Source of the DNA: a virus
Lineage: Duplodnaviria > Caudoviricetes
IMG/VR virus record: IMGVR_UViG_3300048898_000081
Location: 1 to 60,666 of that record
Reading direction: 5' to 3' (one strand)
DNA: 60,666 nucleotides
Positions 1-60,666 of the stretch are shown in pieces (positions within the stretch are counted from its first letter, which is position 1; the number at the start of each line of letters is the position of its first letter). A program made the translations under genes and the position numbers. The notes under the pieces were generated by a model that did no database searches, had not been told where the DNA came from, and saw only the letters and a program-made list of their open reading frames with translations.

Positions 1-672
1 GTCTATAGGTGGCTCGACTGGATTGAAACCAAGCTCCCCTTCTCGGTTCACAGGGTAAAACGCGTAGGCGGTAATTTAGGCGAACTCGCTTTGAGTGTTG
101 CCATTAAAGGACTAGACAGAGCGGGCCACTCGTTACCACCTTTCTGGCTAGCACCAAATGGAATGATGCCCTTGCAATGCTCGAAAGAGTTTAAGACCCG
201 TGTTATTCAACGATTTATACGCGAGTCTCTCGGGTTGATTAGCGGGCAACGCGGTCCGAAAGAAGTTGCCGTTACTCAGTGGCTAGGTATATCGCGTGAC
301 GAGGCTCACCGGATGAAATTATGTGAACTGAAATATGTGCAAAATCGCTGGCCGCTTGTTGATGCTGGATTAACCCGAAGCGATTGTTTGCAATGGATGG
401 AGCAAAACGGTTATCCAACCCCGCCTCGGAGCAGTTGTATCTTTTGCCCATACAGATCGCCCAAAGAATGGCTGCACTTGAAGAATAATCTACCGGCAGA
501 TTGGGATGCGGCGGTGAGATTTGATAAGGCAATTCGACCTGGTTATGGCGGGTTAGACGGTGCGGCGTATGTACATCCTCAACGAGTTCCGTTAGATGAG
601 GTGGATTTCTCGCGGCAACAAAATCAACCCGATCTATTTGGTAACGAATGTGAGGGAATGTGCGGGGTATGA
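1..672 (+). CDS. PAPS reductase / adenine-nucleotide alpha-hydrolase family phage protein (5'-truncated by window)
   Basis: Frame open from base 1; WLGISRDE, RWPL, PPRSSCIFCPY and C-terminal NECEGMCGV typical of phage PAPS-reductase-like proteins. Confidence 0.75.
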   Translation, partial: VYRWLDWIETKLPFSVHRVKRVGGNLGELALSVAIKGLDRAGHSLPPFWLAPNGMMPLQCSKEFKTRVIQRFIRESLGLISGQRGPKEVAVTQWLGISRDEAHRMKLCELKYVQNRWPLVDAGLTRSDCLQWMEQNGYPTPPRSSCIFCPYRSPKEWLHLKNNLPADWDAAVRFDKAIRPGYGGLDGAAYVHPQRVPLDEVDFSRQQNQPDLFGNECEGMCGV

Positions 673-896
673 GGCAAATAGAACTCATCTGCGCAGAGTG
701 CCCGTTACTTTTCTGCGATCCGGCCAACGCTCTTTGCCACCAAACGCCGGAGATGAAATTGCAGGTCACTTTACGACAAAAACGGCAGGTAAGTTACAGA
801 GTGAAACACGCAGCCAAACATAAGGTAGCTAATAGGAAATGGAAGCGGAACCAGAGATTGAAAAAGGATATTTTGAGCATTTTATTGGGCCTGTAG
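669..896 (+). CDS. small Cys-containing basic hypothetical protein
   Basis: ATGA overlap with upstream gene; CxxC-x3-C cluster. Confidence 0.5.
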   Translation: MRQIELICAECPLLFCDPANALCHQTPEMKLQVTLRQKRQVSYRVKHAAKHKVANRKWKRNQRLKKDILSILLGL

Positions 897-1063
897 GGGC
901 AAGAACGAGAAGACATATGAATAAATCCAAACGCCCGCTACCCAACCGGGCAAAACAAGAGACGCCGTGTAAAGGCTGCGAGGGCAGAGATCGGATCAAC
1001 CGGGCACTGGCGGAAGAGGTTGATAGGTTGAGGAAGGAGAAGGCGGTTCAAGAGGCGGCGTAG
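839..1063 (+). CDS. small hypothetical protein (start uncertain)
   Basis: Fills gap before initiator; CxxC plus helical tail. Confidence 0.45.
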   Translation: MEAEPEIEKGYFEHFIGPVGARTRRHMNKSKRPLPNRAKQETPCKGCEGRDRINRALAEEVDRLRKEKAVQEAA

Positions 1064-1072
1064 GAAGAATTT

Positions 1073-1873
1073 ATGAGTACTCCATTATTTACAGCAACTT
1101 GGTATCCCTGGTATGTCGATGCCGTTCTTGAGTCTGAGCGCGTCGATGCGATGACTCTTGAAGAAGAAGGGGCTTATCGCCGTGCGATCGACAAGGCATG
1201 GAAGAAGGGGAGCTTGCCGGCCGATGCTGAGATCTGCGCTCGGGTCATCGGCAAGAATTGCCCTACTGAGGTTGCCCAAACAGTTCTCAATATGCTCGTT
1301 CCGTCGCCGACCCAACCAGGCCGAATGATCAGCGAGCGACTTGAGGAGATCCGAAAAGAGCAAGAGGCGAAATATAAGACGCGATCGAAAGGAGGTAGGG
1401 CGGCCGCTGAAAAACGGGCGAAGAATGCTCAAGAGAATTCAGCTGAACTTACGCCGGACTTACGCTCTACTGACGCTCAAGTTACGCCAAGCTCACGCAC
1501 TACTGACGCTCCGCTCAGTGATGCTGCAGCTAAGAGAAGAGAAGAGAAGAGAGAAGAAGAGAAGGAAGAAAAGAAAGAGAGGAAAATCCCAAACAGCCCC
1601 CCGGGAATAGAAATCATACGGGAAATCGCTGGAAGGTATCCGCGGAAAAAGATCTGGGAAGCCCTGATAGCTGTGGTCGGTGAAAACCCTGACAGGATCA
1701 AGCTTCAACAGTGTTTCGTGGCTTGGAACCTGAAGGGATTCAATCCTGAAAACTTCTCTTGGGTGACCGATTGGTATGTGAACGGAGTACCGCCAAATGC
1801 TCGTGTGGCAACCGCGCCGGCGGAATATCGACACCCGCAAACCGGACTCCCCCTTGGGCAATATGGACGTTAA
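1073..1873 (+). CDS. replication initiator, YdaU/DUF1376-like N-terminus
   Basis: WYPWYVDAVL...MTLEEEGAYRRAI...W...LP and SERLEEIR motifs; central repeat/EK-rich linker; upstream of primase-helicase. Confidence 0.8.
   Translation: MSTPLFTATWYPWYVDAVLESERVDAMTLEEEGAYRRAIDKAWKKGSLPADAEICARVIGKNCPTEVAQTVLNMLVPSPTQPGRMISERLEEIRKEQEAKYKTRSKGGRAAAEKRAKNAQENSAELTPDLRSTDAQVTPSSRTTDAPLSDAAAKRREEKREEEKEEKKERKIPNSPPGIEIIREIAGRYPRKKIWEALIAVVGENPDRIKLQQCFVAWNLKGFNPENFSWVTDWYVNGVPPNARVATAPAEYRHPQTGLPLGQYGR
1447..1586 (+). repeat. iteron-like 33-nt tandem repeats plus purine run: probable origin within initiator gene
   Basis: ACTTACGCCGGACTTACGCTCTACTGACGCTC / AGTTACGCCAAGCTCACGCACTACTGACGCTC followed by (AAGAG)n tract; lambda-O-like layout. 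Confidence 0.6.
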
Positions 1874-2180
1874 CTGGAACATCACACCGGTCGAGTTCCT
1901 GTCGGACCTTGGCTGGGCGAACAAACGCCGCGGCAACTGGCTCACGATGACGCTATGCCCGTTCTGTCAGGGTGGCGATCACAAAGACAAGATGACTTTT
2001 ATCGTTCATGTAATCGACGGCAACTATTCGTGCTCACGAGCAAAATGCGGCTCGCGCGGCTCATTCTGGGGATTGATGGTCGCAGTCGGAAAGGATCCGA
2101 AAGATTACTTGGGCGAGCGGATCGAGCGGTTTAAGCCGCGGAAGAAAGAACGCAAGAAGGGATATGTTTACGGGCGATGA
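1863..2180 (+). CDS. stand-alone primase zinc-binding domain protein
   Basis: CPFC...GNYSCSRAKCGSRGSFW resembles T7 gp4/Twinkle ZBD; ATGA overlap with primase-helicase. Confidence 0.75.
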   Translation: MDVNWNITPVEFLSDLGWANKRRGNWLTMTLCPFCQGGDHKDKMTFIVHVIDGNYSCSRAKCGSRGSFWGLMVAVGKDPKDYLGERIERFKPRKKERKKGYVYGR

Positions 2181-3778
2181 CAACCAACCATGTTCAGCAA
2201 GTAGCCGAGGTCGTAAAGACCTACGTGTCGCCGAAAACGGAGATAGGCCCGCTATCGCCCACAGCCGAGACGTACCTGACGGAAAAGAGAAAACTTTCCC
2301 TCAAAACGTTGGCGGCCTTCGAAGTCGGATGCACGAAAGACGGAAAGATCGCAATTCCGTTCTTCGACGAGAAAGGCATCCGGCAAATGGTGAAGTTCAG
2401 ACACGCGGAGGGCGGAATGCTTAAGCTCTACGACAAGAGCCTCAAGACGTACTCAGAACCCAAAGGCAAGGGCGTTTTGCTTGGGTCCCATCTATGCCAT
2501 CCAGCCGAGGGGCCGCTTGTTCTATGCTTCGGTGATTACGACGCGATGTCGATCTATGAGACAGGTATTCCGAACGCAACATCACTTCCGCTTGGCGATG
2601 GAGGCCATGATTTCATTAAGTTTCAATGGGATTTCCTCGAGCAATTTAACCAGATAATTATTTTCAACGACATCGATGAATACCCGGACGAAAAGGCGCG
2701 TCTCAGGGCCAGCGAAAAGCTCGCAAATCTAGTTCAAAGACTTGGGAAACATCGTTGCAAGATAGTTCAGTTCGCCGATCGCCACGGTGCCAAGGATGCG
2801 AACGCATTACTAATCTCTCACGGTTCTGACGTCTGTCGCGTAGCCGTCGAAAACGCTGAATGGTTTCCGGAAGAAGGCCTGGTGAAGCTCGCCGACTATG
2901 AAGACGTCGCTGTTGAGCACGGACAGCCGACTGGATACTCAGAGATCGACCGGAACACCGGCGGCTTCAGTAAGGGCCAGCTTGTTCTCATCGGTGGAGA
3001 CAACGGAACCGGAAAGACGACCGTCGCACTGAATCTCATCGCCAAGGCGATCGACCTTCGAGTAGCGGTCATGTTCTGGTCCGGCGAACAACGTCCGGGC
3101 AAGATCCGCTATTGGTTCGAGCGCATAGCCGCGGGGCCGCAATATCTCAAGACTGTTACTGACCACTCGACCGGTTTCAATCGATATTTTCCTTATGACG
3201 AGAACAAGACTCGGATCAAGGAATGGTATCGGGATTATCTGTTCCAGTACACGAATTTCAGCCCGACGAAAGAGCAGTATTTCGAAGTTGCCGAGCTCGC
3301 AATTCGCAGATATGGCGTCGGGATCGTCGTCATCGACAACCTAATGGCCTTCACGGGTGGCGAAGGCGAAAGCTACTACCAGACCCAAGGCGACTTCGCT
3401 CAGAGCTGCAAGATGTTCGCGGAAACTTGGGGCGTCGTCGTGATCCTCATCGTCCACAACAAGAAGAAATTCCAGAAAGAAAAAGAGGTCGACAAGCTGC
3501 AGTTCTCGACGAAGGACGATATTGAGGGCTCGAAGAAGATCACGAATTGGGCGGATCTTATTTTCCAGATGGACCGTATTCCGGCCGCCCTTCGAACCGG
3601 CCAATGGGAAGGCATCGACGGGGCTATCGGCCTGTGCAAATGTCGGGAGAGCGGAATACTGGGGACAACGCCGATCAAAATCGACTTGCCGTCGAATCGC
3701 ATCTCCCAGGCGAGCGATAACGGCCACCGGACGCTCTACGGCTGGGAAACCGTCTCACAGGAGTTATTTGCAAGATGA
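2177..3778 (+). CDS. TOPRIM + SF4 (DnaB/T7 gp4/Twinkle-like) primase-helicase
   Basis: GDYDAMS, FNDIDE, KDANALL TOPRIM motifs; Walker A GDNGTGKTT; Walker B VVIDNL; IEGSKKITNWAD. Confidence 0.92.
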   Translation: MTTNHVQQVAEVVKTYVSPKTEIGPLSPTAETYLTEKRKLSLKTLAAFEVGCTKDGKIAIPFFDEKGIRQMVKFRHAEGGMLKLYDKSLKTYSEPKGKGVLLGSHLCHPAEGPLVLCFGDYDAMSIYETGIPNATSLPLGDGGHDFIKFQWDFLEQFNQIIIFNDIDEYPDEKARLRASEKLANLVQRLGKHRCKIVQFADRHGAKDANALLISHGSDVCRVAVENAEWFPEEGLVKLADYEDVAVEHGQPTGYSEIDRNTGGFSKGQLVLIGGDNGTGKTTVALNLIAKAIDLRVAVMFWSGEQRPGKIRYWFERIAAGPQYLKTVTDHSTGFNRYFPYDENKTRIKEWYRDYLFQYTNFSPTKEQYFEVAELAIRRYGVGIVVIDNLMAFTGGEGESYYQTQGDFAQSCKMFAETWGVVVILIVHNKKKFQKEKEVDKLQFSTKDDIEGSKKITNWADLIFQMDRIPAALRTGQWEGIDGAIGLCKCRESGILGTTPIKIDLPSNRISQASDNGHRTLYGWETVSQELFAR

Positions 3779-4272
3779 AGGTAATCCAGACCCACTATGA
3801 AGGCGTGTTCTTTCGCAGTCGCACTGAGGCTCGCTATGCAAAGTTCTTCGACTGCTTAAAGTTGCAGTGGGTCTATGAAGGCGAAGGCTACGATCTTGAT
3901 GGGGACCGCTATCTCCCTGATTTTTGGATGCCGAGTTTGGAATGTTTCATTGAGATCAAAGGCAAATTTCCGAATAGACGCGAGGTCCGTGTGGCCAGAA
4001 AGCTCCAGTTCTTCACGGAAAGAGATGTGGTTATCTGCCACGGATTGCCAATGGAAAACGACGCTATCAAATTCGGTTGGGATCATGAGAACGGCGGGAG
4101 TTTTACTGAAACATTCTGCCAATGGGATATAGACGATGGGCTGGTGACGTTCAATGAATTTCCGAATGAATCGCCACGGCTAATTGAGGCTGCGAGATGT
4201 GCTAGGGCGGAAAGATTTGAATACGGACGGCCACAGAAACAGGTAGTGAATTATGACTCGCTGCCCTTTTGA
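3775..4272 (+). CDS. PD-(D/E)XK endonuclease
   Basis: FRSRTEARYA...WVYE...YLPDF...IEIKG. Confidence 0.85.
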   Translation: MKVIQTHYEGVFFRSRTEARYAKFFDCLKLQWVYEGEGYDLDGDRYLPDFWMPSLECFIEIKGKFPNRREVRVARKLQFFTERDVVICHGLPMENDAIKFGWDHENGGSFTETFCQWDIDDGLVTFNEFPNESPRLIEAARCARAERFEYGRPQKQVVNYDSLPF

Positions 4273-4307
4273 TCGCGGAAAATGTTTGAGAGTTGAGGGA
4301 GGAGAGG

Positions 4308-4550
4308 ATGGACGAAACAATTTGCGAAAAATGTGGAAGCAATCAAGACGTTGGTTTATGGGGTCTTCCATCTTCTCATCCAAGCGGAGCCGATATTACT
4401 TATCACATCTGCCATTGGTGCAACGCTGACACCGAAGGTTTTCAAGAATGGCTCGAATCTGAAATTGAAAAGGCACTTGTCGAATCACCTGATTATGAAC
4501 GTTTACCGAATGGTAACTGGCAACGAAAAAGAAGGGCTAACCCCCACTGA
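4308..4550 (+). CDS. small Zn-finger hypothetical protein
   Basis: GGAG RBS; CEKC...CHWC. Confidence 0.55.
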   Translation: MDETICEKCGSNQDVGLWGLPSSHPSGADITYHICHWCNADTEGFQEWLESEIEKALVESPDYERLPNGNWQRKRRANPH

Positions 4551-4554
4551 ACAC

Positions 4555-4929
4555 ATGAACGAAGAACTAAATAAATACATCGCTACCGAGATCATGGGCC
4601 TTTGCTGGCACGAATGGGAAGTCGTTGATGCCCCTCATCCGTGCTTGAAGTGTGGGGAGACGCAATCGTGGAGAGAACGTTTTATCGAAGCGCGTCCTGA
4701 TTACTGTTCCTCCCTTGACCTTGTGGCGGGCGTAGAAAAGGTTGTGATCGAAAAGGTGGGCAGTGAGTACGTTATGGCTCTTTGTGAGATTGGCCAATCA
4801 AACGTAACTAACGAACGTGACGGCGAAATGACTGATACGGACGTGCTATGCGCCCTCGCCACAGCAACCGCCTTACAGCGAGCAAGGGCGTGCGAAAAGG
4901 CTCACAAATTGGCGATGGAGGGGAAATAA
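4555..4929 (+). CDS. phage ABA-sandwich-like hypothetical protein
   Basis: ELNKYIATEIMG...PDYCSSLD...ATALQRARA pattern. Confidence 0.6.
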   Translation: MNEELNKYIATEIMGLCWHEWEVVDAPHPCLKCGETQSWRERFIEARPDYCSSLDLVAGVEKVVIEKVGSEYVMALCEIGQSNVTNERDGEMTDTDVLCALATATALQRARACEKAHKLAMEGK

Positions 4930-5225
4930 TGGGAATCGGTGGACAGCTAATAACTCGATGCAGTATTTGCGGAGGAACCGCAGGTAGCACGGCGGGACAT
5001 TCTTCAAGAGAGTGTGTTACCAATCTCCGCTCTCGACTCGATGACGCAGAGGCGGTATTGAAATCCGTAAAGTGTCCGAGATGTGAGGGCAACGGCAATA
5101 TCTATACCGGCCAATTTCCATCTCTGACTTCAAAGAGGGCTATGGATAAGATGAAAAGCTGTCCCGATTGCAAAGGCTCTGGTCTTCATCCTGACGCGGC
5201 TGAGTATTTTAGGAGGTGGAAATAG
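4929..5225 (+). CDS. DnaJ-type CxxCxGxG zinc-finger protein
   Basis: CPRCEGNG, CPDCKGSG. Confidence 0.6.
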   Translation: MGIGGQLITRCSICGGTAGSTAGHSSRECVTNLRSRLDDAEAVLKSVKCPRCEGNGNIYTGQFPSLTSKRAMDKMKSCPDCKGSGLHPDAAEYFRRWK

Positions 5226-5612
5226 ATGAGTGAAAGTCAGTCTTTGTGGATGCGAAGGAAAGAAAGGGAAATGAGACTGGGTCTGGAGCATGACGCGGGA
5301 GCAGGCAAATCGGATTATTCGAGATCGCTAACATTCACGTCAGACAAATTTATCGTTATCGCTTTCGGGCATGACCGTGACCATTGTGAGGATGTTCTGC
5401 AATGTGTTCTACGCGGCAAATTGGCAGATGCGAAAGGAGACAAGGAACATAACTTATACGAGGATGATTGCAAGGTTGAGAAGCAATGTGAACAGGCTTC
5501 TTGCCAACATGGGGGTTGTTTATGCGGCCATGCTGAATGCGGCCACGCGAATGAAAATGTGCTGCCGAATTGCTCTGATTGTGATTGCAGTGGATTTGAG
5601 GAGGTGTTTTGA
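5226..5612 (+). CDS. Cys/His-rich hypothetical protein
   Basis: RBS, C-terminal CxCGH...H...CxxCxCxxF. Confidence 0.55.
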   Translation: MSESQSLWMRRKEREMRLGLEHDAGAGKSDYSRSLTFTSDKFIVIAFGHDRDHCEDVLQCVLRGKLADAKGDKEHNLYEDDCKVEKQCEQASCQHGGCLCGHAECGHANENVLPNCSDCDCSGFEEVF

Positions 5613-5625
5613 GAGGTGGAAATAG

Positions 5626-5733
5626 ATGACGAGACAAACCTTATCTGGAGTATTCATAAAATACGCCCTCACGATGGGAATTTTATTGCTGTTGGTATTC
5701 GTGGGATTGCTAATTTTGGAGGAGTGGAAATAG
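5626..5733 (+). CDS. 35-aa single-TM peptide MTRQTLSGVFIKYALTMGILLLLVFVGLLILEEWK
   Basis: Read manually; bounded by two copies of the GTGGAAATAGATG junction repeat; hydrophobic helix. Confidence 0.5.
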   Translation: MTRQTLSGVFIKYALTMGILLLLVFVGLLILEEWK

Positions 5734-5952
5734 ATGGCAGTCGAACCAATATATTTACAGCACGAGGTTCGCAGTGGGTATACGGGATGCTTCAAGTGCC
5801 ACAAAAGCTATTACCCATATTATCGCGGCAGTGACAACAAATTCTATTGCGAAGACTGCGCAAACGAGCTGGTGAAAAGTAATACGGCGCGATTCGGCAG
5901 ACATCCTATCCAGGAATATTGCCCGCGATGTAAAGGTACCGGGAGAAAGTGA
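5734..5952 (+). CDS. small Zn-finger protein
   Basis: CFKC, YCEDC, CPRCKGTG. Confidence 0.55.
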   Translation: MAVEPIYLQHEVRSGYTGCFKCHKSYYPYYRGSDNKFYCEDCANELVKSNTARFGRHPIQEYCPRCKGTGRK

Positions 5953-6254
5953 TGAACGGATTACAAATGGGCGAGCCATTGATTGAGTTCATAACTCGGA
6001 TGATCTTGTCTACAACTATCAAGGCATGCCGGACACGGATTATATAGAGCACAAAGACGGTTCTATAGCGTGGCACGTTTCCGATGACGGCCCGATTCAA
6101 CGAATGAGCGAATTGTATCGATTATTAAAACTCGAAAAGGAGAAATAAAAAATGGGACCGGATTGTACATGTGGACATCAGGGTGCTCGACACAAAGGCA
6201 AGCCACTGCTTAGAAATCATGCGAACAAAGACTTTCATTCTAAAGGAGGGTTAA

Positions 6255-6509
6255 ATGAGCGATAGGGCATACAGAATCATTGATGAGTTGGCAAACGAAT
6301 ATGGTCACAGACTCGATCTCAGCCTTTGGCCTGAAGACGTGCTTTGCGATGGCGAAACATGCAGACACTCGGAATGTGAATGTTGGGACAGTTTCCATCT
6401 TAAAGCTGAACGCCTGATAAAAGAACAAATGGAGCAAGAGGACATTCCATTCTCCAATGAGCAAATCAACTTTGGGCCGTCCGATATCATGGCAGAGGAA
6501 TCAGAATGA
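6255..6509 (+). CDS. acidic hypothetical protein
   Basis: AGGAGG RBS. Confidence 0.55.
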   Translation: MSDRAYRIIDELANEYGHRLDLSLWPEDVLCDGETCRHSECECWDSFHLKAERLIKEQMEQEDIPFSNEQINFGPSDIMAEESE

Positions 6510-6906
6510 GAGAACACCCCACACAACCCATGCGCGCAACGATCAAGCAACTACCAGATGACACTCATATAGCAATTGGGGAGTTGAAATATATGAGCAT
6601 GGGCAATTTTGATTTTGTGAGAGAACAGATCCTCGATCTTGCCGACCTCAAGTCCCTATGCTCTCGACTCGATGAATTGTAAACACTGCCAACAATCCGC
6701 GTATGTTGCGGGTCACTATCTACGCCGAGCGGAGGCTGCCGAGTGATGGTCGAATATTTTGGCTGGCCTGACGAAGAATGCGACCGTTGCGGCAGCTCAG
6801 GAGAAATTCTGGTATGCCCTGATGACATCTGCCAAGGGCAAAGTTGGTGTATGCACGGTGATGGTGAAATCGATTGTCCGAAATGTTTACCAGAGGAGTT
6901 AGATCA

Positions 6907-7104
6907 ATGAACATCGACGTTAATGAAATTCAGTCTGTTCGGACGGTAAGTGAACAAAACCAGTTCACGAAATTGCGGATATTTTTCACGATTGACGAAC
7001 GTAGTGCGGAGCGGGCTTTCTGCCAACTTTGGGAACTTTTCGATATTGAAAAATGGGTCAAAAAAGAAGGTTACGAGTTAGTGAAAAAGGAGAAACAGCA
7101 ATGA
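6907..7104 (+). CDS. hypothetical protein
   Basis: GAGGAG RBS; coupled to next gene. Confidence 0.5.
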   Translation: MNIDVNEIQSVRTVSEQNQFTKLRIFFTIDERSAERAFCQLWELFDIEKWVKKEGYELVKKEKQQ

Positions 7105-7346
7105 GCGGATATTGGACAAACCCTAGTATTTATTTTGTCGTGGAAGAGTTGCGAGCGGAACAGGCAAAGGCTGACCAAGAAGTGTTCCGAAACGACATGA
7201 TGAATCACATTCTTTTTGAGCGTTCGCGTTGCCAAGATTCAGACGTTTTACGATGTATTTATTGCATGACTTATGCTCAAGAATTGGCCGACCAGAAAGA
7301 GGCTTACGAACGCGATCAACGAGTAGCAATGAATACAAGACTATGA
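7101..7346 (+). CDS. hypothetical protein
   Basis: AGGAG RBS; ATGA overlaps at both ends. Confidence 0.55.
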   Translation: MSGYWTNPSIYFVVEELRAEQAKADQEVFRNDMMNHILFERSRCQDSDVLRCIYCMTYAQELADQKEAYERDQRVAMNTRL

Positions 7347-7576
7347 CGGATTTCGAAATCAAACATCGGTGCGAAAAGCATTATTCATGGTACTGCGACT
7401 GTTCACGAATCCAACCGCGACAACAGCCGAAATACGGAACGGCAGAGGTCATTGTAAACGGCCATCGGGCTTGGATTTATACGCCACCAGAGGAGCCAAC
7501 ACAGGAGGAAAAATGGATAACGGAGGTCTTAAACACCGCGAGGATTACACAGAGGAAGACAACCAAGCAGCTTTAG
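7343..7576 (+). CDS. hypothetical protein
   Basis: ATGA overlap with upstream gene. Confidence 0.45.
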   Translation: MTDFEIKHRCEKHYSWYCDCSRIQPRQQPKYGTAEVIVNGHRAWIYTPPEEPTQEEKWITEVLNTARITQRKTTKQL

Positions 7577-7794
7577 ATTGGCTGGTACGCGAACAGTTTG
7601 ATGACGAGATTACCAAGTTTATGTGCGAATCGTCCGCATACAAACGTCTTCCCACAACCACTCCATGTACGGAAGGCGATATCGAATCATTGTGTTTCGC
7701 TTTCTGTGAATGGCTGGTCGTTTCAGGAAAAGTTAAACAGATACGGAAGTCTAAAACAGACACGGAAAAACGGACAGAGGAGCCAAAGAAATGA
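7513..7794 (+). CDS. hypothetical protein
   Basis: AGGAGG RBS; ATGA overlap with next gene. Confidence 0.5.
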   Translation: MDNGGLKHREDYTEEDNQAALDWLVREQFDDEITKFMCESSAYKRLPTTTPCTEGDIESLCFAFCEWLVVSGKVKQIRKSKTDTEKRTEEPKK

Positions 7795-8309
7795 CCACGA
7801 CGAAGGACGAAATACAAAAAATATTAGAGGAACGGGCAAGGCTAGACCCAACCGCGCCGGATGCTATTGTGATGAGCGATGAAATGGCGAAGAATTTGAC
7901 GCCCGACAATGATGAAGACCTGTCCATGTTTGAACAATTCAAGCAAACGTTCGGCTATCAAATGGGCAAAGCAGAATTGGTCGCAGAAAACGCCCGTCTC
8001 ACAGCCGAGAGAGACCGCTACAAAGCGGCGCTGGAACATGTGAGACAAGCTGCTCGTGACGGGGAAATGCAAATTTCCAAAGATATGCGTGATCTGGAGT
8101 TTCACATGCTCCTAAAAAACAATGTACATCACCACCCAAATCTTAGAAAAACGGTCGAGAATGTGTTCATGCAAATCTTAGAACGATGTGAGCTTTGCCT
8201 TCACTACAAAGGCGACCACTTTGAAATAGACGGCACGCCTAAGTGGTGCTGTGACGGATGCGACGGTTTTCAAGCGCTAGAAGGAGGGAGCAAAGATGAG
8301 ATTTCTTAA
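7791..8309 (+). CDS. hypothetical coiled-coil protein
   Basis: RBS; AENARLTAERDRYKAALE coiled coil; Cys/His tail. Confidence 0.6.
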   Translation: MTTTKDEIQKILEERARLDPTAPDAIVMSDEMAKNLTPDNDEDLSMFEQFKQTFGYQMGKAELVAENARLTAERDRYKAALEHVRQAARDGEMQISKDMRDLEFHMLLKNNVHHHPNLRKTVENVFMQILERCELCLHYKGDHFEIDGTPKWCCDGCDGFQALEGGSKDEIS

Positions 8310-8505
8310 ACGCTTATTTTGTCAGCACGTTTATCTCTGGGAAAGGAATATCCATGGTGATGAAATCATGCAAGCAAACTGGAATCGTAGTTGGTGGAAA
8401 TGTAAATTTTGCGATAAACGAAAGTTTTGTGAGTTTCTACATCTAGAAAAATTCGACCCAACACTAACTATCGAGACTTTTAGGAGAAGATGTGAAAATA
8501 ACTAA
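8296..8505 (+). CDS. small prophage protein (LFCxH...WxCxxCxK type)
   Basis: LKRLFCQHVY...RSWWKCKFCDK; strong RBS. Confidence 0.6.
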   Translation: MRFLKRLFCQHVYLWERNIHGDEIMQANWNRSWWKCKFCDKRKFCEFLHLEKFDPTLTIETFRRRCENN

Positions 8506-8776
8506 ACTCAAACAGCAGTTAGAAAAAATGTGGCTCGGTGATACGGTTCAACACATTCATTCAAGTGTTAACGGAGGCATGTCACAGTATCACATTGATC
8601 GCCTCCCCGTTGTCCATTTACAAGCCCTCTGTGCATCCCACACCGCCCTTGAAGCCCAGGTTGCGGAGATGAAAAAGCTAATAACCGAACTCGATCACGG
8701 ACACTATGGCGAAGCGGTTCAAGAACGCATTGAGGCTTTCAAGGCGGTCAAAATGGAGAACAAAGATGCCCGATAA
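8492..8776 (+). CDS. hypothetical protein
   Basis: GTG start with AGGAG RBS. Confidence 0.5.
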   Translation: MKITKLKQQLEKMWLGDTVQHIHSSVNGGMSQYHIDRLPVVHLQALCASHTALEAQVAEMKKLITELDHGHYGEAVQERIEAFKAVKMENKDAR

Positions 8777-9077
8777 CCTCAAGCCGGAACAGACATTTTA
8801 CGGCGGCGATAGTGAGCTAACCGAAGAACAGCGAGCACCCTGCTATGCCGCATGGACATTTCATCGTGACAGCAACGAGGCCCAAGGCGACTCTGCTGAC
8901 ATATGTGATTTCCGCGCAGGGTTTATGTATGGCTGGCTTGCCCGCGTCCCCGACACAGAGCTGATCGAGGCTTTAGAAAGCGCAAGGCCATTCCTGCAGC
9001 AAAGCACAGTACCTTTCACGGTTTTTCATAAGTTTGAGCTGGCTATTGAGAAAGCCAAGTCCAAAGGAGAGAGATGA
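8766..9077 (+). CDS. hypothetical protein
   Basis: GGAG RBS; overlaps upstream gene end. Confidence 0.55.
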   Translation: MPDNLKPEQTFYGGDSELTEEQRAPCYAAWTFHRDSNEAQGDSADICDFRAGFMYGWLARVPDTELIEALESARPFLQQSTVPFTVFHKFELAIEKAKSKGER

Positions 9078-9345
9078 CCTAACCCTTTACAAATACACTT
9101 TCGAGATTCCCGGCGACACAGAGGTAGTATCAAGCTGTCGTCCCAAGCAAACTGCACCGCACACGGAGAAAGCGGCGTTTACCCCACTAGTTATTTACTG
9201 TAATTGCACATGGGCCGGAGGCTGTGACGACTGGCTCCCCTGCGGACAGCCTTGCAGTGGATGTCGATTAGCTATTAACTGCGGTATTTTTGATTGGCAG
9301 GCATGCACCGGTTTTTGCGGCACATGTTGTAACGGGAGTTGCTGA
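9034..9345 (+). CDS. Cys-rich peptide, fulvocin-C-like C-terminus; start doubtful, possibly a remnant
   Basis: CNC...C...C...C..C...CGIFDWQACTGFC spacing. Confidence 0.4.
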   Translation: MSWLLRKPSPKERDDLTLYKYTFEIPGDTEVVSSCRPKQTAPHTEKAAFTPLVIYCNCTWAGGCDDWLPCGQPCSGCRLAINCGIFDWQACTGFCGTCCNGSC

Positions 9346-9414
9346 GAACCTGCCTTCGTAAAAGTCTAAACCCCTATATCTAGCCCATATCAGACCGTCT
9401 CCCACAATTCCTGA

Positions 9415-9443
9415 TTGTAATAAAAAATAAATTGTTCTAAGCT
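9415..9443 (+). promoter_or_regulatory. sigma70-like promoter for lysis/late region
   Basis: TTGTAA-17-TAAGCT in AT-rich intergenic gap. Confidence 0.55.
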
Positions 9444-9480
9444 CTCCGTGTCGAACGTGCAGTTTTGGCGCAGATGTGTT

Positions 9481-10179
9481 ATGAGCATGATCCTCAAAAA
9501 AGGTGATAAAGGTGCGGACGTAAAAACGTGGCAGGCATTTTTAGTCGCCCAAGGCTATCACATTGCGGCCGACGGCGATTTCGGGCCCGCTACGGAGGCA
9601 TCGACCAAGGGGTTTCAGACCATTCACGCTCTCAGGCCCGACGGCATAGTCGGAGATAATACGATCGCCGCGGCCAAACTCGTAGGGTTCGCGGGCTTCC
9701 CCTCAACTGAAGAGCCAAATAGTGCAACGCCTACTGATTCTGATCCTCACGGACTTCTCGCCCACGTTCACCCCAAACTCGCGACGGCAGTAAAAAAAAT
9801 TGTTCAATTAGCCGCAGGTCAGAACTTCATTCTTCAGGTTACACAGGGGCTTCGAACCTATGCCGAGCAGGATGCTCTCTACAATCAAGGCCGTACTCGG
9901 AAAGGCCCCAAGGTTACTGACGCTCGAGGGGGCCAATCCTGGCACAACTTTGGCCTCGCGGTCGACATCGCATTCATCACTCACGGCGAGATCGACTGGA
10001 CAGACGCCCTTTATAGCCACATTGGAACATGGGCCGCGCAGGCAAGCATTCACTGGGCAGGGCTATGGAATCATCCAGATCTCCCGCATGTCCAATTACC
10101 AGTAGCTAAAAGTCCCGACGACAACATTCGAGCGATTTACAAGCGAGCCGGCCTTCAAGGCGTCTGGCAACTATTTTGA
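9481..10179 (+). CDS. endolysin: PG-binding domain + M15 family peptidase
   Basis: LKKGDKGADV...DGDFGPAT...DGIVG; GLRTYAEQDALYNQGRT...SWHNFGLAVDI...DLPHVQ. Confidence 0.93.
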   Translation: MSMILKKGDKGADVKTWQAFLVAQGYHIAADGDFGPATEASTKGFQTIHALRPDGIVGDNTIAAAKLVGFAGFPSTEEPNSATPTDSDPHGLLAHVHPKLATAVKKIVQLAAGQNFILQVTQGLRTYAEQDALYNQGRTRKGPKVTDARGGQSWHNFGLAVDIAFITHGEIDWTDALYSHIGTWAAQASIHWAGLWNHPDLPHVQLPVAKSPDDNIRAIYKRAGLQGVWQLF

Positions 10180-10508
10180 TCTTTGGAAATTAAGGAAATC
10201 TTTGGTCCTGACGGCATAGCAACATGCAACGAGGTCTTGCCTGATCGAGCAATCCGTCCCGGCGAAACGAAGCCGCCCATTTCGTTCGGAGCCAATTTTC
10301 CCCTAAATCAGAGATTTCCTTGGTGCTTTGAAAAACGATGCGAACTAGCCCACGAATGAGATTCACGGCATACACGCTGGTCTTTGCGGCCATTGGATTT
10401 GTCGTCTTGTTAGTTGGGACAAGAGTATTTCGAGCGATCGAGGGAGTCTTGACGGAAGGGCAGCCACACCGCCCGAGCGAGTACGAAACGAGGAGATAAA
10501 AGCCCACG

Positions 10509-10886
10509 ATGTTCTTTGAAGATCCGGTAGTAGTCAAAACGTCCATATCCGCCACGGCAGCGGCCTATAACGCCCTTGCGACCGCCATGACGTGCTTTTT
10601 AGTGATGCTTGCGACCGCCTGGCAGAGCTCGCGCACCCGACCGGATGACTTCTCATTTTTCGCATGGCTCAAAGCAAATACCAGTCGTTTTATGGTCGGG
10701 CTTGTGTTCCTGGTGCTTTTCTCGGGATTGACCTACATAGTCTCTGACGTTTCGAAGCTGCTCTTAATGCTCGGATTCAACATGGACGCCAACGTACCGG
10801 TCAGCTTCGGCCTGGCACTGGCGATCTTCTTACTCGGGTCCACAAAGAAAGACGTGCCGCCGACCGACAGCGGCCAGTCAGGCTAG
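10509..10886 (+). CDS. holin-like multi-TM protein
   Basis: About 3 hydrophobic helices; adjacent to endolysin. Confidence 0.6.
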   Translation: MFFEDPVVVKTSISATAAAYNALATAMTCFLVMLATAWQSSRTRPDDFSFFAWLKANTSRFMVGLVFLVLFSGLTYIVSDVSKLLLMLGFNMDANVPVSFGLALAIFLLGSTKKDVPPTDSGQSG

Positions 10887-10895
10887 GAGGAACTT

Positions 10896-11069
10896 ATGGA
10901 GTTATCAGCATGGTATTGGTTGTTTTTAGTGTTGTTCATCATCGGCTACGGCTACGGTAATTTGGGCGATGGGCCTAACTATCGATATGGGCGACTTGGG
11001 GGAGGGTTATTCCTTTGTATTTTGCTGGTCTTGATCGGTTTCAAGATGGCAGGAAGCCCGATCAAATAG
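10896..11069 (+). CDS. 57-aa two-TM membrane protein
   Basis: Read manually: AGGAGG RBS, MELSAWYWLFLVLFIIG...LFLCILLVLIGFK. Confidence 0.65.
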   Translation: MELSAWYWLFLVLFIIGYGYGNLGDGPNYRYGRLGGGLFLCILLVLIGFKMAGSPIK

Positions 11070-11076
11070 GAGATCT

Positions 11077-11583
11077 ATGAAATTTCTAACCAGTGTTTTA
11101 TTGACGTTCGCCATTGTGTTCGGCTCGTTATCGTTTAGCTGCACGTCGGACAAGGCCTTGAAGACCATCCGCGAGGCTGATAATAAGCTCGCACAGCTTT
11201 TGATCTACGTTCGGAACATCGCTAAGGCGAATAACGACGCATTTGCAAAGGGCGATATCCCTTCTGCGGTTCACAAACCACTCAACGATGGTGCTGCTGC
11301 GGCTCTCAAGGGACTTCAGGCCGTTGCGAAGGCCATCGCAGACGCCAAGGCAGCGGTAAAGGGCGGAGCGTCCGCGAGCGGACAGCTAGATATCATTAAA
11401 ACGATATTCTCGACGTCCGCGGAGAAGGCAGTCCTCGACCTCATCGCCTTGGCTACCGCCGTTCCCGCCGGCCTCGCATCCCAGATAACCGGCTACACAT
11501 CGCTTTTACAGACCGGGATTGCCGTCTTCAAGGCGTTCTTTGCCGAATTTGAACAGGAGGTAAATAACAATGCCACTGCCTAA
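11077..11583 (+). CDS. helical lipoprotein (spanin-like candidate)
   Basis: Signal peptide ending LSFSC; lysis-cassette context. Confidence 0.65.
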   Translation: MKFLTSVLLTFAIVFGSLSFSCTSDKALKTIREADNKLAQLLIYVRNIAKANNDAFAKGDIPSAVHKPLNDGAAAALKGLQAVAKAIADAKAAVKGGASASGQLDIIKTIFSTSAEKAVLDLIALATAVPAGLASQITGYTSLLQTGIAVFKAFFAEFEQEVNNNATA

Positions 11584-11764
11584 TGTGCTTGGATACGTCG
11601 ATTTTGTTCGTCTGATCGCTCAGGCCATCGCGGACGGCCGCACTGAGGCTAAAACCGTGGCCGAGATGACGGACGACCAGGTTGAGGCCTTTATCCAGAA
11701 ATTGCTTGACGAAACACAAGCTGAAGTTGATCGCGGCAATCAACTTGAGAAAGGCCACGAGTAA
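11570..11764 (+). CDS. small helical protein
   Basis: AGGAGG RBS. Confidence 0.6.
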   Translation: MPLPNVLGYVDFVRLIAQAIADGRTEAKTVAEMTDDQVEAFIQKLLDETQAEVDRGNQLEKGHE

Positions 11765-11777
11765 GGAGGGTTTAGCA

Positions 11778-12320
11778 ATGGGCTATACCGCTGAACAACT
11801 ATTTTTTCAATGGCTTTTGAGGATCTACGTTTGGCTACTTTGCAAAGCGTATGGATTGGACAGATTAAAAACAGGAGAAATTAAAATGAATTACATCGTA
11901 AAAGACGATAACCCGGATGTTTTACTGACCGTCGAACTTGGGGATGTTCTCGACGGCGAGGGCAAGGTCATTCCAAATGCTGCCATCAACGTCGAGGCAG
12001 GTTCGACAGATGAAAATGTCGTATCTGCGACCCCCATCACGGATGACGCGACCAAGCGTTCCTGGAATATTCACTTTGGAGCGCCCGGACAAGCCAGCGT
12101 CAACGTTCAGGCGTCATCAGTAGCCGATGGATTGCTTTTATCGACGGGCAGCGACGGCTTTACGGTCACAACCGGCGATCCTAAATCAATCTCAAGCATC
12201 AAGACGACCTTCGCAGGTCTTACGCCTGTGGACGAGACGCCGGCGCCAGTCGAAGAACCGCCCGTTGAGACACCTCCGATCGAGACCGTGACGACACCGG
12301 CCGACGAGCCTGTCGTTTAA
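11778..12320 (+). CDS. Ig-like beta protein (second in-frame start at 11886)
   Basis: RBS before both ATGs; beta-rich body and Pro/Glu tail. Confidence 0.6.
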   Translation: MGYTAEQLFFQWLLRIYVWLLCKAYGLDRLKTGEIKMNYIVKDDNPDVLLTVELGDVLDGEGKVIPNAAINVEAGSTDENVVSATPITDDATKRSWNIHFGAPGQASVNVQASSVADGLLLSTGSDGFTVTTGDPKSISSIKTTFAGLTPVDETPAPVEEPPVETPPIETVTTPADEPVV

Positions 12321-12559
12321 CAAGTTTCGGCGAACCGACTTGGACTTTTACGGGTTGAATTTACACGCGTGAAGAACCGAGCAAAGAGTTCCTTCAAATG
12401 AGTTGGTTCGCCGGATTAGTTTGACGGCTGGAAAGGAAAATAAACGTTTAACCGCCTTATTTCCTGCTTGCAGCCCCAGCCGTCAATTTCCCCTATCTTT
12501 TTCTGGAATGAGACTTGCCCACCCGATGCGTAGCGGATCGACGCAGGAGGTGAACCGAA

Positions 12560-12967
12560 GTGAGAAACATGAATGCTATTGCAGCTCAGGCAAAAGAAGC
12601 CCGGATACTTCTCGAGCATCCGAAAAAACCACCAACCGCCACCATCGATTACGGGGAAATCAAATGGTACAAGCGGTTTCTTTACGATTTGGGGGTTCTA
12701 GTAATGGCTGATTCCAAACCCGCTCCACCGGAATTTCGAGTCACATACGCAACAGTGTCGGTTATTTTAGCTATCGTGACCTCAATGGCCGCCCTCTGGT
12801 GGTTTACCGCCCAGGCTTATGACAAGGCCGGCTTTGAACGCGGCCGCAACGAAGCGATACAGGAACAGTCCAAGGCCGAACGCGAACGCCTTCAAAAACA
12901 GATCGATGATATGAAAGGCGAACTGCAGAAAAAGAAAGAACTTGAGCTATTGAATTCCCAGAAGTAA
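12560..12967 (+). CDS. single-TM + coiled-coil protein (i-spanin/holin-like)
   Basis: GGAGG RBS; TM VSVILAIVTSMAALWWF then coiled coil. Confidence 0.6.
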   Translation: MRNMNAIAAQAKEARILLEHPKKPPTATIDYGEIKWYKRFLYDLGVLVMADSKPAPPEFRVTYATVSVILAIVTSMAALWWFTAQAYDKAGFERGRNEAIQEQSKAERERLQKQIDDMKGELQKKKELELLNSQK

Positions 12968-12980
12968 AAGGAGCTAAACC

Positions 12981-13259
12981 ATGAGTGGTCCAGGAAGACG
13001 TAAAAAAGTCATTATCATTGTCATTATTCTCGGCCGTCTGGCTCTGAATAACGATTCGTATAGCTCATCTCTCAATTTGAGTGCGACCCTGTTGCCGACC
13101 GTGGATGATCTCGAAGGCCAGAGCTATGCCGCGGACATCGGGAACGCGATCGATACATTCGCCGCTATCGTCGGCGATGATCCGGACAATCCCGATTCAT
13201 TCACGCAGACCGAGCTTGAAGCGTATTTATCGGGCATTTCATTGTACGTAAGTATTTAG
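12981..13259 (+). CDS. small membrane-anchored protein
   Basis: AAGGAG RBS; RRKK followed by VIIIVIIL. Confidence 0.6.
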   Translation: MSGPGRRKKVIIIVIILGRLALNNDSYSSSLNLSATLLPTVDDLEGQSYAADIGNAIDTFAAIVGDDPDNPDSFTQTELEAYLSGISLYVSI

Positions 13260-13267
13260 GAGACAAG

Positions 13268-13642
13268 ATCACCGACGCCGTTCAAATAGCGTTAATCGTA
13301 GCGATCGGTCCCACGATCTTAGGGGCCGGCTCTCTTATTCGCGGGTTCATGGCTGACAGGCGGCGTAGTAAGGCCGAAGCGGCGGCGGCTCTCAAGGTCG
13401 ACGAAGTGAAAACGGCTCTCGAACACTCAGAGACGAAGACGGATGCGACGCTCGGTAAAATTCACACTCTCGTCAATCATGATCGGGGCGTCACATTGAA
13501 AGCACTGGCGGCGGCGTTACGCATTATCGCGACTGACCGGCCGACCAGGAAGAACAAGATAGCCGCAGCGGCGGCAGAGGCCGCAAGCCGAGAACACGAA
13601 GGGCAACAAGCGGTCGTGGACGAAGCGAATGGAAAGGCATGA
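13268..13642 (+). CDS. holin-like TM + coiled-coil protein, probable ATC start
   Basis: AGGAG-6nt-ATC in frame with the 13349 ORF, adding TDAVQIALIVAIGPTILGAGSLI; IHTLVN motif. Confidence 0.6.
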   Translation: MTDAVQIALIVAIGPTILGAGSLIRGFMADRRRSKAEAAAALKVDEVKTALEHSETKTDATLGKIHTLVNHDRGVTLKALAAALRIIATDRPTRKNKIAAAAAEAASREHEGQQAVVDEANGKA

Positions 13643-14343
13643 AAGAAGAAGGGAAAAAGACCGGTCGTAAATGTTCCGTGTGTTCTCACGAAGAAGTGAT
13701 TCAAATTGACACAGAGATCAATAAAGGTGTGTCGTTTCGTGGACTTTCGTTGAAATACGGAATGAGCGACATGTCTGTTGCCCGCCACGCCCAAAACTGT
13801 CTCGCTTTAGAAATCAGCACCTTGATCAAAGAAAAGAAGGTTGGCCGGGCTATCAACGTCTATGACGAGTTCTGCGAACAATTAGCATTCGCCAAAAAGC
13901 TTCGAATTGCAGCGGAGGACTATTTAGCTAACGGTGAAGACCCCGGCAAGATCGACCTCATTCCCCGGGCCCACGAGATCGAGGTCACATATTACGACAA
14001 CACCGAATTGAACGAGTTCGGAAAGCCCCGCAAGAAAACCAACACCCTCGCATTTCTACTCGATGAAGTGGAATCCCAAAGCGACATGGAATCCACGCGC
14101 GTCACGGTCAAGCACATCGATATTCGTAAATTTGCCCTTGATGCGATCAGCGTTGCAGACCTTTGTATCGATCGCTTTGCCAAACTCGGCGGTGACTACA
14201 CGAAAGAAAAACAGAATGCCTCTGATATCGCAGACATTGCCGAGGAGATCGTTAATCGCCTGACCGCTACCGGCTGGACCGAAGACGAAGCCCGCACAAT
14301 GGTCACGCAGAAATATCCCGACATTTCGAATGCTGTCAATTAG
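13639..14343 (+). CDS. terS: terminase small subunit
   Basis: CSVCSH + HTH (SFRGLSLKYGMSDMSVARH); directly upstream of terL. Confidence 0.75.
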   Translation: MKEEGKKTGRKCSVCSHEEVIQIDTEINKGVSFRGLSLKYGMSDMSVARHAQNCLALEISTLIKEKKVGRAINVYDEFCEQLAFAKKLRIAAEDYLANGEDPGKIDLIPRAHEIEVTYYDNTELNEFGKPRKKTNTLAFLLDEVESQSDMESTRVTVKHIDIRKFALDAISVADLCIDRFAKLGGDYTKEKQNASDIADIAEEIVNRLTATGWTEDEARTMVTQKYPDISNAVN

Positions 14344-16435
14344 CCCTGAGAAAGAGGTCGAATTTCATGCGGTTGCCGTGGAAGTCGAACGGCAGCGAGG
14401 TTATATTCGCCGTACCTCTCATTGGCTTGACCAGGAACCGAACAGAAAGCTTCGGGACGCCCTCATATTCGCCAGTAAATGCGAGCAATACATCGAGCCT
14501 GAGAAAGCACGGATCCAGGCTCTCCTTGATGACGCCAAGACCGCGGAGGAAATAGAGGCCCGGGAATTCCAGCTTTGGTATCTCGAAAACTACCTCACGC
14601 GTGCAGCCAGGATTGCTCAGGAGCGTCTTGACCACTTCCGGGCGATACGTACAGCCAAGGACATCGCGAAAGAGCAGGAGCGGTGTGCTAACGACAAGCC
14701 ACACTGGTTCAAATACTACGCATGGGGCTATGATCCGCGTGCGAGAACGCCTTTAGCGATAGTTCCCTTTGAGCTTTACCCGCGGCAAGAGGCCTTGGTT
14801 GCCGAGCTCGAGGACGTTGTATTCAATCGGAAGACGTCGCTGACCATCGAGAAAGCCCGAGACGAGGGAGCGACTGAGCTTATCGTCCGTTGGGGCGTGC
14901 ATTGCTGGATATATAAAGCCGGATTCTCAATGTTACTTTCCTCGCGTACCGAGGATGAGGTCGACACCAAAAAGAAACAAGGCACATTGTTCGAACGTGC
15001 TCGCTTTCAGCTTCGCCTCTTGCCCGACTGGATGCGGCCGGAACGATTTGATATCGACAAAGACCTGTTGCCTGACAAGCTCATTGCGAGTCCGAATGGA
15101 AACGCCTTGGTAGGCCAAGCCCCGACCGAGAACATGGGTCGCGGCGATCGCGTGACCTGTGCGGTATTTGACGAGTTCGCCTTTTGGCGATTCGCCGGCT
15201 ATCCGCAATTCAGGTCGATGTCGCAAACAACTGATTCGATCATCATGCCATCATCGGTCGCGGGTAAATACAATCAATTCGCTGACCTCACGCATGACCA
15301 TATAACACCGAAGTTCGAAATGGACTGGCGGGACAATCCGTTCAAGGATGAGCGTTGGTATAGATCACTGCCCTTTGGTTTCATCGGGCCAAAGATGTCG
15401 CGAACGACGGTGGCTCAGGAAGTTGACCGAAATTACACGGCCGCCCAGCCTGGCAAGGTCTGGACTTACGACGAAGCCCTGACGTTCATTACGTGGTCCG
15501 AGTTCATGCGTCCATTCAAAGGCACGCGGTTCGAGGAGAATTTCTACGATAAGGACGGAAAGCCGATCATCCCGCACGATTGGAGATTCACCCGGACGCA
15601 CGACTACGGCCAAAGCGACGGCCATGAATGGGGATATTTGTTGGGAGCCCAACCCCGCGAGGCATATCCGCTAAACGACACGCATTTTATCTTCATCGCC
15701 CGATATCTCGAGCCTTTGGGATTGACGACTGAGCAGGCAGTAAGGCTCTGGCGCCAATGGGAAACAGGTTTGGGCCTGCGCGACGTGAAAACCGGCGAAT
15801 GGCTTGCCAATCAGTCAACGAACTGGCACTCACACGAACAACTGGATCTCCGAAAGGTTTTGCTGGTTCAATACGGTGAATCCTGGCATCCGTGGGATAC
15901 CGATTACCAGACCGGTATTGCCACGATCGAGGATTGGTGGACGCCTGTTGATGTCGAGGAGGAGAACCCATTCAGACCGCAGCTAAAAGGCCGGAATCGA
16001 TTGGTGTTCGTCGCTCCGGACGGTGAATACTCCCTCGCCTATAACGAACGCCTGAAACAGCATTTCGTGACGGTCAGCCAGACCGAAGCGGGCTTTAATA
16101 TGGGCCGCAAAGAGATCGATGCCTACCACTACCCGATGCAGGAATTGGGTAAATCGGTCCAAGCGATGCGGCCGAAGAAAGAGTTTGACAATATTGTCGA
16201 TCCGATCAGGGGCTACGCCGTTAATTGGAACCGAAACCCGTTGCCCTTGAATCGTGACGAGAAGATCGAGTACGCGATGCCGCCGGGACTTAAGTTGGAG
16301 GCCATTCTGAGCATTCAGCATCAGGACACGAGGGACGCCGCCTATGCGAAGCGGCTAATGGAAAGAACCAAGATCGAGCGGCAATTAGACACGCCGGTAC
16401 GCCACTCGGTGCCGGGAATCATGAGGAGAAGATGA
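14330..16435 (+). CDS. terL: terminase large subunit
   Basis: PFELYPRQ, IEKARDEGAT (Walker A), VFDEFAF (Walker B), HDYG nuclease motif, DNIVD. Confidence 0.92.
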   Translation: MLSISPEKEVEFHAVAVEVERQRGYIRRTSHWLDQEPNRKLRDALIFASKCEQYIEPEKARIQALLDDAKTAEEIEAREFQLWYLENYLTRAARIAQERLDHFRAIRTAKDIAKEQERCANDKPHWFKYYAWGYDPRARTPLAIVPFELYPRQEALVAELEDVVFNRKTSLTIEKARDEGATELIVRWGVHCWIYKAGFSMLLSSRTEDEVDTKKKQGTLFERARFQLRLLPDWMRPERFDIDKDLLPDKLIASPNGNALVGQAPTENMGRGDRVTCAVFDEFAFWRFAGYPQFRSMSQTTDSIIMPSSVAGKYNQFADLTHDHITPKFEMDWRDNPFKDERWYRSLPFGFIGPKMSRTTVAQEVDRNYTAAQPGKVWTYDEALTFITWSEFMRPFKGTRFEENFYDKDGKPIIPHDWRFTRTHDYGQSDGHEWGYLLGAQPREAYPLNDTHFIFIARYLEPLGLTTEQAVRLWRQWETGLGLRDVKTGEWLANQSTNWHSHEQLDLRKVLLVQYGESWHPWDTDYQTGIATIEDWWTPVDVEEENPFRPQLKGRNRLVFVAPDGEYSLAYNERLKQHFVTVSQTEAGFNMGRKEIDAYHYPMQELGKSVQAMRPKKEFDNIVDPIRGYAVNWNRNPLPLNRDEKIEYAMPPGLKLEAILSIQHQDTRDAAYAKRLMERTKIERQLDTPVRHSVPGIMRRR

Positions 16436-16965
16436 GCAAATTTGTTATTCAGAAAAAGACACTGCATGAAGCCTGTAAGGGTCTTGGTTACGTGGAGTTT
16501 TATCCAGAAGATGACCCAGAGGCGAAGGTGAAGATCGACTGCGGATGCAACAACGGGTATTTGTACGAGGAAGTTGATCTATCTGAGGCTTTGAAGGAGA
16601 TTGATACACCTAATCTCAAGCCAAACTTTAACCCTCTATCCCACACCGACGAGACATTCGAAAGCCAACTCGAGCGAAACTTGCGCGACATAAAAGACAA
16701 CTATGACGGCGACTTTCAGGCGTGGGCGCAGAATGCCGAAAAGAGCATCGACAATTCCAAAATCGAAATAGCCAGATGCGAGCGGTCAACGTTGTTTCTC
16801 AAACTCCGCGCCGAAGCCGAAGGCCTCCATCTCATTTCACCCAAAGCCACGGATCACGATGCCTATATCTTCCTCCGCGATATTCTCAACGCTCACGCTC
16901 AGGATAAGAGCTTTGAGAATCGGTATCAGCACACGCCCTACGAGGAGCCGAGTAACCAAGTATGA
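16432..16965 (+). CDS. hypothetical protein
   Basis: ATGA overlaps at both ends; AGGAG RBS. Confidence 0.65.
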   Translation: MSKFVIQKKTLHEACKGLGYVEFYPEDDPEAKVKIDCGCNNGYLYEEVDLSEALKEIDTPNLKPNFNPLSHTDETFESQLERNLRDIKDNYDGDFQAWAQNAEKSIDNSKIEIARCERSTLFLKLRAEAEGLHLISPKATDHDAYIFLRDILNAHAQDKSFENRYQHTPYEEPSNQV

Positions 16966-17597
16966 CGGAATTGATCCGAATTACAGATGATGACGAGCCG
17001 ACGTCGTTGCCGCCTTTAACGCCGGAAACGGCTCTGGCTTGGCGAATTACGCTCCACACTCGTCTCAACCGCCTTTACTACAAAACGCCTACGATCCTTG
17101 CTGATACCGCAAAGGTGCAAACGGAGATCGGGAATATCAAGGCTCAATTGTCATCCCCACCGCAGCGAGAACAGCCGTGCATCAACGTCATGCAGCCGCC
17201 AAAGATGCCGGAGGTTCCGTGCATGATGCCCGCTGAGAATAAGCTGGCGGTCGCATCGAGACTGAAGAACTGCGGTAAGCCTGCAAGCGTCCCGGCTATC
17301 GTTCCCACGGTCGATCACATGCAGAGGTCGGCAGTCGATGCTCTTGTTTGTCCGGAGTGTTTTGGGCGGCTCGCAATCGGCAAACAATGTCTCAGTTTCA
17401 TGCAGAATCCGAAGCCCATGAGTTCGCTCGAAATAAAACAGTTGTTAGATGCGGGCGGCTTTGACACAACGGAAAAGGATTTCATGTCGAAGCATGAAGG
17501 CGAAGAGTTTTACTTTATCGGTGGGCGGTTGAGTTGCAAAAAGGCTGAAGAGGGACCAGCGGTCGTGGTAGAATCCCAATCCGGAGGAATACCCTAA
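16962..17597 (+). CDS. hypothetical protein
   Basis: Coupled ORF; CPEC motif. Confidence 0.6.
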   Translation: MTELIRITDDDEPTSLPPLTPETALAWRITLHTRLNRLYYKTPTILADTAKVQTEIGNIKAQLSSPPQREQPCINVMQPPKMPEVPCMMPAENKLAVASRLKNCGKPASVPAIVPTVDHMQRSAVDALVCPECFGRLAIGKQCLSFMQNPKPMSSLEIKQLLDAGGFDTTEKDFMSKHEGEEFYFIGGRLSCKKAEEGPAVVVESQSGGIP

Positions 17598-17821
17598 TGA
17601 AAACCCTAATCTCTTTGCTCTTAACACTCACATTTGCTGCACACCTGACCGCTAATCGTCCGATCATGGCGAATTGGACCGGGAAGCAGAAACAGGTGCA
17701 GACCGTTTCAGGAAAATACGCCTGGAATTGCGAATACAGATTCGTCGACTTCCAAGGCAAGACTCAATACTTTTGGAAGATATTCGAGGGGTCGTGTAAA
17801 TCGACCGTCGATGTCCAGTGA
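17597..17821 (+). CDS. small secreted protein
   Basis: Sec signal peptide; two Cys; GGAGG RBS. Confidence 0.7.
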   Translation: MKTLISLLLTLTFAAHLTANRPIMANWTGKQKQVQTVSGKYAWNCEYRFVDFQGKTQYFWKIFEGSCKSTVDVQ

Positions 17822-17826
17822 TTTAG

Positions 17827-18168
17827 ATGGAAACATTCGCCTTTGTGGCACTTAGCTTTGTCCTGTTTGCCGCCCTTGGCGTGGGCGGCTATTTCTATGC
17901 CCGAAAAGAGCTTCAACAGACCTTAAAAACCCATCTTAAAAAGGTTTCAACGCGGGAGAATCGCCGCCGGGAAGAGGCTAAACAGCTTCGGGCTGATTTC
18001 GGCGTGCTCGCGGAGAATCTGAAGCGGATCGCGACCGACAAGAAGGTCGATAATCTCATGACTCCGTTCGGCGAGGCTCCGTGGAAAAGGTCGATGGAAG
18101 AGAGAGCGGCCAAAGAGGCGAAGGAAGTCGTGGCCGTTGATAACAAATTAGTGGAGGTGCGTAAATAA
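17827..18168 (+). CDS. N-terminal TM + coiled-coil protein
   Basis: Hydrophobic N-terminal helix. Confidence 0.65.
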   Translation: METFAFVALSFVLFAALGVGGYFYARKELQQTLKTHLKKVSTRENRRREEAKQLRADFGVLAENLKRIATDKKVDNLMTPFGEAPWKRSMEERAAKEAKEVVAVDNKLVEVRK

Positions 18169-18371
18169 TGGCCACAAATAAAACATATCGTGGAATGAGT
18201 TTTTGCAAGATACCAAAGTGGTTTCGTCGAAAGTTAAACCGAGGAGTAAAGCGTGCCAGATATACCGGAGGCTCGGCCACGAAGGCCATGAGAGCATATG
18301 GGACGGCAGTCAAATCTCCGCACGGGAGCGGCAAACGACACATCTTTCTAGCAACATTACGGAGAGCATAA
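18168..18371 (+). CDS. small very basic protein
   Basis: GGAGG RBS; R/K-rich. Confidence 0.5.
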   Translation: MATNKTYRGMSFCKIPKWFRRKLNRGVKRARYTGGSATKAMRAYGTAVKSPHGSGKRHIFLATLRRA

Positions 18372-18375
18372 ATCC

Positions 18376-21228
18376 ATGTCCACAGCAATCACGCCAGTTC
18401 AGCGTTATGACCGCCAGGCAGGGCCGCTCGCGGGGCTTACCTTCGAGAGCTATCTTTACAATTGGTCGATGTACATCAGGGCCGAGATGGAATATAGCCG
18501 GCCGCTCGCCCAAGCCGCGACTACGCTGCACATTCGCTCTCGAGGGATAACGATCGATGACATGGTTGGATATTACGGGACTACGCCTCAGACTGCCGGC
18601 AGATGGCTTAACTACGATGCGAACCTTGATGGCAGTGCTCATCCTATCAACATCGTCGGCCCAGCCTTTGCGACCAATAAGAACGCATGTTTGCAGTCGA
18701 ATTCTCAAACATCGGTTACAAGTGCAAACGCCTCTGCCCAGCATAAGCAGATCGCGATGCGATGGCAGAAAGTGTGCGATTACTTCGAACGTGTGAACTG
18801 GAACGAGCCTGACCGGGCGTTCATCTTCGACGACATTCAGAAAGGCGGAACGGAGTTGATCGATACGGTTCTGATCGAGATGGACAAGCAGGCGGTTCCT
18901 ACCTTGGAGGACGATAATCGCGGAGTGGCGAGCTACAAATGCGAGTCGTGCGGCTCGAATGGTATCGCACCGGTTGATAACGTCGAACAGGAAGGCGAGG
19001 GTGAGATCCCCTGTCCGCAATGCCAGGCTCCGGCGATCGGACGAATTCAGTCTTTGAAGGGCAAAGCGTTGGGCGAATCAGATGTCCCGACCTATGACAT
19101 CCGCAAAGAGATCATCAGCTTTTTCAACTTCACGATCGACCTGTACGGGGCGAAGGTGGGCGGACTCAATACGGCCGGCTGGCTGCAGATCCAGAGATTG
19201 CGTGACCTGATTTACATGCAGACGCATTATCCGGATCGGCCGTTCACAGGACCTTCGGTCTGGTCGTACACGTCTCGTTGCGATTACGCTTTAAGCCGAG
19301 GTCGATGGGATTATCTGAACTATCAGCCGAGGGAATCAGCCTGGGGATACGGCCATGAAAGATATGAGGAAAAGGCCATATATCTCCACGAAGATTCGTA
19401 TAAAAGTTTTCGTGCGAATGCTGACTATGAGTTCGTAAACAAGGACGGGCAGCGGACATTTAAGATCAAGAAAGGCCAGACCATCGGGGAAGCTCAGGAA
19501 GCCCTTTACGGTGAGAATTGCCGTGGGTTTAAGTTCGTCTGGTCTGAGGACATGCTGCTCGATATCCCGAGTCCCGAGGTTGAGGAACTGAACTTCAGAG
19601 AACGCTTCTCAGACGTCCACTGGTCGCGCGAGTCAGGGGCGTATCTTTCAAGCCCGAACTACTCGATAGTCTACATTCAGGACGACATAACTCTGCTCAA
19701 CACATTGAACCACAACATCATCGCCCGGAATGCCGTAAATCCGGTCTTTTATGATTCAACGGTGTTTGAGCAGACCGACTTTTCGAAAGAGTTTATTCCG
19801 ACGAAGAATGCGGCGTTGCTGGCTGATGGCGGGGTTAAAAACTACGTCACATCCTTACCGATCCCAACGCCATCGCCTTACCTGTCCCAGCAAATGCAGT
19901 GGCTCTGGGGTATTAAAGACTCGGTTTCACAGGTGACGCCGGCGATGAGAGGCGAGCAGGACCGCGGGGCTCCTTATGCTGCCCAGAGACAGCAGCTTGA
20001 GCAGTCGTACGGCAATCTGACCTCAGTTCTGAAGTCCTTTGCACAATGCAAAACCCAGACTTTCAGGAACCAGGCACGTCTTGCGAAAAAGAAATGGACG
20101 TTAGAACAATTCCAACGAGTAGGCTCGATGTGGGGCGAGATATGGACCGAGGAAGATGTTGAGGAAATGTGCCAGATCGACTTTGACCGTGATCTGGTCA
20201 TCACTTACGAACAGGGTTCCGAGATGCCGTCGACACCGATGGCGAAGGAGATGAAATTCTTCGGAGCATTGCAGCAGTTGATGCCGTTCGTTCAGGCGAA
20301 TCCGCAGATCATCGGGACCGACAAGTTCACGCAGATACTTCAGAAGATCGATGAATTCGGAGAGATCGACTTCGACCTGACCGGATTAGAGGTTGACGAA
20401 CTGATCGCCCAGAAACGATACAACGATCTCGCAACCGCGTGTCTGCCGTATCAGGGTATGAGCTTTGATGAGGTCGATGCTGCGAAGCAACAGGTCGTCT
20501 CTCAGCAACCGCCAGACCCGCAGGCGATGGAACAGGCTATTCAGACCGCTCAAGCGGCTCCTGATGACCCGCAGGCTCAAGCACAGGCCAAACAAATGGC
20601 GACACCGACGCCGATAACGGCAATGGATCTCCTGACCGAGAAGATATTCCATGAATCGGGCATCAGGTTCAGCCAGTACGAGGACCTGTCCCAGCAGAAA
20701 GGATTCTTCGTCGAGATGCTTCGCGGTGAGATCGGTAAGACGAAACCGAACTATGTGTTGATCGAAATGATGACGACCATGCTCGGACTGCTTGATCAGG
20801 CGATTGAGGGCCAGCAGGAGAAAGAGATCATGTCGAGCCCGCAGGCTAAGGCAGCCGCGGCCGCTGATGCTGCCACAAAGGACGATCGCGATAAGCAAAT
20901 GGCTCTTGAGGCCGCAAAGATCAACTCCGAGGTCGATAAGAATCAGGCTGACGTCGCGCTCAAGACCAAGGAGCTTGAGATAAAGGCTCATCAGGGCGAC
21001 CGGGATGCGTTGCTTGAGGCGGTGAAGGATGATCCGGCACCTGAACAGCATCACGTCAGCGAGTCAATGACCTACAAAGACGCTCCGCCCAGCATACGCC
21101 GGCAAATGGAGGAACAGGCTGGCATGACGCCTGCCACTCAGGAAGAATCGAAGGTCGAGCTCGATGCGAAGAAGCAGGAAGCGAAGCCGAAACCCGCTCC
21201 GGTAGCGAAACCAAGGGAGAAGAAATGA
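18376..21228 (+). CDS. portal protein (P22-like) with Zn-ribbon insertion
   Basis: Size and position after terL; SQVTPAMRGE...QQLEQS motif; long Q/A-rich C-terminal barrel; SMTYKDAPP tail. Confidence 0.82.
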   Translation: MSTAITPVQRYDRQAGPLAGLTFESYLYNWSMYIRAEMEYSRPLAQAATTLHIRSRGITIDDMVGYYGTTPQTAGRWLNYDANLDGSAHPINIVGPAFATNKNACLQSNSQTSVTSANASAQHKQIAMRWQKVCDYFERVNWNEPDRAFIFDDIQKGGTELIDTVLIEMDKQAVPTLEDDNRGVASYKCESCGSNGIAPVDNVEQEGEGEIPCPQCQAPAIGRIQSLKGKALGESDVPTYDIRKEIISFFNFTIDLYGAKVGGLNTAGWLQIQRLRDLIYMQTHYPDRPFTGPSVWSYTSRCDYALSRGRWDYLNYQPRESAWGYGHERYEEKAIYLHEDSYKSFRANADYEFVNKDGQRTFKIKKGQTIGEAQEALYGENCRGFKFVWSEDMLLDIPSPEVEELNFRERFSDVHWSRESGAYLSSPNYSIVYIQDDITLLNTLNHNIIARNAVNPVFYDSTVFEQTDFSKEFIPTKNAALLADGGVKNYVTSLPIPTPSPYLSQQMQWLWGIKDSVSQVTPAMRGEQDRGAPYAAQRQQLEQSYGNLTSVLKSFAQCKTQTFRNQARLAKKKWTLEQFQRVGSMWGEIWTEEDVEEMCQIDFDRDLVITYEQGSEMPSTPMAKEMKFFGALQQLMPFVQANPQIIGTDKFTQILQKIDEFGEIDFDLTGLEVDELIAQKRYNDLATACLPYQGMSFDEVDAAKQQVVSQQPPDPQAMEQAIQTAQAAPDDPQAQAQAKQMATPTPITAMDLLTEKIFHESGIRFSQYEDLSQQKGFFVEMLRGEIGKTKPNYVLIEMMTTMLGLLDQAIEGQQEKEIMSSPQAKAAAAADAATKDDRDKQMALEAAKINSEVDKNQADVALKTKELEIKAHQGDRDALLEAVKDDPAPEQHHVSESMTYKDAPPSIRRQMEEQAGMTPATQEESKVELDAKKQEAKPKPAPVAKPREKK

Positions 21229-21614
21229 GAGAAGACATCCAGAAATTCCTAGACTTTCTACACACCAAGGCCGTTAAAAAATGGTCCGAGACGATGAATC
21301 AATCCGTCGGACTCAAAATCGTCTCAGTCAGCGGCTTCCACGTTAGGGCCGTCATCGCAAATGACCAAATTGAGCGATTCTGGGAGTTGCTGACAAGTCA
21401 ATTACCCAAGGACGCCACTCTCTATGACTTGCACGATGGAGAGGTTTTGTTGCAGGGAATTTCTAACGGCACCTATTGCGATATGCACTCAATGATCTTC
21501 GCAAGTCAGGAGTGGCCGGTCGTGGGTAACGCAGAACCGATTCCATCATTCGAGGCTGTATTTAACCGCGAAGACTTCACGCCTGTCTTGGAACTCCACT
21601 TCGCCAATGCCTGA
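21225..21614 (+). CDS. hypothetical protein
   Basis: ATGA-coupled to portal. Confidence 0.6.
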   Translation: MREDIQKFLDFLHTKAVKKWSETMNQSVGLKIVSVSGFHVRAVIANDQIERFWELLTSQLPKDATLYDLHDGEVLLQGISNGTYCDMHSMIFASQEWPVVGNAEPIPSFEAVFNREDFTPVLELHFANA

Positions 21615-21807
21615 AGAAGAACTAACGCCAGAATGCCAGCGACTGATTCTGATGGCGGAATCGGTGCTACATTTCCTCGTCAAAACCAACCTGACGCGGG
21701 AGCAGGCGATCGACATCAAACGCCGGTTCCAACTTCCTTTGGGCGTGCTCAACAAGCGGTTTGATCTACAGCCAAACGGTAATGGCCGGCGAATAGAGAA
21801 AAGATGA
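21607..21807 (+). CDS. hypothetical protein
   Basis: Tightly packed ORF. Confidence 0.55.
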   Translation: MPEEELTPECQRLILMAESVLHFLVKTNLTREQAIDIKRRFQLPLGVLNKRFDLQPNGNGRRIEKR

Positions 21808-22040
21808 AATTCCTGACATGCGGCATAACCGGTGAGTGCGAGAATTGCAAATTTGAAGCGTTGCTCTACGTCAAATCAATGATACGACCGTTGGATGTTA
21901 GCTCGATCGTAGAACCTGAAGATCCGCTGATACTTCCGACCATGAAAGTCTGCCCGACATGCTTCGAAACGCCGGCGGGATGTGTGAGCGAGAATCTTCG
22001 GCATGAACGGCTCGATGAGAAGGAGTATCTGGTAAAATAA
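21804..22040 (+). CDS. small Zn-finger protein
   Basis: CENC...CPTC. Confidence 0.55.
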   Translation: MKFLTCGITGECENCKFEALLYVKSMIRPLDVSSIVEPEDPLILPTMKVCPTCFETPAGCVSENLRHERLDEKEYLVK

Positions 22041-22044
22041 AGCT

Positions 22045-22434
22045 ATGGACGATCAACAAAAATTTGATGCGTGTCTCAGCGCAATCGGTGAGTTGCATGA
22101 TCCTGAGAACATCACTTATTTCGTGAAAGACGAGGTACGTAGAAAGCCGACGTCGCGGTTTCGCCGGTTCTGGAACGCTTATCGATACTATCGCTGGCAT
22201 TACGGACTCTGGGCGTCTCTTCGAGCCGCGTGGAAATATCCCGATAGATGGATTTATGACGGGGATTCGCGAGTGGCTGGCGTTGGGAAGTGGCGACACG
22301 AGCCTTGGGTGGCGATAGGTTTCGGGTCGGAAGTCGAGGACCCTTATTGGTACTTCAATGATCAAACCCATCCATCGTCTGAAGGCATCGCATTGGCAAT
22401 AAAGACTGACGAAGAAATGCGAAAAAGAAGGTAA
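22045..22434 (+). CDS. hypothetical protein
   Basis: Packed ORF; W/Y-rich. Confidence 0.55.
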   Translation: MDDQQKFDACLSAIGELHDPENITYFVKDEVRRKPTSRFRRFWNAYRYYRWHYGLWASLRAAWKYPDRWIYDGDSRVAGVGKWRHEPWVAIGFGSEVEDPYWYFNDQTHPSSEGIALAIKTDEEMRKRR

Positions 22435-22450
22435 TGACGTCGGAGAATTT

Positions 22451-22705
22451 ATGACTTTCCACCCCATGAGCGACATAGAAGACCGCCACAAGATAAAGTT
22501 CGGCGGGATCATTCCAAAAGACGTTGACGATCCGTTTCCAACTGTCGACGGCAAGCTCGACCTGAACGATTACATGCTTGTGCCGAGGGATCGGTACAAA
22601 AAGCTAATTGAACTGCTGAAAGAGGTGGCCGAATACTATCGAAACGGCAAAATGGGTAATGTTTGGTTAGAGATTGAAGCCGCTATCAAGGACGAGGAAG
22701 TATGA
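22451..22705 (+). CDS. hypothetical protein
   Basis: GGAG RBS. Confidence 0.55.
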   Translation: MTFHPMSDIEDRHKIKFGGIIPKDVDDPFPTVDGKLDLNDYMLVPRDRYKKLIELLKEVAEYYRNGKMGNVWLEIEAAIKDEEV

Positions 22706-22932
22706 AATTTCACCCAAATAGCCCGGTCATGCAGGCTTACTATTCAACTGGATACGGCAATTACGAAAGAGATATGGCAGCTTTAAAAGCCTGCCGCCAC
22801 GGTAACGACGACGAATGCCCTAAATCATGTGCTAACTGCCCGCACCGATGCTGCTGGCATGCTCGGACGGAGAAAGGGGCTTGCACCATCTCATCGTGTA
22901 ACTGTACGAGGTGGGAGGAGAGGGAAGGATAA
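22702..22932 (+). CDS. Cys/His-rich small protein
   Basis: CANCPHRCCWH...C...CNC. Confidence 0.55.
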   Translation: MKFHPNSPVMQAYYSTGYGNYERDMAALKACRHGNDDECPKSCANCPHRCCWHARTEKGACTISSCNCTRWEEREG

Positions 22933-23174
22933 TGTCATACCATATTCAAAACGACCTTCTAGCTAGTGAAGACCTCGCGATAACGCTTACTATGCAGGAA
23001 TGGGTCGAGGTTGGGAATGTATTCGAAAAAGCTATCAAGGATGGCGGCCTGACGCCGGCCGCTTTTGCGGTGTTTCAGAAGATCTGTGCGGCCAACATGC
23101 AAGCCACAAGCCCCTTAAGCTTTGAGGAGTTCGTAAGAAAGCACGGCGACAAGATACTTGAATGCCAAAAGTGA
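22932..23174 (+). CDS. hypothetical protein
   Basis: TAATG overlap. Confidence 0.55.
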   Translation: MSYHIQNDLLASEDLAITLTMQEWVEVGNVFEKAIKDGGLTPAAFAVFQKICAANMQATSPLSFEEFVRKHGDKILECQK

Positions 23175-23266
23175 CAAAACCCGCGAAAATGTGAACACAT
23201 TTGGGTTTGGGTGTTTTCCTAATTTGGTGGGAAAGCACCATTTTAATTCCCTCGAATTCGAGGGAA

Positions 23267-23614
23267 TTAGCGTTTATATTTCTGCATCGCATACAGGGCT
23301 TTGTCGTATTCCGGCTCCCAACCCATTTTCGAGAGCATCTCTTCTCGCGAATTGACAAAGACCGGAGATTCTTTTCGCGCTGCTGCCGCATTCCACCCCT
23401 CGTAAAAACCTTCCTCGTAACACGTTTGCTTATCCCAAACCGGATCGTCGATCGGATTGTTTTTGGACAGCCAAACAAAGGAAGCCTGCCTACGGGCTAC
23501 CATCATCGGTTTGTATGATTCAGGTATAGCGCCAGATGCTTTAGTTTGATGGAGTACTTGGAGAAGCCAGACAAATTCTTGCCAGCGAGTTTTGATTCTT
23601 TGAAGTATTTTCAT
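23267..23614 (-). CDS. hypothetical protein in inverted module
   Basis: GAGG RBS; ATGA overlap with read-through frame of upstream HTH gene. Confidence 0.55.
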   Translation of the reverse strand: MKILQRIKTRWQEFVWLLQVLHQTKASGAIPESYKPMMVARRQASFVWLSKNNPIDDPVWDKQTCYEEGFYEGWNAAAARKESPVFVNSREEMLSKMGWEPEYDKALYAMQKYKR

Positions 23615-24159
23615 AAATTTCCTCTCTTCCGGTTTTCGTTTTTGCTTCTACCGCCACGCGTGAGCGAAGCGAACGCTTTTCTTCTCTTGTCTTTTTGCGA
23701 GCGTAGCGAGTTTTTCTCTTCTCTTCTTTCTTTTATGTAGTAATCATATCTGTAGTAATCATATGTATTAATACCTTTGCGCTTTTTGCGTATACCTATT
23801 GACGTTTTTGCGTATACCCCTATTGCGCTTTTTGCGTATAGGGGGGGGGGCTATTCAACGAGCGTTGGCTGACGGAGTAAAATCTGGATTCTTCGATCTA
23901 CAATTTGGTGCGTTTTGCTTCGACGGATTGTTGTTTTAACGTGTCCGGTGGCTTCTAGTTGCGCGATCCATCGGCTCACTGTCGATTTGGACACTCCGTA
24001 TAGATTAGCGAAGTACTGATTCTTAGCCCAACAATACCCTTTCACACTGGTCAACGCCGTAATTTCGCCGTAAAGGAGCTTGGCACTCGGTGAGAGGTTT
24101 GGATCATATCGAACTGGCGAAGGGATGTTCGCATAGTAATTAGGGTTTTCTTCGCTCAT
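23611..24159 (-). pseudogene. HTH_36-type replication-initiator-like gene interrupted by TAG at 23851-23853 (102-aa ORF plus ~80-codon open continuation)
   Basis: PNYYANIPSPVRYDPNLSPSAKLLYGEITALT...GYCWAKNQYFANLY; frame continues through iterons to TGA at 23611. Confidence 0.65.
23736..23850 (-). repeat. iteron-like repeats and G10/C10 tract
   Basis: 3x TATACGCAAAAA(GCG/CGT)CAA, 2x ATATGATTACTACA, 10-nt homopolymer. Confidence 0.8.
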
Positions 24160-24300
24160 GGTTTCAAAAGAAATGCTCTGTCTTCGGCAGTTGTGGTTAC
24201 CGAAAACAGAGCAAATGATTGGCCGATTTAGTTGTCGAACTGATTAGGCCACAACAACCGAATCAGCCTCTTGGCGTCGTCTAACAGTTAAGACAATCCC

Positions 24301-24329
24301 ATTCTACCGCAACCGCACATCCGACACAA
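24301..24329 (-). promoter_or_regulatory. leftward promoter for inverted HTH module
   Basis: TTGTGT-17-TAGAAT. Confidence 0.5.
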
Positions 24330-24351
24330 TAGCCCTCAGAACAATTTCCAA

Positions 24352-24381
24352 TTGACAAATTTCACGGCTTAGTAATACACT
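24352..24381 (+). promoter_or_regulatory. rightward promoter for head genes
   Basis: TTGACA-18-TACACT. Confidence 0.65.
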
Positions 24382-24392
24382 TCGGAGTGTCA

Positions 24393-24469
24393 AGAGACGG
24401 GTTACGACCCTCAGCCGCAGAACTTACGAGTTCAGCGATTCGAGATCGACCCGTCTCTTTTTTATTTTT
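24393..24469 (+). terminator. long hairpin + U-tract (attenuator or sRNA terminator)
   Basis: AGAGACGGGT...ACCCGTCTCT then TTTTTATTTTT. Confidence 0.6.
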
Positions 24470-24550
24470 CAACCGGACAGCCATCGTTGAAAAGCCAAGC
24501 GGTCATCGCCAAAGGCCATCGCCGCCAACGCTAAGGAGACCATCGCAACA

Positions 24551-25990
24551 ATGCCCGAAGAAGCCGGGGCCACAGCCCCAACAAGCGGATCCGTTCTACA
24601 AAATCTGACAGCAGCATTTGAGGCGGCCGCTGAACCCGCAACCATTGACAATTCAAAACCCGTAGAACCTGAGAAGGCAGCCGAGGAAAAGCCGGCCGAG
24701 GTCGAGACCCCCGAGGATGAAAAGCCTGAAGGCGATAAAAAGCCCGACGAAGAGGCGAAACCCGAAGAGGAAAAGACCGAGGAGAAACCGGACGACAAAG
24801 CCGACGAGGCAGAGGATGACGAGGAAACCGTTGACGAAGACGGTCCTGACATCCTGACACGCGAGGAGATCGAGGAAAAGTTCGCGAGGAGCAACACCAA
24901 AGCCCTGCGTACGCTGACCGCCGATTACGCCGAAGCGCTTCAGGAGAAAACGGAACAGGTAGACTCCCTTGGGGGCGAGCCGTTCCTTCAACCTCTTTCG
25001 AAGATCTCAGGCATTCTGCAGCAGCCGAACCTTCCGGCGTCCGAATACATGCCGTTTTTCGATGGCATCGTAGAGGCGTCAGGGGCAGATGCGATGGGCA
25101 AGGTCATGACTTTGGCCGCGCAACTCGTCTTCAACCATTCCGACATATGGACGAAGAACCCTGAGACAGCCGAATTCGGAAAGGCCATCGAATCGATCAG
25201 CGACCGCATTCTCGACCAAAAGTACGGAATGACGAACGCCGAGATCCTTGAAATGAAGGAATTTGCTGCGGTCGGATGGCTCGACAAGCTCAAAGAGTGG
25301 ACGGAAAACGAATTCGTTCCTCAAGACGAACTCCACGAGCTCATAGCCGCCAGCAACAATCCGGCCCTTAAGAAACTCGCTGCGGAAAACCGGGAATTGA
25401 AACGCCAACAGGAAGCGGACAAGGCATCGGACAAAGGTGCTAAAGCCACTGAGGACCAGGAACTAGAGACCTCGTTTGGTGGATTTGCGAACAATGCGGT
25501 GGAAACGGTACTTGAGGAAGTGGTCTGGGGCGATAAAAGCCGCAGCACTTTCCGAGAGATCAAGACCGACAGCGATGAACTCAAAGAGCACAAGGCTTTT
25601 TTCCGGGATGTGATCACGAAAGCGGTCACTGACGAATTTCATCGAAGCCCCGCAAAATCCGCACTATTGAAAGGCTTCCGAGAAGGTAAGCAGGGAACTT
25701 CCATCTATCGAAAAGAACTGGCAGATGCGTTTGCCGACGTTCTCAAAAAGGTGGAACCGACAAAGGCAAGGGCCGAGTCGATGCTGACCAAGATCTACGG
25801 TAAGAACTTCAACGCCAAACTAATTCCAAAACCTGCTCCAACAAACGGCGATGCGCCAAAACCCGACGCTAAGACCGAGGCACCCTTGAAGCCCACGGAA
25901 ACGACCAACTTCAAGCCCTCGACCGGACCGAAAGAAGTACGGGACATCGACAAAGTTCTCGAACAGGCCTTTATCGAAAACGCCCGTTAA
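24551..25990 (+). CDS. scaffolding / head-assembly protein
   Basis: Very acidic E/D/K/P N-terminus, helical; directly upstream of capsid gene. Confidence 0.72.
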   Translation: MPEEAGATAPTSGSVLQNLTAAFEAAAEPATIDNSKPVEPEKAAEEKPAEVETPEDEKPEGDKKPDEEAKPEEEKTEEKPDDKADEAEDDEETVDEDGPDILTREEIEEKFARSNTKALRTLTADYAEALQEKTEQVDSLGGEPFLQPLSKISGILQQPNLPASEYMPFFDGIVEASGADAMGKVMTLAAQLVFNHSDIWTKNPETAEFGKAIESISDRILDQKYGMTNAEILEMKEFAAVGWLDKLKEWTENEFVPQDELHELIAASNNPALKKLAAENRELKRQQEADKASDKGAKATEDQELETSFGGFANNAVETVLEEVVWGDKSRSTFREIKTDSDELKEHKAFFRDVITKAVTDEFHRSPAKSALLKGFREGKQGTSIYRKELADAFADVLKKVEPTKARAESMLTKIYGKNFNAKLIPKPAPTNGDAPKPDAKTEAPLKPTETTNFKPSTGPKEVRDIDKVLEQAFIENAR

Positions 25991-26015
25991 GTAAAACCTT
26001 AGCGAGGATAAACAC

Positions 26016-27320
26016 ATGTCAGTTATCACCGGCATCAACAACGGTTCACTCGTAGAAGTGATGGACCAGGCGTTGCAAGACCTTAAAACCGCAGAAAATT
26101 ACATTACTTCCAAACTCAACGACGGCAGCAATCTTCAAGTCCAGATGGCGAATAACCGCGGATTCCGCATCGCCCTCGACTACACCCGAAACTCCTCGGT
26201 TGGTACGCCTGATCCCGATGGCGGCACGCTGACCAAGACAAGCAAACCCCCGCTCGACAACATGACTGCGAATTTGCAGTACATCCAGTTCGGGCAGGAG
26301 ATCAGCAACCTTCAGCTCGCGAATAGTGCTCCGGGAATGCACGTAGGCCCGGCGGCGAAAGCTATCGCGGCTCGCAAAGCCCTGCAGCGTCGCGCGGAAA
26401 TGGAAGAGTATTATTTCTGCCGCGGGGCAGGTAAATCAACCATCGCCATTCCGACGACAGGCGTTGCCACGACCATCAACGTCGCAGGCGTTCTGACCTG
26501 CTCAGGTGCTACTGACGGACTTGGCGGCTATCTCCTCTCAGGCGGAAACGGCAACAACCAGTATGTCCGTTTCGTGAACTCGAGCTATGTGTTCAAGCAC
26601 TCCGGTTACATCACCGGCAAGACCTCGAACACCGTGCTTGAGTACACGCCCGATGTGATCACCACGACTGGTATTTTGACGACCGACTTCATCCTTCCGG
26701 ATGGGACGGGTTCGGCGGGCATCAAAGGCCTTCCGTACTTCATCAACGCGACGGGAACGATGTACGACAAGACCACAGTATTGGCTCTTGCCGCGACCAT
26801 CGATTCATCGACCACGACCTTTACCCGTACCGCGATGGAAGCTCTCTATCGCAACTCGAAGGTTCGCTGCGGCTACAACCCGAAGCAGAGAAGCGTTTGC
26901 TCGGAAGCCCAGATGTCGAACTACTACGCCCAGTTCTACGCCCAGAACTCGGCCCAGGTGCACGTAGTAGGCGGTCAGCGGCCGGACATCGATATCGGTG
27001 CCGGAACGTCGATGGACGAGTACACCTTCTGGGGTCAGAAGATCGACAACTACATGTTCATTCACCCGGCAAACTGGTGGATGCTCGACTACAACACGTT
27101 GACGAGGCTCACGCTCAAACAGGCCGGGGCAATGCTCACACCTGCGGGCGACTTCGTTCAGAAGATCAGCGGCGGCGACTACGCCAATGCACAGGTTCGC
27201 TGGGACGACGATTACATCGAGTTCCTGTCTCCACAGCCGTTCAAGAATGCAGGTTTTACTGCGCTGGCCTTTTCAGGCCTCCCCGGTTTACTTGTCAATA
27301 GCAACTTTACAGGCTCGTAA
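26016..27320 (+). CDS. major capsid protein
   Basis: 434 aa after scaffold; strong codon bias; GIKGL...I and HK97-like layout; followed by terminator-like hairpin. Confidence 0.82.
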   Translation: MSVITGINNGSLVEVMDQALQDLKTAENYITSKLNDGSNLQVQMANNRGFRIALDYTRNSSVGTPDPDGGTLTKTSKPPLDNMTANLQYIQFGQEISNLQLANSAPGMHVGPAAKAIAARKALQRRAEMEEYYFCRGAGKSTIAIPTTGVATTINVAGVLTCSGATDGLGGYLLSGGNGNNQYVRFVNSSYVFKHSGYITGKTSNTVLEYTPDVITTTGILTTDFILPDGTGSAGIKGLPYFINATGTMYDKTTVLALAATIDSSTTTFTRTAMEALYRNSKVRCGYNPKQRSVCSEAQMSNYYAQFYAQNSAQVHVVGGQRPDIDIGAGTSMDEYTFWGQKIDNYMFIHPANWWMLDYNTLTRLTLKQAGAMLTPAGDFVQKISGGDYANAQVRWDDDYIEFLSPQPFKNAGFTALAFSGLPGLLVNSNFTGS

Positions 27321-27347
27321 GAATCGGTAGTTGTTTAACCCTTGGAT

Positions 27348-27378
27348 TGGGCGGTGTCTACGGATGCCGCCCATTTAT
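27348..27378 (+). terminator. hairpin after capsid gene
   Basis: TGGGCGGTGTC-TACG-GATGCCGCCCA-TTTAT (cUACGg loop). Confidence 0.55.
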
Positions 27379-27387
27379 AAAAACCGA

Positions 27388-28029
27388 ATGCCAACACCCG
27401 TAGCACACGACCATTTGATCTACGAACCCGCACCGCCGATCTCGAACGAGTTTCAGGCGGAATTTGACCGTTTGGTGCCGATGAGCCCGAACCAGAAAGA
27501 CCGGATGCTCCGGTACGTTTGGGGCATGGACAGACTTGAGTTCTGCGCGGGCGAGTGGGACCGCCGATATGCCGACATCGACAACGAGCCGCCGAAGTAC
27601 ATCGGGAAGCCGCGATGGGTTCTTGAAGGATGGCAGAGTCCGGATGTGTTCGATAAGGCTGAATGGCTCAGAGACGAGCATCTGCTTGGCGCGTGGCCCG
27701 CAAACGGCGTATGGGATTTTATCGAGTATCACGAAACGACCGAGCGTGAATTTCTACCGCTCGACAACTCGGCTCTTGACCGCGTTCGCAACTGGAAACA
27801 TTGGCGGTCGAAAGGATTTAAGCGGGCGGTTGAGGCAATGATGGAGGCCCGGATGCTTCGCTATTCGCTTCAGCAGCAACGCAACCACGAGGCGGGATTC
27901 GCCGTCGCGCAGCAGTTTGGCGAGGACGTTGTGAAGTGCTTTGAGAACGGCGTCGACCAGGTATCGACCTCGGGCAGAAATATCGGCTACAAGAAAACCG
28001 AATCGGGCCTATTGGTTCCGAATAATTAG
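27388..28029 (+). CDS. hypothetical head-module protein
   Basis: Protein-like ORF after capsid gene. Confidence 0.65.
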   Translation: MPTPVAHDHLIYEPAPPISNEFQAEFDRLVPMSPNQKDRMLRYVWGMDRLEFCAGEWDRRYADIDNEPPKYIGKPRWVLEGWQSPDVFDKAEWLRDEHLLGAWPANGVWDFIEYHETTEREFLPLDNSALDRVRNWKHWRSKGFKRAVEAMMEARMLRYSLQQQRNHEAGFAVAQQFGEDVVKCFENGVDQVSTSGRNIGYKKTESGLLVPNN

Positions 28030-28047
28030 GAGAAGAACAACAATTTT

Positions 28048-29166
28048 ATGGAAGCTACAGCATTAAAAGTCGAGACCATAGACCAGAATACGCCGCTCCC
28101 GACAGGCCAAGACCCGATGGAAATTCGGTGGTACATCAACCCGATCGTGAGAGACAAGCTGATCGACAACATTCAAGCCGGCTTTTCGTGGCTCGAATTC
28201 GGCAAGTTTTCTCAGGCCAAGTATTTCGACATTCCGGAAGAACTTCACACGATCGACGACAACCCGAATCTGCCGCGTGAACACATGGTCAGAAAGTCCG
28301 CCGAGTCGGTTCAGATGTATCTCGAATCGGTCGCGGGCGGAAAGACCTTTAACGGGCATCCGGACCCGCAAAAGACGAATTGGGGCATCCAGTTCGCGTT
28401 TTACGGCGAGAAGGATGTCGCGAAAATGGCGGTGCTCGACTCGGTGCTGTTGCCGAATTTGTCGGATGCGAGGCGCCATGCCGCAGCTTTGGGTCTGACA
28501 TCGCCTATCGGTGCTAAGTGTCCGAGCGAGGACCCGCTTGAAGACCGCGAGACATGTCCGACGTGCTGGCTCAAATGGGTCGAATCGGATGCGTGTCAAG
28601 CCCGAATGGCCGAGATCGCCGCGCAGGGCGTTCCGGTCGAGGTTTACGATCGCGGGACCAACGAAACGACTACTCGTGTGGTAGCTCCGTCGATGGCCGA
28701 GCTCGAAAGCGGCCGCCAAGTCGTGCTAGCCGCTCTCCAAACGGGCCTCAAGGCCGCTCGCGAGACGTGGAACACGGTTGCGGTCGAGGTCAGAGAAAAA
28801 TCCCGCAAGGCCCCCGACCGCTATCAGGACAACATCCGCAAGGACGTTCATGCGGATCGTCCGGCAGAAGACCAGTTGAATCAGATCCGAGAACTCGCAA
28901 GAGTCCAGAACACGGGTTCGGGCGATAACAGCGCCGTTATGGAGCGTGTTGTCGGCGTCCTTGACCGCATTGATCAGAGGCTTTCGAAGCTTGAGGGCAA
29001 CCCTGAGCCGCAGGCCCAAACAGGCGTCGATTTCGGCCCTTACGGCCAATGTCAGGTCATCAAGGCCGACGATACCCAATGCAGAAACAGGGCCGAAGCG
29101 AACGGGGCATGTAAGAACCCCGCTCACCAGGCGAAGATCGCTGAAAGTGAGGAAACGGTCAATTGA
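28048..29166 (+). CDS. hypothetical protein with C-terminal CxxxKxDxxQC...CxxxxH zinc finger
   Basis: AGGAG RBS; motifs. Confidence 0.7.
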   Translation: MEATALKVETIDQNTPLPTGQDPMEIRWYINPIVRDKLIDNIQAGFSWLEFGKFSQAKYFDIPEELHTIDDNPNLPREHMVRKSAESVQMYLESVAGGKTFNGHPDPQKTNWGIQFAFYGEKDVAKMAVLDSVLLPNLSDARRHAAALGLTSPIGAKCPSEDPLEDRETCPTCWLKWVESDACQARMAEIAAQGVPVEVYDRGTNETTTRVVAPSMAELESGRQVVLAALQTGLKAARETWNTVAVEVREKSRKAPDRYQDNIRKDVHADRPAEDQLNQIRELARVQNTGSGDNSAVMERVVGVLDRIDQRLSKLEGNPEPQAQTGVDFGPYGQCQVIKADDTQCRNRAEANGACKNPAHQAKIAESEETVN

Positions 29167-29954
29167 GCGTATCTCTCGGACAATTAGATAATCGAGTATT
29201 TCAGGAGTTGTACGCAGCTTCTGAATACTTGATTTTGGACGACATTCATAATGCCGTCGTCCAAGAGTTGAACATCCGAACGATGCAATCGCGGACCTCG
29301 GACATCAACGTTTTGCTCGGGACATCCGCCGAATTTACCGCCGATGTCATCCCCTACGATGTCACAAGCCTGATCGGAAAAGCGGTGCCATGCTGGGTGG
29401 AAACTCAGGCCATTGTCCAAAACAGCATGACGTGGTGGTATCCGATCCGATCGGTCAATCTCGCCCAATTCAACGACTATCAACGAATGGGAACACTCGC
29501 AGCCGCATTTCATGGCGACGAGACTAGTTCCGACACGGCCCAGCCGGTCCAGTATTTGTCATTGACGTTTCTGACGGGCTGCCCGATGCGAATCCGCTTT
29601 GACCGCGACAGTCAGAGAATCGCGATGGACGCCGACCAGATCATTCCCGACAACATCTCGGAACTTGTGGTCCTCGGTGCCCAGCAACGGCTTATTCCAC
29701 GGATCAAGATCAAGCTGGCAATGAGGCTTCGCAACGATGAAGTAGGGCGAGCGATCGCACCGGTCGTCATGGGAGCCCTCGACCAGCTTTACGCCCAGAA
29801 TTCGCTTGATATGCGTCCCCTTGAAGCTCAATGGCGTGTTTGGGCATTTAGAGACCGGGGGGCCAACACCGCATTCAACAAACCGACGCCGAGTGGAGCC
29901 AATCTTTATCCGGGCGGTCGAAATAATACGTGGGGAGGTTACGGCAGTTGGTAG
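29163..29954 (+). CDS. putative head-tail adaptor
   Basis: TTG start; position; IPDNISELVVLGA adaptor-like motif. Confidence 0.55.
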   Translation: MSVSLGQLDNRVFQELYAASEYLILDDIHNAVVQELNIRTMQSRTSDINVLLGTSAEFTADVIPYDVTSLIGKAVPCWVETQAIVQNSMTWWYPIRSVNLAQFNDYQRMGTLAAAFHGDETSSDTAQPVQYLSLTFLTGCPMRIRFDRDSQRIAMDADQIIPDNISELVVLGAQQRLIPRIKIKLAMRLRNDEVGRAIAPVVMGALDQLYAQNSLDMRPLEAQWRVWAFRDRGANTAFNKPTPSGANLYPGGRNNTWGGYGSW

Positions 29955-29957
29955 CGT

Positions 29958-30869
29958 ATGGCCTACGTAGTCGCAGACTTTACAGCCGTCAAAGATCGCC
30001 TGATATCGCTTCTGGGGGCGAATCCCGGCGTGTGGACATCGACCGTCTCGGGATTTGTCGGAGCTTTCCCCTCGAACAGTGAGATCCAGCAGGCCTGCCT
30101 TGAAGCCGACTCTATTGTTGCCGTTCAAGGATACGCACAGTCCGCCAACGATTCTCTTGCAAATCCATTTCAGGTCACGACCGCACCGTCAGCCAGCCGC
30201 GATCCGGTTCCGTTTCATCACGGCGAACTGAGCAAGGTCGAGGTTGCGCAAAGCACGCAGAATTTCACAACGATCAGCCTGTCAAATGTCATCCCTTTGA
30301 CCGCTCACGGTCTTACGACAGGACAACTTGTGTCGTTCATTACGACCGGCGTATTGCCGACGGGCCTCTCGCTGCTCACGAACTATTACGTTATCCGGCT
30401 GACCGTCGACACCATCTCGGTAGCTACCAGCCTCCAAAACGCCCTCGCCGGCATCGCCGTCACTATCAGCATTTCGACCGGTTCCGGGATCCACACGATA
30501 ATCGCGTGGCAAGTAGGCGTCGAGGCTCGGAACATGGACGAGATCACGAATGCCACGAACGGAGTGGCCGCCTATGTCGGGGGCGGAACTGACGACGGTT
30601 CTTATGATTTTCTCTACAAGCCGGCCGATGGATTGCTTTATACGCTCGCGACCTATTGGCGGGCGACATATTTCGAGTACACGCAGACCTCAGACCTCCA
30701 ATGCAATCAGAACGAGACGTGGCTGATCGTATTCACCGCGGCAGCGATCCTCGCAAAGAATGCAAGTCCGGCTTTGTTCGCGTTATACGACGGCTATAGC
30801 CAGCGCGGATTGAGTCAACTGAAAATTGACGGAATGTACGCAGTTCAGACTAACGAGTTACCAAACTAA
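29958..30869 (+). CDS. virion adaptor-like protein with inserted FCCH-like beta domain
   Basis: AHGLTTG...LPTGL...YYVI insertion. Confidence 0.6.
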   Translation: MAYVVADFTAVKDRLISLLGANPGVWTSTVSGFVGAFPSNSEIQQACLEADSIVAVQGYAQSANDSLANPFQVTTAPSASRDPVPFHHGELSKVEVAQSTQNFTTISLSNVIPLTAHGLTTGQLVSFITTGVLPTGLSLLTNYYVIRLTVDTISVATSLQNALAGIAVTISISTGSGIHTIIAWQVGVEARNMDEITNATNGVAAYVGGGTDDGSYDFLYKPADGLLYTLATYWRATYFEYTQTSDLQCNQNETWLIVFTAAAILAKNASPALFALYDGYSQRGLSQLKIDGMYAVQTNELPN

Positions 30870-32029
30870 TGACACTTACCGCGGACATTTGTAGTGAGAT
30901 CATAAGGCAGCGACTTGGTGCGACCGACGATTCGATCGGGGCCAAGGTGATCACGCAGATCCCGCAGGCTCTTAAAAAACTCGGTCGCCTGGCTGCCGCC
31001 GATCCCGCTCTCCGTCCGCTTCTGCAAAGTGAGAAGTCGACGGCTACGCTGGCTCTCGGAACAGGAGCAAAGGTAAGTCTCGCGAACGCTTTCGATAATT
31101 ATCACATCATGCAGGAGTGGATCGATTGCGGACAGATATATCTTCTCGGCCGAGCTTCGGGCATCTGGACATTCAATTCCATCCCCGTTCATGGCGAAAC
31201 CATCGTTGTCAACGGCGTTTCTTTTGCGTTCGTCTATCCGAGTGTTGTCGTGTCCGGAGCGGGCACCAGCAGCGTTAACGGCACGTATGCGTACACCGGG
31301 ACGCATACATCGCAGCCTTTCTGGAATAAAGCAGGGGTATCGCCTACTGTTACGTCCATCTCGACGCCTGACGGGGTAAATTGGAACATCTACGGCAGCC
31401 CGCCGGTCTACAACACGGTTGATATTGCTTTTCCTGTATTCCCATGGCTCGGGACCTGGGCATTAGGTACGGGTTCGAATCCTGCTCCGTTCGTTGCGGA
31501 AGGCTCGTTGACAACCGTTCAGGTCGCCATAGGGGCAACTGTGCAGGAATGTGCGGTAAACTTCGCCGCCGCCCTGAATGCCTCGTCCAATCCCGCTATC
31601 TCGGTCGCGACATATACGGCAGATAACGCCGAAGTGAGCGGGGTGTTTGATACGACCGGCACCGCTGGCAATGCTTTCACGATGGCCGCCAGTTCCGCGG
31701 ATGCTGTGACCGTCTCAGGTTCGACCTTCAGCGGGGGCACAGAGGGCGACACTCAGCTTCAGCGTCTCGCATCGCCCCAGCAGGCGTCTCTTCCTCGTTA
31801 TCTTGATTCCGTATTTACGTATTTTTACGTGCAGGGAGAGATTCTGTACGTCCTGCCGGATACCACAGAGGGCACATTGGTCTTCGGTGTTCCGACCTAT
31901 CCGTTGACTTTGGCCGATATGCCGGATTCGAAGGAGCTTGAGAATCAGTTTCTCGACGTGCTTTACGGACTAGTCGCTCCGCCATACGTTCCTTATTCCA
32001 ACAGGAGAGGGCAACAGCCGGCCGCTTAA
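30869..32029 (+). CDS. virion adaptor-like protein with nested beta-domain insertions
   Basis: GETIVVNGV...GTAGNAFT...SGG domain interrupted by a VSGAG...NGTY module. Confidence 0.6.
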   Translation: MTLTADICSEIIRQRLGATDDSIGAKVITQIPQALKKLGRLAAADPALRPLLQSEKSTATLALGTGAKVSLANAFDNYHIMQEWIDCGQIYLLGRASGIWTFNSIPVHGETIVVNGVSFAFVYPSVVVSGAGTSSVNGTYAYTGTHTSQPFWNKAGVSPTVTSISTPDGVNWNIYGSPPVYNTVDIAFPVFPWLGTWALGTGSNPAPFVAEGSLTTVQVAIGATVQECAVNFAAALNASSNPAISVATYTADNAEVSGVFDTTGTAGNAFTMAASSADAVTVSGSTFSGGTEGDTQLQRLASPQQASLPRYLDSVFTYFYVQGEILYVLPDTTEGTLVFGVPTYPLTLADMPDSKELENQFLDVLYGLVAPPYVPYSNRRGQQPAA

Positions 32030-32355
32030 TGAGCAATTCACTTGACTATACCAATGTCGACATGTTCGTGCCGGGGCTGAGTGCCTGCATTCTGGCGATC
32101 CAGAACAACATTGCCGACGTGGGGAGCCCGTCAAATCTGCTCATTCTGAGTGAAGTGCCCACTGAGCCTATTAACGGAGTAAATGCGACATTCACCACCG
32201 TGCATCCCTTTATTCCGGAAACCGTAGAGGTCATGTTGAACGGTTTGAAACAGCACCAAACGGCAGACTTTAATACCAACGGGGATCGCACGATCATTCT
32301 TGCCGAGTCCCCGGACGCAGGGGAGATCCTGCAGATCAACTATATCAAGCAGTAG
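32029..32355 (+). CDS. virion protein with NGVNxTFT...LNGL domain
   Basis: Paralogous to C-terminus of next gene. Confidence 0.65.
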   Translation: MSNSLDYTNVDMFVPGLSACILAIQNNIADVGSPSNLLILSEVPTEPINGVNATFTTVHPFIPETVEVMLNGLKQHQTADFNTNGDRTIILAESPDAGEILQINYIKQ

Positions 32356-32366
32356 GAGGCACGACT

Positions 32367-33191
32367 ATCGGAACTCAAATTCAAACCAGACAGATCGCCA
32401 CCGGAGCGGTCACGAATAACGAGATCGCCGCAGGTGCGGGTATCGTTTCCTCCAAACTCGCCGATGGTGCCAATTTCATCAAGAAAGACGGCACTGTAGC
32501 GATGACCGCGGCCCTCAATATGGGTTCGCAGGTGATCAATGCGGTGCAAACTCCCTCGGTCGGGACAGATGCCGCAAACAAGAACTACGTTGATACGGCG
32601 ATATCTAACCTGAATTCGCTATTCAAGGCGAAACCGTCCGCTCGGGCGGCGTCGACCGCGAACGTCACGGTATCCAATCCCGGCACCGCTGTATTCGACG
32701 GGGTAACGCTGGCAACCAACGACCGGCTCTTGCTCAAGAACCAGACCGCCCCTGCAGAAAATGGTCTTTACGTGTTCAACGGCTCAGGCGTGGCATTGAC
32801 TCGCGGGTCTGACATGGATATCTGGGCAGAGGTCAACGGAGCGTTTGTCTCGGTCGACGAAGGCACGACGAATGCGGATACGCTTTGGCTCTGCACGTCC
32901 AACGCGGGTGGGACTCTCGGAACCACGGCGATAACGTGGCAACAAATTCCTTCGGCGGCGGGACTGGTCAGTTCGAATTTCGTGACCCGCGAAACCCCTT
33001 CCGGCAGTGTGAACGGCGTGAATGTGACATTTACTCTGGCGAACACCCCGACAGCGGGATCGGAAGAATTGTTTTTGAACGGATTACTGCAAGAACCCGG
33101 AGGAGTAGATTATTCCATCACATCGGCCACGATCACGATGGCCGTAGCTCCATTGACCGGCGAACGGATTCGAGTTAGTTACAGGAAATAA
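32367..33191 (+). CDS. tail-fibre/whisker-like structural protein, probable ATC start
   Basis: DAANKNYVD, DGVTL...DRLLLKNQ...ENGLY motifs; AGGAGG-7nt-ATC extends the 32502 ORF by 45 codons. Confidence 0.75.
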   Translation: MGTQIQTRQIATGAVTNNEIAAGAGIVSSKLADGANFIKKDGTVAMTAALNMGSQVINAVQTPSVGTDAANKNYVDTAISNLNSLFKAKPSARAASTANVTVSNPGTAVFDGVTLATNDRLLLKNQTAPAENGLYVFNGSGVALTRGSDMDIWAEVNGAFVSVDEGTTNADTLWLCTSNAGGTLGTTAITWQQIPSAAGLVSSNFVTRETPSGSVNGVNVTFTLANTPTAGSEELFLNGLLQEPGGVDYSITSATITMAVAPLTGERIRVSYRK

Positions 33192-33556
33192 TGGCCGTCA
33201 CCGCAGACAGACAGCACGTATTCGGCTATCAGACAGGTTCTGGCGGTGCGGTCGCACAGGGAACGTCGAAGGCTACGACGGTCGTTCTCAACAAGCCGTG
33301 CGGCACTATCGCCTTGGTAAATTCGGCATTGGCGGCGGGGGCTATCGTGACGTTTCAGTTGACCAATTCCTTCATCGGGGCGAATGACATCATTGTCGCT
33401 CAACATGATTCGATAGGCACATTCGGGGCGTACACGATCACGCCGAACACTCCAGCCGCGGGCTCCTGTAAGTTTTCGATCCGGAACAATTCAGCAGGCT
33501 CTTTGTCGGAGGCTATCGTTATTCGCTTCGCTATTGTCAAAGGGGTGATCGCATGA
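33191..33556 (+). CDS. small beta-sandwich virion protein
   Basis: GYxTGSGGAVAQGTSKATTVVLNKPCG motif common in phage fibre tips. Confidence 0.7.
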   Translation: MAVTADRQHVFGYQTGSGGAVAQGTSKATTVVLNKPCGTIALVNSALAAGAIVTFQLTNSFIGANDIIVAQHDSIGTFGAYTITPNTPAAGSCKFSIRNNSAGSLSEAIVIRFAIVKGVIA

Positions 33557-34191
33557 CCGAACCAAAACATTCCAAGGGACTCAATGACGAGAACGCATGG
33601 CCTATTCCGGCCAAGTTTCGCGCATCGCTTGATCCTGAAGACAAAGAGGCTCACGAGCGGCTGATCCGCAACGACTCCGAGCAGGCAGACCTCGCGACTC
33701 GCGTCCGGTCGCCTTTCACTCGTACAAATCCCCGCGAAATGCACCGCTCGAAGGCGATGATAACCATTCAGGCCCTGCGTAACGCTGCGATACATGCCGC
33801 TCTGACACCTGATCAGTCCGAACAACTAGCGGAAGCATATGCACTTGTTGGGCGCTACGATCTCGCATCCGAGACGACACTAAAACCTCAGCACCGAAAA
33901 GTTTACGAGAAATATTGGGACGCTGTGTTCCTAAACGACGAAGATTGGTGCAAGCATCCTGCGAGATTCAAGTTCATAAAAGATCGCATCTGGTCGATCC
34001 GCGATAAAAAAGAAGTTCCGATGATGGAGTGCAATATTTGCCATACGATGAACGCGCTCGACGATAGCGAGCATCTGGCCGATCATCGCCAGTCCCAGAC
34101 CCAGCATCGCGGAAAGACAAGCGGGATGAGCATTCAGGAGGCTCAGGCGTATCACGCGAATAGCGTCAAGAAAAACAGTTCGCAGGTTTAA
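33553..34191 (+). CDS. hypothetical protein
   Basis: Coupled ORF; CxH...CNIC. Confidence 0.6.
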   Translation: MTEPKHSKGLNDENAWPIPAKFRASLDPEDKEAHERLIRNDSEQADLATRVRSPFTRTNPREMHRSKAMITIQALRNAAIHAALTPDQSEQLAEAYALVGRYDLASETTLKPQHRKVYEKYWDAVFLNDEDWCKHPARFKFIKDRIWSIRDKKEVPMMECNICHTMNALDDSEHLADHRQSQTQHRGKTSGMSIQEAQAYHANSVKKNSSQV

Positions 34192-34215
34192 TTTCGTGTA
34201 TCGCATCTGCCAGTT

Positions 34216-36990
34216 ATGGACGGGACAGCAAATAATTACCAGCCTATCGCGAGCCTCAATTTTCAAGGCGGTATAAACCCCTCGGCCCCGCTCCTATCCC
34301 CCATGTCCGAACAGGGTCTGTCATCTGACGGGTCTTATAACTGCATTATCGACGGCGATGGTTTCGCGAGGGGATGGAGGGGCGGAACCTCTCAGGGAAC
34401 GAATAGCGGCAGCCGCATCATGTGCAGTTTCGGAAACACTTGGGCCGGGATCGCCTCGCACACATACGCCGACAAGACATTCACAGCACCCGGAGCGGTC
34501 GGAGCGAGCAACACGATCGCCGTCACGAATGCCGATGACTATGTGACCGGACTCTCTTGCCAGGTGTCGACCGCAGGGACTTTGCCAACGGGTTTAGTCG
34601 CCTTAACGACCTATTACATCATTGTCGTCGATTCAGGGCATCTTAAATTCGCATCTTCTCTCGCCAACGCCCTTGCCGGGACCGCAGTCTCAGTCACGGC
34701 CTCGACGGGCTCTGGCACGACCAACATTGACGTGTCGAATTCCGCGGTTGTTGCCTCGGGCAACTTCCTCCAAGACATTGGTCTTTCGCGATGGGGTATC
34801 GGTTCCGGACAGCCGCTCATCGAAGGCGTTCGCGTCCCGGGTTTTGAACTATCGACCAACCTTCAGGTGCAGATCCCATCGGTCGGCGTATATGGACCGC
34901 CAGTCCAAGCGGGTCTTGGGCAGCCATCCGCTCCGACGATCGGCATTATTAACGATTCCGGTCTGATCAATAACTCGATAGCCGCAAAGCTCGAGAGAAG
35001 CCGGCCGTCAACCGGAGCGATCAGTCTTGCAAGCGAATCGAGTGCGGTCATTATTCCGCAGAACAATCGCATTTACGTGCAATTTCCGCTGGCATCGACA
35101 GGGCAGACACACTGGCGGGTGTTTTTCACATTCCAGGGCTTCGGCGGAACCGGCATTTATTATCTCGGAAGCTACAACGGACTTCAGGACATCCCAGAGT
35201 CGGTGGTCGCAGCGGGAGCAGCGGGCGGCGGCGGTGTCGCGGCGTCCGGCTCTTTAGCTTTCGGAGCAAACGCGACGAATGGTGAAACAATAGTCGTAAA
35301 CGGAGTGACGTTTACATTTGTCACGGGTTCAAGTTCCGCAACGAATGTTCATATTGGGGCATCCGCGGGTGCTACGGCCCAGGAGTTCGTCAATGTCCTG
35401 AACGCTTCGGTGGACCCGCTGATCAACGTAGCGGCCTACTCTTACGGTTCCGCGACCTGTTTTATCAGTTACGAAGTTCAGGGCACAGTGGGCAATGCCT
35501 TTACCCTCGCAAACTCATCGGGAGCTCATGTCACGAGGTCTGCGGCGACCCTGACCGGCGGCGTCGACGGCATTAGCCGATCACTCGAATTCAATTTTCA
35601 AGATGGCGACCTGATACCGATCGAAGCAAGCTTCGACGATTACCCGCCGCCTGCGGGAACGAACGGTATCCGGCTGAATACGGTCATGAACATAGTCGGG
35701 TGCTTCTCGGATTCATCGACCGACCCGACAACGACCAGTCCCGGCACCTGCATCGCCGTTTCGAAAGAGAACAATTACGAGTCTTATGTGCCGACGTCGC
35801 TCTTGTATCTACCGGAGCAGGTGGTCGACGTTCAGTCGCGGCCGATCGATGACTACGGCTTTGTCGGGTGCCAGAACTCTATTTCAGCGATCCAATACGT
35901 CGGGAACCGCGGAGACGACCTGCCGAGTTGTACGCTGACCACGATATTGCCCGACATTGGCATTCAGTACCCGTATAACTGGTGTCATTTCAGAGGGCAG
36001 TTACTCATTTACACTGCACAGGGCAATCTTTTGCTGATGGACGAGAACGGCAGTTTTGATACAAGTTTCGCAAAACCCGTGTCAAAATTACTCAGATCGT
36101 TCACGACTCAAGCAACATCCGTCGGTTACGACCCAACAACGGACTCCATCATCGTTCTCAACAATAAAACGCTGCTTGTCTACTCCCTGCAGGCCGGCAT
36201 CTGGCGTCAGATATGGCTTCCGGACTTTGGCATCGTCGGAACGACCCTCTCGGCCATCGGAGCCAAACGGCAGATGTATTTCACTGTCACGAACGGCTCG
36301 ACAAATACCGCATACAGCTACGACACGGCAAGCGTGACCGCTCCACTATCCTTCGTGTCCAATTATCAGAATGCCGGCGGCTCGGTCGTGCGCGACGTCT
36401 ACGAAATGGCGGTTGCGGTCCAAACTGTAGCATCGACCCGCTGCGCCGTTGTTATCAATCAAGACCTGCTTCAGACCGCGTTTCGGCAGATACAGGTGAC
36501 GAACGGGAATGCCAATATCACGAACACGGACGCTAATTTCACGTCCGCGATGGATGGGAAAAAGTTCATCCTGTTCGGGACCAATGCCGGAGGAGCGTCA
36601 ACCGTACTTCTTCAGGGAACCGTTACCTATGTGAATGCGTCAACGTTGACGTTGAGCACCCCACCGGGAGCCACGCTGGTCGACGCGTTGCTATTCCTCG
36701 GGGATTACGCCGCGAGCGTCGCTGTGACCGCTCCGCAGCATATTCCGAATTTCTTTCCGTATGTGGCGGAAATGAGAAGTTACAACGTAGGCGTATGGGT
36801 CCAAGCGACCGCCGGACAACCCGGAAATGTACTGACCTGCGACCTTCTCGGAGCCGTCTACCCCTCAGCGCGTGCGTTATTCGGAAGAGCCGTTGACCCC
36901 GACATAACACCGCCTACGGTACCGGGGAATTTCGCGGGCGAACCGGTTCCGGGCGACGTGGTTTTAACTTGGGACCCTTCAACGGATTAA
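34216..36990 (+). CDS. large tail (nozzle/tubular B-like) protein with two inserted beta domains; ends in the first part of an FN3 domain
   Basis: 924 aa, beta-propeller-like repeats; LNFQGGIN N-terminus; C-terminal DITPPTVPGN...LTWDPSTD. Confidence 0.65.
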   Translation: MDGTANNYQPIASLNFQGGINPSAPLLSPMSEQGLSSDGSYNCIIDGDGFARGWRGGTSQGTNSGSRIMCSFGNTWAGIASHTYADKTFTAPGAVGASNTIAVTNADDYVTGLSCQVSTAGTLPTGLVALTTYYIIVVDSGHLKFASSLANALAGTAVSVTASTGSGTTNIDVSNSAVVASGNFLQDIGLSRWGIGSGQPLIEGVRVPGFELSTNLQVQIPSVGVYGPPVQAGLGQPSAPTIGIINDSGLINNSIAAKLERSRPSTGAISLASESSAVIIPQNNRIYVQFPLASTGQTHWRVFFTFQGFGGTGIYYLGSYNGLQDIPESVVAAGAAGGGGVAASGSLAFGANATNGETIVVNGVTFTFVTGSSSATNVHIGASAGATAQEFVNVLNASVDPLINVAAYSYGSATCFISYEVQGTVGNAFTLANSSGAHVTRSAATLTGGVDGISRSLEFNFQDGDLIPIEASFDDYPPPAGTNGIRLNTVMNIVGCFSDSSTDPTTTSPGTCIAVSKENNYESYVPTSLLYLPEQVVDVQSRPIDDYGFVGCQNSISAIQYVGNRGDDLPSCTLTTILPDIGIQYPYNWCHFRGQLLIYTAQGNLLLMDENGSFDTSFAKPVSKLLRSFTTQATSVGYDPTTDSIIVLNNKTLLVYSLQAGIWRQIWLPDFGIVGTTLSAIGAKRQMYFTVTNGSTNTAYSYDTASVTAPLSFVSNYQNAGGSVVRDVYEMAVAVQTVASTRCAVVINQDLLQTAFRQIQVTNGNANITNTDANFTSAMDGKKFILFGTNAGGASTVLLQGTVTYVNASTLTLSTPPGATLVDALLFLGDYAASVAVTAPQHIPNFFPYVAEMRSYNVGVWVQATAGQPGNVLTCDLLGAVYPSARALFGRAVDPDITPPTVPGNFAGEPVPGDVVLTWDPSTD

Positions 36991-36999
36991 AAACGAACT

Positions 37000-38646
37000 A
37001 TGGCGGTAGCCGGATATCAAATAAGGATCAACGGGGGATCCCCGATCAACGTAGGCAATGTGCTTACGACCACATTGTCTGCCTTGAGAGGCATCAGCCC
37101 GCCCCCGAACGAATCAGACGATTACGAGATCCGTGCGTTTGATAACGCCGTTGTTCCCAACTTCTCGGCATATTCCCCGCTCATCACGGTAAGGGTTCCG
37201 TCGAGTCTTGACGGAGCGAACATCTTCTGTACCGGCAATTCGCTGACGAGAGGATTCGGGGCGAGTGCCGGACAGGACTACCCGTCGCAGTTATTCGATC
37301 TTCTGACAGAAGCGGGCGTCGTAGGCCATACGGTCACGAACGTAGGGCACGACTCACAGACATCTTCTCAACTCAACGTAGAGGCGACGTTCGAGATTGA
37401 TCCTTTTCTCGACCCTGCCCGTCGAAACATTGTCATTTGCAACGAGATCGGCAACGATATTTACTTTAACGGCGATGTAGCCTCTGCTTTAGTCAATTTC
37501 CAAGCTCTTTGCGAGCACTGGGTTGGGAATCCGATACCGGTGGAAGTTGTGGTTTTAGGGCTTGCCGATCGCGGGCTTGACCCGACCATCGGGCCGCCTG
37601 TTCTGACGCCGTTTGGAGACACCCGGACACAGTACAGGACGAAAATGTCGGCCGCTGAGACCCTACTTGAGGCGACAGTCATGGGCTTTACGGGTGTCGT
37701 GGCGTTTTCGCGGCTCTTAAGCGACCCCGCATTAGCGAATTGCCTGAATCTGACGTATTTTTACGCGGATCAGACCCATAATCACGACGCAGGTTACGCG
37801 AGATATGCGGTCAATGGCTACAATGCTCTCGTTGGCATTGACTATACGGACACCTTGCCTCCGCTGATCTCCAGCATCACGGTCGAGAACGCCCATCCAA
37901 ATCAGGTTGTTTTCACCTACAACGAGCGGTTGAACGCGACGAGTATTCCCGCGCCGGGAGACTTCGCCTTTTCAGGCGGTAAAACGGCGACTGCCGTGAG
38001 CATCGCGTTGAACGTTGTCACCGTCACGCTCGATGGGTCATACGATTTTACCTCGACGATAACGGCGTCCTATACGCCCGGGGCAAACAAGATCAAAGAT
38101 CTCTCAGGGAACCTCGCAGCATCACTGTCAAGTCATGCGGTAGTAAACAACATAAACCCCGTCGAGATAGACCTTGTGTTCGAAGATTTTACTTTCATGT
38201 CGCAGGCGGGAACGACGCTAACCGCAGACTTCCCGGTCTCGATCTGGAACCATTTTGCAAAAGCTACATACAAATTGCCCGCTTCGACCGATGGATATAT
38301 CAAGGCTCGCTATCCGCAGGGGAATGGAACGATCCTTGGCTTTAAACTCACGAACGTAGCCTCGTCTTATAGCGGCATTGAATATTACGCATATCAAAGC
38401 GGGGGCGTCTGGTATTACGGCGGCAACGCAAGCCCCACTCCTACCGGCGTGGACTTCGTAAATAACGATTATGTGAAGGTGAGGCGAGTCGCGGGCGTGA
38501 TCTCGGTTTACCGCGAACGGGCCGGCCTCGACCAGCTTATCCACACATTCGGAACCGACAATTCAGAATTATTCATCAACGCAGTAATCGCTTTAGAACA
38601 CGATACGATCGAAGTGCCCGTGGGGGCGAATATTGTCCCGATATAA
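37000..38646 (+). CDS. FN3 C-terminal part + SGNH/GDSL hydrolase + SwmB-like repeat; virion-associated
   Basis: GNSLT, GND, DQTH; FTYNERLN...IKDLSGN. Confidence 0.75.
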   Translation: MAVAGYQIRINGGSPINVGNVLTTTLSALRGISPPPNESDDYEIRAFDNAVVPNFSAYSPLITVRVPSSLDGANIFCTGNSLTRGFGASAGQDYPSQLFDLLTEAGVVGHTVTNVGHDSQTSSQLNVEATFEIDPFLDPARRNIVICNEIGNDIYFNGDVASALVNFQALCEHWVGNPIPVEVVVLGLADRGLDPTIGPPVLTPFGDTRTQYRTKMSAAETLLEATVMGFTGVVAFSRLLSDPALANCLNLTYFYADQTHNHDAGYARYAVNGYNALVGIDYTDTLPPLISSITVENAHPNQVVFTYNERLNATSIPAPGDFAFSGGKTATAVSIALNVVTVTLDGSYDFTSTITASYTPGANKIKDLSGNLAASLSSHAVVNNINPVEIDLVFEDFTFMSQAGTTLTADFPVSIWNHFAKATYKLPASTDGYIKARYPQGNGTILGFKLTNVASSYSGIEYYAYQSGGVWYYGGNASPTPTGVDFVNNDYVKVRRVAGVISVYRERAGLDQLIHTFGTDNSELFINAVIALEHDTIEVPVGANIVPI

Positions 38647-38649
38647 AAT

Positions 38650-38877
38650 ATGACCCGACGCATGTTATTGGCGATGCTTCCGGCTATCGCACTGTTGCCG
38701 AAACTGGTAAAAGGACAGGCCAAGAGCCAGGTCTTAATGCCCCCTGAAACTTTCAAATATGAAATTAGTGCGGGCGACGTTCGTTTCTCATGGGATGCAG
38801 CGAAAGAAATAGCGGTTCCGGCCAGAAAACCGGTCCCACAACGACTGCCGCCGACAAAACCACAGGTTCCAAAATAG
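38650..38877 (+). CDS. small protein with twin-arginine-like signal
   Basis: MTRRMLL + hydrophobic stretch. Confidence 0.5.
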   Translation: MTRRMLLAMLPAIALLPKLVKGQAKSQVLMPPETFKYEISAGDVRFSWDAAKEIAVPARKPVPQRLPPTKPQVPK

Positions 38878-38878
38878 A

Positions 38879-41119
38879 ATGGCATTCGATGATCAGGCGA
38901 GAGACGCGCAATTGCGAAAACTGACGCAATTGACAAGTTCGCTCGACAACCAGTTAAACGGGACGGGCGGCGTCTTTTCGAAGCTCGCGAATCAAAGCGT
39001 CCAGATCGGCTCACTGCTGACCACGCGGGCCACGACGCCCGCCGCTCCGGTAGGGAATTTGCTTTACAACGGCGAAATGGGCCACAGCGTTAACTCGTGG
39101 TTCGATTCTGCTTACGTTGTCGCGGATAAAGCCTACGAATGTGCTTTCTTTTACTCCAACGGAACGCCGGCACTCTCTCAGGATTTTACGACCATCAGCG
39201 TAGCGAACCAGATCCCGCTCCCAGGGCACGATTTTACAACCGGAACGGCCGTTAAATTTTCAACGACGGTCACGCTTCCGACAACTCTCAACACAACGGA
39301 CATCTACTATGTCATCGTCATTAGCTCGAGCGTCATAAGCGTCAGTGCGACCGTGGCCGGAGCGTTCGCAGGCACGGCCGTGACCATCAATACCGGCACC
39401 GGCTCAGGAACTCATACTATTTCGCCATATTTAGACCCCACGGACGGACGGACGAGCTCGACCAACCAGACCCTTAAAAGTACATCACACTCGACCTACA
39501 ATCCGCATTTCTCGAAATGGATAAGAGAGAACGGCGAAGGTGCGTTAACGGGCACCACGACGATAGACGCCCTGACTCCGACCAACTTTATCGATGCAAC
39601 CGTGGCACTCGCCCGTGTTTCGATGATATGCGCGAGAAGCAGTCCATTTATCGAGATACCGACAGCCGCTCTTTTCGCCTGCGGGATCTGGGACGACACG
39701 CCTGGTCAAACGAAGTTCATTGAGGGTGACATCGGGTTCTTTGCGGCGCTCGACGGGGCGACCGGCGGCACAACGCGAAAGTTCAGGGCCCTCCTGACGT
39801 CCGACCGCGGCTATCAGCTTCTTTCGAGTGAGATCACGATCGCCAACGCCCCTCCGGACGGCGGCATCAATCCTCCGAATGCGATCAGTATGGGGTGGCG
39901 GCCGCAGTCGGGCCAGCTTCAGGTAGATATTTACGAGCACTACGACCCGGGCGGAGTTAACGAGTTCCGGCTGATCGGCCAAGTCTCGGCCGCTAACACT
40001 TTTATCTACGAAGGAAATGTTTTACAGGTCGTGTCGGCATATCCGACGCCCACAGGAACGACACGCTCAGGCACGTTCTTTACGCAGCCCGGAGACCTGA
40101 CGAACATGGCGATCAATGCCGTGTCCGCTCAATGGGACACCTGTAATTTTCCAATAGCGGTCCCGAATAATTACAACAAGGCGAACACGACTGGCAGGCA
40201 ATGGGTGCGGATATGGCTGACAGTCGCCCCGAACATGGTCATCACCGGATGTACGTCAAACGGGGCAAGTCCGAGCCACATCACGTCGCCCGAGGCTCTT
40301 TTTACCGCGGAGTACAGCACGCTTTACGCAGCGGGGAATCTGGTCATAGAGTTCTATGTCGGAGGCGTTCTGACGCACACGGATACGATCGCCTCTCGCG
40401 TCTCAGACACCGAATTGACCATTGCGGGAACGTTAGCCGCCGGCACTTACGACGTCCGCATCGTCGCGGGCGGCTTTCACGGCGTTTTTATCGACAAGAT
40501 ACATCTTGGGTTTCAGCAGAACACGGCCTATGCCCCGAACGCGAACGATAACCGCACGCTGCAACCGGTCGCGGCTCCTACGCATTCGGATCAGGGCGGA
40601 ACCGGCGACGGCGGAGACGGCGGCGGCATCGGCACTTGTATCGCAATGGGAACGCCCGTTAAGCTGCAAAACGGTGAATGGCACGCGGTCGAGACGCGGA
40701 ACCCCGGCGAGAAATGGTCAGACGGCGGCGTGAACGGGAACGTGCTTGTGAAGCTGAGGCAGGGCTTTGCACCGGTTCGGCGAGTGAGCAGTGCGAACGG
40801 CTGTTATATCCGATGCACCGATACTGAGCGATTTGTGACGGATGACGGCGATCTGTACGGTACGCCTTTAACCGCGTTGAGAGTAGGAGACACGGTGATG
40901 ACGGAAGTCGATGGCAAAAAAGAGCGGTCGCAGATTGTCGAGATCAGTCCGCATCTTGAGCGGACGCACGTCTACACGCCGAAATTGAGCAACAGCCACT
41001 ATTTCATCGCAGGCGAGCAGGCTCCATTTACGGGATGGCGGAAGATATTGGGCTTCCTATCGCGAAGAACGCGGCGCGGGTTTATCCTGCATAACCGCAA
41101 GAACGAGCCTCAGTTCTAA
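38879..41119 (+). CDS. tail/structural protein with C-terminal Hint (intein-like) domain
   Basis: GGGIGT-CIAMGTPV...LRVGD...VY...HYFIAG...ILHN. Confidence 0.82.
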   Translation: MAFDDQARDAQLRKLTQLTSSLDNQLNGTGGVFSKLANQSVQIGSLLTTRATTPAAPVGNLLYNGEMGHSVNSWFDSAYVVADKAYECAFFYSNGTPALSQDFTTISVANQIPLPGHDFTTGTAVKFSTTVTLPTTLNTTDIYYVIVISSSVISVSATVAGAFAGTAVTINTGTGSGTHTISPYLDPTDGRTSSTNQTLKSTSHSTYNPHFSKWIRENGEGALTGTTTIDALTPTNFIDATVALARVSMICARSSPFIEIPTAALFACGIWDDTPGQTKFIEGDIGFFAALDGATGGTTRKFRALLTSDRGYQLLSSEITIANAPPDGGINPPNAISMGWRPQSGQLQVDIYEHYDPGGVNEFRLIGQVSAANTFIYEGNVLQVVSAYPTPTGTTRSGTFFTQPGDLTNMAINAVSAQWDTCNFPIAVPNNYNKANTTGRQWVRIWLTVAPNMVITGCTSNGASPSHITSPEALFTAEYSTLYAAGNLVIEFYVGGVLTHTDTIASRVSDTELTIAGTLAAGTYDVRIVAGGFHGVFIDKIHLGFQQNTAYAPNANDNRTLQPVAAPTHSDQGGTGDGGDGGGIGTCIAMGTPVKLQNGEWHAVETRNPGEKWSDGGVNGNVLVKLRQGFAPVRRVSSANGCYIRCTDTERFVTDDGDLYGTPLTALRVGDTVMTEVDGKKERSQIVEISPHLERTHVYTPKLSNSHYFIAGEQAPFTGWRKILGFLSRRTRRGFILHNRKNEPQF

Positions 41120-41126
41120 TTTGTGC

Positions 41127-41155
41127 TTGAATTAACGAGAGGGATGTAATATTAT
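41127..41155 (+). promoter_or_regulatory. sigma70-like promoter
   Basis: TTGAAT-17-TATTAT with inverted repeat over the -10. Confidence 0.55.
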
Positions 41156-41200
41156 CCCCTCAACAAGAGCTTTGCGAAGCTCGAAAAGAAATTGGATTAG

Positions 41201-41242
41201 TCCGGTTTGAACAGAATTGTTTGAACCGGATTTTTTGTTTTT
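41201..41242 (+). terminator. intrinsic terminator
   Basis: TCCGGTTTGAACA-GAAT-TGTTTGAACCGGA-TTTTTTGTTTTT. Confidence 0.75.
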
Positions 41243-41255
41243 GGGGTAAAGAATT

Positions 41256-41825
41256 ATGGGAATGTCCAAGCAGGAGAAGGCACTTTATGCCCAACTAACT
41301 GCCGCCATTACGGCGATGCAGAACCCCAAGACGAATCCCGCACAGGACTATCTCACAACCCAAGCCCTCTCCGGTGCCGATTGGATCAATAAGGGGGAAT
41401 TCTCAAGCCTTCCGAAGGGCATGTTTTTCGATTTTCAAGCCCCAGCCCAGCAAATCGAACAATACAAGAAATATGCGGATGTAGGTCAAGGCGGAACTTT
41501 CGCCCTCGCGGACAATGCCGGACGCGGAGCGGCGACACAGAACCAATCCCAATATCTGAAAGATCGATTTGCCCGCGATGCCTCACAAAACTACCAGACC
41601 AACGTCGCGAACGCTGCGGGGAATATTCAGGGAGCTTTGGGACAGGCCGCAGGTGCGAAGACCGGGAACGATCAGGCGGTAATTGGAGCCCTCAATAGTC
41701 TTTTCAATTCCGACAAGCTAAAGAAAACCTCAATTTGGGGCAGTCTGCTTGGAACGATCGGGCAGATCGGAAGTTCGGCCCTCGGAGCAGCCGGAACCGC
41801 TGGCGGATTTGGAGCTTTGTTTTAA
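41256..41825 (+). CDS. putative ejection/pilot protein (P22 gp7-like)
   Basis: Q/A/N-rich helical protein with G/A-rich hydrophobic C-terminus. Confidence 0.6.
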   Translation: MGMSKQEKALYAQLTAAITAMQNPKTNPAQDYLTTQALSGADWINKGEFSSLPKGMFFDFQAPAQQIEQYKKYADVGQGGTFALADNAGRGAATQNQSQYLKDRFARDASQNYQTNVANAAGNIQGALGQAAGAKTGNDQAVIGALNSLFNSDKLKKTSIWGSLLGTIGQIGSSALGAAGTAGGFGALF

Positions 41826-41834
41826 GGAGAAATT

Positions 41835-42464
41835 ATGCGTGCGAGGCCAACAAGAATAGTCGTCATCACTGACGTACCGACAAATATCCGGAAGGCTCCT
41901 GCGTTCAAGAACGATCCTAATGCATATCCGGTCACTTACGCGACGCTGCGATATGCGGGAGGGGGCGACTCGATAGAGATGCTTGGCGGGAATCCGTTCG
42001 CAGTCGGTTCGCTGACGTTCGGGACAAATCCTGTGGCTACGGAGACGATCGCCGTGAATGGCGTGACCTTCACCTTCGTCGCTGGAGCCTCTACCGCTAC
42101 CAACGTTCATATCGGAGCAACGAAAGAAGAAACAGCCGCAGAGTTTGCCGCAGTGCTTGGACGATCGGCAAACGGCTCGATCACCGTCATGTCGTTTACG
42201 GTCAATCCATCTGCGCCCGCGGTGATCAACATAAGTGCCATCTTGCCGGGAACCGCCGGAAACGCATATACGCTCGCCAATAGTTCGGGAACGGTCGCAG
42301 TGACGCGATCGGGAGCGACATTGAGCGGCGGATTGGGATACGGAAGCGGTCAGACGGTAGATGCCGCTGCGGACTTCAACGACATCGATCAATCACTGAC
42401 GCGGTGGGCCGTCGCCTCGGGTGCCGGAGGGACCAATTTAAGAGTCACCGACTGGGAGGCCTGA
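41835..42464 (+). CDS. virion protein with shared ETIxVNGVTFTF domain
   Basis: Paralogous domain in the 30869 and 34216 genes. Confidence 0.7.
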   Translation: MRARPTRIVVITDVPTNIRKAPAFKNDPNAYPVTYATLRYAGGGDSIEMLGGNPFAVGSLTFGTNPVATETIAVNGVTFTFVAGASTATNVHIGATKEETAAEFAAVLGRSANGSITVMSFTVNPSAPAVINISAILPGTAGNAYTLANSSGTVAVTRSGATLSGGLGYGSGQTVDAAADFNDIDQSLTRWAVASGAGGTNLRVTDWEA

Positions 42465-42465
42465 T

Positions 42466-42930
42466 ATGGGAGCAATTTCAGCCAAGTTCGCGAACAACAG
42501 CCAAAGTGCCGACGGAACGCCGCCAGCAGGATCGGTCACTCTTGCAGAGATGGCGAACCTCGCCGCGTTCTCAGTGATCGGGAATCAAACGGCTTCGGCC
42601 GCTACTCCTGCAGCGGTGCCGATGGACGGGATACCGGGACTTGCTTCAACGCCGACCGCAGCCGGAACGACTGTCCTGACAAATCTCAGCAAGAAGTTTC
42701 AGGTGTTCACCGGATCCACAACCCAGACCGTTACGCTGCCCGTTGTTTCAACGCTTCCCGTACTTGGTTTTGGTTTCTGGATCGTAAATGAAAGCTCGGG
42801 AATTGTGACGGTGAACAGCTCGGGCGGAAATTTGGTGAAGTCGATGGCGGCCGGCAGTCGGATGCGAGTAGTTTGCAATGCCCTGACCGGGACCGGAGCC
42901 GCGGTCTGGACGATCATTTATACCACGTAG
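42466..42930 (+). CDS. fibre-like virion protein
   Basis: SVTLAEMANLA; FTGSTTQTVTLP...IVNESSG. Confidence 0.7.
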   Translation: MGAISAKFANNSQSADGTPPAGSVTLAEMANLAAFSVIGNQTASAATPAAVPMDGIPGLASTPTAAGTTVLTNLSKKFQVFTGSTTQTVTLPVVSTLPVLGFGFWIVNESSGIVTVNSSGGNLVKSMAAGSRMRVVCNALTGTGAAVWTIIYTT

Positions 42931-42939
42931 GAGAAATCT

Positions 42940-43602
42940 ATGTCTGATACTTTGCCATTTTCGCAACGAGACTACGTGCAGAGCGTGGTTTTGGCAACCG
43001 CCGCTCAATGGGCAGGAACGGGAAGCTACGTTTTGCCGCAATACGCAATGGGGCTCGAAACCGACACGTTCAAGGCGAAATTTGGCGACGGCTCGACGCC
43101 GTGGTCGGGTCTGTCCTACTGGAATCCTTCGGGCGGTTCAGGAACGGGCGACGTGGTTGGGCCTGCATCGGCGGTCGCTGGAAACGTCGCTCTGTTTAAC
43201 GGAGTAACGGGCAAACTTATTAAAGACGGACTCATGGCCCTTCCGGCATCGTCAGGGACATTGGGGTACCTGAACGTTCCTCAGAATGCTCAGACGGGCA
43301 ATTACACAGCCGTTCTCACCGATTCGGGCAAGGATATTTATCACGCTCTTGGAGCCGGAGCGGGAGATACCTACACCATTCCTGCCAATGCTTCAGTTGC
43401 GTATCCCGTAGGCACCATTATTTCATTCAGCAATGATGCCGTTGACAACCTAAGTCTGGTCATAACTTCTGACGTGATCAATTACATGAACGTGGGCCCT
43501 GTGACCACTGTCACCATTCCGCAATTCAACAAAGTCGTTGCGGAAAAGAAAACCTCTACTACATGGCTACTTAGCGGATCTGCCGGCGTAACTACGGCTT
43601 AA
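42940..43602 (+). CDS. tail fibre with Mtd_N/hyaluronidase-N-like anchor
   Basis: GLETDT..KFGDGSTPWSGLSY; GDVVGPASA; TIPANASVAYPVGT. Confidence 0.75.
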   Translation: MSDTLPFSQRDYVQSVVLATAAQWAGTGSYVLPQYAMGLETDTFKAKFGDGSTPWSGLSYWNPSGGSGTGDVVGPASAVAGNVALFNGVTGKLIKDGLMALPASSGTLGYLNVPQNAQTGNYTAVLTDSGKDIYHALGAGAGDTYTIPANASVAYPVGTIISFSNDAVDNLSLVITSDVINYMNVGPVTTVTIPQFNKVVAEKKTSTTWLLSGSAGVTTA

Positions 43603-43604
43603 AT

Positions 43605-44732
43605 ATGAGCGGAATATTGCAGGCATTATCAAGTTTAGGCGGCGCCGCTCCAACGGTCTTCGTGAATTTCGCGCGACCTGCTCACGGGGCGACGTTTACC
43701 TCCTCGGCTAATTTTAGTGCCGGCTTTTTACCGGGGAATGCCTTTAATGACTGGCGGAATGTTTACGGTCAATGGGGAAATCCTTCGGCGACAAACCCAG
43801 GCACTTCATGGGCTACAACGACTACCGGAGCGGATTGGATCGAGGTCGACTGCGGCGTACCGGTTAGCCCAACACTTATCAACGTTATCGGGATAAACGA
43901 TTCTTTTGACGGAACTACCGACCCCACTGTCAATGTAACGACAAATAGCTCGAACGCACTGATCGATTACAAAACGCAGTATTTCAACGGTTCCATTTGG
44001 GTCGATATCAACACGGTCACGGGGAATAATAAGATCTGGAAGCAGTTCACCGGAATTTCCGGGATCACGGCTCAAAGATACCGCGTACTGGTTTCTGCGA
44101 TCGGCGGCAGTGGCATAGTCGCCATTGTGTCATTCGAAGTATGGGGAAACTCGCCGCAAACCGGTCCGCAGATATTGCCGGTGGGGGATTCACTGACGGC
44201 AGGAACGGGTCTTTACACTGTGCCTTGGCCTCATGATTTCGGTGTCGACCTACCAGCGTGGACGGTCAGCGGAATTGGTTTATCCACCAGCGGGATCACG
44301 ATGAACAACATCAATAGTTCCGACTGGTGGAAAGTTCAGCCTCTTATCGACCAAAGAGCATCGAGAAGCGTTGCTCATGTCTGGGCTGGCATCAACGATC
44401 TGGGCGGAGGCCAGCCTGGTGCGACAGTATTCGGATTTCTCTCGTCATACATAGGCAAGATACGAGGAGAAACGGTTCCCATTCATGTCAGTCCTAGTGA
44501 AATATGGATAGCAACGATGTTGCCACAAGATTTCTATGCCATCCCTGTAGAGACGGCGGCCTATGATGGTCTCATAACTGCCAATTCTCTGGCGGCTGAC
44601 GTGATCGTTGATCTTCACACGCTTTCGACCATGCAAGACCCGACCGATGCCACGAAATTCCTTGCGGACGAGATCCATCCGACCAACCTTGGCGGCCAGT
44701 TGATAGCTAATTACATTGAAAGTCTGACGTAG
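43605..44732 (+). CDS. discoidin/F5-8-like + SGNH hydrolase
   Basis: DWIEVD...YRVLV...EVWG; VGDSLT, GIND, DEIHP. Confidence 0.78.
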   Translation: MSGILQALSSLGGAAPTVFVNFARPAHGATFTSSANFSAGFLPGNAFNDWRNVYGQWGNPSATNPGTSWATTTTGADWIEVDCGVPVSPTLINVIGINDSFDGTTDPTVNVTTNSSNALIDYKTQYFNGSIWVDINTVTGNNKIWKQFTGISGITAQRYRVLVSAIGGSGIVAIVSFEVWGNSPQTGPQILPVGDSLTAGTGLYTVPWPHDFGVDLPAWTVSGIGLSTSGITMNNINSSDWWKVQPLIDQRASRSVAHVWAGINDLGGGQPGATVFGFLSSYIGKIRGETVPIHVSPSEIWIATMLPQDFYAIPVETAAYDGLITANSLAADVIVDLHTLSTMQDPTDATKFLADEIHPTNLGGQLIANYIESLT

Positions 44733-44741
44733 GACGGAAAT

Positions 44742-44936
44742 ATGCCATACAAATCTGTGAAACAGGAACGCTATTTCAATGCGAACCGAGACAAAATGGA
44801 AGCCCAAGGCGTGAACGTCGATGAATTCAATCAGGCATCGAAGGGACTGAAGCTACCGGAATCGGCACCTCCCAAGCACGGCAAAAAGACCAAGGCTATT
44901 TTAGACGCGATGCACTCGCTGAAGGGGAAATTATGA
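44742..44936 (+). CDS. small basic phage protein (MPYKSxxQ type)
   Basis: MPYKSVKQERYF...KLPE. Confidence 0.7.
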   Translation: MPYKSVKQERYFNANRDKMEAQGVNVDEFNQASKGLKLPESAPPKHGKKTKAILDAMHSLKGKL

Positions 44937-45187
44937 AGTTAAACGCAGCAGCCAGAAAGAAAATATCGTCGAGTGATTTTGCATTGCCGGGACGTCGCTA
45001 CCCTATCGAGGACAAGTCCCACGGAATCGCGGCCAAGAGTAGAGCGGCACAGTTCGCAACGCCGTCTGAAAAGGCGACTATCGACCGAAAGGTAGATGCG
45101 AAATTCCATCTCGGCAAATCGGACAAACCGAAACGCGACAAGCACCATGCGGCGATCGTCAAGGCTCTCGGGAAAATGAAAAGCTAA
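44933..45187 (+). CDS. small basic phage protein (DFALPGRRYPIxDxxH type)
   Basis: Motif recognised. Confidence 0.72.
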   Translation: MKLNAAARKKISSSDFALPGRRYPIEDKSHGIAAKSRAAQFATPSEKATIDRKVDAKFHLGKSDKPKRDKHHAAIVKALGKMKS

Positions 45188-45318
45188 TGAACTGCCCGCA
45201 CGACTTCGAACAATTGTTTTGCGGGCCATTCCGGAGATGTCGACATTGCGGTCGAGTTAAATACAGCAGACCGAATCAGAACGCGAAGAAACTTTTGAAG
45301 AAATAAGGAGATAAACAA

Positions 45319-45798
45319 ATGGCAGTATTTGCAGGACAGGAATTAGGGGTCGCTCTGATCCGACAAACTCAGGCTCAGTGGAACGCGGCGACTTATACGC
45401 CTCAAAATCACGATATTTGCCTTTCAACCGACACAGGGGCCTTCAAGATCGGCGACGGTTCAACGGCTTATTCCGCTCTCCCCTTCGCGAACGGCGGTTC
45501 ATCCGAAAGCATTCTTGCGGCGGGAGCGTTGAGCACCACCATTCAGGCGAGCTTGCTTAACCTTGTCGGAGCCGGAGCGGTCACGCTAGCCGCACCCACG
45601 GCGGCACAGGTCGGCAAACTGAAGGTCATACAAATGATCACGGATAACGGCGATGTGACCTTGGCCTTGACCAACGTTGTGGGCCAGTCGTCAGGGACAA
45701 CGGCAACTTTCAACGATGCAGGTGATGCCCTGATTCTGATCTGTCTCGCCAATCTGAAATGGTGTGTCGTCAAGGAACTCGGCATTACACTGAGCTAG
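45319..45798 (+). CDS. Mtd_N-like anchor + beta tip virion protein
   Basis: STDTGAFKIGDGSTAYSALPF; TFNDAGDALILI...W. Confidence 0.72.
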   Translation: MAVFAGQELGVALIRQTQAQWNAATYTPQNHDICLSTDTGAFKIGDGSTAYSALPFANGGSSESILAAGALSTTIQASLLNLVGAGAVTLAAPTAAQVGKLKVIQMITDNGDVTLALTNVVGQSSGTTATFNDAGDALILICLANLKWCVVKELGITLS

Positions 45799-45820
45799 TC
45801 GGTAAATTGTTCCAACTTCT

Positions 45821-45851
45821 CACGTGTCAAACGTTTGTTACGTGGTATATT
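45821..45851 (+). promoter_or_regulatory. palindromic operator-like site + extended -10 upstream of ejection genes
   Basis: CACGTGTCAAAC|GTTTGTTACGTG, TGGTATATT. Confidence 0.45.
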
Positions 45852-45865
45852 TACTGCGGTAGGAA

Positions 45866-47371
45866 ATGCTTAACCAGAATTTGTTCAGTGCGTTATTTCC
45901 CTACCTCGGCCCTAAAAAGCCGAGTGCGGATGTTCTGTCTCAACCAGAGGAACAGCCGCAAGACGTTGCCGCCCCTGTTCTGTCTCCAAGTGGTCCGTCT
46001 TTCATCCCGCTGGCTCCGGGGTTCCAACCTCCGAGCCAGCCTGTCGCTGAACAGCCTGTATCTGTCTCCGATGACGCGCCGAGCAGCGACACCTCGAACA
46101 AACAGATATCGGGCCAGATCCCGATGGAGACGCAGGCGAGAACCGCATTGTCGATGGTTCCGGGTTCGACGCTGAGTGCGGATGCCGCGAAACCTCCGAC
46201 ATCGAAGGAACTGAAAGAGATAGAGAAAGAACGGAATCGTCCTGTTTTCACGCCGCCGAATCCGAATCCGACGACGGCAAGACAGCGTGCGGAAAATAGG
46301 CAGGCGGAGATCGAGTTCAACATTGCGAATCCGCAGAATCAGGATCACGGCATCAAGGGCTTTCTGAAAGAAGGCCTTGCGAATTTCTTCGAGGGTTTGA
46401 AATATGCTCAACCGGGAATGGGGTTGGGCCAGTCGCTTGCTCTTGGCGCAACCGGCGTCGGAGCAGGGGCGATAAGCCGTGGGTGGAATGAGAAGCGAGC
46501 GGCTGAAGCGGCATTGCCCGGAGCTATTCGTCAGACCGAGGCCGCACGGCAGGCGGAGAACGATCAGGCGAAGATCGCTAACGAGCAGAATGTGATAACG
46601 AATCGCAATCAGCAAACTCAACTCGACATCGCCAAAAACGACCGAGACAACCTGAGTTTCGCCCAGAAGCCATATCTTGATCAATGGGAAAAGCGAGTGT
46701 TGTTCGACCCTGAAAATAATGCCGATGACAAGGCGTTCCAAGCCGAGGCGTTAAAGAACGGGGTCCATCTGACCGCGAAGGTACCGAATGCCCACTACAC
46801 CGCCGTTGTCGCTCCGAATGGCAATGTCGTCGTCACAAACACCAACACCGGCGAATACAAGGTCGGCAACGAAAGTCTCGAGAAGCCAAAAGAGATCACG
46901 GAGAAAGACCTGAATCCCGCAGAATTTGGGCTAAAGACCGACAAGGAATTGCAGAACATGGCGGCCGCAAAGATCGCCCCGAGCATGAAAGACAGGCAGG
47001 TGCGGCCCGATGTATTGGCGGCACTCCCGGCGGAATACAAGAATCCTGACGGGTCGTTCAACGAACAGGCTTATTTGTCGGACGCGAATCTCGGCATCTC
47101 GAAACTAAATGCCGGAGATATCTACCAGAACTTGCCGGACGATTATAAACAGCGAGAGGCGAAAGAGATCGCTACGGCCCAGAAGTCCCAAGGCGGTCTG
47201 CAAAAACAATATTCCCGTTTCCTGTCGATCCTGAATCACCGGACGCCGAATCCGAACGCCGAGCCGATGTCACTCGATGACGTGAAGGAATATTTCAAGA
47301 AGGCTCTGGCAAGCACGCCCCAACAGCTCGAGGAGTTCTACAAAATAATCGCCCACGCGAACATCAAGTAA
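45866..47371 (+). CDS. putative internal virion/ejection protein
   Basis: P/Q-rich N-terminus, G/A-rich segment, coiled coil; precedes giant protein. Confidence 0.6.
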   Translation: MLNQNLFSALFPYLGPKKPSADVLSQPEEQPQDVAAPVLSPSGPSFIPLAPGFQPPSQPVAEQPVSVSDDAPSSDTSNKQISGQIPMETQARTALSMVPGSTLSADAAKPPTSKELKEIEKERNRPVFTPPNPNPTTARQRAENRQAEIEFNIANPQNQDHGIKGFLKEGLANFFEGLKYAQPGMGLGQSLALGATGVGAGAISRGWNEKRAAEAALPGAIRQTEAARQAENDQAKIANEQNVITNRNQQTQLDIAKNDRDNLSFAQKPYLDQWEKRVLFDPENNADDKAFQAEALKNGVHLTAKVPNAHYTAVVAPNGNVVVTNTNTGEYKVGNESLEKPKEITEKDLNPAEFGLKTDKELQNMAAAKIAPSMKDRQVRPDVLAALPAEYKNPDGSFNEQAYLSDANLGISKLNAGDIYQNLPDDYKQREAKEIATAQKSQGGLQKQYSRFLSILNHRTPNPNAEPMSLDDVKEYFKKALASTPQQLEEFYKIIAHANIK

Positions 47372-47376
47372 ATGAA

Positions 47377-50300
47377 ATGCCGGACGGAGATTTTCTCGCA
47401 GAACTTAAAAAACGTGTTGGCTATAATCAGCCATCATCGCCAGACCTCGCATCTCAGCGAGCCGCGATAGAAAAGGGCGCGTCTCAACTAGGCGTCGACC
47501 CCACAGACCTTGCCTCAATAATCAGCTTCGAATCAGCCGGAAGTTTCGACCCGCATAAGGTCGGCGGTGAAGGGAACAGATACCGCGGGCTTATCCAGTT
47601 CGGACCAGATGAGCAGAAAACCTACTATCATCCGAACGATACCTTCGAATCACAGATAGAAAACGGCGTCGTGCCGTATTTCCGCGACCGGTTCAAGAAA
47701 GCCGGGAAAGACACGAACGGCGCGACGTTAAACGACCTCTACACGACGGTCATCGCGGGCAACCCGAATGCGAACCGGAACAAGACGGATTCGTTCGGTA
47801 CGTCTGCGAATAGCGGTGTTCAGAGGATCATCAAAGAGCACCGCCCAGAGGTCTTGAAGCGATATGGCTGGCAAGACCCGAACTCGACTCGATGGGCCGA
47901 CCAGAATCGGCCCTCCACGCCTCAAATAGACGCCCGCAGCGAGCTTTCGAAGCTCTTTGGAGGACTAGACGGCACTACGCCATCTCAGCCAGCCACAGGC
48001 CCGACAAATCCCGTCCAGCAGACGCTTAAAACGCCGGGACCGATGCCGGAGACGCAGACCACACTTGATGCCCAGCGAGCGGCCGCAAATGATCCACAGA
48101 GTTCGCGCGTCGGCGTTCTCTACACACATCCCGAATCATCGCCAGCGAGCCAGAACGAGATAGATATACCCGTGTCGAACGGTCAAGTCCTGCGGGTCAA
48201 TCGCAATAAGTTTCTTCAGTACAACCAGCAGACCGGCATTACCGCTGACGATATCACTTCAGGTAAAGCTGACTTTACGCCCCTGATCGGTGGCAAAGCG
48301 GCTCCGACGGGCGAGCCGTTTGGAACGCAGGGACAGGTTGCCGTGATCAGCCATGATGCGAACGGCAATGAACTTGTGTCGTCAGCCGTGCAAGACCCGT
48401 CGCAGGTTCCGGCTGAAGCCGCGTTGCAAAAGAAACAGTTTCCGAATACCCCGATCAAAACAAGTGTCGTTCCGGCGAGTGCAGTCATAGCCGGGAGAAC
48501 GGCGGCGACTCCGACCCAAACATCTTCTCCGTCCGGGTTGCCGCCTACTTCTACTGACGATAAAGCCTATCAAGCGTATCTCGCGGATGTGGCGCAGAAT
48601 CAGCCGGGAGTTACGCCGATGAGTCGCGAACAATATGCGGCGTCGGGGAACTTTGGGAAAGGCGTTGAGACCAGCTTAAATCCGAGCGATTTCAAAACGG
48701 GCGAGACTCCGGTCACTTCATCCGAGCTCGAGCAATTCCAGCCGACGCAGGATGGCGGTCAAGTCAGCTTTGCTCGTGAACAGGGCAAGCCGTCCGACGA
48801 TCTGACTGGCAAATTCGGCACATATCAGCCAAGCGAAAAGATCACGAATCCCTATCAAGCTTATGCACAGGCTCTTACAAATGTCGGCTCGCGGTACGGT
48901 CTGACGCCGGACAAGGCTCAGGAATTTGTTGACAGGCTGAAATCTCATGGACGCGGAGCTTTTGCGAACGAATGGCAGCCGGGAATGCCGATCGCCATCA
49001 CTGGAAAAGTTCTCGAGCAAGCGGGCGTCTCGGACATCGGTGCGCAGTCTGAGATGGAGCAGGCACGGAATGCTCAAGTTCAGCCAGATCTAAGTGTGCC
49101 AAAGGATGATCGCACGGCATGGCAGGCAATTCGCGGCCTGACGCCGGGGCAGGCATCGTCAGAAAACGACTACCAAGGCGATACGACGGGAGCGGAGGAA
49201 TTTGGGAAGCAGGTTGGAGCCAATCCGATGAACGCCCCGTATGCGGGTGTAGCCGGGGGCGTCGCAGATGTCGTCGCAGATGCTCTGAATGTGTTAGGCG
49301 GCATTCATACAACCGGCGTGACAGGTCTGGCGGAGAACATCGCGAGTTTCTTTGGAGGGGCGCCGAGGGAAACGGCATCAGGTCTTGGTCGAGCGGCTAG
49401 CCAGTTACGAGCATTTTCGAAGGGCACTGAGCAAGATGGCTTGCTCTATCAAATCCCGAAAACCGGCACGGAGATCGGCGGCGAATTCCCAATGTATGTT
49501 GGAGCAACTGCCCTAGCAGGCGGCAATCCTATTTTGGGAATGGCAGGCCTTGAAGGACTAAAGAGCGTCGGCCGCGGCGAAGACCTCAAACAGAACGCGA
49601 TCGAGACGGGCAAAGGTGCTGTGCTCGGTGCGATATTCCACGGAGCGGGCAAGTTTGGAGACTGGGCTGGGAAGAAAGTCGCTGGAAAGTTTCTGTCTGA
49701 GGAGACGCTGGCGGCGTTGAATAACCCCGCTTTACGAGAAGCCTACGAAGCGGCGAAAGCTCGCGGTGAAAATGTCGAACTGACACCGGACCTAAAACGG
49801 GCCTTGGTCGCCAATCGGCTTGTCAGTAACGGTACTCGGTTGGGGGTCATCGGAGGAACCGGAACGGCCGCGGCGAAGATCGAGGGAAAAGATTGGAGAG
49901 AATCAGTCAAGCAAGGGGGAATCTGGGTCTTGCAGGATATGGCCCTGTCGTATCTCGCAGGCGGGAAAGGCCGGAAACTTGAAGACCTCGATAACAAAGT
50001 TGTTCGTGTTCCTGATGAGCAAGGTCAACCGAAAGACGTTCTGCTTCGCCTGAATCCCGCGAAAGAACTTGAGGCAACCGATGTCACGGGACAGGTGCCG
50101 AAAGAGGTTGTTGACGCCCAGATCTTGCCATCGACCGAGGAAATGCAATCGCGGGCTCAACAATTCGAGGGCGGACTAACCCCTGAAGAAAGCAAGCAGA
50201 TCACCGAGCAATACATCGACAAACAGGGTCGCAAATACACGAAAGTAGCCGACCTTGAAAACGGCAACGTCCAAGTCCGCGATGAGAAAAGCGTCGAGAC

Positions 50301-53300
50301 GCAGCAGAACCCGAAGAATCTGGAAAAGGTTTATCCCGAGAGGGCCGAAGGGTTACAGATGGAGGCTCCGAAAGAGTCGGTGGCGTTAGCCGCTCGGCTG
50401 CCAATCTCTCCAATTAATGCCACGCCGCTTCAGCCCAGTGACGATAGAATTGGAGGTGACACCAAAATATTGACTGATACGATACAAAGTCCAACCTTCC
50501 GCGAGAAAGGCTTTAACGGCCTTGATGTCCCAACTAGGGAAATGGTGGTGTCTGAGATGCTCCACGCGATCCATGACCCGAAGGTTCGAGATTTCGTTGT
50601 TCAGTTTGTTCCCGTCGATGTGGTGGACAATCTCCTCCGCATCAAGAGACCGTCCCAAGTGTTGTTCCATGATAATCCGGTGCTCAAAGACGCTCTTCCC
50701 GCCAATATTAAAAATCCGATAACCTTGGGCAGAGATACATCCCTTTCGTTGATAGATGCCGTGGCACACTCTACTGCAAAAAACACGTCCGAGCTTCCCA
50801 ACGTGAGATCGGTTTCGGAAGACTTGAATCCCGCAAGTGATGCAGTTATAGGCGGCGTTGCGGCTCGCAACGAAACATCGTCGGGAGCAGAATCCGTGTC
50901 CAATCCCACTAGGGCATCGGCTGAATTGAGTTCCGCATTGGGGACAAGTAAGATGAATCGGCATGGTGCTGAACCTCCAAGTGAAAGCACTGTGTCTGGT
51001 GAGCCTGAGTCAACTTCGGGCTCGCCTTCTATTTTACCACAAAAATCATTCCCAACGCCTAGTGTCAAACGTCCGATTGAGAAGTCGAAAACGGAGACAA
51101 ACGCCTCCGGCGAAAGTGCCGGGGGGACGGGGAAGGGGCAGATTCTTCCCGACATCGAAACATTCTCCGCTCAATCAAAACAATTGCAGTCCGAGGGATT
51201 TTCGGAGCCAGAAGCCCGTTTTCTAATTTCAGAACATTATGGCGAAAAGGCTCAGAAATTCAATACAACTGGGAAAGAATATTCGACTGTTGCAAAGATT
51301 AAAAAGACATTTCCGCAACTGGTAGAAAAAGGTTTTATCGACATCCCGACGCTGAAAAACACTGGCGTTATACGCCTAACTGAGAGAGGACGGAATTTCA
51401 CAAACATTCGACTCGGAGCAAAGCCTGAATCCCTCAAGCAAGTAGCCGGCATCCGCGGCGCACAAAACCTTTCCGATTCCGAGGCTCGCAAGCAGAATTA
51501 CGTCATCGCGAAGTCGATGGATGAAGCGGGTCGTGACTCGAAACGCATTTGGCTCGCGACAGGTTGGGAAAAGGGTAAGGACGGAAAATGGCGGACGGAG
51601 ATCGATGATTCGGACGCGAAACTCGTTCCCGATAAAGCCCTCATCGGCAAATCGGAATTACGGGAAATTCTGGACTTTCCTGAACTCTACAAAGCGTATC
51701 CTGAACTTAAGCAAGTGCCCGTCCATTTCGATGAGAAGATGGCTCCTTCGACGCGCGGAGCATTGGGTAAGGATCAGGACGGCAATACGATCATAGCCGT
51801 CAACGCGGGACTCCCCTACAAACAGATCAAATCGACGCTCTTGCATGAAATACAGCATTTCATCCAGAGGGAAGAGGGCTTCCCGACTGGCGGATCGCCA
51901 GAGGCGTCGGTTGATAAGAAAAAGATTCATGACCTCGAACATCAGATAAACGAGTACAACAATCAATTAGCTGAACTTGTCGGCAAGCCGAAGTATCAAA
52001 CAGTGATGTCCGACAAACTTGCGGCTGTTAAGGAGTTGCAGTCTCTCCAAGATGAGCATGGAAGTGCGTTGGGGAAAGGAGCGGAAAAATACAACCGTCT
52101 CGCCGGAGAGGTAGAGGCTCGCAACGTCCAATATCGCCACTACATGACGCCCGAGGAAAGGGCGAAAACGCCACTGTCTGCATCTGAGGATGTTGATCGA
52201 GAATATCAGAGTTTGAAGATGGCAGCTCCGAATGAGAAAGTGGGCCTTCATTCGATCTATAATGAAAACGGGAGCATAAATTATGACAAAGCAAAAGATG
52301 TCGCCGGAAGAGTTGAAGGAGGCGAGCTTGAGATTAACAAATATGATCCAGCAGTCGAGCAGGGAAGGATTGCAGGAGGTCGCAGAAATGTCGAGGCATC
52401 CCTTATCCTTGCCGGAAGCGAGAGAGCAATTCAAGAAACATCGTCAACAAGCGGTCATGGGGTGGAATCGCACCGCAGACAAGAAAAACTCTTAGAGCAT
52501 TACGCTAAACGCGAAGGCGTCTGGTTTCAACCGGGCCATTTTCCCGACCGTCTCTATCTAGGTAAAGGGGGTGAGGCAATTGTCTATCAAAAAGACCCGA
52601 GCCGTGTCGCGAAAACCATTGATTATCGTCATATCGATAAGAGCATAACGCCTCAAAAGTTCCTCGATACCAGAATCTCGCTATTTAACTATCTATTCCC
52701 GGAATCGCATTATGAACTGATGGGCTTTATGCGGGACGCGAATGGGAAGTTTCGCATTATCGTCACTCAGCCCTTGATCCAAGGCGAAAAAGTGCCGGAC
52801 GTAGCCGCCGTTGACGCTTTTATGTCCGACAGGGGTTTTGAACATGACGAAGGTAATTCGTATTCAAACGACCTGTATCAAGTTCACGATCTTCATGCGG
52901 GCAACGTTTTACAGAGCAAAGAGGGTACTGTTTTCGTTGTTGATGCCGTTCCAAAATTCGTAAACGCAGAACAGTATCCGGCGTTCAATGTTGCTGAACC
53001 AGCTAAAGAGACCGAAACATTGTCCAAAGTTGCCGACGCCGAATCCCAAGCCCGTCTTGTAGAACTTCTGCCATACGTCCACTCGCAGGACATCATGGAG
53101 AACGCCAAGTTCGAGCGGAAAGGCGATCACCTTGAACTCAATGAGGAAGGCGGGGAACTGCTTCGCCGGTTGATGGGAACCGAATCGGGCGAGAATGAAT
53201 CGAGCTTTTTCGGAGCAACGCACTCGGCTGCGAAGCTTAGAAAGTTGGGCGACTTGGCGATGGAGAAAGCCAAGGAATACGTCAAGGATTACGGCTATAC

Positions 53301-56300
53301 AAACTCTCAGGTACGAAGCCTGCGGGAGCTTGGCGATCATCTGAGAGGTCTTGCGAAATCGGGTAAAGCGGGAATCACGTACGTCTATGATGATTCGCTC
53401 CCTGAGGAAACTCACCACGCTTTGATACTCGATGCGGGCGGAATATCGCCGAAAGCTATCGTGACCCTGAAAGAGAATCCGCTTTGGAACTCCGAAAGAT
53501 TCGATCAGGAATATCCGAACGCCTCAGACCGCGTAAAGGCCATCGAACTTGCCGCCAAGCTCGAAACCGGACAGGACTATTGGCCCGAGGTCAGCGAGGC
53601 CGATAAACAGGCGTTCCTAAATGTGGTGGCCGATGATATCATAGACAGGAATACAAAGGACGGGGTGTTGACCCTCGACCCCGATGTATTTCAGAGGCTC
53701 ATATCTTATGGCACGACTGAGACCGGCAACGCCGAAAGAAGCGAAACGATCCAACCAGCAGAATCAGGAAGCGAAAGCGTTGGAGAACCTGGTGGTCCGC
53801 CGAGCGAAACAACGGGGCGTGAAGGTAAAGTTTCCACGCCAGAAGGCGACATCACTGGTAATGGAGCCGCCGAAACCGCTGCAGACGAGACCGGTGTCGT
53901 TCGACCAGCCGAAGAAGGCCAACCCGCCAATGAAGCAGAGCGATCGGCAGAGCGAGGATTAAAAGAACGGAAAACCGTACAATCCGCTCACGATTTCGGC
54001 ATCCTTAACAAAAATCTCAGCGGCGACGAAACCCGCTATTACGAGACGAAATCGAACGACTCGACCGAGCGAGCCGCACAAGACCACGTTGAAAAAGTTG
54101 GATTCTCGAATGCCTTTAACGAGGCGATACTTGCCCCGTCTGAAAACGTTTCCCGTCTTGAGCATACCGCTAATCAAATGGCGGTCTTGCAAATCCTTGC
54201 CAAGAACTCAGCCGACGCGTTGAACGCCGGAAATCAAGAACTCCACGACTATTACGAGGAACAAGCCCAAGCCGTGATGCGGTCGATGGCGCCGGAAAAT
54301 ACCGATGCGGGACAAGCCATTCAGCTATTGAGCCGTTGGAAAATTACCAATCCCGCGACCGTCATCAACTTTACGAAGATGAAGATGGCCCAGAAGGGAT
54401 TGAAGCCGGAGATCCCCGCCGAGACGCAAACAAAGCTGACGGAAAATGCCCAGAAGCTAACGGACGCTCAGGCGAAAATTGATGCCCTGAATGCAAAGAT
54501 CGAATCGCTCGAAAAAGGCAAGCGTCAGTACGAGAATAAGGGCAAGAAAACCAAGCCGCTGACCTCAGTTGAGAAACGGGTTTTGGACAGCCTTGAGAAG
54601 CTGAAGAATGACGCGATCGCTCGGCTGACTAAGGTGCCGGATTCGTTGAAGATGGTTGCCTGGCACGGCTCGCCTCACAGGTTCGATAAGTTCGACATTT
54701 CGAAGATCGGCACGGGCGAAGGTGCGCAAGCGTATGGTCACGGACTTTACTTCACGGACAAGGAAAGCATTGCAGACCACTACAAAAATAAGTTAGCCAG
54801 CAAGAACGGACTAGAAGTTCACTTTGCCGATACTAAGCAACAGATGATTATGCAGAAGATCGGGGATATGAACTTTTTCCCCGATCGGATGGATCGTTTA
54901 GCGCTCGGAACGCTATGGAACCATCGCGATATTGATAAAGCCCTGGCATTCGCCCGACAGCAGATCGCCGACAATAAGATTGAACGCGAACTATACCGTG
55001 AAATTGAGTCGCGTCTGAAGGAATGGAAAGATCGTGGGGCGTATGTTCTCGGCAATGAGGGAGCTAAATACAAAGTAGACCTCAAGCCCGAAGCCGACGA
55101 ATATCTTTTGTGGGACAAGCCTCTCAGCGAGCAGAGCGAGAAGGTGAAGAAGGGGCTGGAAAAGCTTCTCGACGACCAGACGCTTGAGGACATGGCGTTT
55201 CAAAATATCGCCGTTAATACCGCCGAATCACACCTCGACCCCGATGTAACGGGCATGGGATTGTACAAAGACCTTACACGGCTCTACGGCGATAAAGCCG
55301 ATGTGTCCGACGCTTTGCACACAAACGGCATCCGCGGCATCAAGTACCTCGCGGGCGATTCACGCAACAAAGGCGAAGGAAATTACAACTACGTCATTTT
55401 CGACGATAAAGACGTTGATATTCTCGACTCGTTCAAAATGGCGGCTCCGTCGCCTCTCGCCGATGACATCCGTAACGACCTAACCGACGTTGGAGCTTCT
55501 ATCTTGCTCGAAGGCTGGCACGGCGAACCGATCACGCCCGAACAATTTCATAAAGAATTGACAAAGCTCGTCGGAAAAGGTTACGAAGCATTTTACAAAC
55601 AGATTCATGCCGAGTCCGTCGCCAAAATGGACGCGCGGATAAAGGACGAAAAGCTCAAGGGCGAGCTCGACCGTTTGCGTGAGGCGAATCCCGATAAATC
55701 GGACGCGGAACTCGCCGAACTCAATAAAAAGAATAAGGCCGAGACGAAGGAAAAGAATCAGGTGCGGGCCGAGCATCGCAAACTCGCCAATGAATTTCTG
55801 AAGGCCCCGTCGAAAGCAGCCAAAGAGCAAAAGCTGACGGCTAAAAAGATCGAGGATTTTCTGAATGCCGCCGCCGAGACTGACCTGTTCGCAGATGACG
55901 CAACACTCGCCGCCGCTCTTGCCCGAGAATCGGGTGCCGTCGGAACGTCAGAGGTGATGTCGAGGCTCAAACAATTGATGCCCGAACGGTTCAAACCCGA
56001 AGCATCCGACACCATCACCCAGAGAAAAGAGAAACAGCGAGACCTCAATAACAGCGTTGCTGAGGGCGAGAAGCTATACAAGGCCGTCAACAAGGCACAG
56101 CAAGCCCGCAGGCAAGCTCTACGCGATCAGTTGGGCAACGTGTCGCCGGAAGCCCGAAAGGAACTGGAAGCGGCCAAGACCGCCCGGCGTGAGGCTCAAA
56201 GCGACCTGACCAAGATGGTCAAGCAGACGACCCAGCCGCCGCCGACGGTGATGCACAAGGTTGCTCAAATCTCCCGTGCGTCAAAGGTCGCACTTATCCA

Positions 56301-58554
56301 GACGGCCGTAACGAATGTCATCTCAACCAAGATCGAGCAGAACATTGCGAATAAGCCGATGGACGTGATGGACATCGCCCTGCAGCGGATATTCAAGGGA
56401 CTCAAGAATGAAGGTCTTTCCGGCGATGCATCGATAGCAACGGCACTATGGACGCCGAATCTGCATAAGCCCGTCGATGAAGTCGGATTTAAGGATTGGG
56501 CGAAAGGACTTTCCAAACACGAAGTTCTCCTAAAAGCCATCGACGAGCATCCGGAATATTTCGCGAAGTTCTTTGGCGACTTCTCGCCCGACATGCACTC
56601 CGGTCTCTCGAAGGTCATCGATAAGCTGATGATCCCGATGAGAATGCAGGAATTCTTTATGCGCGACTCGGCCGGCGTCAAAGCTTTGGCCCAGCGTGCC
56701 GAGATGAAGGGCATCGATTTCAAACAGGTGTTGGCGGACAACAATTTCGATTGGGTGACGAAAGCCGATCTCGACTATGCGATGAAGGAAGCCCTGAGCC
56801 TGACCTATGCCCTGCGGCCTGAGAGAAACGGCGGCATTACCGACACGGCATTTTCCAGCGTGACATCGTTAATTCGTTCATCCGGTCTGCTCGACCTTAT
56901 CGGATCCGAATCGTTCCCGTTCCTCAATTTCATGTGGAACACGATCAATAAGTACAAGACGAAAGTTCCGGTCATGGCTCAAGCCAGACTTATTGGAAAG
57001 ACCGTCTCGGAAGCGAAACGCCTGAAAGCCGAGGGTGAGGAGCCTAATTACATCAAAGAGGCCATCCGCAACAAATGGACGTCGCGGCAGATCGCGAACC
57101 AGATGTTCGGCGTTGTCGCTCTCGCGGCAATGTACGGAATCGTAAAAGCCCTGGGCGACCGTGACGAGTGGTACTACTTCAAGATACCGTTCACAGACGG
57201 TCTCGGACGCGACGGCGGATCACTCTACGGCGACATCCGCACGCAGCCTTTGCTGGCTCCTTTCATGTTCATTGCCAACAAGCTCAATCGCGTTCTCAAC
57301 GGGAAAGACCTGTTCACCTATGGCGATGCCGCAGACGAACTGACCGAGGCGTTTCTTGGCACGTCCTATCGCTCGACGTTCGACATGAATAAGGGATTCA
57401 AGGCTATCTCGCAATTCGCGCAGCATCCGATCACGTCCGCGAACTACATAACCGGACAGGGCGACGACGAGCAGAAAAACGGCGAAAGACTCTCGATGTT
57501 CGCCCAGCAATGGCTCGGGAATGAGTTTGGAACGCTGACGAATTTCCTTCAGTTCAAGACCATGAAGGACATCGCCGCCCAATTCGATGAGAAAGAACGA
57601 AAGCCACTGAACCTCGACGAGCAGCCGGTTTTACAGGGTCTCGATGCCCGTGTTCCGGAGTCTCGCCGCATCCTGCAGGACATCATCAAAATGCAGGTCG
57701 AGGCCAGAAAGAACTATGCGACGGATAAAGAACAGGTCCGGAACCCACTGCCGGCGTTGAAAGTTCTTGGGTTTAATCTCCACGACGAGGCCGATCTGAA
57801 ACCGGAGCCGACGCAGGCTGAAATACTGGCCGCGAAACTGGCTTTTGGCGGTGATGATTACAAAGCCCCGGAACTGCCGGACGAGAAGAAAAAGGCCGCG
57901 ATCAAACGAGACTTCCGGAAGGCAGGTGAGAAGCTAACGCCGGGAATGCCCGAGGCCGATGCACTCAAAGCGAAACTCGCAACCTATGGCGAAGACCTGA
58001 CGCCCGGACAAGTTGCTTATGCCCAACGCCATTTGTTCTCGACCGATCTGCAAGACCATTTCGAGGGGCTGAAGGTAAAAGATGCTGATCGCGTCTGGAA
58101 CGCCGCCACGCCCAAAGAGAAGCCGCTTATTGAGGACGCCTATCGAAAGAAACTCGATAACGCAATGACGAGCTCGAAAGCATCGCCGCCCGAAAAGAAA
58201 CAGGCCCGCGAATTGTTCCAAAAGAACTTTGGCGATGAGAATCTGGCTCCGGAGGCACCGAAAGAAATTCAGGATGAGTTTGACCGGTTAAAGATACCAA
58301 CTCCCGGCGTCGGCGATAAGATGACTTTGGTTCCGAAGGGTGAGAAAACTACCTTGTCGACCGATCGTCGCGAGAAATACGAGCAACAAGTCCTCAACCG
58401 CACCTACACGACGATCCAAAAGATCATGGAACGCGATTCGTACAAGAACGCTGACGATACCCGCAAGAAGATCATGCTCGAGAGTGTGATCAATACCAGC
58501 CGGAAGGTCGAACGGAACCAGACTAAAGGCGACCTGCTCAAAGCCCGTCAATAA
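47377..58554 (+). CDS. giant polyvalent virion/ejection protein: lytic transglycosylase, LPD23-type peptidase, kinase, degenerate zincin, ART-like domain, helical C-terminus
   Basis: IISFES...GLIQF; TGWEKGKDGKWRTEIDD, HEIQH, LAGEVEAR; GKGGEAIVY, HDLHAGNV, VVD; WHGSPHRF...GEGAQAYGHGLYF...NYVIFD. Confidence 0.9.
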   Translation: MPDGDFLAELKKRVGYNQPSSPDLASQRAAIEKGASQLGVDPTDLASIISFESAGSFDPHKVGGEGNRYRGLIQFGPDEQKTYYHPNDTFESQIENGVVPYFRDRFKKAGKDTNGATLNDLYTTVIAGNPNANRNKTDSFGTSANSGVQRIIKEHRPEVLKRYGWQDPNSTRWADQNRPSTPQIDARSELSKLFGGLDGTTPSQPATGPTNPVQQTLKTPGPMPETQTTLDAQRAAANDPQSSRVGVLYTHPESSPASQNEIDIPVSNGQVLRVNRNKFLQYNQQTGITADDITSGKADFTPLIGGKAAPTGEPFGTQGQVAVISHDANGNELVSSAVQDPSQVPAEAALQKKQFPNTPIKTSVVPASAVIAGRTAATPTQTSSPSGLPPTSTDDKAYQAYLADVAQNQPGVTPMSREQYAASGNFGKGVETSLNPSDFKTGETPVTSSELEQFQPTQDGGQVSFAREQGKPSDDLTGKFGTYQPSEKITNPYQAYAQALTNVGSRYGLTPDKAQEFVDRLKSHGRGAFANEWQPGMPIAITGKVLEQAGVSDIGAQSEMEQARNAQVQPDLSVPKDDRTAWQAIRGLTPGQASSENDYQGDTTGAEEFGKQVGANPMNAPYAGVAGGVADVVADALNVLGGIHTTGVTGLAENIASFFGGAPRETASGLGRAASQLRAFSKGTEQDGLLYQIPKTGTEIGGEFPMYVGATALAGGNPILGMAGLEGLKSVGRGEDLKQNAIETGKGAVLGAIFHGAGKFGDWAGKKVAGKFLSEETLAALNNPALREAYEAAKARGENVELTPDLKRALVANRLVSNGTRLGVIGGTGTAAAKIEGKDWRESVKQGGIWVLQDMALSYLAGGKGRKLEDLDNKVVRVPDEQGQPKDVLLRLNPAKELEATDVTGQVPKEVVDAQILPSTEEMQSRAQQFEGGLTPEESKQITEQYIDKQGRKYTKVADLENGNVQVRDEKSVETQQNPKNLEKVYPERAEGLQMEAPKESVALAARLPISPINATPLQPSDDRIGGDTKILTDTIQSPTFREKGFNGLDVPTREMVVSEMLHAIHDPKVRDFVVQFVPVDVVDNLLRIKRPSQVLFHDNPVLKDALPANIKNPITLGRDTSLSLIDAVAHSTAKNTSELPNVRSVSEDLNPASDAVIGGVAARNETSSGAESVSNPTRASAELSSALGTSKMNRHGAEPPSESTVSGEPESTSGSPSILPQKSFPTPSVKRPIEKSKTETNASGESAGGTGKGQILPDIETFSAQSKQLQSEGFSEPEARFLISEHYGEKAQKFNTTGKEYSTVAKIKKTFPQLVEKGFIDIPTLKNTGVIRLTERGRNFTNIRLGAKPESLKQVAGIRGAQNLSDSEARKQNYVIAKSMDEAGRDSKRIWLATGWEKGKDGKWRTEIDDSDAKLVPDKALIGKSELREILDFPELYKAYPELKQVPVHFDEKMAPSTRGALGKDQDGNTIIAVNAGLPYKQIKSTLLHEIQHFIQREEGFPTGGSPEASVDKKKIHDLEHQINEYNNQLAELVGKPKYQTVMSDKLAAVKELQSLQDEHGSALGKGAEKYNRLAGEVEARNVQYRHYMTPEERAKTPLSASEDVDREYQSLKMAAPNEKVGLHSIYNENGSINYDKAKDVAGRVEGGELEINKYDPAVEQGRIAGGRRNVEASLILAGSERAIQETSSTSGHGVESHRRQEKLLEHYAKREGVWFQPGHFPDRLYLGKGGEAIVYQKDPSRVAKTIDYRHIDKSITPQKFLDTRISLFNYLFPESHYELMGFMRDANGKFRIIVTQPLIQGEKVPDVAAVDAFMSDRGFEHDEGNSYSNDLYQVHDLHAGNVLQSKEGTVFVVDAVPKFVNAEQYPAFNVAEPAKETETLSKVADAESQARLVELLPYVHSQDIMENAKFERKGDHLELNEEGGELLRRLMGTESGENESSFFGATHSAAKLRKLGDLAMEKAKEYVKDYGYTNSQVRSLRELGDHLRGLAKSGKAGITYVYDDSLPEETHHALILDAGGISPKAIVTLKENPLWNSERFDQEYPNASDRVKAIELAAKLETGQDYWPEVSEADKQAFLNVVADDIIDRNTKDGVLTLDPDVFQRLISYGTTETGNAERSETIQPAESGSESVGEPGGPPSETTGREGKVSTPEGDITGNGAAETAADETGVVRPAEEGQPANEAERSAERGLKERKTVQSAHDFGILNKNLSGDETRYYETKSNDSTERAAQDHVEKVGFSNAFNEAILAPSENVSRLEHTANQMAVLQILAKNSADALNAGNQELHDYYEEQAQAVMRSMAPENTDAGQAIQLLSRWKITNPATVINFTKMKMAQKGLKPEIPAETQTKLTENAQKLTDAQAKIDALNAKIESLEKGKRQYENKGKKTKPLTSVEKRVLDSLEKLKNDAIARLTKVPDSLKMVAWHGSPHRFDKFDISKIGTGEGAQAYGHGLYFTDKESIADHYKNKLASKNGLEVHFADTKQQMIMQKIGDMNFFPDRMDRLALGTLWNHRDIDKALAFARQQIADNKIERELYREIESRLKEWKDRGAYVLGNEGAKYKVDLKPEADEYLLWDKPLSEQSEKVKKGLEKLLDDQTLEDMAFQNIAVNTAESHLDPDVTGMGLYKDLTRLYGDKADVSDALHTNGIRGIKYLAGDSRNKGEGNYNYVIFDDKDVDILDSFKMAAPSPLADDIRNDLTDVGASILLEGWHGEPITPEQFHKELTKLVGKGYEAFYKQIHAESVAKMDARIKDEKLKGELDRLREANPDKSDAELAELNKKNKAETKEKNQVRAEHRKLANEFLKAPSKAAKEQKLTAKKIEDFLNAAAETDLFADDATLAAALARESGAVGTSEVMSRLKQLMPERFKPEASDTITQRKEKQRDLNNSVAEGEKLYKAVNKAQQARRQALRDQLGNVSPEARKELEAAKTARREAQSDLTKMVKQTTQPPPTVMHKVAQISRASKVALIQTAVTNVISTKIEQNIANKPMDVMDIALQRIFKGLKNEGLSGDASIATALWTPNLHKPVDEVGFKDWAKGLSKHEVLLKAIDEHPEYFAKFFGDFSPDMHSGLSKVIDKLMIPMRMQEFFMRDSAGVKALAQRAEMKGIDFKQVLADNNFDWVTKADLDYAMKEALSLTYALRPERNGGITDTAFSSVTSLIRSSGLLDLIGSESFPFLNFMWNTINKYKTKVPVMAQARLIGKTVSEAKRLKAEGEEPNYIKEAIRNKWTSRQIANQMFGVVALAAMYGIVKALGDRDEWYYFKIPFTDGLGRDGGSLYGDIRTQPLLAPFMFIANKLNRVLNGKDLFTYGDAADELTEAFLGTSYRSTFDMNKGFKAISQFAQHPITSANYITGQGDDEQKNGERLSMFAQQWLGNEFGTLTNFLQFKTMKDIAAQFDEKERKPLNLDEQPVLQGLDARVPESRRILQDIIKMQVEARKNYATDKEQVRNPLPALKVLGFNLHDEADLKPEPTQAEILAAKLAFGGDDYKAPELPDEKKKAAIKRDFRKAGEKLTPGMPEADALKAKLATYGEDLTPGQVAYAQRHLFSTDLQDHFEGLKVKDADRVWNAATPKEKPLIEDAYRKKLDNAMTSSKASPPEKKQARELFQKNFGDENLAPEAPKEIQDEFDRLKIPTPGVGDKMTLVPKGEKTTLSTDRREKYEQQVLNRTYTTIQKIMERDSYKNADDTRKKIMLESVINTSRKVERNQTKGDLLKARQ
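50386..50964 (-). CDS. HNH homing endonuclease (Zn fingers + HNH_3 + HTH) nested antisense in the giant gene
   Basis: CPQC..FCSRRC x2, EHRIIMEQHLGR.L...EIVHHIDGNKLNNEISNL; GGAGGT RBS 8 nt upstream; TGGTAAAAT at 51031-51039. Confidence 0.9.
   Translation of the reverse strand: MPIHLTCPQCGTQFSRCPSGIGHGFCSRRCFVASRNAAYNCITCGIQVFRNRSHVGKLGRVFCSRVCHGIYQRKGCISAQGYRIFNIGGKSVFEHRIIMEQHLGRSLDAEEIVHHIDGNKLNNEISNLRVMDRVEHLRHHHFPSWDIKAVKAFLAEGWTLYRISQYFGVTSNSIVTGLKRRGINWRDWQPSG
52283..52495 (+). CDS. nested +1-frame 70-aa helical protein, candidate antitoxin of the kinase cassette
   Basis: TATAAT at 52258, GGGAG RBS 8 nt upstream; amphipathic helices. Confidence 0.55.
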   Translation: MTKQKMSPEELKEASLRLTNMIQQSSREGLQEVAEMSRHPLSLPEAREQFKKHRQQAVMGWNRTADKKNS

Positions 58555-59900
58555 AGCATATCGGCAAGCTTCGCCGTAGCGTCTTCTCTCATGCTCGGCA
58601 AGACGTGAGAATACGTTCTCAGCAGCACCGTGACGTCGGTATGTCCCAGCTTCTCGGCAACGGCCTTTAAATTGACGCCAGCCGCGATCGAGAGCGTTGC
58701 TGCGGTATGGCGCAAAGAATAAAGCGAGAATGCAGTCTGGTCGAGACCTGCGGCCTTTACGACCGCCTTGAACTGGCGACGGTTGAGATTCCCTTTCGAC
58801 ATCGGGGCTCCGTACTCTCCCGGGACCACAAGATCATAGATTCGAATATTCTCAAGAGCCTCGCGAGCCATCCGGTTCCGCGTCTTTCGCCGCTCGTAAT
58901 TCACGCCCCGGCGTTTCATGTGCGAAAGCAAGATCTTGCCGTGCGAATCGCGTTGAAGCTCCGCTATCCACGCATCCTGTTTCTCTTTGTGCTTTAGGAG
59001 CCGTTCTTTCAACGAATCGCTAAAACTGATTGTCCGATGCGATCCCGGCGTCTTTGGCTCTTTTATCTCAAAACCGCCGCCGACAAACCCTTCTGCAACG
59101 GCTCGTCGGACCCGAATCGTCTGTTTGTTAAGGTCGACGTCTTTCCACGCCAACGCCAGATACTCGCCCGGACGCATACCGGTCTCCAAGGCAAGCTCGA
59201 ATATCACGCAGTCGTCTGACTTTCGACACGCCGCGATGAACTTCTTTGCCTCGGCCGCTGTCATTGCTCGCGTCTCAACCGGCGACGTCTTGGGCAAGAT
59301 AACGCCCCTCGTCGGATTCTTTACCAGATCATCCCATGCGACCGCCTGGTTGAACGCCGTGGATAGGAACAGGTGCAGCTTGCGGACCATCGCAGGGCTT
59401 CGTCCGTCATCCATCAGCATTCCGTAAAACGCCTGGACGTCTTTCACTTTGATATCGGAGATGTGCGTGTGCCCGAACGCCGTATTTTTGACGTATCGCT
59501 TAAAAAGATCGTCCGCCATCTCATAGGTCCGCCGAGCGACCGCCGACCTCTTGAATGTCAGATAGCCGGAAAGATATGTCTCGACCGTCGGGACGCCCTT
59601 CTTTCGCTTAACCGCCTCGAATTCCTGTTCGAGTAGCCGGGAGATAGCTTTTGCTCGCTCCTCAGTTTGAGGTTCACAGGTCCGTTTGACCTGAATATAG
59701 ATGAGGCGGCCTTTGTCGTCACGGCGATTAGTTGGGAATGTGCGCCGAACTTTCCACTCTCCATCTTGCTCCAAAACATACTTGGGAAGTTTTTTCTTCT
59801 TAAATTGTCCCGGCGTACAATTCTTAGCCCGTTTTGGGGCATTTTCGACCGTTTTTGGCCTAAATTCGACCACGTTTTGAGCTACATTTTTTCGCATCAA
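58548..59900 (-). CDS. int: tyrosine integrase
   Basis: TGMRPGE, PKT, YSLRHT, LGH...TY catalytic motifs; SAM-like core-binding domain. Confidence 0.95.
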   Translation of the reverse strand: MMRKNVAQNVVEFRPKTVENAPKRAKNCTPGQFKKKKLPKYVLEQDGEWKVRRTFPTNRRDDKGRLIYIQVKRTCEPQTEERAKAISRLLEQEFEAVKRKKGVPTVETYLSGYLTFKRSAVARRTYEMADDLFKRYVKNTAFGHTHISDIKVKDVQAFYGMLMDDGRSPAMVRKLHLFLSTAFNQAVAWDDLVKNPTRGVILPKTSPVETRAMTAAEAKKFIAACRKSDDCVIFELALETGMRPGEYLALAWKDVDLNKQTIRVRRAVAEGFVGGGFEIKEPKTPGSHRTISFSDSLKERLLKHKEKQDAWIAELQRDSHGKILLSHMKRRGVNYERRKTRNRMAREALENIRIYDLVVPGEYGAPMSKGNLNRRQFKAVVKAAGLDQTAFSLYSLRHTAATLSIAAGVNLKAVAEKLGHTDVTVLLRTYSHVLPSMREDATAKLADMLY

Positions 59901-59963
59901 ATTAGCTAAATAGCTTGATTTATTGGGTTTCTAATGTCATACTGACTGGAATGTGACACCATT

Positions 59964-60001
59964 CGTGTGAAGCGAGTGCTCTCCCGCTGAGCTAAGACGG
60001 C
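59964..60001 (-). other. 5' half of tRNA-Val(CAC): probable attP core
   Basis: GCCGTCT-TA-GCTC-AGCGGGA-GAGC-A-CTCGC-TTCACAC-G; no 3' half; adjacent to int. Confidence 0.78.
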
Positions 60002-60083
60002 GTAAATCCTGTAAATACTGCGGTTAACTACCGAATGTGGAACGTGCCACAATTCCCAAAGGACAATTTCAAACACAATTCAC

Positions 60084-60275
60084 TCATTCGTCGCCTCTCC
60101 AATCGGGATCATTCGCGAATAGTTTCCAAACCTCGATAGCCTCATCTCCGACGAATTTCAGCGTGTCTCCACTGTCGAAATTCACGTAGACGATCCGGCT
60201 GTCTTTCTCGTCATGCCGGACGTGGCAGACCTTTGTGGGGTCTAGAAGCACGTTATTCACTCGTTCCCACGTCAT
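60084..60275 (-). CDS. small hypothetical protein
   Basis: GAGG RBS; protein-like. Confidence 0.55.
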   Translation of the reverse strand: MTWERVNNVLLDPTKVCHVRHDEKDSRIVYVNFDSGDTLKFVGDEAIEVWKLFANDPDWRGDE

Positions 60276-60408
60276 CGGCAACCTCGTCAGCTATCAACCT
60301 TGCAAGAGCTTCGTAATCGGCATCTGACTCTATCTTCGCGTTCTTCAATATCTCGATCGCACGAAGCTCCTGCTCGGTATGGGGTTCGGGGTAGTTGAGT
60401 TTGGTCAT
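60253..60408 (-). CDS. 51-aa acidic hypothetical protein
   Basis: Read manually; ATG (60406-60408) lies next to the end of the repressor ORF. Confidence 0.45.
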   Translation of the reverse strand: MTKLNYPEPHTEQELRAIEILKNAKIESDADYEALARLIADEVADDVGTSE

Positions 60409-60666
60409 CTATGGATCGCTAAATGAGCGCGCACAATCCCCAAAACGCGGAAATCGTCCCGCGAAGTGACCTCTTTAGCCTGATAATTACGGTTCGCCGA
60501 CACTAGAAAAAGGCCATTCGTCCCTTTTTTGAAGATCTTTATACAGGTCAGACCGTTCATCTCGGCAGCTATTACATTCCCGTTCTGGACTTCAGCCCAC
60601 GAATCAATAAAAACGATGTAACCCGGTTTTATATCCGGGATCATCGAATCACCGGTAACTTCAAAG
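60405..60666 (-). CDS. LexA/CI-like repressor, S24 peptidase C-terminus (truncated by window)
   Basis: FEVTGDSM...TCIKIF...LVSAN...VLGIV. Confidence 0.88.
   Translation of the reverse strand, partial: FEVTGDSMIPDIKPGYIVFIDSWAEVQNGNVIAAEMNGLTCIKIFKKGTNGLFLVSANRNYQAKEVTSRDDFRVLGIVRAHLAIHR

Follow-up and report, generated by a model that had tools for sequence, protein, structure and literature searches.

For the polyvalent proteins of phages and conjugative elements, processing by zincin-like metallopeptidases, including autoprocessing by the zincin, and recombination of cassettes have been proposed (Iyer, Burroughs, Anand, de Souza and Aravind 2017; PMC5512222). The paper cites the processing of DdrB and DarA of phage P1 and reports uncleaved delivery of the phage N4 vRNAP, ArdC and TraC1; in its main text, the passages that deal with cleavage, junctions and processing mention no motif for junctions or cleavage sites. 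In the MARTX toxins, according to passages of PMC2900308, the cuts are made at Leu, in unstructured segments between the effectors. Giant proteins of the DarB-like and gp47 types have been detected in virions; the passages of PMC9144972 and bioRxiv 10.64898/2026.04.10.717836 on these proteins contain no fragment mapping.

The window analysed here, the whole 60,666-nt stretch of a Caudoviricetes genome record (IMGVR_UViG_3300048898_000081), contains a plus-strand ORF of 3725 aa (47377..58554; P0001), defined from the ORF list, its translation and Pfam. Judged from its sequence, P0001 is a phage polyvalent, ejection-type virion protein; like the polyvalent proteins of PMC5512222 it is giant and combines LPD23, Kinase-PolyVal, ART-like and zincin modules. 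The Pfam matches were LPD23, Kinase-PolyVal and ART-PolyVal, and 119 giant homologs of 2048-6519 aa were found. The N-terminal region (47461..47772, aa 29-132) matches phrog_4928 and is probably lysozyme/transglycosylase-like; at aa 40-150 of relatives, weak to moderate Phage_lysozyme2 matches lie above the cut-off in P0003 and below it in P0002. The cassette comprising LPD23 and an HExxH zincin (51439..52218, plus strand, ordered core aa 1355-1614) has an LPD23 score of 49.8 bits against a cut-off of 27, an AlphaFold model with a mean pLDDT of 86.1 and a pTM of 0.78, and matches in 98 of the 119 giants. Its predicted zinc-binding and catalytic motif is HEIQH (51844..51858): H1490, E1491, H1494 and E1500, as well as E1408 and D1411, are invariant across 118 aligned sequences, and the zincin looks intact. 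The Kinase-PolyVal domain (52477..52956, aa 1701-1860; E 5.1e-30, 105 bits against a cut-off of 27) is followed by a zincin-like middle module, in which Glu replaces the first zinc-ligand His of HExxH. Relatives have HExxH at the place of PEETHH (53401..53418), the aligned peptides being PHEEWH in P0002, PHETHH in P0066, PHELLH in P0004 and HEQVH in P0003; P0010 also has EELVH. The ART-like module (54655..55434, aa 2427-2686) is supported by Pfam, homologs, AlphaFold and Foldseek. Its ART-PolyVal match (25.6 bits) is under the 31.2 cut-off; among 8000 candidates scored, 6535 short ART-like module homologs had E <= 0.001. The mean pLDDT of its AlphaFold model is 83.0. In Foldseek it matched tankyrase, PARP14 and diphtheria toxin weakly; chain 9k3a_B of the cyanophage A4 pre-ejectosome ranked first (E 2.5e-3). 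The ten neighbouring large ORFs are almost unannotated by Pfam and PHROGs, and these searches identified no head protease in the window.

A first-pass annotation had noted six similar heptamers in the giant protein and placed them at domain borders. All six are present and in frame within the plus-strand ORF: GLQMEAP (50350..50370, aa 992); SLKQVAG (51430..51450, aa 1352), at the N-terminal junction of the LPD23-zincin cassette; SLKMAAP (52210..52230, aa 1612), between the zincin and kinase cassettes; TLSKVAD (53017..53037, aa 1881), a degenerate copy where the middle module begins; SLKMVAW (54643..54663, aa 2423), before the ART-like module; and SFKMAAP (55429..55449, aa 2685), after it. The spacings of 260, 269 and 262 aa between copies are correct. 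Best kept are Leu or Phe, together with Ala-6; the form here is roughly x-[L/F]-[K/Q]-M-[A/V]-A-x, that of the wider clade [I/V/A/P]-L-[K/R/Q]-x-[V/A/I]-[A/P].

Homology drop-offs and AlphaFold order place five of the six copies at module borders, but not GLQMEAP, the least-supported copy, which is in frame and has the DNA pattern discussed below. P0013, the only relative aligned across site 992, has no border and no motif there. This copy had been taken to precede an HNH insert; the HNH gene is present, but it is antisense. The HNH_3 endonuclease ORF (50386..50964, minus strand, 192 aa; Pfam E 2.2e-13, 50 bits against a cut-off of 24.8) lies inside the giant ORF, codon-in-phase with it, and GLQMEAP is placed 16 nt before its stop. 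It lacks TTA, CTA and TCA codons (P 0.026 given its residues), so the forward frame of the giant ORF remains open; none of the 119 giants covers aa 1051-1250 of the forward product.

Enrichment of the motif over shuffled sequence was not borne out: recurrence alone is not beyond chance. A regex in the style of the first-pass annotation, a circular test, gave 6 matches against 0.012 expected (0/2000 shuffles). In an unbiased 7-mer scan the SLKMAAP/SFKMAAP pair scored 29 and the best pair per shuffle averaged 31.2 (n = 40); the three-copy 6-mer triple totalled 62, the best triple of each of 30 shuffles 66-75. A loose regex derived from the relatives had 4 matches against 2.0 expected, a count reached in 282 of 2000 shuffles; three of the four lie at borders. 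Such results would be expected if a low-information heptamer had been chosen by eye in a 3725-aa protein, every shuffle holding equally similar pairs and triples and the relatives-derived regex not being enriched. What is significant is the placement of the copies, not their recurrence. Around the borders 1352, 1612, 2423 and 2685 (±8 aa, each window centred on a motif start; these starts agree with the borders given by homology and AlphaFold) the best cross-border triple scored 62, whereas random four-position sets averaged 30.5 with a maximum of 53, and none of 3000 reached 62. This placement, the preservation at homologous junctions and the matching of flanks in two independent samples (see below) speak against coincidence, which is already disfavoured and in our judgement very unlikely.

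The borders themselves were mapped by comparing the full-length protein with the 119 giants, which yielded 270 HSPs. Starts cluster within 1350-1359 (52/270) and 2420-2429 (71/270), ends within 1610-1619 (67/270) and 2680-2689 (98/270). The number of covering subjects rises from 48 to 95 between aa 1351 and 1376 and from 51 to 111 between aa 2401 and 2451; it falls from 90 to 29 between aa 1601 and 1626 and from 100 to 17 between aa 2676 and 2701. HMMER alignments of six relatives start at query residues 10-15 (aa 1879-1884), which supports site 1881 as a border. Cassette breakpoints in relatives thus map to the motif, and the view that it delimits real, independently shuffled cassettes is supported.

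AlphaFold predicted flexible chain from motif position 4 on at 1612 and 2685. At 1612, SLK (1612-14) is ordered (pLDDT ~95) and confidence falls to ~58 from MAAP onward; at 2685, VDILDSF (2680-86) is a strand, SF ending the last strand of the module, and KMAAP has a pLDDT of ~58. At 1352, QVA (1355-57) lies in a strand, with pLDDT >90 from aa 1355; at 2423, VAWHGS (2427-32) makes up strand 1, and SLKM falls in a 10-residue block with a mean pLDDT of 69. In the models, several residues of these four copies are predicted to be integral to the adjoining domains. For this reason a purely structural joint remains a serious rival explanation, though a somewhat unlikely one: positions 1-3 would close off the upstream domain at its C-terminus and positions 4-6 would open the first strand of the downstream domain, with no cleavage, the motif recurring because the clade's modules share one kind of terminal strand and cap and resembling itself within a protein because modules were duplicated. 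The family alignments are consistent with this. The LPD23 family has the N-terminal consensus S-L-[GR]-[MI]-F-[AG]-G, which SLKQVAG matches (loose motif in 20/86 members vs 0.7% background), and the C-terminal consensus Q-I-V-R; SLK 1612 aligns with the family-wide IVR, and standalone family members end 2-5 residues past it. Of the 119 representatives, 10 have tandem ART modules, in which the C flank is the start of the next ART, and standalone ART proteins starting 8-10 residues upstream have YLQAAW or ILESAW.

As the first-pass annotation had proposed to check, the motif is kept at the junctions of homologs, in lineage-specific forms: ILQM.., [IV]LR.[IV]P, LKRIE and a sixfold LFSSP. Aligned to SLKQVAG 1352 in the family are IRFMIVG, ILYQIAG, ILFSIIG and SLRMFAG, and to SLKMAAP 1612 ILQAARI in P0002. 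At TLSKVAD 1881 six relatives have ILKMVAS, ILFKVAD, ALRKAPD, ILRHKAT, PLFKKAK or PLKRAEG; at SLKMVAW 2423 ILQMTAW, VLRMVAW, LRNIPAW or LFSSPAW occur, and at SFKMAAP 2685 ILQMARP, VLRSIPQ, ILRQIPK or ILKRIED. Relatives repeat their own version: ILQAAR, ILKKSR, ILQMTA and ILQMAR in P0002; PLKRAE, LLKRIE and ILKRIE in P0393; ILRKVP, ILKKVR, ILRMVA and ILRSVP in P0423; and [PIV]LR.I in six copies in P0007. In 8 of 106 clusters the flanks on the N and C sides of a single ART module shared >=4/6 residues, a level seen in 0.74% of cross-lineage pairs; a second, independent sample (50% identity) gave 13 of 109, again against 0.74%; in each sample 0/10000 permutations reached the observed value. A generic strand pattern does not explain such identity within proteins together with divergence between lineages. 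Moreover, the same lineage-specific peptide precedes unrelated folds and flanks (kinase, middle module, helicase, RadC): in P0112 the zincin, ART, helicase-methylase and RadC cassettes are separated by LFSSP, present six times, and in P0003 PLRSVP flanks the kinase on both sides, as does a 16-aa direct repeat. Also against the structural joint, no ART follows 2685, where a flexible chain is predicted past SF.

At the DNA level the three copies said to share sequence do so: within the window TTNNANATGGNNGCTCCG is found at 50353, 52213 and 55432 and nowhere else, and it occurs in none of 100 shuffles, the pattern having been written after the sites were seen. The first-pass annotation had offered microhomology for cassette swapping as one reason for the motif. 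Here the peptide would be a by-product of a DNA joint for swap or deletion, like the pre-toxin motifs of polymorphic toxins. The shared TTNNANATGGNNGCTCCG, the Ala codon GCT used three times despite a usage of 0.18, a weak excess of identical codons in same-residue pairs (9/19 against 5.7 expected, P 0.09), the cassette breakpoints in relatives and the direct repeat around the P0003 kinase fit this explanation, and recombinational cassette variability was raised by Iyer et al. in passages of PMC5512222. However, the codons differ among copies for Ser (AGT, TCG, TCG), Lys (AAG, AAG, AAA) and Ala-5 (GCA, GCG), and the longest exact run common to any two sites is 10 nt. In the relative L001 the six LFSSP copies draw on 4 Leu, 4 Ser and 3 Pro codons, 23/75 being identical against 24.3 expected (P 0.61). 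Breakpoints at domain borders, moreover, are expected under any model. Since codons vary about as usage predicts, here and in the relative, the constraint acts on the amino acids; the behaviour expected of a selected peptide is in part supported, and that DNA microhomology accounts for the motif is unsupported and quite unlikely.

As the motif lies at module borders and relatives have their own versions there, it may mark cuts into separate effectors. We tentatively prefer the reading, based on this comparative analysis, that the copies are putative recognition or cleavage sites at which the ejected polyprotein would be divided, comparable to those of MARTX toxins; on this reading the motif is a junction peptide under selection. 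Such a peptide would sit at each effector-module border of a giant virion protein ejected into the host, and one protease would recognize and cut it, separating the LPD23-zincin, kinase, middle and ART-like modules as putative products. Cutting could occur before packaging or after ejection, with the protein's own HExxH zincin and a head protease of the phage as candidate enzymes. That the constraint reflects recognition by a protease, and by which one, we infer. Points counted for cleavage were border placement, the relatives' variants, flank matching, codon drift, the intact-looking zincin, predicted flexibility and precedent. Counted against it were the low-information motif, residues within folds, YLQAAW/ILESAW in standalone ARTs, the missing association with HExxH, giants without HExxH, and the uncleaved delivery of N4 vRNAP, ArdC and TraC1. 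HExxH was not commoner among giants with matched flanks (17/21) than among those with 3/6 (16/19) or <=2/6 (130/136) identical positions; P0010, P0013, P0015 and P0121 lack it.

The same peptide-level selection and within-protein co-variation of sites would be seen if the motif were a short linear signal that is not cut, marking modules for a packaging or scaffold factor, the ejection channel or a chaperone keeping the modules unfolded so that they can be ejected. The absent link to HExxH fits a non-protease partner, and passages of PMC5512222 report other giant delivered proteins as uncleaved. No candidate partner was found in the window, however, where the ten neighbouring large ORFs are almost unannotated, and we consider such a signal unlikely. 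We know of no precedent for a per-module peptide signal without cleavage.

Compared with cleavage-site motifs and junction motifs of other systems, the P0001 motif shares features with several. In the DarB-like giants of Bcep22-like podophages and gp47 of the Stx phage phi24B, as here, the giant ORF ends the virion module and is followed by reverse-strand genes; tblastn matches include Burkholderia, Ralstonia and F116-like Pseudomonas phages, but only single cassettes are in common (28-39% identity, 12-15% of the query). Pre-toxin motifs of polymorphic toxins, such as VENN of CdiA and DPxGL of Rhs proteins, mark one junction before the C-terminal toxin, coinciding with DNA homology for cassette exchange. 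In both cases a short conserved peptide stands at the joint between a conserved scaffold and its variable cassettes; in P0001, by contrast, there are at least five junctions per protein and the codons drift. In viral polyprotein and head-protease systems a phage protease trims packaged and ejected proteins, T4 gp21 at L/I-x-E and the phiKZ-like enzymes at S/A/G-x-E. There, too, a short consensus is repeated within a virus and differs between lineages, whereas the P1 residue of the P0001 motif is not acidic and the window has no identified head protease. P0001 and the MARTX toxins are both large delivered proteins with a central array of swappable effector modules. The MARTX enzyme is an InsP6-activated cysteine protease in the eukaryotic cytosol, whereas here the only candidate would be the zincin, in a bacterial target after phage ejection. 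The internal MARTX protease cuts at Leu, according to passages of PMC2900308, and the P0001 motif likewise keeps Leu or Phe best, with Ala-6.

The giant protein P0001 (3725 aa) is encoded by the ORF at 47377..58554 on the + strand, as identified in the ORF list and by translation. Almost all genes of the window lie on one strand, and the P0001 gene closes a one-strand structural block. Pfam searches revealed LPD23 at aa 1369-1416 (49.8 bits, cut-off 27), Kinase-PolyVal at aa 1701-1860 (105 bits, cut-off 27) and ART-PolyVal (PF18760) at aa 2426-2492, the last with 25.6 bits, which is below the gathering cut-off of 31.2. P0001 combines unrelated PolyVal/LPD effector domains in one polypeptide and so belongs to the polyvalent proteins as defined by Iyer et al. 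2017 (PMC5512222). The same Pfam set is carried by 119 giant homologs, obtained in a search limited to proteins of 2048-6519 aa; an NCBIfam search of P0001 returned no family. P0001 is a new member of an already known protein class. The position of the gene, the lysozyme-like N-terminal region and the analogous giants of other phage virions, such as JC1 gp69 and phi24B gp47 in the parts consulted of PMC9144972 and bioRxiv 10.64898/2026.04.10.717836, suggest that P0001 is carried in the virion and delivered together with the DNA.

Described phages are all very distant from this one. Megablast against phages gave no DNA-level match to phage records, and tblastn found single cassettes only, common to F116-like Pseudomonas, Burkholderia, Ralstonia and other phages at 28-39% identity. 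IMG/VR scans with P0001 and its giant homologs P0002 and P0007 found nothing; the sole DNA retrieved was the locus of the giant homolog P0112. The ten large structural-block ORFs at 24551-47371 were nearly empty in Pfam and PHROGs, the exceptions being a GDSL lipase domain in the ORF at 37000-38646 and weak tail-like matches.

The first-pass annotation had described a SLKMAAP-like heptamer recurring at the domain borders of the giant protein. All six copies are present in frame in the P0001 ORF: GLQMEAP (aa 992), SLKQVAG (aa 1352), SLKMAAP (aa 1612), TLSKVAD (aa 1881), SLKMVAW (aa 2423) and SFKMAAP (aa 2685). The DNA pattern ascribed to three of them occurs three times in the window, at these motif sites only. 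Enrichment over shuffled sequence was not found: unbiased scans of shuffled P0001 always yielded 7-mer pairs or 6-mer triples just as similar (in 30 of 30 shuffles the best triple reached 66-75, above the 62 of the motif triple), and a loose regular expression derived from the relatives matched P0001 four times, against 2.0 expected. The six matches of the motif expression itself, against 0.012 expected, come from a circular test. Recurrence per se is therefore not evidence. The motif is not an enriched word, and its significance comes from its placement at borders, its conservation in relatives and the constraint on the peptide.

The placement at module borders held for five of the six copies. 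When full-length P0001 was compared with the 119 giants, the ends of BLAST HSPs clustered at aa 1350-59, 1610-19, 2420-29 and 2680-89, and the count of subjects covering the query stepped sharply at the same four clusters. In the AlphaFold models of the two cassettes with the best sampling (pLDDT 86.1 and 83.0) order begins and ends at the same residues as the homology borders. The sequences at these four borders (1352, 1612, 2423 and 2685) resemble one another more closely than did those of any of 3000 random position sets. A further border lies at site 1881: the alignments of six relatives begin at aa 1879-1884, where their peptides read ILKMVAS, ILFKVAD, ALRKAPD and similar. Site 992 found no support, as the one relative aligned across it lacks the motif, and homology to other giants ends only some 50 residues beyond. 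The observation is real but needs restating as a junction peptide.

Past site 992 an HNH_3 homing-endonuclease-type ORF of 192 aa (E 2.2e-13) lies antisense at 50386-50964 (- strand), opposite forward aa 1004-1196 of the giant ORF. Its codons are in phase with those of the giant gene, and it is devoid of TTA, CTA and TCA (P 0.026 given its residues), which keeps the forward frame open. The forward translation is of low complexity, and aa 1051-1250 are covered by none of the 119 giants. The ORF has the appearance of a mobile endonuclease gene whose presence in an inter-module segment is tolerated.

Conservation at homologous domain junctions was borne out: in the closest giants a motif is kept where the junctions align, in a version peculiar to each giant, and relatives repeat their own consensus at 3-6 junctions. 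The junction peptides are ILQAAR, ILKKSR, ILQMTA-W and ILQMAR-P in P0002; PLKRAE, LLKRIE and ILKRIE in P0393; ILRKVP, ILKKVR, ILRMVA and ILRSVP in P0423; and ALRSIV, ALRSIP, ALRMVA and VLRSIA in P0378. P0007 has six copies of [PIV]LR.I. In P0003 PLRSVP flanks the kinase on either side, and VLRMVA-W and VLRSIP also occur. The two PLRSVP copies of P0003 are part of a 16-aa direct repeat (A-[TS]-TQE-[AT]-PEPLRSVP-[ED]-.., aa 1963-1985 and 2238-2260); it is longer than the usual junction peptide and would fit a duplicated linker.

Unrelated peptides play the same part in more distant giants: [IL]L[YF]Q occurs five times in P0012, and LFSSP six times in P0112. P0112 is a 6042-aa relative, encoded by an ORF of 6099 codons in locus L001 (IMGVR_UViG_3300043438_002023). 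Its LFSSP copies lie between a zincin, the ART module, an unknown segment, and one block each of helicase-methyltransferase and RadC, and none of the six falls inside a Pfam domain. No other giant shows the junction code as clearly as P0112, which would serve well as a second test system.

Conserved residues allow both ends of the ART module to be anchored, and this module was used for a flank-matching test, in which the 10 residues before the module were compared with the 10 after it. Of 106 clusters (241 modules, 199 proteins), 8 had at least 4 of 6 residues identical, compared with 0.74% of cross-cluster pairs. Among independent 50%-identity representatives a match was found in 13/109, a count leaving out 10 tandem ART cases, against the same 0.74%. 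In neither set did any of 10000 permutations attain the value observed. Flank matching is thus real but not universal, most lineages showing no obvious match. Exact 4-mer recurrence was uninformative as a screen: at least four copies were found in 69/120 giants, but 20 shuffles of each gave as many at least once for 104/120, and the only outliers were P0112 (LFSS, six copies) and P0020 (GYDG, seven copies). In a 5-mer re-occurrence screen the excess was only 1.6-fold (1.45 vs 0.90 per 10,000 aa).

The motif straddles the edges of folded domains. At site 2423 VAW opens ART strand 1, where the broad ART family has G-I-[RK]-A-[YFW]HGSP, and at site 2685 SF closes the last ART strand, two residues past which many standalone homologs end. 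At site 1612 SLK is aligned with the Q-I-V-R at the C-terminus of the LPD23 family, a few residues past which standalone proteins end, and SLKQVAG at site 1352 matches the N-terminal S-L-[GR]-[MI]-F-[AG]-G of that family. In the AlphaFold models the ordered strands and caps include motif positions 1-3 at site 1612, 1-2 at site 2685 and 5-7 at site 2423, and pLDDT falls to about 58 from position 4 at site 1612 and from position 3 at site 2685. Since motif residues belong partly to the flanking folds, part of their similarity is intrinsic to the domains, and this keeps alive the reading that the motif is a structural joint between adjoining domains. We consider that reading a serious rival, though less likely. 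It leaves unexplained why the same lineage-specific peptide surrounds kinase, helicase, RadC and middle modules with otherwise unrelated flanks.

The module between sites 2423 and 2685 is ART-like, its score falling short of strict ART-PolyVal membership; it is homologous to many PF18760 carriers and keeps the invariant H-G-P..F..F start. The best Foldseek match of its model (window 54655-55434) was chain B of the cyanophage A4 pre-ejectosome (9k3a_B; E 2.5e-3, probability 1.00, TM 0.38), and matches to classical ARTs were weak (E at least 1). The pre-ejectosome match hints that this ART-like fold may also serve as a structural ejection-protein module. At window 55510-55530 (aa 2712-2718, EGWHGEP), 27 residues past SFKMAAP, ILLEGWHGEP resembles the ART start MVAWHGSP; its 7-mer score of 30 is within the shuffle range, and it may be a chance likeness or the relic of a second ART start.

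We then consider the DNA level, where the first-pass annotation had offered microhomologies for cassette swapping. The codons of the window copies differ (Ser AGT, TCG, TCG; Lys AAG, AAG, AAA; Ala GCA, GCG), and the longest exact run common to two sites is 10 nt. Identical residues had identical codons in 9/19 cases, against 5.7 expected (P 0.09). In L001 the six LFSSP copies draw on four codons for Leu, four for Ser (AGC included) and three for Pro, with identical codons in 23/75 cases against 24.3 expected (P 0.61). Codons vary roughly as usage predicts, which places the constraint on the amino acids. DNA identity beyond what the peptide requires was not seen, and microhomology is a minor contributor at best. 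The same codon counts and the Ser AGT vs TCG difference speak against a recombination joint, which we regard as quite improbable. A peptide signal other than a cleavage site would agree with a constraint on amino acids, but appears improbable as well.

Two explanations of the motif Met were rejected. An internal translation start is disfavoured because a Shine-Dalgarno-like GAAGGG precedes site 992 only, with none at 1612, 2423 and 2685, and because nested products would all extend to the end of the ORF. The Met as a relic initiator of once-separate genes does not agree with standalone ARTs, whose start lies 8-14 residues before the aromatic residue and not at the motif Met.

The best available reading is that the junction peptides are putative cleavage sites, to which we give somewhat less than an even chance. 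A candidate enzyme lies in the LPD23 cassette, where H1490, E1491 and H1494 of HEIQH and E1500 show no variation across 118 sequences, giving HExxH with a third ligand. The cassette has a Pfam Peptidase_M78 match at E 0.16; its model had no PDB match at E <= 1e-3 in Foldseek, IrrE/PprI appearing at E 1.6-3.4. Judged by sequence, the middle module (aa 1881-2422) is a second zincin-like unit. At the exact aligned site of its PEETHH (aa 2009-2014, window 53401-53418) the giants P0002, P0003, P0004 and P0066 have HExxH, and P0007 and P0026 have HExxH in a similar local context. P0001 and P0010 have EExxH, with the first zinc-ligand His replaced by Glu, and the P0001 module may be an inactivated or altered peptidase. 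HExxH is nearly universal in the giants, four relatives being devoid of any, and it is not enriched with matched flanks (17/21, vs 130/136 where at most 2 of 6 residues are identical). The enzyme, if the sites are cut, could therefore equally be a separate head protease; none was found among the 10 neighbouring ORFs, which are nearly unannotatable. A complex prediction for the zincin cassette and the junction segment aa 2668-2712 scored 0.01 against a mark of 0.32, a value that counts neither way for binding.

In the main-text passages searched, Iyer et al. (PMC5512222) propose zincin autoprocessing and recombinational cassette variability, describe no junction or cleavage-site motif, and treat N4 vRNAP, ArdC and TraC1 as delivered uncleaved. 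Literature searches on cleavage or proteomic mapping of such giants (polyvalent proteins, P1 DarB/DdrB, Bcep22 gp75) turned up only whole-protein detection in virions, for JC1 gp69 and phi24B gp47. The junction code appears undescribed in the portions of text searched.

More broadly, and tentatively, giant polyvalent proteins may be polyproteins with a lineage-specific putative cleavage code, in which the same short peptide brackets each cassette and co-evolves with a phage protease. After ejection the chain would be cut up, setting free kinase, ART, peptidase and other effectors. If this doubtful proposal is true, the sequence would directly show the effector boundaries in giant proteins of phages and plasmids, and the antisense HNH gene would lie in a segment that is excised and discarded. 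Polyvalent proteins are a large, mostly uncharacterised arsenal injected into bacteria by phages and plasmids, and a proposal of 2017 raised the question of whether they act as one chain or are cut into separate effectors. The junction code makes that processing hypothesis directly testable, as a sequence-readable peptide names the exact residues for N-terminomics and mutagenesis. It also allows cassettes whose function is unknown to be delimited, and offers an approach to how modules are exchanged. Even if merely a structural joint, the motif sets the module grammar of polyvalent proteins.

The best-studied analogue of P0001 is MARTX, whose internal protease, according to passages of PMC2900308, cuts at Leu in unstructured segments between effectors. 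P0001 resembles it in having a repeated site consensus placed between effector modules.

Follow-up and report, generated by a model that had tools for sequence, protein, structure and literature searches.

The HNH gene and the giant gene that encloses it

The window analysed in this work, a stretch of 60,666 nucleotides from a virus of the Caudoviricetes, contains on its minus strand an HNH_3 endonuclease gene (positions 50386–50964; 192 aa and a TAA stop), the whole of which lies inside a plus-strand open reading frame (ORF) of 3725 aa (47377–58554). The initial annotation had described this arrangement as an intact homing endonuclease gene nested antisense within an uninterrupted giant gene, and both components were recovered here: the giant ORF is open across the HNH gene and its leader, and the minus-strand ORF was found by ORF calling as well as in Pfam and PHROG searches. 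It matched the Pfam family HNH_3 (PF13392) with an E value of 2.2e-13 (score 50 bits, cut-off 24.8; profile positions 4–45 of 46) and 17 PHROG families, 15 of which are annotated as HNH endonuclease and two are without an annotated function (best E 2.7e-19). The other minus-strand gene in this window is an integrase gene.

The HNH protein contains two zinc-ribbon-like motifs, which consist of paired CxxC...FCSxxC sequences (C7/C10 with C26/C30, and C41/C44 with C63/C67), a complete HNH (beta-beta-alpha-metal) core with the catalytic His/Asn/His, and a C-terminal helical region resembling DNA-binding domains. The residues H95, H114, H115, N123, N127, H136, H140, C63, and C67 are invariant across 24 nested HNH homologs. 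The zinc motifs and the HNH core thus agree with what had been noted initially, and the helix-turn-helix (HTH) that had been placed at the C-terminus is borne out in part. The AlphaFold2 model (pLDDT 92.1, pTM 0.61) is helical in this part (H147–188) and a Foldseek search with the model matched HTH domains in the C-terminal region, yet a Pfam search of the 192 aa ORF gave no HTH domain match. The top PDB match by Foldseek was I-HmuI (1u3e), which was obtained with a probability of 0.99 but an E value of 0.015 and TM scores of 0.29–0.32; a PDB sequence search with the HNH protein found nothing.

Upstream of the HNH gene, the ribosome-binding site, leader hairpin and extended -10 of the initial annotation could all be located as sequence matches. 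A Shine-Dalgarno (SD)-like site, GGAGGT (50973–50978, minus strand), is present 8 nt upstream of the ATG; a hairpin (50998–51026) follows, which in its plus-strand reading is a terminator-like stem and then a T-rich tail; and beyond it lies TGGTAAAAT (51031–51039, minus strand), an extended -10-like element that matches the consensus and is not among the elements listed by a generic promoter scan. In L003, the closest nested relative, the leader has the same layout (TGGTATAGT, an 8-bp stem, AGACAC, and AGGAGG), and in the comparison of these two sequences three stem positions differ, each of them matched on the opposite arm. SD-like sites similar to that of the window are found in the loci L003, L005, L007, and L008, and in several nested HNH genes an obvious SD or promoter was not found.

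Labelled a virion gene initially, the giant host gene is, judging from its domains, a polyvalent-protein gene. In Pfam searches its product matched Kinase-PolyVal (aa 1701–1860) and LPD23 (aa 1369–1416), both above the cut-offs, and a match to ART-PolyVal (aa 2426–2492) was sub-threshold (25.6 bits vs. a cut-off of 31.2). Upstream of the insert there is a conserved module (49192–50136, plus strand; aa about 606–920) common to 20 giant proteins, and downstream of it a module comprised of LPD23 and a zincin-like HExxH motif (51412–52209, plus strand; aa about 1346–1611). Homologs of the giant protein contain many LPD families, and the ORFs that host other nested HNH genes contain LPD22, LPD1, LPD5, InPase, and LPD23. 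Distant tblastn matches include Pseudomonas phage genes annotated as 'structural protein' or 'internal virion', and the genes adjoining the giant ORF gave no informative PHROG matches. The LPD23/zincin module was also considered as a preferred target of the element and rejected, as it lies within the locus in only 4 of the 28 other nested loci.

Codon register, stop-codon avoidance and recurrence of nested HNH genes

The ATG of the HNH gene (50962–50964) and the start of the giant ORF (47377) are both at 1 mod 3, and therefore the two genes share codon boundaries. In this register TTA, CTA, and TCA would be the only HNH codons able to stop the host frame; all of them have synonyms, and none occurs in the window's HNH gene, so that frame arithmetic and codon counts both uphold the register and the stop-codon avoidance noticed initially. 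Based upon the codon usage of this phage, the chance of the antisense register staying open over 192–228 codons is P about 0.0002–0.025, and among 7447 windows of 228 codons in this phage 65 are open in antisense. For the HNH gene of the window, the probability of having none of the three codons by chance is 0.002–0.025. Codon-usage scores (plus/minus log-odds, synonymous-codon) were discarded as a frame discriminator because they did not separate the frames (plus frame -0.02, HNH frame 0.004, sense windows 0.088 ± 0.044); the codon bias of the phage is weak.

Homologous HNH genes nested antisense within other long ORFs, for which a search had been suggested at the outset, were found; at the DNA level there are 29 nested loci (this window, 16 IMG/VR contigs, and 12 prokaryote contigs), all of them in register. 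A search with the plus-frame peptide found seven of eight loci to be nested, these first eight loci having come from a query that favours open frames. Searches with the HNH frame identified 11 nested loci out of 80 in IMG/VR, including 8 of the top 9, and 12 out of 80 in prokaryote genomes, including 11 of the top 13. In every one of the 29 loci the HNH gene is intact and under purifying selection and no decayed copies were seen; the locus L102, a candidate for such a copy, was rejected since its HNH gene is intact. At the protein level, the antisense-HNH peptide is present in 129 of 149 representatives of giant-protein clusters, 103 of these 129 being at least 1000 aa in length, and some giant proteins contain two copies of the segment. 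A tblastn search with three nested plus-frame peptides against 50,697 GenBank phage records gave no example, and thus support from cultured phages is absent so far; a DNA-level search of GenBank phages with the window region likewise gave no match.

The avoidance of antisense stop codons extends to the entire nested set. In the 29 nested HNH genes TTA and CTA account for 1 of 522 Leu codons and TCA for 0 of 408 Ser codons, whereas in 137 non-nested relatives the corresponding numbers are 293 of 1087 and 117 of 714. Even the nested gene of locus L159, with a GC content of 32%, contains none of these codons except for a final CTA. In phylogenetic trees the nested HNH genes cluster. A tree of 82 rows contains a clade of 18 rows (16 nested, two with an open antisense frame, and none with antisense stops) with an SH-aLRT value of 99, and on a tree of 124 rows the nested label requires five changes vs. 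26.2 in shuffles, with none of 500 shuffles giving a number as low. The principal nested clade of the larger tree (24 nested rows and one other) is supported by an SH-aLRT value of only 75, and five nested rows branch outside of it; hence, the nested HNH genes may have more than one origin.

These results bear on the possibility that translation of the giant ORF does not extend through the element, either because the ORF represents two genes, because RNA or protein splicing takes the element out, or because transcription ends at the plus-strand hairpin, the open frame then being incidental. The terminator-like stem and T-rich tail at 50998–51026 are as such a reading would expect; however, terminator-like elements are not above the level of shuffled sequences (three counted vs. 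1.9). In all 29 loci the host frame stays open on each side over a length of hundreds to thousands of codons, without a stop codon of an upstream gene, and if the plus frame were not read, the avoidance of antisense stops even at 32% GC would be unexplained. The element of locus L170 interrupts a conserved domain while keeping its frame. An Rfam search of positions 49500–52000 with E values of up to 10 gave only two irrelevant matches and no signal of an intron, and a Pfam search of the giant protein gave no Hint or intein match and no match of any kind for aa 1004–1231. An assembly chimera, named initially as a possible source of error, is excluded by independent assemblies, as contigs from two sequencing runs span both junctions with 0 differences; the contigs of public runs contained no joint skipping the element, rare variants being invisible to contigs. 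In the light of these observations, we regard the absence of read-through as very improbable.

Comparison of the two frames, insertion and mobility

The segment of the giant ORF that covers the HNH gene and its leader (50386–51069, plus strand; aa 1004–1231) had been interpreted as an antisense translation rather than a domain, and the comparison of the two frames supports this interpretation. Identity is higher in the HNH frame than in the plus frame in 400 of 406 pairs, and the plus-frame identity of 26.6% compares with 23.3% expected as a by-product of HNH conservation (mean z 1.2). The proportions of nucleotide differences at HNH codon positions 1, 2, and 3 are 0.505, 0.419, and 0.611, and of the single-nucleotide codon differences 8241 are synonymous only in the HNH frame and 2960 only in the plus frame (2.8 to 1). 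These comparisons indicate that it is the HNH frame which is under purifying selection. The conserved plus-frame motif VPVDVVD is VHHIDGN read in antisense. In homologs that seemed at first to possess the plus-frame segment as a domain without an HNH gene, all of the segments that could be inspected at the DNA level have an intact antisense HNH gene.

One may alternatively suppose that the plus-frame peptide (GLDVPTQRMV...VPVDVVD) has a function of its own as a domain in polyvalent proteins, with both strands under selection in a true overlap of two proteins. Such a dual-coding module would account for the presence of the segment in 129 of the 149 giant-protein representatives, and some constraint on the plus frame is possible, as its identity slightly exceeds the by-product expectation; residues of about 21–75 of the peptide are also predicted to be helical, with pLDDT values of 70–84. 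However, the excess of identity and of synonymous changes lies in the HNH frame, and with alignments of similar depth the AlphaFold2 model of the plus-frame peptide has a pLDDT of 53.2 and a pTM of 0.26, in contrast to 92 and 0.61 for the HNH protein. No Pfam or PHROG family covers the segment. It is also absent from 78 of 80 homologous host genes and from 20 of 20 giant proteins that share the upstream module of the window. Functional dual coding thus appears unlikely to us, and the plus-frame segment would be a tolerated spacer.

The initial annotation had further anticipated alleles that lack the element and differ in length by a multiple of three. For the relative L005/L170 this presence/absence polymorphism is observed at a defined site: L173 and L174, which show about 89% nucleotide identity to the filled L170, lack the element and are shorter by exactly 504 nt (168 codons), and between the conserved WLG and HEQFARGFE motifs there are 179 aa in L170 vs. 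11 aa in L173/L174. For the window itself no such allele was obtained; a close relative of its giant gene was not found in IMG/VR or JGI metagenome contigs, and because of this its insertion boundaries and empty allele are undefined. The protein P0221, tried as an empty-allele comparison for the window, was rejected as a coincidence of length, its alignment giving no insertion boundaries. Flanking repeats at the window element consist only of short matches of chance size, and neither a target-site duplication nor terminal inverted repeats were found.

The distribution of the element is pertinent to whether the nuclease has been domesticated, serving the phage in attack on competing phages or host DNA or in antisense regulation of the giant late gene. 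A useful gene would be expected to remain intact and under purifying selection, as the HNH gene does at each of the 29 loci, where decayed copies were not seen, and its position as the sole minus-strand gene of the window besides the integrase is of a similar bearing. Against this, the element is sporadic, as only 2 of 80 homologous host-gene loci contain any HNH gene and alleles of about 89% nucleotide identity differ in its presence. Its insertion sites also vary within homologous genes (L005, L007, and L009), and proteins with two copies are known. A domesticated role has in our estimation a low probability, and the distribution pattern fits a selfish mobile element and not a fixed useful gene.

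Proposed explanation and comparison with known systems

We consider it quite probable that the window contains an HNH_3 (I-HmuI-like) homing-type gene from an antisense in-register lineage, which is read through by the giant polyvalent genes of phages and prophages. The minus-strand ORF would be a functional homing-type endonuclease gene with its own start, stop, and ribosome-binding site, and probably with its own promoter. Since the element avoids TTA, CTA, and TCA, and its own stop codon would specify Leu or Ser when read in the frame of the host gene, the host ORF is presumably translated straight through it, gaining roughly 170–230 poorly structured residues, and an intron, an intein, or a split of the gene would be unnecessary. 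The element probably spreads by endonuclease-triggered gene conversion, with occasional moves to new in-frame sites. The splicing-free strategy proposed initially, in which the element is a stop-free in-frame spacer, is thereby supported, mostly by the relatives rather than by the window. On balance we also favour the broader view that an HNH lineage of 'stop-free antisense' design (in register and devoid of TTA, CTA, and TCA) colonises coding sequence directly and is translated as a spacer.

Homing endonucleases are thought to persist in essential genes by means of introns or inteins, gene splitting, or an intergenic position. If the proposed explanation is true, homing endonucleases could leave a host gene unharmed in a third manner, apart from residing in introns/inteins or between genes; long stretches of bidirectionally translated DNA would arise as a by-product, and an antisense-derived peptide would be fed into giant injected phage proteins. 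Prokaryotic viruses would also provide a natural and recurrent example, well supported by statistics, of a fully nested antiparallel protein-coding pair; such pairs are usually taken for artefacts (bioRxiv 10.1101/724807). Because gene callers report only the giant ORF, the nested nucleases are invisible in protein databases, and the antisense peptide can pass for a conserved 'domain' of polyvalent proteins. The arrangement appears to be widespread, and a search of the full-text literature did not turn up a homing endonuclease nested antisense and in-frame; term searches within the main texts of PMC5512222 and PMC3915230 were likewise negative, and the segment could be listed in the domain-architecture tables that supplement PMC5512222. 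Testable material is provided by the filled and empty pairs L170 vs. L173/L174 and by the isolate prophage L097 (Aromatoleum anaerobium LuFRes1).

Of the known systems, I-HmuI of the Bacillus phages SPO1 and SP82 is similarly phage-borne, belongs to Pfam HNH_3, and has the same overall layout, with the HNH core placed ahead of a helical tail that binds DNA. I-HmuI is encoded in sense orientation within a self-splicing group I intron, whereas the window's HNH gene is antisense, shows no intron signal, and has a host ORF that would be read through; the identity between the two is 23% over 128 aligned columns. Free-standing homing endonucleases of phages, such as T4 mobE and the seg genes, have their own expression signals, occur sporadically, and spread by cleavage and gene conversion (PMC2790892, PMC2988022). 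Unlike these genes, which lie between genes, the nested HNH lineage resides within coding sequence. In this regard it is similar to mobE in nrdA of the Aeromonas phage Aeh1 ('genes in pieces'), where an endonuclease gene is also present inside a coding sequence with neither an intron nor an intein. There, however, the essential gene is reportedly split by mobE into two polypeptides that reassemble, whereas the host frame of the nested HNH genes is continuous. Inteins resemble the element described here in being in-frame insertions translated with the host protein, but they are sense-strand, fused to Hint domains, and removed by protein splicing, whereas this insert is an antisense reading without Hint and is presumably retained. 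The WHO elements of yeasts are likewise not known to use an intron or intein, involve a different nuclease family, and lie beside the target gene and not antisense within it; unlike the present lineage, they are eukaryotic. They belong with the HO endonuclease to a family described as 'unorthodox' homing elements (PMC7282813).

Lastly, the 'glutamate dehydrogenase' family PF10712, which is antisense to dnaK, owes its apparent conservation only to the opposite strand (bioRxiv 10.1101/724807), and the conservation of the plus-frame peptide similarly mirrors that of the opposite strand. In contrast to PF10712, the shadow frame in the present case belongs in-frame to a real giant gene whose bona fide domains flank it on either side, and its stop avoidance is selected; for these reasons both strands are very probably translated.

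The antisense HNH gene and its enclosing frame

The 60,666-bp IMG/VR viral contig is occupied from end to end by long plus-strand ORFs, and its only minus-strand genes with family support are an HNH endonuclease gene and a 450-aa tyrosine integrase gene (58548-59900; phrog_1, E 1e-69), because of which the contig is probably that of a temperate phage or prophage. The integrase gene overlaps the final 7 nt of the giant ORF (47377..58554, plus strand, 3725 aa). This giant ORF encodes a polyvalent protein, in which the Kinase-PolyVal and LPD23 domains exceed the Pfam cut-offs and ART-PolyVal falls under its cut-off, and it encloses the HNH ORF (50386..50964, minus strand, 192 aa). The latter matches Pfam HNH_3 (E 2.2e-13, profile positions 4-45 of 46) and 17 PHROG families, 15 of them annotated as HNH endonuclease and two of unknown function. 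As the codon starts of both ORFs are at 1 mod 3, their codon boundaries are shared, and the HNH gene contains no TTA, CTA, or TCA, the codons that give stops in the host frame. Given its amino acid sequence and the codon usage of this phage, the chance of such absence is about 0.002-0.025; of the 7447 windows of 228 codons in the phage's own genes, just 65 are open in the antisense register. The intact antisense HNH gene within an uninterrupted giant ORF, described in the initial annotation, is confirmed by these observations.

The leader signals ascribed to the HNH gene, viz. an RBS (50973-50978), a hairpin (50998-51026) and a TGGTAAAAT element (51031-51039), are all present on the minus strand, as consensus matches only. 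The same layout is seen in L003, a nested relative, whose stem differs from that of the window at three positions, each with a matching change on the opposite arm (a comparison of two sequences only). Read on the plus strand, the hairpin is a 12-pair stem followed by TTCTATTTTA, a terminator-like structure within the giant ORF, and its stem is the better paired on this strand, with a G-T wobble in place of the C-A mismatch of the minus strand.

An assembly chimera or a spliced element would both provide other explanations of this arrangement. A 4747-nt contig from run X1, possibly the sample from which the window was assembled, spans 48632-53378 with 0 differences, and a 1701-nt contig from run X2, of a different sample and study, spans 50251-51951, also with 0 differences; no joint skipping the element was present in either, which argues against a chimera. 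No intron was detected by Rfam at E values up to 10, which suggests at the sequence level that the region is not spliced, and no repeats exceeding chance size flank the element.

Selection on the two reading frames

A phmmer search with residues 601-1350 of the giant protein against 1.84 billion cluster representatives (E up to 0.001) gave 198 matches, and the segment antisense to the HNH was matched in 129 of the 149 representatives rescanned, of which 103 are at least 1000 aa and 74 at least 2000 aa long. This segment at first had the appearance of a conserved plus-frame domain, which would have counted against the nesting interpretation; this candidate was rejected, as the conserved motifs turned out to be the literal antisense of HNH motifs (VPVDVVD vs. 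VHHIDGN; DVPT..MVV vs. HHH..WDI). Two matching stretches were found in five of the 129 carriers, although that in P0217 is probably one split match. In the giant proteins P0207, P0218, P0216, and P0304 two separate antisense-HNH segments are present, about 2700 residues apart in one case; since single proteins hold two such segments, repeated colonisation of one gene is implied.

When identical codon columns of eight nested HNHs were compared, mean identity was 38.1% in the HNH frame and 26.6% in the plus frame, vs. 23.3% expected for the latter as a pure by-product; nucleotide differences at HNH codon positions 1, 2, and 3 were 0.505, 0.419, and 0.611, respectively. Across 29 loci, HNH-frame identity was the higher in 400 of 406 pairs, and among codon differences of a single nucleotide, 8241 were silent in the HNH frame alone vs. 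2960 in the plus frame alone (the pairs being non-independent), with ratios of 30:10, 21:3, and 35:9 for the closest pairs. The HNH was modelled by AlphaFold2 with pLDDT 92.1 and pTM 0.61 (24-sequence alignment), vs. 53.2 and 0.26 for the plus-frame peptide at similar depth (17 sequences). It follows from these differences in identity, synonymous counts and predicted structure that selection acts on the HNH protein, with the plus-frame "family" as its shadow.

Although the HNH is the selected protein, codon usage indicates that the plus frame is held open. In nested HNHs, Leu is encoded by TTA or CTA in 1 of 522 cases and Ser by TCA in 0 of 408, vs. 293 of 1087 and 117 of 714, respectively, in 137 non-nested relatives; the sole exception is the last codon of the 32% GC gene of L159 (otherwise zero among 15 Leu and 28 Ser). 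A stop-free in-register antisense frame of approximately gene length is also seen in some free-standing HNH_3 genes (L017, L045, L019, L053, L030, L064, L066, and others), namely in 12 of 82 IMG/VR tree rows and at 17 of the 80 genome loci. L017 and L045, which lie inside the nested clade, may be escaped or pre-adapted copies, and the remainder may reflect a mere high-GC effect.

Recurrence and insertion sites of nested HNH genes

Other long phage ORFs carrying antisense HNHs, which the initial annotation had proposed to look for, were found. The plus-frame peptide retrieved eight IMG/VR loci, in seven of which an ORF of >2000 aa lies over an intact in-register antisense HNH (34-48% identity to that of the window); the eighth, L008, is a free-standing HNH with four antisense-stop codons. 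Because this query favours open frames, the search was repeated with HNH proteins, a locus being counted as nested when the antisense ORF was in register and at least 600 aa long. Nested HNHs made up 11 of the 80 best IMG/VR loci (eight of the top nine; two of the 11 lie on the L006 and L007 contigs) and 12 of 80 loci in prokaryote genomes, one per species (11 of the top 13), including the isolate Aromatoleum anaerobium LuFRes1 and L096, which has a complete 2164-aa host ORF with LPD22. In total, 29 distinct nested loci were obtained, all 29 in register. In the two registers that do not share codon boundaries, antisense ORFs at the 80 IMG/VR loci never reached 600 aa; the longest, of 523 aa, overlaps an HNH relative at L083:4001-4204.

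In a tree of 82 rows, a clade of 18 (SH-aLRT 99) contained 16 nested HNHs and two whose antisense frame is open, antisense stops being absent from the clade, vs. one nested among the 64 rows outside. A second tree had 124 rows but fewer alignment columns. On it the nested label required five changes vs. 26.2 after shuffling, a number as low being reached in 0 of 500 shuffles, and the main clade comprised 24 nested HNHs and one other with an SH-aLRT of only 75. The clustering of nested HNHs is therefore firm, but a single origin of the lineage is not established.

The initial annotation had predicted alleles lacking the element, with a length difference divisible by three. This holds for a relative, but for the giant gene of the window no close relative was present in the collections searched. 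The homologous host genes of L005, L007, and L009 carry HNHs at different sites, each thus providing an empty site for another, and among 80 IMG/VR relatives of this host gene (upstream flank of at least 700 nt available in 76) an HNH was present in just two, on the L005 and L009 contigs. Both flanks of the L005 contig (L170) are about 89% identical to L173 and L174; between the conserved WLG and HEQFARGFE it has 179 aa vs. 11 aa, and it is longer by 504 nt, or 168 codons. About 25 host residues immediately to the left of this insertion (L170 positions approximately 2400-2490) are far more diverged than the near-identical remaining flank, a pattern suggestive of a co-conversion tract or of divergence at the target site. 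For the window, the segment is absent from all 20 proteins having its upstream module; one of these, P0221, has its modules in the same order but with 223 aa fewer in the gap, no more than a coincidence of length. P0203 (259 aa; 80% identical to residues 620-874, window 49234-49998), the sole close relative of the giant gene seen, is not long enough to extend to the insertion site.

The insertion contexts differ, being Pro/Glu/Ser-rich linkers in the window, L002, and L003 and the interior of a zincin-like domain in L005; an LPD23/zincin module is nearby in only four of the 28 other nested loci. The nested HNHs with the highest mutual similarity (64.5% identity), from an IMG/VR contig (L007) and a Herminiimonas MAG (L096), are both located 6-8 residues upstream of the same zincin-like module, a shared position that agrees with either inheritance of a single site or homing to it. 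Two copies of the L005-type polyvalent-gene region, L231 (42317-49663) and L232 (25589-32935), lie about 17 kb apart on one 49.9-kb IMG/VR contig.

Mode of residence and comparison with known systems

The HNH gene, intact and under selection, lies in register within a continuous, stop-protected host frame, and its presence or absence varies among near-identical host alleles. In this register just three sense codons yield host-frame stops, all of which have synonyms, and the element's own stop codon is read by the host frame as Leu or Ser; because of this, an HNH gene can keep its own start, stop and promoter at the cost of only an extra host peptide. The HNH would be transcribed from its own promoter, and the host protein would be translated through the element with the insert tolerated, for which the beads-on-a-string build of polyvalent proteins may be helpful. 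Spread would occur through gene conversion triggered by the endonuclease, the route taken by other phage homing endonucleases. The splicing-free, read-through nesting suggested for one locus appears, on the comparative evidence, to be supported and to extend to a lineage.

No report of an antisense in-frame nested homing endonuclease was found in the literature searched, and the terms "antisense," "homing," and "opposite strand" do not occur in the main text of the polyvalent protein paper (PMC5512222). Three plus-frame queries of 50,697 GenBank phage records gave zero examples. Nested antisense genes are suppressed by gene callers, and for both these reasons the arrangement may have been overlooked. 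The nearest cautionary parallel to the shadow peptide is the dnaK-antisense "GDH" family (10.1101/724807). A PDB sequence search with the HNH gave no match; its top fold match is I-HmuI, and the enzyme appears to be an ordinary HNH_3/I-HmuI-type nuclease. Its mode of residence in the host gene, which is not that of an intron, intein, gene split or intergenic element, appears to be novel.

Follow-up and report, generated by a model that had tools for sequence, protein, structure and literature searches.

The window, which is the whole 60,666-nucleotide stretch of DNA that was analysed, is a virus record of IMG/VR and carries genes for a primase/helicase and a large terminase. It contains a giant gene for a polyvalent protein, P0001, and the features of this gene considered here are collected in Table 1. 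The main frame of P0001 exceeds the gathering score of PF18762, the Pfam match having an E value of 5.1e-30 and 105 bits against a cut-off of 27 (111.5 bits in a second run). The SLKMAAP motif found before the kinase cassette occurs again at P0001 residues 2423 and 2685. Lineage-specific counterparts of this motif were noticed in the homologs by eye.

Table 1. Features of the giant gene and of the frame embedded in it (nucleotide positions are those of the window; residues are those of P0001).
Feature	Position	Strand	Description
Polyvalent protein gene P0001	47377..58554	+	3725 aa; giant ORF
LPD23 domain of P0001	residues 1369-1416		domain match
Main-frame N-terminal helical extension of the kinase cassette	52237..52476 (residues 1621-1700)	+	predicted ordered; dual-coding partner
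SLKMAAP junction motif	52210..52230	+	main frame, just 5' of the kinase cassette
TATAAT, -10-like hexamer	52258..52263	+	25 nt 5' of the ATG; main-frame Tyr-Asn
GGGAG Shine-Dalgarno sequence	52270..52274	+	8 nt 5' of the embedded ATG
Embedded +1-frame gene P0002	52283..52495	+	70 aa; predicted helical hairpin
Kinase-PolyVal (PF18762) in P0001	52477..52956 (residues 1701-1860)	+	minimal protein kinase fold; predicted peptide-binding surface
ART-PolyVal-like region of P0001	residues 2426-2492		domain match

P0002 is read in the +1 frame relative to the giant ORF (47377-58554), from an ATG at 52283 to a TAG at 52493-52495. The original prediction described a perfect TATAAT 28 nt past the SLKMAAP motif, followed by GGGAG, eight nucleotides and an ATG opening a 70-aa ORF. 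Direct reading places the hexamer at that distance, and the coordinates and translation of the ORF agree with the earlier description. The TATAAT had been taken as part of a promoter belonging to P0002, with the remark that no good -35 was visible. The remark was correct, as none was found in the promoter scan; sigma-70-like sites with both hexamers number 0 in positions 51900-52700, where 0.8 are expected. Of 54 distinct upstream sequences, only 14 have an exact TATAAT at -25, and the hexamer overlies a conserved main-frame Tyr-Asn. With no -35 and a poorly conserved TATAAT, a promoter of P0002's own was dropped as unsupported.

The translation signals of P0002, an SD and an ATG of its own, are conserved as judged from the homologous DNA. 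An ATG is present exactly 35 codons 5' of the anchor in 48 of 62 entries, and an SD-like 4-mer (GGAG-like) is found at -16 to -7 in 28 of the 54 distinct upstream sequences. The 4-mer is missing from most of the low-GC upstream sequences, the hosts of which we take to be Bacteroidota-like. Programmed frameshifting into the +1 frame was set aside, given these conserved signals and the occurrence elsewhere of the peptide as a separately called protein.

In the window alone, the length of the P0002 ORF is unremarkable and not beyond chance. Its stop-free run of 71 codons ranks ninth among the +1 runs of the giant gene, the longest being 116, 96, 89, 86, 85, 82, 77, 76 and 71 codons, and 11 +1-frame ORFs of at least 50 aa are present in this gene. 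The open frame could be no gene at all and arise as a by-product from the conserved main-frame protein, local codon usage or a nucleotide-level element such as an RNA structure or internal regulatory site. This ordinary length fits such an origin, as do the conserved ATGs, which arise from main-frame Tyr-Asp/Glu (TATGA), and the common stop, which arises from Leu-Glu (TTAGA). A search of RNA runs gave none that contains the stretch.

Comparison with homologous DNA indicates that the open +1 frame is far beyond chance. The original prediction would have failed if homologs had stops in this frame. The frame is open in all 61 tblastn stretches that cover the region (58 loci), with runs of 59-264 codons, at main-frame identities to the window of 29-56%. 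It is also open in 10 of the 13 loci of a sample picked solely by the Pfam kinase domain, the +1 ORF being missing in the other 3. In the 61 relatives and these 10 loci, the ORF has the same place, its end lying 1-18 codons from the start of the kinase domain. The proposal that the ORF travels with the kinase cassette is likewise supported, since it accompanies the kinase where this is part of a giant polyvalent protein and also where it has a gene to itself. The kinase was found in only 3 of 401 genomes from the phylum of genome G002. A DNA-level search of the region against phage and plasmid collections gave no match, and tblastn against phages gave one partial match, 5' of the region. Viral contigs scanned with the single sequence yielded no relative, while a scan with the alignment yielded one, for the kinase part only.

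A non-redundant set of 28 sequences with less than 90% nucleotide identity was scored over main-frame positions 36-92. All 28 are open in the +1 frame, with 0 stops. If the frame were a by-product of the main-frame protein, codon resampling that keeps this protein (n=200) should reproduce it; the mean is 80.4 stops (sd 7.2, minimum 60), with a mean of 1.1 sequences open. Resampling with whole-segment codon usage leads to 71.5 expected stops (minimum 49). The +2 frame of the same set has 106-111 stops. Other long alternate-frame ORFs of the giant gene (53684-53962, 51521-51796, 50963-51226 and 55301-55483) are not spanned by any homologous DNA, therefore windows in the kinase region were chosen as controls. 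Three of these, of 57 codons each, contain 79, 87 and 116 stops in the +1 frame (69, 73 and 100 expected), in agreement with the null and against an origin in the main-frame protein or codon usage. In the reverse null, in which the +1 peptide is kept and codons are resampled, 131 main-frame stops (sd 8.4) are expected and 1 is observed. Both frames are therefore held open.

Selection on the alternate frame was estimated by OLGenie-like counts with a column bootstrap. In the overlap, the +1 dNN/dNS is 0.19 (bootstrap 0.11-0.31, from sequence pairs that are non-independent), in contrast with controls of 1.10 for the +2 frame of the overlap and 1.00 and 0.82 for the +1 and +2 frames of the kinase. 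For the main frame, dNN/dSN is 0.27 over the overlap, while the kinase has 0.07. These ratios indicate that purifying selection acts on the frame of P0002, and that it acts on both frames of the overlap. Synonymous choices are fixed in the homologs such that the +1 frame reads E-M-S-K-H-P, which also counts against a by-product. A relative with contigs 90-99% identical to the window has 6 differences in the 241 nt of the overlap and 14/150 and 11/151 in the flanks. Of the flank differences listed, 15 of 16 are synonymous third-position changes; the four listed in the overlap include R38K, which is towards the family consensus, and one change that is silent in the +1 frame. Two loci (L098 and L099) have similar +1 peptides where the main-frame stretches are dissimilar and look unconserved, a further point against a by-product of the main frame.

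Peptides like P0002 have already been called as separate proteins, with 76 found at E<=0.001 among 545 candidates of 53-118 aa. Matches to the peptide profile include 275 cluster representatives at E<=0.001, of which 81 are at <=1e-10, and most are small proteins. In one of these representatives, P0242 (273 aa), the peptide and a Kinase-PolyVal domain are joined in frame, although this fusion may be a frameshift error. In P0304, P0316, P0249 and P0264, the peptide domain is joined to other C-terminal regions and no kinase is present, and in P0213 it occurs in tandem. Such proteins and fusions are not expected if the frame is not a gene, and this explanation is considered very improbable. Positions 52283-52495 are very likely to encode a real protein, in a gene that overprints the kinase extension in the +1 frame.

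The original prediction called the 70-aa product helical, and the AlphaFold2 model of P0002 is indeed a helical hairpin (helices 8-38 and 43-68, pLDDT 82.2), with a conserved turn of the form E-M-[SL]-[KR]-H-P-x-S. The main-frame extension is modelled as ordered and helical, with pLDDT 92-98 over most of its length. The possibility that this stretch is a mere linker shaped by the +1 gene alone was rejected for the window's clade on the basis of this predicted order and its dNN/dSN. P0002 had also been said to end where the kinase fold begins. This stands for the Pfam model only, the stop being 6 codons inside the Pfam match, which starts at residue 1701 (nt 52477). For the fold it does not stand, as the overlapped main-frame residues belong to the ordered kinase extension in the AlphaFold2 model. 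The model of the kinase cassette (pLDDT 92.3, pTM 0.90) ends soon after the DFG-like Asp, and the main-frame domain is predicted to be a protein kinase fold with a reduced C-terminal subdomain. The closest PDB folds are protein kinases, including the minimal NleH1/2 (4lrj, 4lrk and 4o96), with weak similarity to NleH (TM 0.3 by query and ~0.5 by target; 17-20% identity).

Complex modelling of the peptide with the kinase, suggested at the outset as a check, predicts binding to the kinase core. The score is 0.88 (runs of 0.90, 0.00 and 0.88) against 0.05 for the best of 3 controls. Of 80 solved complexes, 58 attain the mark for this score, as do 2 of 110 mismatched pairs; these counts are approximate here, since own alignments were used. 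The runs share at least 2% of contacts and the partner pLDDT is at least 39; in the run scoring 0.00 the partner was unfolded. The predicted interface has 118 contacts, nearly all on the kinase core 3' of the overlap, and includes strand 1 (LYLGK), the hinge (PLIQGEK), YLFPES after helix C, the catalytic-loop HAG and strands 7-8. It is probable that the P0002 product binds the kinase. The peptide is conserved in distant relatives and predicted to bind the kinase, therefore one DNA stretch would make two folded, probably interacting proteins.

The gene could be real and its function not tied to the kinase, P0002 being an independent small effector, an adaptor, an oligomerisation module or a translational regulator of the downstream reading of the kinase. 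This is suggested by the peptide domain at the N-terminus of P0304, P0316, P0249 and P0264 and its tandem copies in P0213, by loci that keep the peptide and have no kinase domain, and by the failed complex run. The fixed place of the ORF beside the kinase in 61/61 relatives and 10/13 Pfam-selected loci argues against it, as do the complex score, with controls at <=0.05, and the in-frame kinase fusion in P0242. A function independent of the kinase is therefore regarded as improbable.

The predicted interface by itself does not show occlusion of the active site and could equally fit a subunit that bridges the lobes; it is about as compatible with an inhibitor as with a structural or activating subunit. 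As an obligate subunit, the hairpin would replace the missing C-terminal helical subdomain or serve as a substrate platform, and would be packaged or delivered with the kinase. In ordinary kinases, C-lobe helices pack at the hinge, the post-hinge helix and strands 7-8, which are the surfaces along which the very large predicted interface runs. Among the solved structures closest in fold are NleH1/2, which are minimal effector kinases, and an in-frame fusion such as P0242 is less readily expected of a dissociable inhibitor than of a subunit. An obligate subunit would be strictly co-inherited no less than an inhibitor. According to the text of Iyer et al. (2017; PMC5512222), the kinase family has lost the whole of its usual C-terminal subdomain, and this favours a structural role over inhibition. 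Against an obligate subunit, a non-covalent partner must pass the tail alongside the unfolded polyvalent protein, and the main-frame extension is already an ordered helical N-terminal subdomain in the model. The +1 ORF is absent in 3 of the 13 Pfam-selected kinases, and the kinase can therefore exist without the peptide. A subunit role is considered rather unlikely.

That the P0002 product is an inhibitor, rather than another type of partner, is put forward tentatively. The small gene is 5' of the kinase and overlaps it, which is the usual arrangement for antitoxin genes. In three stand-alone loci of Acidobacteriota (L083, L084 and L086), a GGAG SD precedes the small ORF, whereas no SD-like motif was flagged before any of the candidate kinase starts. 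These loci are directly 3' of a STAND-like AAA_16 ATPase gene, a neighbour that suggests a conflict-system effector needing restraint. Four loci with an incomplete or missing kinase domain (L046, L074, L055 and L056) keep the small ORF. In those without a kinase the main-frame extension is also still open, therefore they are perhaps recent remnants and not retained orphan immunity genes. Together, gene order, SD pattern, the STAND-like neighbour and the orphan loci make a weak, circumstantial case for inhibition. A toxic kinase made late in a lytic phage would hardly need an inhibitor, which speaks against it, as does the lack of an antitoxin, immunity or defence family match in Pfam, NCBIfam, PADLOC and PHROGs. 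The 3 Pfam-selected loci that lack the +1 ORF and the kinase-free fusions of the peptide domain also count against inhibition. When nine members of the peptide alignment (A2) were compared with these collections, no significant or consistent family of this kind was found; PADLOC gave none, and elsewhere the best E value was 0.0049, each family being matched by 1 of the 9 members. A search of the protein atlas gave no usable match for the peptide. An antitoxin role for P0002 is plausible only.

Under the inhibitor interpretation, P0002 would be translated from the long transcript of the giant gene by internal initiation at the GGGAG-8nt-ATG, as the conservation of the SD and ATG suggests. The predicted target of the 70-aa hairpin is the kinase core, which the other frame encodes immediately 3'. 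As a cognate, immunity- or antitoxin-like inhibitor, it would silence the kinase in the producing cell. When the polyvalent protein is unfolded and delivered to the next host, the non-covalent partner would be lost. Stand-alone bacterial copies would be a two-gene module of kinase and inhibitor. Since both proteins are encoded in one stretch, the pair would be inseparable when cassettes shuffle in frame among polyvalent proteins. The region could represent an ancient dual-coding module, and this is proposed with some reservation, in which ~65 codons read in two frames yield two folded, mutually binding polypeptides, the extension and the hairpin regulator of a minimal kinase. As a self-contained effector and immunity cassette, it could be pasted in frame into the giant polyvalent proteins of phages and conjugative elements with its partner always retained, and it would also stand alone behind STAND ATPases in bacterial chromosomes.

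To our knowledge, few same-strand overlapping genes have gained acceptance except in tiny viruses, and annotation pipelines discard them. The embedded gene described here is conserved from soil phages to the genomes of Acidobacteriota and Bacteroidales, with both products predicted to fold. A full-text literature search, judged from titles and abstract openings, gave no description of it, and the word 'overlapping' has 0 occurrences in the main text of the founding polyvalent-protein paper (Iyer et al. 2017; PMC5512222). P0002 adds an unannotated family of small proteins and would supply a missing component for the Kinase-PolyVal effectors. If the peptide is an inhibitor or a subunit of the kinase, it would show how modular conflict proteins can take a partner with them through in-frame domain shuffling. 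Two predicted-interacting folded proteins from the same nucleotides are also a natural example that bears on designed 'entangled' genes.

The immunity genes of polymorphic toxins are separate genes downstream of the toxin domain. P0002 is upstream, inside the coding sequence of the cassette, rather than in a separate gene directly downstream. The cassette-like variability of polyvalent proteins is described in the text of Iyer et al. (2017; PMC5512222). The likeness to polymorphic toxins is in a conflict-system enzyme domain that is shuffled as a cassette and has a small, genetically linked partner; the difference is that the partner here is 5' and overprinted on the domain's own N-terminal extension.

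In the HipBA and HipBST systems, a Ser/Thr-type kinase is neutralised by a small protein encoded at the 5' end of the kinase gene or ahead of it, and the small HipBST partner makes direct contact with the kinase. The present kinase also has a predicted small partner encoded at its 5' end, toxicity and neutralisation in this case being putative. Here, however, the partner is out of frame inside the kinase gene and not beside it, and there is no DNA-binding antitoxin and no PADLOC, Pfam or NCBIfam match. A protein kinase core with a reduced C-lobe is shared with NleH and OspG, and the kinase activity of OspG depends on a bound protein partner. The structural similarity is weak, and here it is the element itself that encodes the putative partner, on the DNA that also encodes the kinase.

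In phage lambda, the small gene Rz1 is wholly inside the larger gene Rz in the +1 frame with its own start, and the products bind each other, Rz1 being a lipoprotein of the lysis machinery. P0002 likewise has its own start and lies inside a larger phage gene, in the +1 frame, and its binding to the product of that gene is predicted. It is a soluble helical hairpin in the model, unlike Rz1, and does not have a signal sequence or lipoprotein features. The gene around it encodes a kinase cassette in a virion-associated polyvalent protein, the two pairs are unrelated in sequence, and the P0002-kinase pair is found in bacterial chromosomes as well. The comparison is an analogy, not one of membership. 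The overprinted genes of small phages and viruses, such as B, K and E of phiX174, are usually explained by the compression of tiny genomes, and the new protein of such pairs is often disordered. Same-strand dual coding, with evidence of purifying selection in both frames, is common to these genes and P0002. However, P0002 is found in a phage of at least 60 kb and in multi-megabase bacterial genomes, and the two products here are each predicted to fold and to interact.

Genes for a primase/helicase and a large terminase are present in the window, an IMG/VR virus record of 60,666 nt, as is a giant ORF whose product is a 'polyvalent protein' as defined by Iyer et al. 2017 (PMC5512222). The small ORF overlaps main-frame residues 1636–1706 of this protein (P0001), and the Kinase-PolyVal Pfam match (residues 1701–1860, E 5e-30) lies directly after it. 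The motifs, spacing and ATG named in the original prediction were all in place when the sequence was read directly.

Features of the giant gene and its embedded ORF (+ strand)
Feature	Position	Size	Remarks
Giant ORF	47377–58554	3725 aa	LPD23, Kinase-PolyVal, weaker ART-PolyVal match (Pfam)
SLKMAAP	52210–52230		main-frame motif
TATAAT	52258–52263		
GGGAG	52270–52274		8 nt between GGGAG and ATG
Small ORF	ATG 52283 to TAG 52493–52495	70 aa	frame +1 of giant gene

The motif [S][LF]KM[AV]A recurs at 52210, 54643 and 55429 (residues 1612, 2423 and 2685), at junctions between domains: ahead of the kinase cassette and on either side of the ART-like domain. Homologues have recurring junction words of their own, for instance SLQMAAP (P0003, P0004) and PMRQA/PMAQA (P0006). 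A zincin-like HEIQH (HExxH) is found just upstream, at residue 1490. These junction motifs may be peptidase processing sites.

Judged by the window alone, the small ORF does not exceed chance. The giant gene has 136 stops in its +1 frame, where the candidate ranks only ninth among the longest open runs (116, 96, 89, 86, 85, 82, 77, 76 and 71 codons). Further alternate-frame ORFs of 87–93 aa are located at 53684–53962, 51521–51796 and 50963–51226 (+1) and 49119–49400 (+2), with no homologous DNA spanning them for comparison of conservation.

It is homologous DNA that settles that this putative gene exceeds chance. A DNA-level search of phage and plasmid collections with the region gave no match. 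Residues 1560–1900 of the giant protein matched 171 proteins, the best of which (40–64% identity) have the stretch preceding the kinase in common as well as the kinase itself. Thirteen cassettes, each a main-frame helical extension plus kinase, were aligned and the alignment used to retrieve DNA, giving 1 viral, 80 metagenomic (of 106 confirmed) and 8 genomic loci. Stops in the +1 frame of homologues were the check proposed for the original prediction; the frame is uninterrupted across the overlap in 61/61 tblastn stretches (58 loci, covering the overlapped region at 29–56% identity), with open runs of 59–264 codons, while the +2 frame has 2–9 stops in each.

A non-redundant set of 28 sequences (<90% nucleotide identity), each with module and kinase, has no +1 stops over main-frame positions 36–92, all 28 being open. 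Synonymous-codon resampling that kept every main-frame protein (200 trials) gave a mean of 80.4 stops (sd 7.2, minimum 60) and 1.1 open sequences; with whole-segment codon usage 71.5 stops are expected (minimum 49). As controls, three equally long windows within the kinase contain 79, 87 and 116 +1 stops where 69, 73 and 100 are expected. In the reverse null, keeping the +1 peptide and resampling its codons, 131 main-frame stops are predicted and 1 is observed. Since forward and reverse nulls each predict many stops and almost none are seen, both frames are actively kept open.

Selection was assessed with a simplified OLGenie scheme, in which single differences between pairs no more than 25% apart are classed by their effect in both frames. 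Alternate-frame dNN/dNS for +1 in the overlap is 0.19 (column bootstrap 0.11–0.31), against 1.10 (+2, overlap), 1.00 (+1, kinase) and 0.82 (+2, kinase), from 51 overlap and 31 kinase pairs whose common ancestry means that the intervals describe sites, not lineages. Main-frame dNN/dSN is 0.27 in the overlap and 0.07 in the kinase, a weaker main-frame constraint in the overlap. Third-position diversity is lower there (0.52 vs 0.64) because in the main-frame motif GGxRNVEAS the codons for Val, Ala and Ser are nearly always GTC/GTT, GCA and TCC, a choice that yields E-M-[SL]-[KR]-H-P in +1. Contigs of a 90–99% identical relative from another sample give a small, independent sign consistent with selection on the +1 frame: 6 differences in 241 nt of overlap versus 14/150 and 11/151 in the flanks, where 15 of the 16 changes listed hit third codon positions and are synonymous; the 4 listed overlap changes are distributed across all three codon positions. 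These comparisons establish the overprinted candidate gene of the original prediction as a conserved, selected and, from its start signals, separately initiable ORF. That it is no gene at all is very improbable.

The ATG stands exactly 35 codons ahead of the alignment anchor in 48/62 entries. The predicted ribosome-binding site was borne out, with GGGAG present and 28 of the 54 distinct upstream sequences having an SD-like GGAG 7–16 nt before the ATG. Those without it are mostly low-GC, from hosts apparently of Bacteroidota type, which generally do not use SD sequences. The predicted TATAAT promoter did not hold up. Exact TATAAT occurs at -25 in only 14 of the 54 (-24 in 1, -16 in 2), and a search around the small ORF for a sigma-70-type promoter with both hexamers found none. 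An internal promoter was therefore rejected, as there is no -35 and the TATAAT coincides with conserved main-frame Tyr-Asn codons. The small ORF would be translated by internal initiation on the long mRNA, needing no separate promoter.

Profile searches place the peptide in a protein family of its own. With nine peptides as the profile, 76 separately called proteins (53–118 aa) were matched, and a 53-peptide profile matched 275 cluster representatives at E≤0.001 and 81 at ≤1e-10. No Pfam domains were found among family members. Searches of nine members against Pfam, NCBIfam, PADLOC and PHROGs gave nothing significant, with zero PADLOC matches and a best E-value elsewhere of 0.0049, each such family being matched by one member only. 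Read from protein sequences alone, and so possibly of frameshift origin, are an in-frame fusion to Kinase-PolyVal (P0242, 273 aa, E 1.6e-28), a tandem duplication (P0213) and N-terminal peptide domains joined to C-terminal parts of unknown kind (P0304, P0316, P0249, P0264).

AlphaFold2 (53 sequences) models the peptide as a helical hairpin (helices 8–38 and 43–68, pLDDT 82.2), in line with the helical character first proposed, with the invariant H-P-x-S at the turn. The cassette model (27 sequences; pLDDT 92.3, pTM 0.90) shows a protein kinase fold whose C-lobe is reduced, its PDB matches weak and including NleH1/2. The ORF had been said to end where the kinase fold begins; it does adjoin the start of the Pfam match, but the overlapped residues are already modelled as ordered helices packed against the kinase, which argues against a mere linker. 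Because these residues are modelled as ordered and the peptide as a hairpin, the same DNA is predicted to encode two folded polypeptides.

The module, the DNA read in both frames, is found in polyvalent ORFs of giant size, namely those of the window, L008, L017 and L023 and, as shorter open runs of about 600–900 codons, those of L004, L009, L024 and L026. It is also found in stand-alone kinase genes (242–290 aa) of assemblies from Acidobacteriota and Bacteroidia. A +1 run of 59–76 codons that ends at the kinase is present in more distant kinases too (L027, L039, L047, L088, L002, L089). A further sample was selected by the Pfam kinase model alone, which starts after the small ORF: of 401 genomes from the order of genome G001, 17 had a match, with the domain start intact at 13 loci. 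The +1 frame is open for 43–87 codons just upstream of the domain in 10 of these 13 and not open in 3 (0, 2 and 6 codons); the +2 open run never exceeds 31 codons. Two kinase-type modules, each with its own open +1 frame, occur in one ORF or locus in P0003 (two cassettes), L004 (anchors 473 and 1412), L053/L054 and L027.

Loci L098 and L099 have like +1 peptides and unlike main-frame stretches. At L037 the main frame is interrupted, and a kinase ORF starts anew where the small ORF ends. At L046, L074, L055 and L056 the kinase is cut short or absent, but the module persists in both frames. Many contigs of one metagenome series (L046, L056, L065, L074 and others) carry the module with the kinase cut off; a gene that recurs (...VKRDGQCKLVIEPGDVPGFVVFADC...) adjoins it, as does a small Cys-rich membrane ORF. 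These contigs look like recombination-scrambled cassette arrays.

The peptide is predicted to bind the kinase core. The complex model scores 0.88 (runs 0.90, 0.00 and 0.88), and the best of three controls scores 0.05; 58/80 solved complexes and 2/110 mismatched pairs reach the mark, counts that are only rough here as own alignments were used. Contact agreement between runs is 2% or more, and the partner has a pLDDT of 39 or more. Predicted contacts are strand 1 (LYLGK), the strand 2–3 turn, YLFPES after helix C, the hinge PLIQGEK and the helix following it, the catalytic-loop HAG and strands 7–8.

In Acidobacteriota (L083:731-1966, L084:725-1963, L086:720-1946) a stand-alone kinase with embedded ORF directly follows the gene (~410 aa) for a STAND-like AAA_16 ATPase, an arrangement that may represent a defence or conflict operon not recognised before. 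At L084 it is adjoined by a GNAT gene and by two short ORFs that by eye resemble a PIN-type toxin plus antitoxin. In Bacteroidia (L085:187-3893) such a kinase lies among glycosyltransferase genes GT8, GT2 and GT4, and its substrate there may be something other than a protein.

A kinase inhibitor is tentatively favoured, the direction of effect being inferred, because of the antitoxin-like gene order, the small ORF's SD, stronger than the kinase's at stand-alone loci, the STAND ATPase link and the logic of shedding: a non-covalent inhibitor would be shed once the polyvalent protein unfolds for delivery. Nearly as likely, though itself doubtful, is an obligate structural or activating subunit, with which the in-frame fusion and the lack of a C-terminal subdomain in this kinase family (PMC5512222) are consistent. 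A role for the peptide unrelated to the kinase is unlikely.

The kinase and its stand-alone forms were described by Iyer et al. 2017 (PMC5512222), where, supplements aside, the embedded ORF is not described and the word 'overlapping' occurs 0 times. A full-text literature search, at listing level, found no paper on an embedded kinase ORF. In kind, the closest parallel is lambda Rz/Rz1, where a gene is embedded in the +1 frame of a host gene and the two products bind each other; in function, kinase toxin-antitoxin pairs and toxin-immunity cassettes come nearest. The peptide belongs to none of these.
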